Assembly: GCF_000469465.1 (NCBI RefSeq)
Contig: NZ_KI271850.1
Span: 3,479 to 27,478, forward strand
From: Gemella bergeri ATCC 700627
GTDB lineage: Bacteria; Bacillota; Bacilli; Staphylococcales; Gemellaceae
Direction of reading: 5' to 3'
DNA: 24,000 nt
In this document: one piece after another, positions 1 to 24,000 of the stretch
How positions within the stretch are numbered: position 1 is the first letter of the stretch
How the letters are laid out: each line of letters begins with the position of its first letter
Program-made: the position numbers and the translations under genes
Notes under the pieces: model-generated
Seen by the model: only the letters and a program-made list of their open reading frames with translations
What the model was told of the DNA's origin: nothing
The model's database searches: none

Positions 1-465
1 TAGCGGTTTAAATCCTAAACCAACCAGCAATGCAGCTGTAATCGCAACGGGTGCACCAAATCCGGCAGCACCTTCTAAAAATGCACCAAATGAGAACGCA
101 ATAATTAATGCTTGAATACGTCTGTCATCTGTTAATGAAGTGATACTATCTCTGATAATATCAAAGTGACCACTCTTAACAGTCATTTTATATAAGAATA
201 CAGATGCTAAAATAATCCAACCAATCGGTAAAATACCGTATACCATACCGTGAATAGTTGAGAATGCAGCAAAATGGAATGGCATTTTAAAGAACAGACA
301 GGCTATAACAATAGCTACCACAAGAGTAAGTAACCCCGTTAGCCAACCTTTAACTTTGAATCCAGCAAGTGCCACTAAATAAAACACGATAGGAATCAAT
401 GCAATTAGTGCAGAAATATATAAATTATCAGCCACCGGCTGTAATATTTGAGTGAATTTTTCCAT
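1..465 (-). CDS. lctP: L-lactate permease (LctP/LldP family), N-terminal 155 codons; the gene runs off the left edge
   Basis: Not in the ORF track because it is truncated. Reverse-strand translation from the ATG at 465-463 gives MEKFTQILQPVADNLYISALIALIPIVFYLVALAGFKVKG...IIAFSFGAFLEGAAGFGAPVAITAALLVGLGFKPL. The FLEGAAGFGxPVAI block and the hydrophobic helices are typical of LctP-family permeases. AGGAG SD at 480-476. Confidence 0.85.
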   Translation of the reverse strand, partial: MEKFTQILQPVADNLYISALIALIPIVFYLVALAGFKVKGWLTGLLTLVVAIVIACLFFKMPFHFAAFSTIHGMVYGILPIGWIILASVFLYKMTVKSGHFDIIRDSITSLTDDRRIQALIIAFSFGAFLEGAAGFGAPVAITAALLVGLGFKPL

Positions 466-961
466 GAATACACTTCTCCTTTATAAAATATATTTTGTTT
501 ATATAAAGAAATCTGTTATAAATTTAAAAGATAAAACTTCAGGCACTATACTTAAATATTATATTAAAATTATGATATTTAAAATATAAATATTTTTCTT
601 AATTCTATAATTTAGTAATACAACAGTTTTTATCTGTTATATTATTTTTATTGTATTTTATCGAAAAAAACATAATAAAAATAGTTACCAAGCTACCATT
701 TTATCTTCAATTTTATTTACTGATTTCTTGACTTACAACTAATATTTTAGCACGCTTTCATAAAAATGTAAAGCGTTTTTTCGCTTGCTATGATAATATT
801 TTTAATAAAAACCTATAATATCAAAGAAAATAAATTGTTTTTTCTAAAAACAATAACTTTAACATTTTTATACTTTGTCATATTTTTTACCATCATATTT
901 TTTTAAAATTATTTCTTTTCTTGTATTTTCTAACATTTTTGATATTTTATATTTTTTCAAT

Positions 962-1001
962 AAAAAAATATATACTACAAATTTCTTGTAGTATATTTTT
1001 A
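962..1001. terminator. Intrinsic terminator downstream of smpB, bidirectional in appearance
   Basis: Perfect 11-bp stem atatactacaa (970-980) / ttgtagtatat (986-996) with loop atttc. It is flanked by an A-run (962-968) and a T-run (997-1000), so a U-tract follows on either strand. It lies 30 nt past the smpB stop. Confidence 0.7.
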
Positions 1002-1030
1002 TCACTAATTATATAATAATAAATATTTAT

Positions 1031-1486
1031 TTAATATTTTTGTTTATTTTTTAATGCTCTACTAATCTCTTTATTAGCTTCTTTTTGTTTAAGAACATGA
1101 CGTTTATCATAATTTTTCTTACCTTTAGCCACTCCGATAAGTAATTTGGCATAGCCATTTTTTATATATAATTTTAATGGAATTATGCTAATTCCCGCTT
1201 CATTTTGCTTATTTGTTAACATCGCTATTTGTTTCTTTTTTAACAATAATTTTCTTACACGTAAAGGATCATGGTTAAATCTATTTCCTTCTTCAAAATG
1301 AGAAATATGCATATTATAGGCGAACATTTCACCTTTTCTCGTTTGACAATACGAATCTTTTAAATTAACTCTGCCTCGACGTATTGATTTTATTTCTGTT
1401 CCTGTTAGCACTAACCCTGCTTCATAGGTTTCTTCAATAAAATAATCATGGGTTGCTTTTTTATTTTGTGCAATTACTCTATTCAT
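1031..1486 (-). CDS. smpB: SsrA-binding protein SmpB
   Basis: 151 aa beginning [36 protein letters not shown]...[20 protein letters not shown], a canonical SmpB sequence. Its ATG overlaps the rnr stop (ATGA at 1486-1483). Confidence 0.97.
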
Positions 1487-3627
1487 ATTTTTCTTCCTTT
1501 ACTTTTTCTCTTTTTAATTAACGGTCTATGCGTTAATATTTTAAAATCAATTTCCTGATTATCTACGTCAACATTCACCACTTTGACTATCACTTCATCA
1601 CCTAAGCGATATATTTTTTTATTTCTTCTACCTATTAAAAACATATTCTTTTCATCATATGTATAATAATCATCTGTCATCGCTTTAATATGAACTAAAC
1701 CTTCTATTGTATTTTCTAATGTAACGAATATTCCAAAATTTGTCACGCCTGATACCATGCCTCTAAATGTTCTCTCTTGATATTTAAGTATATATTCACA
1801 TTTTTTCATTCGATCTACATCTCTTTCACAATCAACCGCTCGTTTCTCATATTTCGATGATATTTCCGCTAAATAAGCGAGTTTTTCCGCATTATGAATA
1901 AGTGTTTTTTCAGAAACATCACCTTTAAATAAGTATGTTCTAATCATTCTATGTACCAATAAATCAGGATAACGTCGTATCGGCGATGTAAAATGCGTAT
2001 AATACTTTGCAGCTAATGCAAAATGCCCAATATTTTCTGTAGAATAACGTGCTTGATTCATAGTTCTTAACAATATCGTTGACAGCATCGGTTCAATAAC
2101 TTCGCCTTTAAATTTCCGTAGCATATTTGCAAGCATGTAAGGCTCAATCTCCTCAATATTACCCTTTACTCTATACCCAAAACTTGAAGCTATATCGAAA
2201 AACTGTCTTAATTTTTGAATTTTAGGTTCTTCATGTATGCGATAAATAAACGGTACTTGCATCCAATAAAAATGTTCTCCAATTACTTCATTTGCACTAA
2301 GCATAAAGTCTTCTATTAACCGCTCCGCTACTCCACGTTCTCTAGGAACTACATCTAACACATCGCCATTTTTGTCTACTACAATTTTCGATTCTATCTT
2401 GTCAAAATCAATTGCTCCGCGTTTTTCTCTATTATCACGAATCTTTTTTGATAACTCCAACGCAATTTTTAGTATTGGTGCATATTCTTTATATTCTTCT
2501 TTTTCCTTTTCACTATTATCATACAAAGCATTTACCTTTTTATATGTTAGTCTTCCCTTTGATTTTATTATAGCCGGATATATATCATAACTTTCCGGAT
2601 ACCCTTTATCGTTAAAATAAATATCGCAACAAATCGTATATCTAAGTACATGAGGATTTAGCGAACAAATTCCATTTGATAATTTTCTGGGAAGCATCGG
2701 CACCACACGATCAGCTAAATAAACACTACATCCACGTTTAGATGCCTCAATATCTAATAAAGAATTTTCCTCTACATAGCGACTTACATCTGCTATAAAT
2801 ACTTTTAATTGATAACCTTTTTTAGTTTTAGTCACTGAGATTGCATCATCTAAATCTTTTGCATCATCACCATCAATCGTAACAACCATTTCTTTTGTAC
2901 AATCTCTATACTTATCATCAAATGTTATTTTTTCGCTTATTGTCTCAGTTTCTTTAAGAACATCTTCCGGAAATTCATTGGGAATACCATATTTATAAAT
3001 AACAGATAATATATCTACCCCCGGATCATCTTTATGTCCCAATGACTTAATTATGATACCTTTATGATCTTCAAAATTTGTCGTTGCATATTCTGTTATT
3101 TCTACTAATACCTTTGTTCCATCTACCAAATTAAAATTCTTACCGTTTAGTATTTTTATATACTTTACTATATTTTTATCATCACTTTTAACAAACGAAA
3201 ACATTCTGGCATTGGTAAGTATACCAACCGTATATTTAGTATTCCGCTCCAATACCTTTTTGACAATCCCTTCAAAGTTACGTCTATCCTTATAAGAACT
3301 ATCAATCTCAATAAGCACGCTATCTCCTGTCATAGCATCCTTAGTAAAACCTTTAGGTATGTAAACTTCTATGTCTAACCTTTCAATATAAACAAAAGCA
3401 AATCCTTTGGGATTTAAACGAATTATACCTTCAATTTTTAATTTTTCTTCCATATATAAGAATTTTTCGTTAGGTAATTGAATAATAATCGCCCTTTGTT
3501 CCAGCTTTTCTAAGCATTTTACCAATTCTACAAAAGTTTTTGCTGATGAAACGGCTAATTTTTCTTTCAAATCATCAATACTTAATACACCATATTTTTT
3601 AAACAATTTTAATATATTGTCTAACAT
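1483..3627 (-). CDS. rnr: Ribonuclease R (RNB family 3'-5' exoribonuclease with C-terminal S1 domain)
   Basis: RNB-domain motifs ([32 protein letters not shown]) and an S1 domain ([25 protein letters not shown]). I place the start at ATG 3627 ([11 protein letters not shown]), preceded by AAGGAGG at 3638-3632. The 14-codon extension in the ORF track runs into the secG terminator hairpin. Confidence 0.95.
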
Positions 3628-3640
3628 CTTTCCCTCCTTA

Positions 3641-3679
3641 ATAAAAATAACCCTAAAATGAAATTTCACTTTAGGGTTA
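3641..3679 (-). terminator. Intrinsic terminator after secG, immediately upstream of the rnr SD
   Basis: Perfect 10-bp stem taaccctaaa (3648-3657) / tttagggtta (3670-3679), followed on the minus strand by TTTTTAT (3647-3641). It starts 9 nt after the secG stop. Confidence 0.75.
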
Positions 3680-3687
3680 CATTATTG

Positions 3688-3918
3688 TTATAATTTTAAC
3701 CAAGTAAGGCACACTAGCGATATAAAGAATATTAATCCTAATACAATTGTTATTCTTTGTAAAACTAACTCAGCACCTCTTACTTTTTGTTTACCGAACA
3801 GTTCTTCGGCACCACCAGTTAAACCAGATAAACCACCTGACTTACTTTCTTGAAGTAGTACTACAATTATTATTAAAATACTGCTCAATATTGCTACTGT
3901 CATTAAAAAAGTGTGCAT
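3688..3918 (-). CDS. secG: Preprotein translocase subunit SecG
   Basis: 76 aa with two TM segments and the conserved LLQESKSGGLSGLTGGAEELFG core. SD AGGAGGAG lies upstream of ATG 3918. Confidence 0.93.
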   Translation of the reverse strand: MHTFLMTVAILSSILIIIVVLLQESKSGGLSGLTGGAEELFGKQKVRGAELVLQRITIVLGLIFFISLVCLTWLKL

Positions 3919-3960
3919 ACTCTCCTCCTAAAATAATCATCTATTAATACAATACAATTA

Positions 3961-3989
3961 ATCATAACATACTTTTTTATAAAAAGCAA
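3961..3989 (-). promoter_or_regulatory. Putative sigma-A promoter for secG
   Basis: Minus strand: TTGCTT (3989-3984), 17-nt spacer, then extended -10 TGtTATGAT (TATGAT = 3966-3961). Confidence 0.45.
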
Positions 3990-3992
3990 ATC

Positions 3993-5060
3993 TTATTGTA
4001 CTATCTTGGTAAATATTATTCGCCCCGATGATGTTTGTAAAACGCTTTGGACTTCTACTTCCACTGTCTTTCCTACATGACGTTTCCCATTTTCGACAAC
4101 AATCATCGTACCGTCTTCTGTATATGCTACCCCTTGATTATTTTCTTTTCCTTCTCTTAATACATTGACTTTCAAACGTTCACCCGTTGTTAATATAGGT
4201 TTTACAGCGTTGGATAAGTCATTCACATTTAAAACTTTTATAGATTGTAACGTGGCAAGTTTATTCAAATTATAATCTGTCGTAATAATTGCACATTTGT
4301 ATTTCAACGCATAATCTATAAGTAAATTGTCTACACCTTTATGTTCATTATAAGTATACTTATTATCTATTTCCAATTCTATTTCTTTCATGTTTTTTAA
4401 TTCTTCAACGCAATCCAATCCTAAACGTCCTTTAGCTCGTTTTAATGGTTCCTCAGAATCGGAAATTAATTGTAATTCTTTAAGTACAAAGTCGGGAACA
4501 ATAATTTTCCCTTCTAAAAATCCTGTTTTAGCAACATCATGTATTCTTGAGTCAATTAAAGCACTTGTATCAATTATTTTAGTTAAAACATCTAAACTTT
4601 TTTTAGATTTAGAACGAGTTTCTTTATTTTTGTTTCCAATTTTAAACGCCGTAAAAATATTAACAAATTCTCCTCCACGACGATAACCTATTACAAGTCC
4701 TAAATAACCGCAAACTATATATATCACAGCTGATATAATCCTTCCCATTATTCCGGAACCTGCTATAACGTCAACTCCTGCTGATAACAACATCGCAAGC
4801 AGAAGTCCCAGTATCAATCCGATAGTGGTAAAAACTATCTTTTGAATTGGTGTTTTTGATAATCGCTCTTCTATAGCACTCATCGCTGTTACAAATCTAT
4901 TAGAAAACAATAAAGACACTATTAAAAAAATTAAAGCTGTACCGATTGTAACAATCAATCTTAAGCTAGTTTCACTAAGCGACGAAAATACTTCATAGGT
5001 TATTAATGCTGATGTTATTAATGTACCTACCGTTATTCCAAGTAATAGCGAAACTATCAT
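3993..5060 (-). CDS. yacL: PIN/TRAM-domain membrane protein (YacL family)
   Basis: 355 aa: N-terminal TM helices, then a PIN domain (KIIDTSALIDSRIHDVAKTGFLEG...ITTDYNLNK) and a C-terminal TRAM domain (NQGVAYTEDGTMIVVENG...VLQTSSGRIIFTK). It sits after radA as in Bacilli. The true start may be ATG 5077 (see findings). Confidence 0.88.
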   Translation of the reverse strand: MIVSLLLGITVGTLITSALITYEVFSSLSETSLRLIVTIGTALIFLIVSLLFSNRFVTAMSAIEERLSKTPIQKIVFTTIGLILGLLLAMLLSAGVDVIAGSGIMGRIISAVIYIVCGYLGLVIGYRRGGEFVNIFTAFKIGNKNKETRSKSKKSLDVLTKIIDTSALIDSRIHDVAKTGFLEGKIIVPDFVLKELQLISDSEEPLKRAKGRLGLDCVEELKNMKEIELEIDNKYTYNEHKGVDNLLIDYALKYKCAIITTDYNLNKLATLQSIKVLNVNDLSNAVKPILTTGERLKVNVLREGKENNQGVAYTEDGTMIVVENGKRHVGKTVEVEVQSVLQTSSGRIIFTKIVQ

Positions 5061-5419
5061 TAATACTTTTTTAACATATGACCACTCCTTTTTTTAAAAA
5101 TTTATAGTTCTATTCTACTACATTCAGTTAAAAATTAATATAATTTTATTCAAAAATTTTAAAATTTTTTCTAATTTTATACTTTTTGCGAGTTCAACTC
5201 AAAATCGTGATTTTATTAGAAATCAATTTCGTAGGGTCGTCCCCACATAGTTCATTAAATTCTAGGAAAATTTTTAAGAGTATTGCAAAGAAATGAACCA
5301 CTGCATTTGACTACCAATAGGCAAATTCTATTAAAATTTTTAACTTTTGGATTAAACTTATAACAATTATATACTTTTCTCTTAATAATTCATATGTTAT
5401 GTAATATTATCTACATTTA

Positions 5420-5451
5420 TTACAAAATCGTAGAGCATTTTGCCCTACGAT
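5420..5451 (-). terminator. Probable intrinsic terminator after radA
   Basis: Stem atcgtagagc (5427-5436) / gccctacgat (5442-5451), 10 bp with one mismatch, loop atttt. Followed on the minus strand by TTTTGTAAT. It starts 5 nt past the radA stop. Confidence 0.55.
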
Positions 5452-5455
5452 ATTA

Positions 5456-6839
5456 TTAAAATATATTTTTAAATGCTATGTCTAAACATTGTCTAATGTC
5501 TTTAACGGGAATTATTTCTATTTCTTTTGGAAATTCTGAATTTTTGATATTGCTTGAAGGAATAATTACACGTTTAAAACCATGTTTTTTAGCTTCATTA
5601 ATGCGCTGTTCTATTCTACTAACACGACGCACTTCTCCGGTTAGACCGACTTCTCCTATAAAACAATCATTCATATCAACCGCAATATCTTTGAAACTGG
5701 AAGCAACCGCCATTATAACACCAAGATCTACTGCCGGATCATCTATTTTAACCCCACCGGATACCTTAACATAAACATCTTGCTGTTGCAATAAATATCC
5801 TGCTCGTTTTTCCAATACAGCCATTAATAATACCAACTTGTTATACTCCAATCCGGTTGATACACGTCGTGGATTATTAAATGCTGTCGGTGTTGTTAAC
5901 GCCTGAATTTCCACTAAAAGAGGACGACTCCCTTCCATTGTGCTAATAATCGTTGCCCCTGCTAAATCTTTACTTCGTTCTTCTAAAAACATTCGAGATG
6001 GATTTTCTAAATCATGTAACCCGCTTGATTTCATCTCAAAAATACCGATTTCATTCGTTGAACCGAATCGATTTTTAACAGCACGCAAAATACGATAACT
6101 ATGCTGACTCTCACCTTCAAAATACAAGACGGTATCAACCATGTGTTCTAACATTCTAGGTCCTGCTATCGTACCTTCTTTTGTAACATGACCAACTATA
6201 AAAATTGCAATATTTAAACTCTTTGCCATTTTCATTAACTGCTGCGTACATTCCCTTACCTGTGTGATACTACCGGGAGAATTTTCCAAACTCGGATTAT
6301 ATATAGTTTGAATTGAATCAATAACTAAAAACTGAGGTTTTATTTTTTTTTACTACCTGATAAATTAAATTAAGATCTGTTTGTGCATAAACATAAAGTT
6401 CATCCGTATTGTTTTTTAATCTATCCGCTCTAATTTTCACCTGTCTTACAGATTCTTCTCCTGTGACATAAAGCACATTATGTTCTTTTGCTAAATAGGC
6501 TGAAATTTGTAACAATAGTGTTGATTTCCCTATACCGGGATCTCCTCCCAGTAAGACTAATGATCCTCCAACTACTCCCCCTCCAAGCACTCTGTTTAAT
6601 TCTCCGCTATCGGTCAGCGTTCTTGGAACATCTTTAGTAGAAACTGTTTTTAGTTTCCCGGCTTCTACTCGTTGTACTTTCGTTTCTTCTGTACGATATT
6701 CAGCATGTTTACTCTTTACTTTTGATTCAACAACTTCTTCTAACGATCCCCATTTTGAACATTTCGGACATTTACCTAGATATTTTAAACTTTGATAACC
6801 ACAGGCATTACATTCATATTTTACATTTATCTTTGCCAT
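5456..6839 (-). pseudogene. radA: DNA repair protein RadA/Sms; reading frame broken by one extra base in an A9 run (6343-6351)
   Basis: The 5' ORF 6839-6318 carries the Zn-ribbon (CNACGYQ...CPKC) and Walker A (GGDPGIGKSTLLLQ). The 3' frame is open from 6349 and reads [35 protein letters not shown]...KNRFGSTNE...Lon-like C-domain. Together the two parts make one RadA of about 460 aa. Confidence 0.9.
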
Positions 6840-6841
6840 AA

Positions 6842-9316
6842 TTACCCCTTAGTTTTCTTTATCATAAACTTATCATTTTTATAATCAATGTTGATTACAC
6901 CCGTTATATCCGGATTTTTCAACAATTCTTCACTTAATAAATCTTCTATATTTTTTTGAATACTACGTTTAAGAGGTCTTGCACCATATTCTTTTATACT
7001 ACCATCTTCAACGATTTTTGACATCGCTTTTTTGGTTAGTTTAATTGTTATATTTTTATCGACTAAACGTTTTGATAAACCGGCTATTAATAGTTCAGAT
7101 ATTTGTTCCAACTCTTCTTTCTCAAGTGTTTTAAAAACAATAATATCATCAATACGATTTAAAAATTCGGGACGATATTGTTTTTTTAATGCTTCCATCA
7201 TTGTATTCTGAACATTTTTATAATCATTTTTAATTGATTCACTGCCACCAAAACCGACAAATTTTTGATCTTTTAATTCACTAACCCCCACATTTGATGT
7301 CATTATAATAATGGTATTTTTGAAATCAACTGTTCTACCGGCAGCATCTGTCAAACGTCCGTCATCAAGAACTTGCAATAGAATATTAAAAATTGATGGA
7401 TGCGCTTTTTCTATCTCATCAAACAACACTACTGAATACGGTTTTTGGCGCACTTTTTCTGATAGTTGACCTGCATCTTCATAGCCAACATATCCCGGAG
7501 GTGCTCCGATTAAACGACTGATTGAATGTGATTCCATATATTCGCTCATATCAATACGAATCATATTATCCTCTGAACTAAACAGTGCTTCCGATAGACT
7601 TTTTGCAAGTTCTGTTTTACCGACACCCGTAGGTCCAAGGAAAATAAAGCTACCAATCGGTCTATTTTCTGCTTTAAAACCGCTTCTTGCGCGGCGAACG
7701 GCTTTTGCTAAACTTGTAACAGCTTCATCCTGCCCGATAACTCGCTTATGTAAAATTTCTTCCAGTTTTAGTAGTTTTTCACTTTCCGTTTCTGTCAGTT
7801 TTGTTACCGGAACCCCTGTCCAACCTGCTAATACCTCAGCGATATGATCTGCATTAATCTGAATTTTTTCTTTTGTTAGATTATCCTGCCATGAAATTTT
7901 GAATTGTTCAATTTTTTGAATAATTTTATTTACTTCATCACGTTTTTTCGCAGCTATTTCAAATTCTTGATTAATTACAGCTCTATCCTTCTCTTTATTT
8001 AAACGACTTAATTCTTCTTCATATTGTTTTAATTTTTCCGGTGATTTGTAAAAACGTAATTTAACTTTTGAACAAGCCTCATCAATTAGATCTATCGCTT
8101 TATCCGGTAAACAGCGATCCGGAATATATGTTGAACTAAGTTTAACCGCTGTTTCTAATGCTTTATCTAATATTTCAACATTATGATGTTCTTCATATTT
8201 ATGTTTTAAACCTTTTAGTATCATAATTGCATTTTCTATATCCGGTTCTTCTACTTTAATCGGTTGAAAACGACGTTCCAACGCAGCATCTTTCTCAAAA
8301 TATTTACGATATTCTTCTGTTGTTGTCGCTCCAATACATTGGATTATGCCACGTGATAATGCCGGTTTTAAAATATTTGATGCATCTGCACTTCCTTCAG
8401 TACCGCCCGCTCCGATAATAGTATGAATCTCATCAATAAAGAGAATAATATTCCCCGCTTCTTCAATTTCTGAAATAATATTTTTTAAACGTTCTTCAAA
8501 TTCACCACGATACTTCGTACCGGCTAGCAAAGATCCCATATCCAAGACCATAACTCGCTTACCTAGTAAATTACTTGGTACATCTTGAGAAACAATTCGT
8601 TGCGCCAACCCTTCTACTATTGCAGTTTTACCGACACCCGGTTCTCCAATTAGCACCGGATTATTTTTTGTTCTTCTATTTAATATTTCAATCATACGTG
8701 TAATTTCTTTGTCACGTGCTAACACCGGATCAAGTTTGTTATCTAACGCATCTTTCGTTAAATCTTTAGCCAAGCTATTCAATATTTTTGTTTTTTCAGA
8801 ATTATCTTCTACTACATCCACTTTTTTAAAACCGTCAAATAATTTTGAGAATAATCCTTGGCTTTGTTTAACCAATTCAAATAATTCTGTTATTAGAACA
8901 TCGGTATTTATATTCAGTTTATCGGTTAATAATCTAACTGCCGTACTATTTTGTTCATTTAGCAATGATAACAATAAATGTTCACTGGTTACGACAAAAC
9001 TTGATGTATCATCAGCAAACTGTTGACTTTTTTCTATCGTTCTTACCGCACCGTTTGTATAATCAATTTTCATCAAAACATTGCGATAAAAATCCGTCCC
9101 TTCAAGCTCGGTTTCATAAAAATCTAATACATCTTTCCTAAAGTCATCATAATATACGCCATATTTATTTAATGTTTTACAAGAAAGTGTATTACTTAAA
9201 CTCAACATCGCCAATAATAAATGCTCTGTTCCTACAGCTTTAACACCAAAATCATTTGCTTCTTCTTTTGCTGTTGTTAAAACTATAAGGGCAGTTTCGT
9301 TAAATCTTATATACAT
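6842..9316 (-). CDS. clpC: ATP-dependent Clp protease ATP-binding subunit ClpC (class III stress gene)
   Basis: 824 aa with Clp_N repeats, two AAA+ modules ([15 protein letters not shown]; [14 protein letters not shown]) and a UVR-like linker ([10 protein letters not shown]). It lies directly downstream of ctsR. Confidence 0.96.
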
Positions 9317-9320
9317 TGCA

Positions 9321-9842
9321 TTACCCTCTCTTATTATATTTTATATTTGTTAAAAATTTAATCATTAAATTTCTTAATTGTGCTTTGGTGGCATATTGCA
9401 TTTTTTGGGCAACTTCATCACTAATTGCCAACTCAAGAAATTGATTATGAACATCAGTTACAGTTTCTACACTATTGATAAAATGGTTATAGTCAAATTT
9501 ATCGATATATTCTTTATCTAATAAAATTTTTGTTATACGAATTGCTTCATCTATTTCTATTATATCAGTAGGTAAATTATCAATTAAATAGTCCAAGTAG
9601 TCTGTACCTGTGTGTAATGTGATTTTCGTAATACGAATAAAACCTCCACCCCCACGTTTACTTTCAATAATAAAACCATGCTCAGGCGTAAAGCGGGTCT
9701 TTATCACATAATTTAACTGTGAAGGAACACAATCAAACTTTTGGGCTACATTACTTCTTTTTATTGTTATATAGTCTTCCGTAGATTTATTGAATAATTC
9801 TTTAATATATTGCTCAAGTATATCCGTCATATTATTATTCAT
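9321..9842 (-). CDS. ctsR: Transcriptional repressor CtsR
   Basis: 173 aa. The SQLNYVIKTRFTPEHGFIIESKRGGGGFIRITK block is the CtsR HTH/glycine-rich signature. SD GGAGG lies 7 nt upstream of ATG 9842. Confidence 0.95.
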   Translation of the reverse strand: MNNNMTDILEQYIKELFNKSTEDYITIKRSNVAQKFDCVPSQLNYVIKTRFTPEHGFIIESKRGGGGFIRITKITLHTGTDYLDYLIDNLPTDIIEIDEAIRITKILLDKEYIDKFDYNHFINSVETVTDVHNQFLELAISDEVAQKMQYATKAQLRNLMIKFLTNIKYNKRG

Positions 9843-9857
9843 AAGCCCACCTCCTTT

Positions 9858-9912
9858 ATTGACTAAAATTGACCTTTAAATAAATTATACTATAAAAGTA
9901 TCTTAGTTGCAA
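9858..9912 (-). promoter_or_regulatory. ctsR-clpC promoter with CtsR operator
   Basis: Minus strand: TTGCAA (9912-9907), 17 nt, TATAAT (9889-9884). This is followed by the direct heptad repeat GGTCAAT-TTT-AGTCAAT (9875-9858), against the CtsR consensus (A/G)GTCAAA-NAN-(A/G)GTCAAA. Confidence 0.8.
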
Positions 9913-9987
9913 TTACAACGGATAACAAATAATATAGTTGAAAATTAATATATATATAATTTTACACTGATATTTGTAATATTATCT

Positions 9988-10027
9988 CAAAAAATAAAAG
10001 CATAGAAGCTACTTACCTCTATGCTTT
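9988..10027 (-). terminator. Intrinsic terminator of the yjdF-like gene
   Basis: 10-bp perfect stem aaagcataga (9998-10007) / tctatgcttt (10018-10027). It overlaps the last codons and the stop, and is followed on the minus strand by TTATTTTTT. Confidence 0.75.
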
Positions 10028-10422
10028 CGTTTCCTTTTAAGCTGTTTAAGTTCAAATAAATATTTTTTACGCTCCTCTCTTTGTATTGAACAATTTTTCT
10101 TGCGTTCTTTTTTATATTCTTCAAATTGTAATTTCAGTGCTTGTTGTGACTTTGATGAAAATGTTTTATCGCAAGATTTTTTTACAGCACGCTGTAATCG
10201 TTTAGGATTTTTTATTTTTACTTTTTTCTTAGTCGTTACACTTGAACCAAAATTAAATTTAGTATAATAATTATTTATGTACTCATATACTTCTTTGTCA
10301 TTCGGTTCTTTTCCAAAAGTCACCTTAACTGCTGAAAGTTTTCCATCTACAACCCTTTCAAAAACACCAATCCAAAAAGAATTATCAAAAAATATATTAC
10401 ATGAAATTGATACACGGTTCAT
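10009..10422 (-). CDS. yjdF: DUF2992 / YjdF-family protein (function unknown, very basic C-terminus)
   Basis: The FFDNSFWIGVFERVVDGKLSAVKVTFGKEPNDKEV N-terminal block and the NPKRLQRAVKK...SKSQQALKL...KRKRKHRGK tail match my recollection of B. subtilis YjdF. I prefer ATG 10422 (SD GGAGG 7 nt upstream) over the TTG at 10425 used by the track. Confidence 0.8.
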   Translation of the reverse strand: MNRVSISCNIFFDNSFWIGVFERVVDGKLSAVKVTFGKEPNDKEVYEYINNYYTKFNFGSSVTTKKKVKIKNPKRLQRAVKKSCDKTFSSKSQQALKLQFEEYKKERKKNCSIQREERKKYLFELKQLKRKRKHRGK

Positions 10423-10429
10423 CAAATAT

Positions 10430-10545
10430 CCTCCTTTAATTTTTATAAAAAAGAATGGACAACCAAGGAGGAAGGTTACTTACAGTAGCTATTTGATTTT
10501 CAAATACTCTCTGCGGCCGGACTACCAACCAGCACTGTGTTTTTA
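10430..10545 (-). promoter_or_regulatory. Structured 5' leader, probable yjdF-class (azaaromatic) riboswitch
   Basis: Minus-strand leader after TATAAT (10569-10564): ACACAGTGCTGGTTGGTAGTCCGGCCGCAGAGAGTATTTGAAAATCAAATAGCTACTGTAAGTAACCTTCCTCCTTGGTTGTCC...AAAGGAGGATATTTGATG. It has a closing helix ACAGT-GCT / AGC[T]ACTGT and a perfect hairpin TATTTGA-AAA-TCAAATA. An anti-SD CCTTCCTCCTT is complementary to the SD. Its position upstream of a DUF2992 gene is the defining context of the yjdF motif. Confidence 0.55.
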
Positions 10546-10937
10546 TCTTTTTTCTATATATTTATTATACATCTAACTATTTTTCTTGTCATCAAAAAAG
10601 AACATTTCCTAAATGAAAATGCTCTTAGCTTGTTTACTCCCTTGTTTCTATCCTCATTAAAGACATTGGGTTAATCCTGTGACAATAACGTATAATATAC
10701 AAATTAACCATATAGCATTATCTCACTAAACTGAATAATACTATTTCTCACGTTTTTATTATACCCCTTTTACTATTTTTCTGCAAGCGGAAACATTTAA
10801 AAATATTTATTATAATTAAAACAATATATTAGATTATCTTTAATAAAAATATATATTAAAATAATAATCGTGATAAGAATACAATAAATTTCGTCTTTTT
10901 TCTGCTCTCAGATTTCCAAAAGTATAACTATTTAAAT

Positions 10938-10966
10938 TTGCACATTGACCAATTTTGATATATAAT
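10938..10966 (+). promoter_or_regulatory. clpP promoter with CtsR-like operator in the spacer
   Basis: TTGCAC (10938-10943), 17 nt, TATAAT (10961-10966). The spacer ATTGACCAATTTTGATA read on the other strand is TATCAAA-ATT-GGTCAAT, a degenerate CtsR heptad repeat. Confidence 0.6.
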
Positions 10967-10999
10967 ATCAAGTGAAATATAAATTTAGGAGGAAACACA

Positions 11000-11656
11000 A
11001 TGAATTTAATTCCTACGGTAATAGAACAAACATCTCAAGGAGAAAGAGCGTACGATATTTACTCAAGATTATTAAAAGATAGAATTATTATTCTCGGTTC
11101 CGATGTAAATGACCAAGTTGCAAATTCAATTACAAGTCAATTATTATTTTTAGAAGCACAAGACAGTGAAAAAGATATTTACTTTTACATTAATTCACCG
11201 GGCGGAAGTGTAACAGCAGGTTTTGCAATTTATGATACAATGCAACACATAAAATGTGATGTTGTAACTATCTGTATGGGTATGGCTGCAAGTATGGGAG
11301 CATTCTTACTGACAGCGGGAACAATCGGGAAACGTTACGCACTTCCAAACGCAGAAGTAATGATTCATCAACCACTAGGTGGAGCACAAGGGCAGGCAAC
11401 AGAAATAGAAATAGCAGCTAAACATATTTTGAGAACGCGTGGAAAATTAAACAAAATATTAGCAGATAGAACTGGTCAGACAATTAAAACAATCGAACGT
11501 GATACAGAACGTGATAACTATCTAACTGCAGAAGAGGCTTGCGAATACGGTTTAGTTGATAAAGTTATGTATCCGGAAAATAATAAACTACAAAAAAAAG
11601 AAAAAATAAAAAAAGCAACAACTAAGAAAACAACTAAGAAATCGTCGGAAGAATAA
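11000..11656 (+). CDS. clpP: ATP-dependent Clp protease proteolytic subunit ClpP, with a Lys/Thr-rich C-terminal extension
   Basis: 218 aa. Catalytic Ser ([11 protein letters not shown]), His (MIHQPLGG) and Asp contexts are present. SD AGGAGG lies upstream of ATG 11000. Confidence 0.97.
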
Positions 11657-11743
11657 TTAACCTATTTTCTTTCTACTATTATGTTTATAGTTTACCTTAT
11701 CCATAGCTATGTATTGGTTAAATACACAAAATAATATATAAGT

Positions 11744-11777
11744 AAAAAAACACCGAAGAAAAAACTTCGGTGTTTTG
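11744..11777. terminator. Bidirectional intrinsic terminator between convergent clpP and rpsI
   Basis: Stem caccgaag (11751-11758) / cttcggtg (11765-11772) with loop aaaaaa. An A-run precedes it and TTTTG follows it. Confidence 0.85.
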
Positions 11778-11800
11778 ACGTTGGTGTATAAGACCAGATA

Positions 11801-12193
11801 TTAACGTTTTGAAAATTGAGGAGCACGTCTCGCACCACGAAGACCGTATTTTTTACGTTCTTTCATACGAGGGTCACGAGTTAGTAATCCTGCCGGTTTT
11901 AAATCTTTACGATATTCCGGATTTACTTCTAATAATGCACGAGCAATACCATGACGGATTGCTTGAGCTTGTCCGGTGTAACCTCCACCTTTAACGTTAA
12001 CTAAAACGTCATAATTTCCTGTAGTAGATGTAACTTCTAAAGGTTGCATTAAATCTAATACTAATGATTCTAATGGTAAGTATTCACGCATTTCTCTATC
12101 ATTGATAACAACTTTCCCTGTACCAGGTACTAATCTTACACGTGCTACTGAGCTTTTACGGCGTCCTGTACCGCGATATTCTACTTGTGCCAT
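11801..12193 (-). CDS. rpsI: 30S ribosomal protein S9
   Basis: 130 aa, [21 protein letters not shown]...[29 protein letters not shown]. Confidence 0.98.
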
Positions 12194-12212
12194 TTAATTA
12201 TTTCCTCCTATA

Positions 12213-12650
12213 TTAACCACGTAATTCGTATTTTTCCGGTTTTTGTGCTGCATGTGGGTGTTCTGCTCCACGATAAACATGAAGTTTCATACCTTGAGCT
12301 CTACCTAAAGTATTTTTTGGCAACATACCTTTAATAGATAACTCTAAAAGTTCTTCCGGATATTTTTCCACCATTAATCCGGCAGTTCTTTCTTTTAATC
12401 CACCCGGGTGCATTGTATGACGACGATAAACTTTATCAGATAATTTTTTACCGGTCAACACAATTTTTTCGGCATTGATAATGATAACATTATCACCGGT
12501 ATCGATATGTGGTGTATAAGTAGGTTTGTGTTTTCCTCTTAAAATTGAAGCTACTTCTGATGATAAACGACCTAAAGTTTGTCCTTCAGCATCGATTACA
12601 TACCATTTTTTTTCTACAGTTGATGGCTTTGCCATATATGTTTGACGCAT
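12213..12650 (-). CDS. rplM: 50S ribosomal protein L13
   Basis: I place the start at ATG 12650 ([21 protein letters not shown], the canonical L13 N-terminus), with SD GGAGG 9 nt upstream. The 13 extra codons in the ORF track are leader sequence. Confidence 0.97.
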
Positions 12651-12774
12651 GTCTTGTTTTCCTCCTAGATGTTGTTTTAAATCTGTCATAACGACTAAGT
12701 TTTCCGGGGCTTACTCGTGAAGATATATAAACAATATCACTAGATATAATATCGTATTTAAAAGTAAATGTCAA
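12651..12774 (-). promoter_or_regulatory. rplM-rpsI promoter and about 90-nt structured leader (possible L13 autoregulatory leader)
   Basis: Minus strand: TTGACA (12774-12769), 17 nt, TATTAT (12751-12746). The leader contains the hairpin ACGAGTAAG-CCCCGGAAAA-CTTAGTCGT (12718-12691, one mismatch). Confidence 0.55.
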
Positions 12775-12867
12775 GTTATTTTCTTTACTTTTGTTATATA
12801 TTTTCCCGATCAATGAGTAAAGACAGGTATTGCAATTTTGACACTCACAACACTCTGTCTTCTTCTT

Positions 12868-14328
12868 TTATAATAATTCTAATGCCGATTTCACTCGTGT
12901 TCCCACACGTTTTTTACCTAATAATTCTAAACTTGTATTTAATTCCGGGCCGTGCATTGAACCGGTTGAAGCGATTCGAATAGGCATAAATAAGTTTTTG
13001 CCTTTCACCCCTGTATCTTTCTGAATTGATTTGATTAAAACTTTTATATTATCTGCTGTAAAATCTTCAATCGAATCAAGTTTTTCCAAGAAATTTTCAA
13101 ATACTATTTTTGTAGTTTCTTGTCTTAATATTTCCAACTCTTCTTCATCAAATGTAATATCTTGAGTGAAAAATTGTTTTGTTAATTTTATTATTTCCGC
13201 TCCGTAACTCATCTGTGGTTGATATAGTGAAATAAGTTTCTCAAACCACGCCTTATTGGTAATTATTTCTTCTTCAGTAGCCACTCCTTCTTTAACAAAA
13301 AATGGTAGTGCCAAATCTACTATTCTTTCAAGAGGTTGTGCCTTGATGTATTGATTGTTTATCCATGTTAATTTATTGTTATCAAAAAATGCAGGTGACT
13401 TACTTAAACGTTTTTCATCAAAAATTTTTACAAACTCTTCTTTTGTGAAAATTTCTTCTTCTCCTTCCGGCGACCAACCTAACAACGTAATAAAATTAAA
13501 CAATGCTTCCGGTAAATATCCTAAATCATCATATTGTTCAATAAATTGGATAATAGTTTCATCACGTTTTGATAATTTTTTCTTGTTTTCATTAACAATC
13601 AAAGTCATATGCCCAAAACGTGGTGCTTCAAATCCTAATGCCTCATAAACTACTAATTGTTTCGGAGTATTTGACACATGATCATCACCACGTAATACAT
13701 GTGATATTTCCATTAAATGATCATCAACGGCAACGGCAAAATTATAGGTTGCTACTCCATCATTTTTCACAATGACAAAATCACCAAAATCTTTTCCTTC
13801 AAATGATAATTCTCCTTTTACCATATCGTCGAAACTATATATTCTATCTTGAGGAACTCGAATACGAATAGATGGTTTTCTTCCTTCTCTTTCAAATGCC
13901 TCTTGTTCTTCTTTTGTCAAATGGGCATGTTTTCCGCTGTAACGTGGTGGCAGCCCGTTTGCGATTTGCTCTTCACGTTCTCTTTCTAATTCTTCTGCAG
14001 TCATGTAGCATTTATATGCTTTATCTTCTTCTAAAAGTTGGTTTGCATATTTTTGATAAATCTCAATACGTTCTGATTGACGATATGGACCAAATTCTTT
14101 TTCTTTTCCAATACCTTCATCATAATCAAGACCTAGCCAATTCATATATTTGAGTTGACTACGTTCTCCTTCTTCTTTATTACGTTTAAAATCCGTATCT
14201 TCTATTCTTAAAACGAAGTCCCCTCCGTAATGTTTAGCAAATAAATAATTAAATAATGCTGTCCGTGCATTTCCAATATGAAGATTTCCTGTTGGAGATG
14301 GTGCATATCGTACTCTTACTTTTTTCAT
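12868..14328 (-). CDS. gltX: Glutamate--tRNA ligase
   Basis: 486 aa with class I HIGH ([14 protein letters not shown]) and KMSKS-type (KLSKR) motifs. SD AAAGGAG is upstream. Confidence 0.97.
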
Positions 14329-14370
14329 GGTTATCTCCTTTCGCTTTTTTCTAAAATTATAACACTAAAT

Positions 14371-14400
14371 ATTATATCATAGGTAACTACTTCTTTTCAA
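14371..14400 (-). promoter_or_regulatory. Putative gltX promoter
   Basis: Minus strand: TTGAAA (14400-14395), 18 nt, extended -10 TGaTATAAT (TATAAT = 14376-14371). A second TGtTATAAT lies at 14364-14356. Confidence 0.45.
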
Positions 14401-14469
14401 TGCGAAAAAAATATTATTAATAGACTTTTTTCACATTTTAAGTTAATATTTAACTAGGAGTGTTATATT

Positions 14470-15987
14470 ATGAATTATACAAACTTTAATATATTAAATA
14501 TAAATTTATCATATGTAATAGATTTAATTACAACATTTTTTAATAATATTAATTTTGATTTACTCTTAACATTGTTTTTAATTATTAATACAATACTCGC
14601 ATTTTCTATTGTTTTTTTGGAATATCAAACAGCATCTTCATCGTGGGCTTGGATTTTGGTATTATTTTTAATTCCTTATCTAGGGTTTATTTTATATTTG
14701 ATATTTGGACGTCCCATATATCGAGAAAAGATTTTCCCTTTCTCAGATGAAGAAAAAATTTCATATCAGGAACGGCTGTTGAATAGAACAACACCATATG
14801 AAATTACGAAAGATGAACAACTTATACATAAATATAGAAATTTAATCGAATTGAATTATGAAACGGATAAGGCATTTTTATCAAAAAATAATAAAATTAA
14901 GATTATAACCGACGGTAAAGAAAAATTTGATCTACTATTTGAAGATATAAAAAATGCTAAAAATTATATCCATGTCCAATACTATATTTTAAAAAAAGAC
15001 GGTATAGGTAAACAACTTTTTAAACTTCTTGAACAAAAACTAAGAGAAGGAGTTGCCGTTTATATTTTGTATGATGACATTGGTTCCAGAAAACTTAGCA
15101 TATCTTCTTTAAGAAATTTAACTAAAAATAATGCTAAAATAAAAAGTTTTTTTAAAGCAAAATTACCGATAATAAACTTTCGTATGAATTATAGAAATCA
15201 TAGAAAGATTGTTGTTATCGATGGTGAAATTGGTTATACCGGTGGTTTTAACGTTGGCGATGAATATTTAGGGCTGGATAAAAAGTTTGGTTATTGGCGT
15301 GATACACATCTTCGTATAGAAGGTGAAGCTGTAGGATCTTTAGAATATCGTTTTATTGATGATTGGAACTCTCAATCATCTAAAAAAGCCGAACAATTAA
15401 GTCTAAGGCCTGATTTTATAGCTACTCATGTAAATAATTATACACCTATACAAATAGTGTCGAGTGGGCCGGATAGTAAACTTGAAAAAATAAAATATGG
15501 TTATCTCCAAATGATTTCACGTGCTAAAAAGTATATTTATATACAGTCACCATACTTCATTCCTGACGAAAGTGTTATGAACGCACTAAAAATGGCTATT
15601 CTTTCCGGTATAGATGTAAGAATAATGGTTCCAAATAAGCCTGATCACATTTTTGTATATTGGGCTACCTATTCTTACATTGGGGAATTAGCATCTTTCG
15701 GAGCAAAAACTTATATCTATGATAACGGTTTTATCCACACAAAAATGATTATAATAGACAATGAAGTTACCAGTATCGGTAGTGCCAACTTTGACTATCG
15801 TAGTTTTAAATTGAACTTTGAAATGAATGCCTTTATTTATGATTATCAAACTACAAATACATTCAGAAAAATATTTTTACAAGATATTGATAAATCTATT
15901 TTGGTTTCATATTCAAAATATCAAGAACGTAGTATTATTATTAAAATTAAAGAAGCATTTGCAAGATTAATATCACCTATTCTTTAG
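14470..15987 (+). CDS. cls: Cardiolipin synthase (PLD superfamily)
   Basis: 505 aa with two N-terminal TM helices and two HKD motifs (HRKIVVIDGEIGYTGGFNVGDEY; HTKMIIIDNEVTSIGSANFDYRS). Confidence 0.95.
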   Translation: MNYTNFNILNINLSYVIDLITTFFNNINFDLLLTLFLIINTILAFSIVFLEYQTASSSWAWILVLFLIPYLGFILYLIFGRPIYREKIFPFSDEEKISYQERLLNRTTPYEITKDEQLIHKYRNLIELNYETDKAFLSKNNKIKIITDGKEKFDLLFEDIKNAKNYIHVQYYILKKDGIGKQLFKLLEQKLREGVAVYILYDDIGSRKLSISSLRNLTKNNAKIKSFFKAKLPIINFRMNYRNHRKIVVIDGEIGYTGGFNVGDEYLGLDKKFGYWRDTHLRIEGEAVGSLEYRFIDDWNSQSSKKAEQLSLRPDFIATHVNNYTPIQIVSSGPDSKLEKIKYGYLQMISRAKKYIYIQSPYFIPDESVMNALKMAILSGIDVRIMVPNKPDHIFVYWATYSYIGELASFGAKTYIYDNGFIHTKMIIIDNEVTSIGSANFDYRSFKLNFEMNAFIYDYQTTNTFRKIFLQDIDKSILVSYSKYQERSIIIKIKEAFARLISPIL

Positions 15988-16016
15988 TTGTTTTTAAATA
16001 AAAGATATGTTATATT
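15988..16016 (+). promoter_or_regulatory. Putative prsA promoter
   Basis: TTGTTT (15988-15993), 17 nt, extended -10 TGtTATATT (TATATT = 16011-16016). Confidence 0.4.
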
Positions 16017-16050
16017 TGTAAATAGTTATTAACTTATGGAGGAAATTTTA

Positions 16051-16998
16051 ATGACAAAATTAAAAAAAGCTATTTTACCTGTAGCTCTTAGTATCTCTGT
16101 TATCGGTTTAGCAGGTTGTTCTTCTGGCGGAACAAAATACATCTCTAGTAAAGCCGGCGATGTTACGGAAAAAGATATAGTAGAAAGCATTGGTTCTAGT
16201 CAATTATCTAAAACGGCAACAAGTATGATGATTCAAAAAGTTCTTTTAGATAAGTATAAAGGAAAAATTGATGACAAAGCCATTGATGAAAAACTTAAAA
16301 AAGCTGAAGAGCAATACGGTGGAAAAGAAAAATTTGAACAATTATTAAAACAACAAGGTTTCACCCTTGATAAATATAAAGACGGTCTTAAGGTCAAAGC
16401 TGCTCAAACACTTATGATTAACGAATACAACGGTGTTGACGATGAAACAATAAAACAAAGTTACGAAAAAAATAAACATCAATATCACCTTGCACACATC
16501 TTAATCAGTGTTAAAAGTGAATCAAACCCTAGTGGACTGAGCGATGAAGACGCTAAGAAAAAAGCTGAAGAAATTCTGAAAAAAGTTAATGACGGAGAAG
16601 ATTTCGCTAAACTTGCTAAAGAAAATTCTAAAGACACAGCTAATGCCTCTAATGGTGGCGATTTAGGTTGGTCTTCTAAAGAAGATAACTCTTTCGTTAA
16701 AGAATTTAAAGAAGCTGCTTATGCCCTTGAAAAAGGCAAAACTTCAGATGTAGTTAAAACTTCATTCGGGTATCACATAATCAAATTATTAGACACAAAA
16801 GATTCTACTTTTGAAGAATTAAAACCGTCACTTGAAGAAAAATTAGCGGAAGAAGCTGTAAAAAGTGATCCAACAGTAGTAAGCAAAGCGCTTAAAAATA
16901 TTTTCGAAGAATATAACGTAAAATCTAGCAACAGCGATGTTGAATCTTACATTAAATCTATGTTGGAAGGAAACACTTCAGGACAATCAGGACAATAA
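16051..16998 (+). CDS. prsA: Foldase lipoprotein PrsA (parvulin-type peptidyl-prolyl isomerase)
   Basis: I place the start at ATG 16051, with GGAGG 8 nt upstream. Signal peptide with lipobox LAGC (MTKLKKAILPVALSISVIGLAGCSS). Parvulin core: HILISV...GGDLGWSSKED..FVKEF...SFGYHIIK. Confidence 0.93.
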   Translation: MTKLKKAILPVALSISVIGLAGCSSGGTKYISSKAGDVTEKDIVESIGSSQLSKTATSMMIQKVLLDKYKGKIDDKAIDEKLKKAEEQYGGKEKFEQLLKQQGFTLDKYKDGLKVKAAQTLMINEYNGVDDETIKQSYEKNKHQYHLAHILISVKSESNPSGLSDEDAKKKAEEILKKVNDGEDFAKLAKENSKDTANASNGGDLGWSSKEDNSFVKEFKEAAYALEKGKTSDVVKTSFGYHIIKLLDTKDSTFEELKPSLEEKLAEEAVKSDPTVVSKALKNIFEEYNVKSSNSDVESYIKSMLEGNTSGQSGQ

Positions 16999-17003
16999 TA
17001 TTT

Positions 17004-17098
17004 AAAAATCCTAGGCAATCAAAACCGAAATACCCTCAGAAGTTAGACAACTGAAGATCTAACTTCTGAGGGTATTACAAACTTTGACTAGGATTTTT
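17004..17098. terminator. Long nested inverted repeat; probable bidirectional terminator between prsA and the oxidoreductase gene
   Basis: Outer stem aaaaatcctag (17004-17014) / ctaggattttt (17088-17098). Inner perfect 19-bp stem aataccctcagaagttaga (17029-17047) / tctaacttctgagggtatt (17058-17076). T-runs follow on both strands. Confidence 0.65.
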
Positions 17099-17238
17099 TA
17101 TTTGTAACATGGATACAATTATATCAATTAACTCTTTTACAAGCATCATAGCTGAATTATCAATCAATATTACATTTATCAAATGTTTTTTATTTATGTT
17201 ATAAACCGGAGATGTTTTAAAAGAAATTTTTAACAATT

Positions 17239-18198
17239 TTATCCGATTGATTTTTTGGCTTTATCCAACACTTTCATTACCGACAAACTATGTCTTTTTT
17301 GCTTATTAACAAATATAAAATCCCTTTCCATTATCACCTGTGAAATTTTCTTAAATTCGGCATACATTCTATGGCTATGACTGTTATCGTTAATATTTTC
17401 CTTAACTATATCCTCAGTTTTTAAGCTATAGTTTGCCACTTCATTAGTTGGACCTGTCACCTGTACTAAACCTTTATCCCCCTGAATATTAACATAGCTA
17501 TTATTGAAGGTATCTTTTGCTGCTATACATACCGCTTTAAATTTATCGTAAATCAAAACTAAAACTCCTGAAGTATCTATATCATTGATAATATTAGGAA
17601 AATAATTTACAGTTTGCGGTTCTCCAAAAATCCCGATAATAAAATGAATATTATAGATATTCAAATCATTAAGAACACCTCCACCATGCTCCTTGCTGAA
17701 TACAGGTGCTATTTTTCCTTCTTTAAAATCCTTATACCGAGATGACAACTGAGAAAAATTACACTCAATAAGTCTTATTTCCCCTATTTCTTTTACAGCT
17801 TTTTTTATTTCATAATAATTTTCTAAATACTGATTTGTTATAGCTTCTATTAAAATTAAATTTCTACTTTCAGCTAATTCAAATAGCTCTCTTGCTTCTT
17901 CACAATACAATGTAAAAGGCTTTTCACAAATAACATTTTTATTTGCCAGTAAAGATTTTTTCACAACACTATAATGAATATTATTCGGTATAGCTACATA
18001 AACAGTATCAATATCTTTATCAGTCAAAAATTCATCAATATTTGTATATATTTTTTTTATTCTATATTTTTTACTAAGTTTTTCCAGATTTTCCCTATTT
18101 CTCGCTACTATTGCTTCTAATTCTATTTCCGGCAACTCATCTGCTATACTAAGAAAATCCTTTACTATCATTCCGGATCCAATAATTCCTAATTTCAT
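17239..18198 (-). CDS. Gfo/Idh/MocA-family NAD(P)-dependent oxidoreductase
   Basis: 319 aa. N-terminal Rossmann motif MKLGIIGSGMI, and the EKPF motif (VICEKPF) typical of the family. SD AAAGGAG is upstream. Confidence 0.85.
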   Translation of the reverse strand: MKLGIIGSGMIVKDFLSIADELPEIELEAIVARNRENLEKLSKKYRIKKIYTNIDEFLTDKDIDTVYVAIPNNIHYSVVKKSLLANKNVICEKPFTLYCEEARELFELAESRNLILIEAITNQYLENYYEIKKAVKEIGEIRLIECNFSQLSSRYKDFKEGKIAPVFSKEHGGGVLNDLNIYNIHFIIGIFGEPQTVNYFPNIINDIDTSGVLVLIYDKFKAVCIAAKDTFNNSYVNIQGDKGLVQVTGPTNEVANYSLKTEDIVKENINDNSHSHRMYAEFKKISQVIMERDFIFVNKQKRHSLSVMKVLDKAKKSIG

Positions 18199-18258
18199 AC
18201 TAATCTCCTTTGTTATCTTTTATAATCTCATTATATACTATCTTTAAAAGAAAATCAC

Positions 18259-18300
18259 AAAAACTTCATTAAAACGCTTAGCGGTTCTAACGAAGTTTTT
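18259..18300 (-). terminator. Intrinsic terminator after dedA
   Basis: On the minus strand: ACTTCGTTAGAACCGC-TAA-GCGTTTTAATGAAGT followed by TTTTTGTGATTTTC. The mismatches become G-U pairs only on the minus strand. It abuts the dedA stop. Confidence 0.7.
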
Positions 18301-18302
18301 TT

Positions 18303-18947
18303 CTATGCTTTTTTATGTGATTTTAATGTTCCAATTATTAACGGTACTAAACTAATTAAAATTATGCCAATTACCACTAACGAAAAATTTTTCTTCACAA
18401 TTTCAAAGTTGCCAAAGAAATAACCTACCGAAACAAACAATAAACACCAGCAAGTTCCACCTAGAAAATCTATTGTTCTGAATTTGCTATATTTCATTTT
18501 ACCGGCACCTACTATAAAAGGAACTATAGTTCGAATTATAGGGAAAAATCTTGCCAGAAAAATTGATTTTCCACCATGTTTTTCAACAAATTTTTCGGCA
18601 TCTTTTATGTTCTCATCTGAAACAAATTTTTTGAACCACGACCTGCTCTTCAAATATTCAGAGAAATTTCTTCCAATAAAGTAATTACAATTATCTCCTA
18701 TTACTGCTGCGCTGATACATAGCATAAGCAATAAAAATATATTATTTCCGGTAGCCGCCCACAAAGCACCGCTAGCAAAAAGTAGTGAATCCCCCGGTAA
18801 AAACGGCATAAATACCACACCGGTTTCTATAAATATTACTAAAAATATAATCCCATATAACCACCATGGTCCATGTTGATTCATAAGTTCACCTAAATGT
18901 TTATCTATATGTAGCACAAAATCAATTAAAAATTTTATCGTGTTCAC
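18303..18947 (-). CDS. dedA: DedA/VTT-domain family inner-membrane protein
   Basis: 214 aa, multi-TM, with DedA signature regions (FIETGVVFMPFLPGDSLLFASGAL; GRNF...FVEKHGGKSIFLARFFPIIRT). GTG start at 18947 with GGAGG 6 nt upstream. Confidence 0.88.
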   Translation of the reverse strand: MNTIKFLIDFVLHIDKHLGELMNQHGPWWLYGIIFLVIFIETGVVFMPFLPGDSLLFASGALWAATGNNIFLLLMLCISAAVIGDNCNYFIGRNFSEYLKSRSWFKKFVSDENIKDAEKFVEKHGGKSIFLARFFPIIRTIVPFIVGAGKMKYSKFRTIDFLGGTCWCLLFVSVGYFFGNFEIVKKNFSLVVIGIILISLVPLIIGTLKSHKKA

Positions 18948-18977
18948 TCATAACCTCCTAAAACAATTATAAAATAG

Positions 18978-19006
18978 ATTATAACATAGCTTAGCATAAC
19001 TGTCTA
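18978..19006 (-). promoter_or_regulatory. Putative dedA promoter
   Basis: Minus strand: TAGACA (19006-19001), 17 nt, extended -10 TGtTATAAT (TATAAT = 18983-18978). It lies just downstream of the rho stop. Confidence 0.5.
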
Positions 19007-19019
19007 ATATTAATATAAG

Positions 19020-20294
19020 CTAGTCACGAATAAACTTCTTCATCTCCGCTACATAATCTTTGTTTGAGTTATATTTTCTAAGATGGTTTAAAACACCAAT
19101 TGTAGGTTCACTCACATCTTCCAATTTTCGTCGTGTTTGCCATAAAATTTTCACTTCATCTTCTGTTAATAACAATTCTTCTTTTCTGGTTGAACTTTTA
19201 GCAAAATCTATTGCAGGATACACCCTTCTTAACGCCAGTTCAGGTGATAAAACTATTTCCATATTACCCGTTCCCTTAAATTCTTCAAAAATCATATCAT
19301 CCATTCGTGAACCGGTATTTATCAATGCTGTTGCAATAATCGTAAGACTTCCGCCACCTTCAACATTACGTGCCGCTCCAAAAAAAGCCTTTGGCTTATG
19401 AAGACTTGACGGATCAATCCCTCCGGTTAACACTTTACCGCTACTAGGTTCAACTATATTATAAGCACGTGCTAAACGTGTAATACTATCCATTAAAATA
19501 ATCACATCTTGTCCCAACTCTACTCGACGTTTTGCATGCTCTATTACAAGTTCTGCCACTTTTACATGATTTTCTGATGTTTCATCAAAAGTCGAACTAA
19601 CTACATCCGCACCTTTTACTGAACGTTCCATATCGGTAACTTCTTCCGGTCTTTCATCAATTAGTAAGATAATTAATTTTTTATCCGGATAATTTTTTCT
19701 AATTGCATTGGCAATATCTTTTAATAAAGTAGTTTTCCCCGCTTTGGGCGGCGCTACTATTAAGCCACGTTGCCCCAGACCGATAGGTGCTACCAAATCT
19801 ATAAATCTGGTTGATAATTTTTCTTTTGTAGTTTCCAAAACTAATTTACTGTCCGGATAAATAGGGGTTAATGCTTGAAAGTGCGGACGTGATTTTATTT
19901 CTTCAGCATTAACGCCGTTGATAACATCTACTTGAAGTAATCCGTAATATTTATCATTTTCTCTAGGAGGACGGACTTTCCCAGTTACTTCATCACCTTT
20001 TTTAAGCTCAAAACGTCTTATTTGAGATGCTGAAACATAAATATCAGCTTCTCCTTTATTATAATTAACCGTCCTTAAAAAACCAAAGCCGTTTTCCGGA
20101 TGAATATCATCTAAAATGCCGGTCATATAATAATTATTATCTTTTTCCATTTCCTTTTCTAAAATTGCAAGAATCAATTCCTTTTTATTAAGGGTAGAGT
20201 AACGCATAACTCCTAATTTCTTTGCAAGAAGCGTCAATTCCTTTGTCGTTTTACTTTTATACATATCGTCAAAAGTTTGATAATTATTATTCAT
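19020..20294 (-). CDS. rho: Transcription termination factor Rho
   Basis: 424 aa with an N-terminal Rho_N region (LTLLAKKLGVMRYSTLNKKELILAI), a cold-shock-like RNA-binding domain (GFGFLR) and Walker A APPKAGKTTLL. Confidence 0.97.
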   Translation of the reverse strand: MNNNYQTFDDMYKSKTTKELTLLAKKLGVMRYSTLNKKELILAILEKEMEKDNNYYMTGILDDIHPENGFGFLRTVNYNKGEADIYVSASQIRRFELKKGDEVTGKVRPPRENDKYYGLLQVDVINGVNAEEIKSRPHFQALTPIYPDSKLVLETTKEKLSTRFIDLVAPIGLGQRGLIVAPPKAGKTTLLKDIANAIRKNYPDKKLIILLIDERPEEVTDMERSVKGADVVSSTFDETSENHVKVAELVIEHAKRRVELGQDVIILMDSITRLARAYNIVEPSSGKVLTGGIDPSSLHKPKAFFGAARNVEGGGSLTIIATALINTGSRMDDMIFEEFKGTGNMEIVLSPELALRRVYPAIDFAKSSTRKEELLLTEDEVKILWQTRRKLEDVSEPTIGVLNHLRKYNSNKDYVAEMKKFIRD

Positions 20295-20396
20295 TTGTTA
20301 AAATCTCTTTTCTCTTTTATAATTATTGTTAAAATATATTTATTTACCCCTTAATGTGATAATGAGAATATTAGACCTCACTAATACTCTCACCCT

Positions 20397-20425
20397 ATTG
20401 TATATTCATTTTTCTTATTAAGCAA
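20397..20425 (-). promoter_or_regulatory. Putative rho promoter
   Basis: Minus strand: TTGCTT (20425-20420), 17 nt, TACAAT (20402-20397). This predicts a leader of about 100 nt containing the 20363-20392 hairpin. Confidence 0.4.
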
Positions 20426-20428
20426 GTA

Positions 20429-21316
20429 TTATCTTTTGCTTAAAACCACAACGGCGGATAGTATAAAGGCTGCTCCCAGTAAATCTAAACTACTGAATGT
20501 TGTCCCGAGTAATAAAAACGAAAAAATTATCGCCGCTATCGGCTCAAAACAACCTATTATGCTACCGGTAACCGCTCCAATTAATTTAATTCCCTCTAAA
20601 TACATAGTAAATGAAGCGATAGTTCCTATTAAAACAATTCCGGTTATACACAAAAAGTCGGTTAAACTAAATCCTGCCGGTATATAATAACTTCTTGTCG
20701 CAAAATAAACAACCGTTCCTGCTATAAAAAGCCCCCATGCAGTTATGATTGTTGCACCATATTTTGTGGTAAGTCTTATTGAAGAAATATTATAACTGGC
20801 AAGCCCAACCGCCGAGAAAATTCCCCAAAACAAACCGATCGCCGAAATAGATAATGTACTAAAGTCTAAATGAGTAGCCATTAAAGTAACACCAAATAAC
20901 GAAGTTATCATAGCTACAACTTCCCTAGTCATCGGCAAACGTTTATTCAAAACACAATAAAATGCCATTATCATAATCGGACCTGTAAATTGAAGAACTG
21001 TTGCCATTCCGGCATTGGTATGTTTTATGGCTAGAAAATACGTTCCTTGGCAAATAAGTAAGCCGAAAAACGAAAAATTCATTAACCTTAAAACATCTTT
21101 TTTATCTTTAAATACTCTAAGTGTCGCCTTTTTATCTTTTATTAATACTATAGCTAATAAAATTAATCCTGCATAAAATAAACGTGTGGTTATTACCCAA
21201 ATAGAATCTATTTTAGAAACATTAAGAAGATACTCTCCTAAAACTCCGGATAATCCCCAACACGTTGCTCCTGATATAGTAAGTAAAGTACCCTTTTGCA
21301 TTGTACTTAATTTCAT
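20429..21316 (-). CDS. EamA/DMT-superfamily permease
   Basis: 295 aa with about 10 TM helices and a duplicated EamA-type architecture. SD AAGGAGG lies upstream of ATG 21316. It starts only 10 nt after the preceding gene. Confidence 0.85.
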   Translation of the reverse strand: MKLSTMQKGTLLTISGATCWGLSGVLGEYLLNVSKIDSIWVITTRLFYAGLILLAIVLIKDKKATLRVFKDKKDVLRLMNFSFFGLLICQGTYFLAIKHTNAGMATVLQFTGPIMIMAFYCVLNKRLPMTREVVAMITSLFGVTLMATHLDFSTLSISAIGLFWGIFSAVGLASYNISSIRLTTKYGATIITAWGLFIAGTVVYFATRSYYIPAGFSLTDFLCITGIVLIGTIASFTMYLEGIKLIGAVTGSIIGCFEPIAAIIFSFLLLGTTFSSLDLLGAAFILSAVVVLSKR

Positions 21317-21326
21317 AACTTCCTCC

Positions 21327-22658
21327 TTAGTGATTAAATAATTTTAATCTTGAACTTACTATCGAATTTGTTCTTTCTATAACTTCATCATAACTATCAT
21401 CTTTTGATAATAAAATACTGGTAAATAAAGTTATCATATTTTCCAATGCAATCATGGTATTCCCGCAAGTATAAAACCTCGCATCTAAATTTGCGTTAAT
21501 ATAACCAAAAGGTGAATACCAAAAACCATATCCTGTAGGACAATTTTCTTTTAAAAACTCTTCAGCAGCTATTTCGGGATAACCTTTTAATAGAGGAATC
21601 GGGTATAAAACACTTAGTGCCTTTATCGCTTTTTGTTTACTTATTATTCTTGTCTTCAATACAGCATAAACATCTAACTTTTTACCCATTAACATCTTGT
21701 CATCCGAAACTTCAAAATCTTTCTCAAACTTAGCTTTAAACTCTTCTTTGTATCTGATGAATATATCTTTTTCATCAAACATAACAACACTTTTATCGGA
21801 AAAAAGATTTTCCTGTTTTAAATACAAGTACGCTTTTAGTTCTTCATCATCAACATCTAACGATACCAAAGGATTAGTAGTTACAAAGAGGCTTTTTTTC
21901 ATCTCAAAAGCAATAAAATATCTTTTTTTATTAAGCAAATATTTTGTTATAGCAGCAAGTGAAGTTCTATTTTCTAATAATATCTGATTCTTTCTTGGTA
22001 ATACTAATCTTTTCAGCTCACCTTGTTCTATTTTTAATAATGCTTTTCTTATATTTTCTTGCCAAACTTCCGGATAAATATCCCTTACTACAGATATTTT
22101 AGGTTCATTAAGTAATGGTTCTTCTTGAAAAACCAATTTTTCTAAAAATTCCGTTCTTTTTCGCCACAACTCCAGAAAGTCAACACCATCTTCCATATCA
22201 AAAAATAAGGTGAAATATACGAAATCTCCTTTAAAAACAGCCAAAATTTCCGGTACTACAAAAGAAGTATCACTAAAATCTACCCACTCCTGTGTACTTT
22301 TATTACTACCGTCAGAAACACCGCCATATAAACCGAAATATTCTTCATCATGTTCATCAATATCAATAAAAGTTACTTGTGTTTTTAATTCTTCAAAACC
22401 CGATAAAATATTTTTATTATCAAAACTGGATAAAAAATCGTTTGAATCTAATAACCAAGTTTTTTCATAACCTATTCCTATTTTAGAACTCCTGCTGTCA
22501 GGTGTTTTTATTATAAATCTCTCCCCACGTTTATGTGAAAATAAACTTATAAAATCCCATTCGCTAAAAGTTTTTTTCATTTTAAATTTTACTACTAATT
22601 TATTATCAAGAACTACATCATTGAAATCATAATTTATAATTCTCTGGTAATCATTCAT
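21327..22658 (-). CDS. Chorismate-binding-fold protein, isochorismate synthase (MenF/EntC)-like with degenerate motifs
   Basis: By eye it is colinear with MenF. ERFIIKTPDSRSSKIGIGYEKTW resembles the ERFYWQSPDG..G.G block. YFGLYGGVSDG...WVDFSDTSFVVPEI resembles FGG.SF....W..F....F.LP. WQENIRKALLKIEQGELKRLVLPR resembles W...V..A...I..GEL.KVVLAR. LYPIPLLKGYP resembles LHPTPALGG.P. TGYGFWYSPFGY resembles RGWYA.P.GW. I prefer the start at ATG 22658 (GGAGAA 6 nt upstream), which overlaps the upstream stop. Confidence 0.5.
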   Translation of the reverse strand: MNDYQRIINYDFNDVVLDNKLVVKFKMKKTFSEWDFISLFSHKRGERFIIKTPDSRSSKIGIGYEKTWLLDSNDFLSSFDNKNILSGFEELKTQVTFIDIDEHDEEYFGLYGGVSDGSNKSTQEWVDFSDTSFVVPEILAVFKGDFVYFTLFFDMEDGVDFLELWRKRTEFLEKLVFQEEPLLNEPKISVVRDIYPEVWQENIRKALLKIEQGELKRLVLPRKNQILLENRTSLAAITKYLLNKKRYFIAFEMKKSLFVTTNPLVSLDVDDEELKAYLYLKQENLFSDKSVVMFDEKDIFIRYKEEFKAKFEKDFEVSDDKMLMGKKLDVYAVLKTRIISKQKAIKALSVLYPIPLLKGYPEIAAEEFLKENCPTGYGFWYSPFGYINANLDARFYTCGNTMIALENMITLFTSILLSKDDSYDEVIERTNSIVSSRLKLFNH

Positions 22659-23493
22659 TATATTCTCCATCGCTCTGTATTTTCTCTATAATTTTCGCTT
22701 CTTTTTCTTCTTCACGACGCTGTTTAGCCAAAAGCTGTTTTTGACGCTGTTTTATTAATCTATTTACTTCTTCTTCCGATTTATAACTTGCTTCTTTATC
22801 CGTAAAAATAAAAACATTATTATGCTCGTTTAAAAGTGATAAAATAGTTTCTTGTTCGTCATGGTCATTTTCAAATAACTCCACCATATACTCTCTTTTA
22901 TCAGCTCCTAAAACAACTATAAATAAACTTCTTGCTGACAGTAAATTTTCATATCCGATACTTATTAGTTTATTTCCTCTAAGTTGAATCCCGGACTTTT
23001 GTAGCTGAGTTCTATCTTCCTTAGAAAACTCCAACAAATGAACACGTTTATTTTCTTCGTTCATATATTTATAATCCAGTATCGTTCCTTCCGCACCTAA
23101 AAATACTATTGCCACATCAGCAATATTTTCTGCCAATATCTCTTCATATTTAGCAATATCATCTTCACTATTTTTACTATCTAAACATTTTGGATAATAA
23201 ATATTCTTAGAATCTAAATCCAATTTTGTTATTAATTCTTTTCTAAGATAACGATATAATCCAAAATCTTCTTCTATATCTATATCCGCAAACTCTCTTT
23301 GCCCTACAAGAGTTATATGTTTATAGCGATACTTTCCGGCATTATAATCATCCACCATTCTATTCATAAATTGCGTGCCGATTATTTGTTCCGGCAACGA
23401 CACAACAGCACCATCCTCTAAACACTTTTCAAATTCATCATACATTCTATTAAGCACCGCCGTCTGACTGTTACAAACTATATATTTCACCAT
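22651..23493 (-). CDS. NagB/6-phosphogluconolactonase-fold-like protein with degenerate active-site motifs and a charged C-terminal tail
   Basis: Start at ATG 23493 (MVKYIVCNSQ), with GGAGG 5 nt upstream. By eye it is colinear with glucosamine-6-P deaminase. KHITLVGQREFADI aligns with V..FNLDEY.G. VAIVFLGAEGTILDYKY aligns with D...LGIG.DGHIAFNEP. SLFIVVLGADKREYM aligns with .I.L...G..KA. It ends in KQRQKQLLAKQRREEEKEAKIIEKIQSDGEYNE. Confidence 0.4.
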   Translation of the reverse strand: MVKYIVCNSQTAVLNRMYDEFEKCLEDGAVVSLPEQIIGTQFMNRMVDDYNAGKYRYKHITLVGQREFADIDIEEDFGLYRYLRKELITKLDLDSKNIYYPKCLDSKNSEDDIAKYEEILAENIADVAIVFLGAEGTILDYKYMNEENKRVHLLEFSKEDRTQLQKSGIQLRGNKLISIGYENLLSARSLFIVVLGADKREYMVELFENDHDEQETILSLLNEHNNVFIFTDKEASYKSEEEVNRLIKQRQKQLLAKQRREEEKEAKIIEKIQSDGEYNE

Positions 23494-23530
23494 TTCACCT
23501 CCAAATAAAGTCCGGTTATTTTTAATAACT

Positions 23531-23559
23531 ATTATATCATATTTAGACTGTAGTAACAA
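23531..23559 (-). promoter_or_regulatory. Putative promoter of the three-gene operon
   Basis: Minus strand: TTGTTA (23559-23554), 17 nt, extended -10 TGaTATAAT (TATAAT = 23536-23531). It lies inside the spurious N-terminal extension of the track ORF. Confidence 0.5.
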
Positions 23560-23583
23560 TGAGAAGAAATTTACAGATTTTAT

Positions 23584-23620
23584 CAAAAAATTGGTAGAAG
23601 TGACTTAACTGATTTCTACA
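23584..23620 (-). terminator. Weak intrinsic terminator at the end of addA
   Basis: 6-bp stem GTAGAA/TTCTAC (23619-23614 / 23599-23594) overlapping the stop, followed on the minus strand by CCAATTTTTTGA. Confidence 0.35.
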
Positions 23621-24000
23621 CCTCTATTAATTTTGATAAAGTATAAGAATAAATATAAGTCTTTACATCAGTACAATTATAATATTTTCTTACCGCTTCT
23701 TTATATATTTTCAACTGTTCACCATGACGTTTTTCTAAAATACTTTCACCATTTTTCTTTGTAACATTATCAGTTTTATAATCTATTATTAAATACTGCC
23801 CATCTATATTAATCAACAAATCAACAACACCTTGAAGTATTACGTCAATATTACTTTCACTCTCACTATAAAGCTCCTTGGCTTTTTTTAGTGTTGTAAA
23901 AGACAATTCAGTTTCACAAGTATCCGCATCTTTTACGAAACTAATCACTTCACTTTCTAAAAACATTTTTACTTTAGTTAAATCATCTTCGTTATTTATT
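23616..24000 (-). CDS. addA: ATP-dependent helicase/nuclease subunit A (AddA/RexA), C-terminal PD-(D/E)XK nuclease end; the gene runs off the right edge
   Basis: The frame is open to position 24000 (…INNEDDLTKVKMFLESE…). The QGVVDLLINIDGQYLIIDYKTD…QLKIYKEAV…IYSY block matches the AddA C-terminal nuclease motif (QGIVDCL…LLDYKSD…QLYTKAV…LYFF). Confidence 0.85.
   Translation of the reverse strand, partial: INNEDDLTKVKMFLESEVISFVKDADTCETELSFTTLKKAKELYSESESNIDVILQGVVDLLINIDGQYLIIDYKTDNVTKKNGESILEKRHGEQLKIYKEAVRKYYNCTDVKTYIYSYTLSKLIEV

What the first reader, a model, noticed from the sequence alone, without database searches (positions are those of the whole stretch)
20429..23559. Orphan operon: two translationally coupled degenerate enzyme-fold proteins plus a DMT permease
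Three genes sit between addA and rho, behind their own promoter-like element (TTGTTA-17-TGaTATAAT). The first is 23493-22651 (280 aa). The second is 22658-21327 (443 aa); its ATG overlaps the upstream stop as ATGAATGA, and its SD lies inside the upstream gene. The third is 21316-20429, an EamA permease with a 10-nt gap and SD AAGGAGG. The first two proteins follow the NagB/6-PGL fold and the isochorismate-synthase fold along their whole lengths, but positions that are catalytic in the active families look substituted. I cannot assign a co-translated pair of pseudo-enzyme-like proteins with an exporter-type permease to a known pathway. No men, ent/dhb or nag genes are adjacent in this window. 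It is the only part of the window that is not explained by housekeeping biology.
Basis: partly seen in the sequence, partly recalled or inferred. Interest (0 to 1): 0.7.

Follow-up and report, generated by a model that had tools for sequence, protein, structure and literature searches.

The report
Gemella-specific pseudoenzyme pair with permease
Three tightly packed genes found only in Gemella and its sister genus encode a sugar-deaminase look-alike and an isochorismate-synthase look-alike that have both lost their catalytic residues yet are strongly conserved, plus a membrane permease; their function is unknown and undescribed.

Summary
The window is Gemella bergeri. On the minus strand, between addA and rho, lie gene A (22651-23493, NagB fold), gene B (21327-22658, MenF/isochorismate-synthase fold) and gene C (20429-21316, two EamA repeats). 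They follow a promoter (TTGTTA-17-TGaTATAAT) that is conserved across species.

A and B score far below the curated family cut-offs and lack the catalytic residues:
- A lacks NagB Asp72, His143, Glu148 and the phosphate loop.
- B lacks the ICS Lys base, the Glu acid, the chorismate contacts, and most conserved acidic (presumed Mg) positions.

AlphaFold models are confident and match NagB and MenF best.

The B family occurs only in Gemellaceae. An exhaustive search of 1.84 billion representatives found nothing else except true MenFs at 20-25% identity. A-B is adjacent wherever upstream DNA is held (29 of 30 loci), and A-B-C in 28. Junctions are tight or overlapping. dN/dS is about 0.03-0.08, and A and B rates covary. 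So these are functional, repurposed proteins, not decaying genes and not the enzymes their annotations suggest.

The function is unknown. My best guess is an A-B complex without the ancestral activities that is linked to the permease. This is a new variant of known folds and moderately interesting.

The parts
23531..23559 (-). Promoter: -35 TTGTTA (23559-23554), 17-nt spacer, extended -10 TGaTATAAT (23539-23531)
   Evidence: Consensus scan, 10 of 12 matches with TG. Conserved as cgTTGTTAg...TRTGrTATAAT across Gemella and most Gemelliphila-type upstream regions, not L029, while the flanking sequence diverges.
23488..23502 (-). Ribosome-binding site GGAGGTG and the start of gene A (ATG 23493 or, more likely, GTG 23490)
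   Evidence: Sequence. GGAGGTGAAA and the codon before AAATAT are conserved in the alignment, and other species start at the position of the window's GTG.
22651..23493 (-). Gene A: 280-aa NagB-fold protein without the NagB catalytic residues, plus a 40-aa charged C-terminal helix (residues 240-279)
   Evidence: ORF. TIGR00502 52.1 bits vs cut-off 236.9, and PF01182 21.7 vs 27. PDB profile hits are NagB only. AF2 pLDDT 86.7. Top Foldseek hits are 1dea and 2bkv. dN/dS 0.04-0.08.
22651..22658 (-). A/B junction ATGAATGA: the B start codon overlaps the A stop codon, with SD GGAG inside A
   Evidence: Sequence. The junction is -11 to +6 nt in 27 of the 29 related loci with both genes. The exceptions are +23 in L028 and a frameshifted MAG, L024.
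21327..22658 (-). Gene B: 443-aa MenF-derived (MST/chorismate-binding fold) protein without the catalytic, substrate-binding and most presumed Mg-binding residues
   Evidence: ORF. PF00425 35.5 bits, and TIGR00543 54.6 vs cut-off 224.75. Alignment with 120 MenFs. AF2 pLDDT 87.7, pTM 0.89. Top Foldseek hit is E. coli MenF 2eua, E 2e-19. dN/dS 0.03-0.06.
21317..21326 (-). B/C spacer of 10 nt. The SD AAGGAGG spans the last two bases of the B stop codon and the start of the spacer (21329-21323)
   Evidence: Sequence. The gap is 1-14 nt with GGAG/GGTG in the related loci, and one has an 8-nt overlap.
20429..21316 (-). Gene C: 295-aa DMT-superfamily permease with two EamA repeats
   Evidence: PF00892 109.6 bits in 2 stretches. 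TIGR00950 140.6 bits (cut-off 230.2). Present after B in 29 of 30 related loci. dN/dS 0.04-0.09.
20361..20394 (-). 14-bp hairpin downstream of gene C without a U-tract; a possible end of the transcription unit
   Evidence: RNA fold: MFE -19 kcal/mol for the 141-nt intergenic stretch that contains it, z -1.8. Every Gemella species examined has a strong hairpin at this place with a different sequence. In Gemelliphila-type loci, C abuts or overlaps rho. The terminator consensus scan did not call it.

Best explanation
This is a transcription unit specific to Gemellaceae and inherited vertically. It has its own sigma-A-type promoter and three genes with tight or overlapping junctions. It encodes two repurposed enzyme relics and a membrane permease.

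Protein A descends from a NagB-type glucosamine-6-phosphate deaminase. Protein B descends from a Bacillales-type menaquinone isochorismate synthase (MenF). Both keep the ancestral fold, and both have lost the residues needed for the ancestral chemistry. Both are nevertheless maintained by strong purifying selection, are always encoded side by side, and change rate together.

The most likely mechanism is that A and B are made in matched amounts from one mRNA and act together as a cytoplasmic complex without the ancestral activities, binding a ligand or a partner. Their function would be tied to the downstream DMT permease, for example by sensing, sequestering or handing over the small molecule that the permease moves.

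Shown here: gene structure, folds, loss of catalytic residues, taxonomic restriction, synteny, selection and rate covariation. Inferred only: physical A-B association, the link to the permease, and any ligand.
For: ORFs and junctions.

Folds.

Loss of catalytic residues in B, against 120 MenFs: the general-base Lys, 100% conserved in MenF, is Arg217. The general-acid Glu (99%) is Leu264. Also AG280/281 -> LK, H329D, H352Y, R377Y, R400N, G414S, G416L, E426V, E429K and K433I. Glu308 is Lys in this genome. The roles of the Lys and Glu come from PMC11444293 and from established EntC K147/E197 and MenF K190/E240 enzymology.

Loss of catalytic residues in A: NxDEY -> GQ[RK]E[FI], DGH143IxFNE148 -> [DE]G.IL[DN]Y[KR..], and LPTGGTP -> LPE.I..TQF. 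The catalytic role of His143 and its interaction with Glu148 come from PMC3009595 and PMC4008608.

Restriction: the exhaustive search of 1.84e9 representatives finds only the query's own cluster, one 49%-identical cluster, and then true MenFs at 20-25% identity. The 30 genome loci are all Gemella or Gemelliphila.

Synteny: A-B in 29 of 29 loci with upstream DNA, and C in 29 of 30. Junctions are tight. The promoter is conserved.

Selection: dN/dS is 0.04-0.08 for A and 0.03-0.06 for B at dS 0.2-1.1.

Rate covariation: the A-B partial correlation is 0.86 after removing the rho (species) signal, against 0.52 for A-C and 0.64 for B-C.
Against: There is no direct evidence that A and B touch each other, bind any ligand, or relate to the permease. 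One genome (L027) has A-B followed directly by rho with no permease, so the permease is dispensable at least there.

The rate-covariation points are not independent and come from only 21 genomes.

A keeps many invariant polar residues around its former active site: E35, T40, Q41, R45, K54, Y55, Y57, H59, Q65, E67. That fits a new catalytic site as well as it fits a binding site.

A multimer prediction could not be run.
Confidence: 0.5

Rival explanations
1. A and B are still enzymes, but with new active sites. Together with the permease they would form a short lineage-specific pathway that makes or consumes a small molecule, which C then exports or imports.
For: In A, the most conserved stretch is residues 1-75. 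It covers the loops that formed the NagB active site and carries invariant polar or ionisable residues: E35, T40, Q41, R45, K54, Y55, Y57, H59, Q65, E67, E74, E75.

In B, several ex-active-site positions are fixed to new residues in all 30 sequences: R217, L264, S266, D329, Y352, Y377.

Strong purifying selection and linkage to a transporter are typical of metabolic operons.
Against: B's former pocket is now lined mostly with hydrophobic or aromatic residues (L264, L280, Y352, Y377, W380, L416, V426, I433), and most of the conserved acidic positions, taken here to include the Mg ligands, are gone.

The substituted ex-active-site positions of B are no more conserved than the rest of the protein: 6 of 28 are invariant against 80 of 394, and entropy is 0.62 against 0.76, p = 0.17. 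B's best-conserved stretch, residues 100-140, lies outside the catalytic pocket motifs.

No cofactor-binding motif or further enzyme gene is in the unit.
Confidence: 0.3
2. A and B work together, but independently of the permease and of any small molecule. They could be a structural or regulatory protein pair, and gene C would merely be a neighbour.
For: L027 has A-B without C. The A-B rate covariation (0.86) is clearly higher than A-C (0.52) or B-C (0.64). A has a conserved 40-aa charged C-terminal helix, typical of protein-protein contacts. In L028 and L029, C abuts or overlaps rho, so in those species the unit is not closed at C.
Against: C follows B at 1-14 nt or with an overlap in 28 of the 29 related loci that have it (the exception is the frameshifted MAG L024), across two genera at about 50% protein identity. 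Such order rarely persists without a functional link.
Confidence: 0.13
3. The database names are right: A is an active 6-phosphogluconolactonase or glucosamine-6-phosphate deaminase, and B is an active chorismate-utilising enzyme.
For: NCBI and JGI name A '6-phosphogluconolactonase' or 'glucosamine-6-phosphate isomerase'. UniRef names B 'chorismate binding enzyme'. PF00425 is passed at 35.5 bits against 27.
Against: Scores against curated cut-offs are nagB 52.1 vs 236.9, pgl 28.7 vs 124.45 and isochor_syn 54.6 vs 224.75. PF01182 is below its gathering score, 21.7 vs 27. Every catalytic residue checked is replaced, and the position of NagB His143 is variable within the family (T/G/E/S/Y).
Confidence: 0.04
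4. A and B are decaying remnants of a lost menaquinone pathway and a lost amino-sugar pathway. They would be still-open pseudogenes without function.
For: Loss of catalytic residues. Divergence is fast relative to rho: 46-72% identity against 80-87%.
Against: The reading frames are intact and full-length in nearly all of the 30 species-level genomes from two genera. The only breaks are in two error-prone assemblies, L024 and L031. dN/dS is 0.03-0.08, similar to the permease. The promoter, SD and junction geometry are conserved.
Confidence: 0.03

Closest known systems
Glucosamine-6-phosphate deaminase NagB (TIGR00502 / PF01182; E. coli 1dea, B. subtilis 2bkv)
   Same: Same fold over residues 1-238. 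Foldseek E 2.4e-17, TM (target) 0.72-0.82. The profile hits in PDB are NagB only. The G..K motif (NagB Lys208) is kept as G196..K199.
   Different: About 16-18% identity. The score is a quarter of the family cut-off. The catalytic Asp72 is Arg/Lys, His143 is a variable residue, Glu148 is Lys/Arg/Thr/Asn, and the phosphate loop TGGTP is E.I..TQF. There is an extra 40-aa charged C-terminal helix. It is encoded next to a MenF-like gene, not nagA.
Menaquinone-specific isochorismate synthase MenF and the MST family (TIGR00543 / PF00425; E. coli MenF 2eua, AtICS1 8w6v). The nearest active sequences are MenF of Mammaliicoccus lentus, Alkalibacillus and Anoxybacillus
   Same: Same two-domain fold along the whole length: TM (query) 0.68-0.77, with full-length alignments to Bacillales MenFs at E down to 4e-19. 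Structural residues are kept: G112, W125, P136, W199, R222, F258, P263, K304, P353, G359, P361, G378, G385.
   Different: 17-20% identity in the 132-sequence alignment (20-25% by phmmer). The Lys base is Arg and the Glu acid is Leu. The AG, HPTPA, RGxY, IRS and GxGIV motifs and the C-terminal E..E...K motif are all replaced. A 12-aa deletion follows the K..EH motif. There are no menD/H/B neighbours.
Heteromeric MST enzymes encoded by adjacent, often overlapping genes (TrpE-TrpG, PabB-PabA). This comparison rests on my own knowledge
   Same: An MST-fold subunit is encoded next to, and probably made stoichiometrically with, a smaller alpha/beta-fold partner.
   Different: The partner here has a NagB fold, not a class-I glutamine amidotransferase fold. 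Neither subunit retains catalytic residues, and no complex has been shown.
DMT superfamily EamA-type permeases (PF00892; TIGR00950 carboxylate/amino acid/amine transporter; weak similarity to YddG and YedA)
   Same: Two EamA repeats across 295 aa.
   Different: Below the TIGR00950 equivalog cut-off (140.6 vs 230.2). The YddG model matches at only 29 bits. The substrate is unknown.

Membership tests
NagB, glucosamine-6-phosphate deaminase (TIGR00502, PF01182) | Whole-protein HMM score at or above the curated cut-off | tested here: not met
   TIGR00502 52.1 bits vs 236.9. PF01182 21.7 vs 27.
NagB, glucosamine-6-phosphate deaminase (TIGR00502, PF01182) | NagB/RpiA-like alpha/beta fold | tested here: met
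   AF2 model pLDDT 86.7. Top 21 Foldseek PDB hits are all NagB, E 2e-17 to 2e-15.
NagB, glucosamine-6-phosphate deaminase (TIGR00502, PF01182) | Catalytic base Asp72 in the N-x-D-E-Y motif (E. coli numbering; own knowledge, Oliva et al. 1995) | tested here: not met
   The motif aligns to G64-Q65-R66-E67-F68. Asp is replaced by Arg in Gemella and Lys in Gemelliphila-type sequences.
NagB, glucosamine-6-phosphate deaminase (TIGR00502, PF01182) | Ring-opening His143 with Glu148 (D-G-H-I-x-F-N-E-P) | tested here: not met
   The motif aligns to E135-G136-T137-I-L-D-Y141-K142. The His position is T/G/E/S/Y across the family, and the Glu position is K/R/T/N. The residue roles come from PMC3009595 and PMC4008608.
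NagB, glucosamine-6-phosphate deaminase (TIGR00502, PF01182) | Phosphate-binding loop L-P-T-G-G-T-P | tested here: not met
   Aligned to L-P-E-Q-I-I-G-T-Q-F. The family consensus is [LF][PS]E.I..TQF.
6-phosphogluconolactonase (TIGR01198), the name NCBI gives to A | HMM score at or above the cut-off, and the catalytic His of the D-G-H motif | tested here: not met
   28.7 bits vs 124.45. There is no His at the D-G-H position. 6PGL structures rank below all the NagBs.
Isochorismate synthase / MST chorismate-utilising enzymes (TIGR00543, PF00425) | Chorismate-binding domain detected above the Pfam gathering score | tested here: met
   PF00425 35.5 bits vs 27, covering only the C-terminal part, residues 325-404.
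Isochorismate synthase / MST chorismate-utilising enzymes (TIGR00543, PF00425) | Score at or above the isochorismate synthase subfamily cut-off | tested here: not met
   TIGR00543 54.6 bits vs 224.75. The nearest true MenFs score 312-394.
Isochorismate synthase / MST chorismate-utilising enzymes (TIGR00543, PF00425) | MST two-domain fold | tested here: met
   AF2 pLDDT 87.7, pTM 0.89. Top hits are MenF 2eua E 2.1e-19 and AtICS1 with TMq 0.77. The alignment given to AF2 contained 120 MenFs, which favours this fold.
Isochorismate synthase / MST chorismate-utilising enzymes (TIGR00543, PF00425) | General-base Lys (KVVLxR; EntC K147, MenF K190, AtICS1 K316) | tested here: not met
   Lys in 120 of 120 MenFs, and Arg217 in 30 of 30 B-family sequences. 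The role of this residue is from PMC11444293.
Isochorismate synthase / MST chorismate-utilising enzymes (TIGR00543, PF00425) | General-acid Glu (xPE; EntC E197, MenF E240, AtICS1 E366) | tested here: not met
   Glu in 99% of MenFs, and Leu264 in 30 of 30 B-family sequences.
Isochorismate synthase / MST chorismate-utilising enzymes (TIGR00543, PF00425) | Mg2+-ligand glutamates and chorismate-carboxylate contacts (K..EH, AG, RGxY, E..E...K) | tested here: not met
   E308 is K in the window (E in 24 of 30 relatives). Also E426V, E429K, K433I, A280L, G281K and R377Y. Which of the conserved Glu residues bind Mg is assigned from my own knowledge of the MST structures.
DMT superfamily, EamA-type permease (PF00892) | Two EamA repeats, about 10 TM segments | tested here: met
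   PF00892 109.6 bits in 2 stretches. TM helices were not predicted separately.
DMT superfamily, EamA-type permease (PF00892) | Assignment to a subfamily of known substrate (TIGR00950, YddG, YedA) | tested here: not met
   140.6 vs 230.2, 29.4 vs 300 and 29 vs 270 bits.
Single transcription unit (operon) | Shared promoter, no internal terminator, coupled junctions, conserved order | tested here: inconclusive
   The sequence evidence agrees throughout: conserved promoter, no terminator, tight junctions and conserved synteny. No transcript data are available.

The most novel reading that the evidence does not exclude
After the Gemellaceae lineage gave up the ancestral roles of MenF and of a NagB copy, the two relics were recruited into a new obligate heteromeric module. 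NagB-like A would dock through its added charged C-terminal helix onto MenF-like B. B's best-conserved part is the acidic N-terminal-domain stretch at residues 100-140, which is the region that holds the tryptophan regulatory or structural pocket in TrpE and PabB. The module would act as a cytoplasmic ligand sensor or gate for a DMT permease. This would be the first described pseudoenzyme of the MST (chorismate-utilising) fold, and a new kind of transporter accessory.
Probability: 0.2. Interest if true: 0.65.

Novelty: new variant of a known kind. Interest (0 to 1): 0.45.

Why it matters
Gemella species are common members of the human oral and airway flora and occasionally cause endocarditis. 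This unit is a family-specific, strongly conserved trait with no assigned function.

It corrects misleading database names. '6-phosphogluconolactonase' and 'chorismate binding enzyme' feed into pathway predictions for microbiome data.

It also offers a clean natural case of two unrelated enzymes losing catalysis while being kept, co-encoded and co-evolving. That is useful for the study of pseudoenzymes. I found no paper describing a catalytically dead member of the MST fold.

It does not open a long-standing question, and no mechanism is yet shown.

Tried and rejected
- Rfam scan of 20000-24000 at E <= 1: nothing relevant, so there is no riboswitch or leader RNA.
- PADLOC defence models for A, B and C: no hits.
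- Terminator consensus scan: none in 20200-23700. A hairpin after C was found only by folding.
- Single-sequence PDB search for B: only marginal hits, E 0.26-0.94. The family profile improved this to MenF at 7.5e-5.
I spent the last homolog search on a Gemelliphila A sequence to obtain admissible, more divergent rows.
- The AFDB50 fold library was not available, so structural neighbours of A outside PDB were not surveyed.
- Literature searches for Gemella plus menaquinone or respiratory quinone gave only microbiome or unrelated taxonomy papers. Whether Gemella lacks the men pathway therefore stays unverified here.
- 'Pseudoenzyme' plus 'isochorismate synthase' gave one irrelevant paper.
- I tested whether B's substituted ex-active-site positions are more constrained than the rest of the protein. 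They are not, significantly (p = 0.17).
- A look-up meant to identify further named species returned a long-read assembly in which B and addA are fragmented, probably by sequencing errors.
- Gemella morbillorum was not identified by name among the 30 loci. Presence or absence there is unresolved.

Full report
**Observation**

The three minus-strand ORFs exist as described:
- A: 22651-23493, 280 aa.
- B: 21327-22658, 443 aa.
- C: 20429-21316, 295 aa.

The B start overlaps the A stop as ATGAATGA, with GGAG 7 nt upstream inside A. C follows B after 10 nt, with AAGGAGG.

TTGTTA-17-TATAAT with an upstream TG lies at 23559-23531. Such a match alone means little here, because 19 promoter-like sites were found against 18 expected from shuffles.

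The rest of the window is housekeeping: smpB, rnr, a PIN-TRAM protein, radA, clpC, ctsR, clpP, rpsI, rplM, gltX, cls, prsA, a GFO oxidoreductase, a DedA/VTT protein, rho, and the end of addA. There are no men, ent/dhb or nag genes. Exact protein matches identify the organism as Gemella bergeri.

**What the proteins are**

Protein A:
- It matches NagB models over nearly its whole length, but far below the cut-offs: TIGR00502 52.1 bits vs 236.9, pgl TIGR01198 28.7 vs 124.45, and PF01182 21.7 vs 27.
- A profile of eight family members hits only NagB structures in the PDB, the best being 3hn6 at E 2.5e-11 and 2bkv at 2.6e-10.
- An AlphaFold model (pLDDT 86.7) is most similar to E. coli and B. subtilis NagB, with E about 1e-17 and target TM 0.72-0.82. 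The 6-phosphogluconolactonases rank lower.
- A has an extra 40-residue C-terminal helix.

Protein B:
- It passes Pfam Chorismate_bind (35.5 vs 27) but scores only 54.6 vs 224.75 on the isochorismate synthase model.
- Its model (pLDDT 87.7, pTM 0.89) matches E. coli MenF best (2eua, E 2e-19), and Arabidopsis ICS1 with query TM 0.77. The alignment supplied to AlphaFold contained 120 MenFs, which favours that fold. Full-length HMM alignments support the homology independently.

Protein C has two EamA repeats (109.6 bits). It sits below the cut-off of every DMT subfamily with a known substrate.

**Loss of catalytic residues**

I aligned B and eleven relatives with 120 MenFs. B's family keeps the structural Gly, Trp and Pro positions, and also R222 and K304. 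It replaces these:
- The general-base Lys, present in all 120 MenFs, is Arg217 in 30 of 30 family members.
- The general-acid Glu is Leu264 in 30 of 30.
- The AG pair is L/K.
- H329 is D, H352 is Y, T354 is I/M, A356 is L/I, and R377 is Y.
- Y380 is W, R400 is N, G414 is S, and G416 is L.
- E426 is V, E429 is K, and K433 is I.
- Glu308 is Lys in this genome.

The Lys and Glu roles are stated for AtICS1 (K316, E366) in PMC11444293. They correspond to EntC K147/E197 and MenF K190/E240, which is established enzymology cited from my own knowledge. The 50-residue K-to-E spacing matches the motif positions.

In A:
- The NagB motif NxDEY (Asp72 base) reads GQ[RK]E[FI].
- DGH143IxFNE148 reads [DE]G.IL[DN]Y[KRTN], and the His position varies within the family.
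- The phosphate loop TGGTP reads E.I..TQF.
- Only the G..K (Lys208) motif survives.

The catalytic role of His143 and its interaction with Glu148 are stated in PMC3009595 and PMC4008608.

**Distribution and context**

An exhaustive HMMER scan of 1.84 billion cluster representatives found, apart from fragments, only three classes of hit:
- The query's own cluster.
- One 49%-identical cluster.
- Bona fide MenFs at 20-25% identity. These score 312-394 bits on TIGR00543.

The nearest named ones are MenF of Mammaliicoccus lentus, Alkalibacillus, Anoxybacillus and Halalkalibacillus. B therefore derives from a Bacillales-type MenF.

A scan of one genome per GTDB species returned 30 loci. All are Gemella or Gemelliphila, and one is mislabelled Streptococcus sp. 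UMB1385.
- In 29 of 29 loci with upstream DNA, A directly precedes B.
- C follows in 29 of 30; L027 goes from B straight to rho.
- rho follows in nearly all.
- addA lies upstream only in Gemella.
- In Gemelliphila asaccharolytica the upstream genes are valS and a Cu-oxidase_4 (PgeF-like) gene.

A/B junctions range from -11 to +6 nt, with one of +23 and one frameshifted MAG. B/C gaps are 1-14 nt, or an 8-nt overlap.

The -35, the extended -10 and the GGAGGTGAAA ribosome site are conserved in otherwise divergent upstream DNA. The homologous start codon corresponds to the window's GTG 23490.

Every Gemella species examined has a strong hairpin without a U-tract just after C. In L028 and L029, C abuts or overlaps rho.

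**Selection**

Nei-Gojobori dN/dS was computed for pairs with dS 0.2-1.1:

| Gene | dN/dS |
|---|---|
| A | 0.04-0.08 |
| B | 0.03-0.06 |
| C | 0.04-0.09 |
| rho | 0.01-0.04 |

The genes are therefore functional.

Pairwise distances of A and B correlate at 0.86 after regressing out rho. The figures are 0.52 for A-C and 0.64 for B-C. This is suggestive only, because the points are not independent and come from 21 genomes.

Within B, the positions that replaced MenF's conserved residues are not significantly more constrained than the rest (p = 0.17). B's best-conserved stretch is residues 100-140 in the N-terminal domain. A's best-conserved stretches are residues 1-75, the former active-site loops, and 226-247, the junction to the added helix.

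**Interpretation**

Decay is excluded. So are the annotated enzyme activities.

I consider it most likely (about 0.5) that A and B act together as a module without the ancestral activities, linked to the permease. The main rival (about 0.3) is that they are enzymes with new chemistry, and A's conserved polar cluster keeps that open. It also remains possible (about 0.13) that the permease is only a neighbour. Complex formation, ligand and transport substrate are all untested.

**Comparison with known families, and novelty**

Both proteins belong to known folds. Both fail the defining catalytic features of NagB, 6PGL and isochorismate synthase, so they should not be filed as members of those enzyme families.

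I found no description of such proteins, or of a dead MST-fold protein. PADLOC and Rfam give nothing.

I rate this a new variant of known kinds. It is of moderate interest (0.45): a well-supported, lineage-specific pair of co-evolving pseudoenzymes, without a demonstrated mechanism and without bearing on a major open question.

Noticed in passing
window 5456-6839 (- strand): radA/sms is split into two ORFs in different frames. ORF 6318-6839 (173 aa) holds the Zn ribbon and the start of the ATPase. ORF 5456-6289 (277 aa) holds the rest plus Lon_C. The second frame already reads [14 protein letters not shown] upstream of its start codon. This is a frameshift near 6320-6370, either a real pseudogene or a sequencing error.
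   Followed up: partly
window 23488-23493: The annotated ATG start of gene A sits only 4 nt after the GGAGG core. The adjacent GTG (23490) aligns with the start codons of all other species and has 7-nt spacing, so A is probably 279 aa.
   Followed up: yes
window 20361-20394 and the C-rho spacers of L003, L005, L007, L011, L017, L030: Each Gemella species has a strong hairpin immediately after the permease stop. The sequences differ, and none has a U-tract. In L003, L017 and L030 the hairpin is followed directly by TATAAT, which may be the rho promoter. The stretch could be a terminator/promoter module or part of a rho leader.
   Followed up: partly
L027 (Gemella MAG SRR15732359_bin.2), 7204-10745: This genome has A and B followed directly by rho. 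The permease gene is missing.
   Followed up: no
L028 9356-11549; L029 9344-11519: In Gemelliphila-type genomes the permease gene lies 31 nt from rho (L028) or overlaps it by 11 nt (L029). This suggests that rho is co-transcribed with the cluster there.
   Followed up: no
L029 3667-7184: In Gemelliphila asaccharolytica a Cu-oxidase_4 (PgeF/YfiH-like) gene ends 20 nt before gene A, downstream of valS. The conserved TGaTATAAT promoter is not recognisable in this species.
   Followed up: no
L006 (PNGU01000007.1): The record is titled Streptococcus sp. UMB1385, but the locus is 97% identical in A and B proteins to G. haemolysans L005. The assembly is probably mislabelled or mixed.
   Followed up: no
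L031 (GCA_015473165.1, 2.16-Mb contig), 1976-8151: In this assembly B is called as 322 + 120 aa and addA as 638 + 415 aa. These are probably frameshift errors of the assembly rather than real disruptions.
   Followed up: no
PDB chain 8w6v_A, residues about 271-278 (alignment): The deposited AtICS1 chain reads LNRVVLAR at the motif where MenFs have the general-base Lys (KVVLAR), and the commentary names K316 as the base. Either the crystallised protein is a K-to-R variant, or the numbering or alignment differs. This was not resolved. B also carries Arg at this position.
   Followed up: no
window 10009-10425 (- strand): A DUF2992 protein (138 aa) sits between ctsR-clpC and clpP. It is the only other gene of unknown function in the window.
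   Followed up: no
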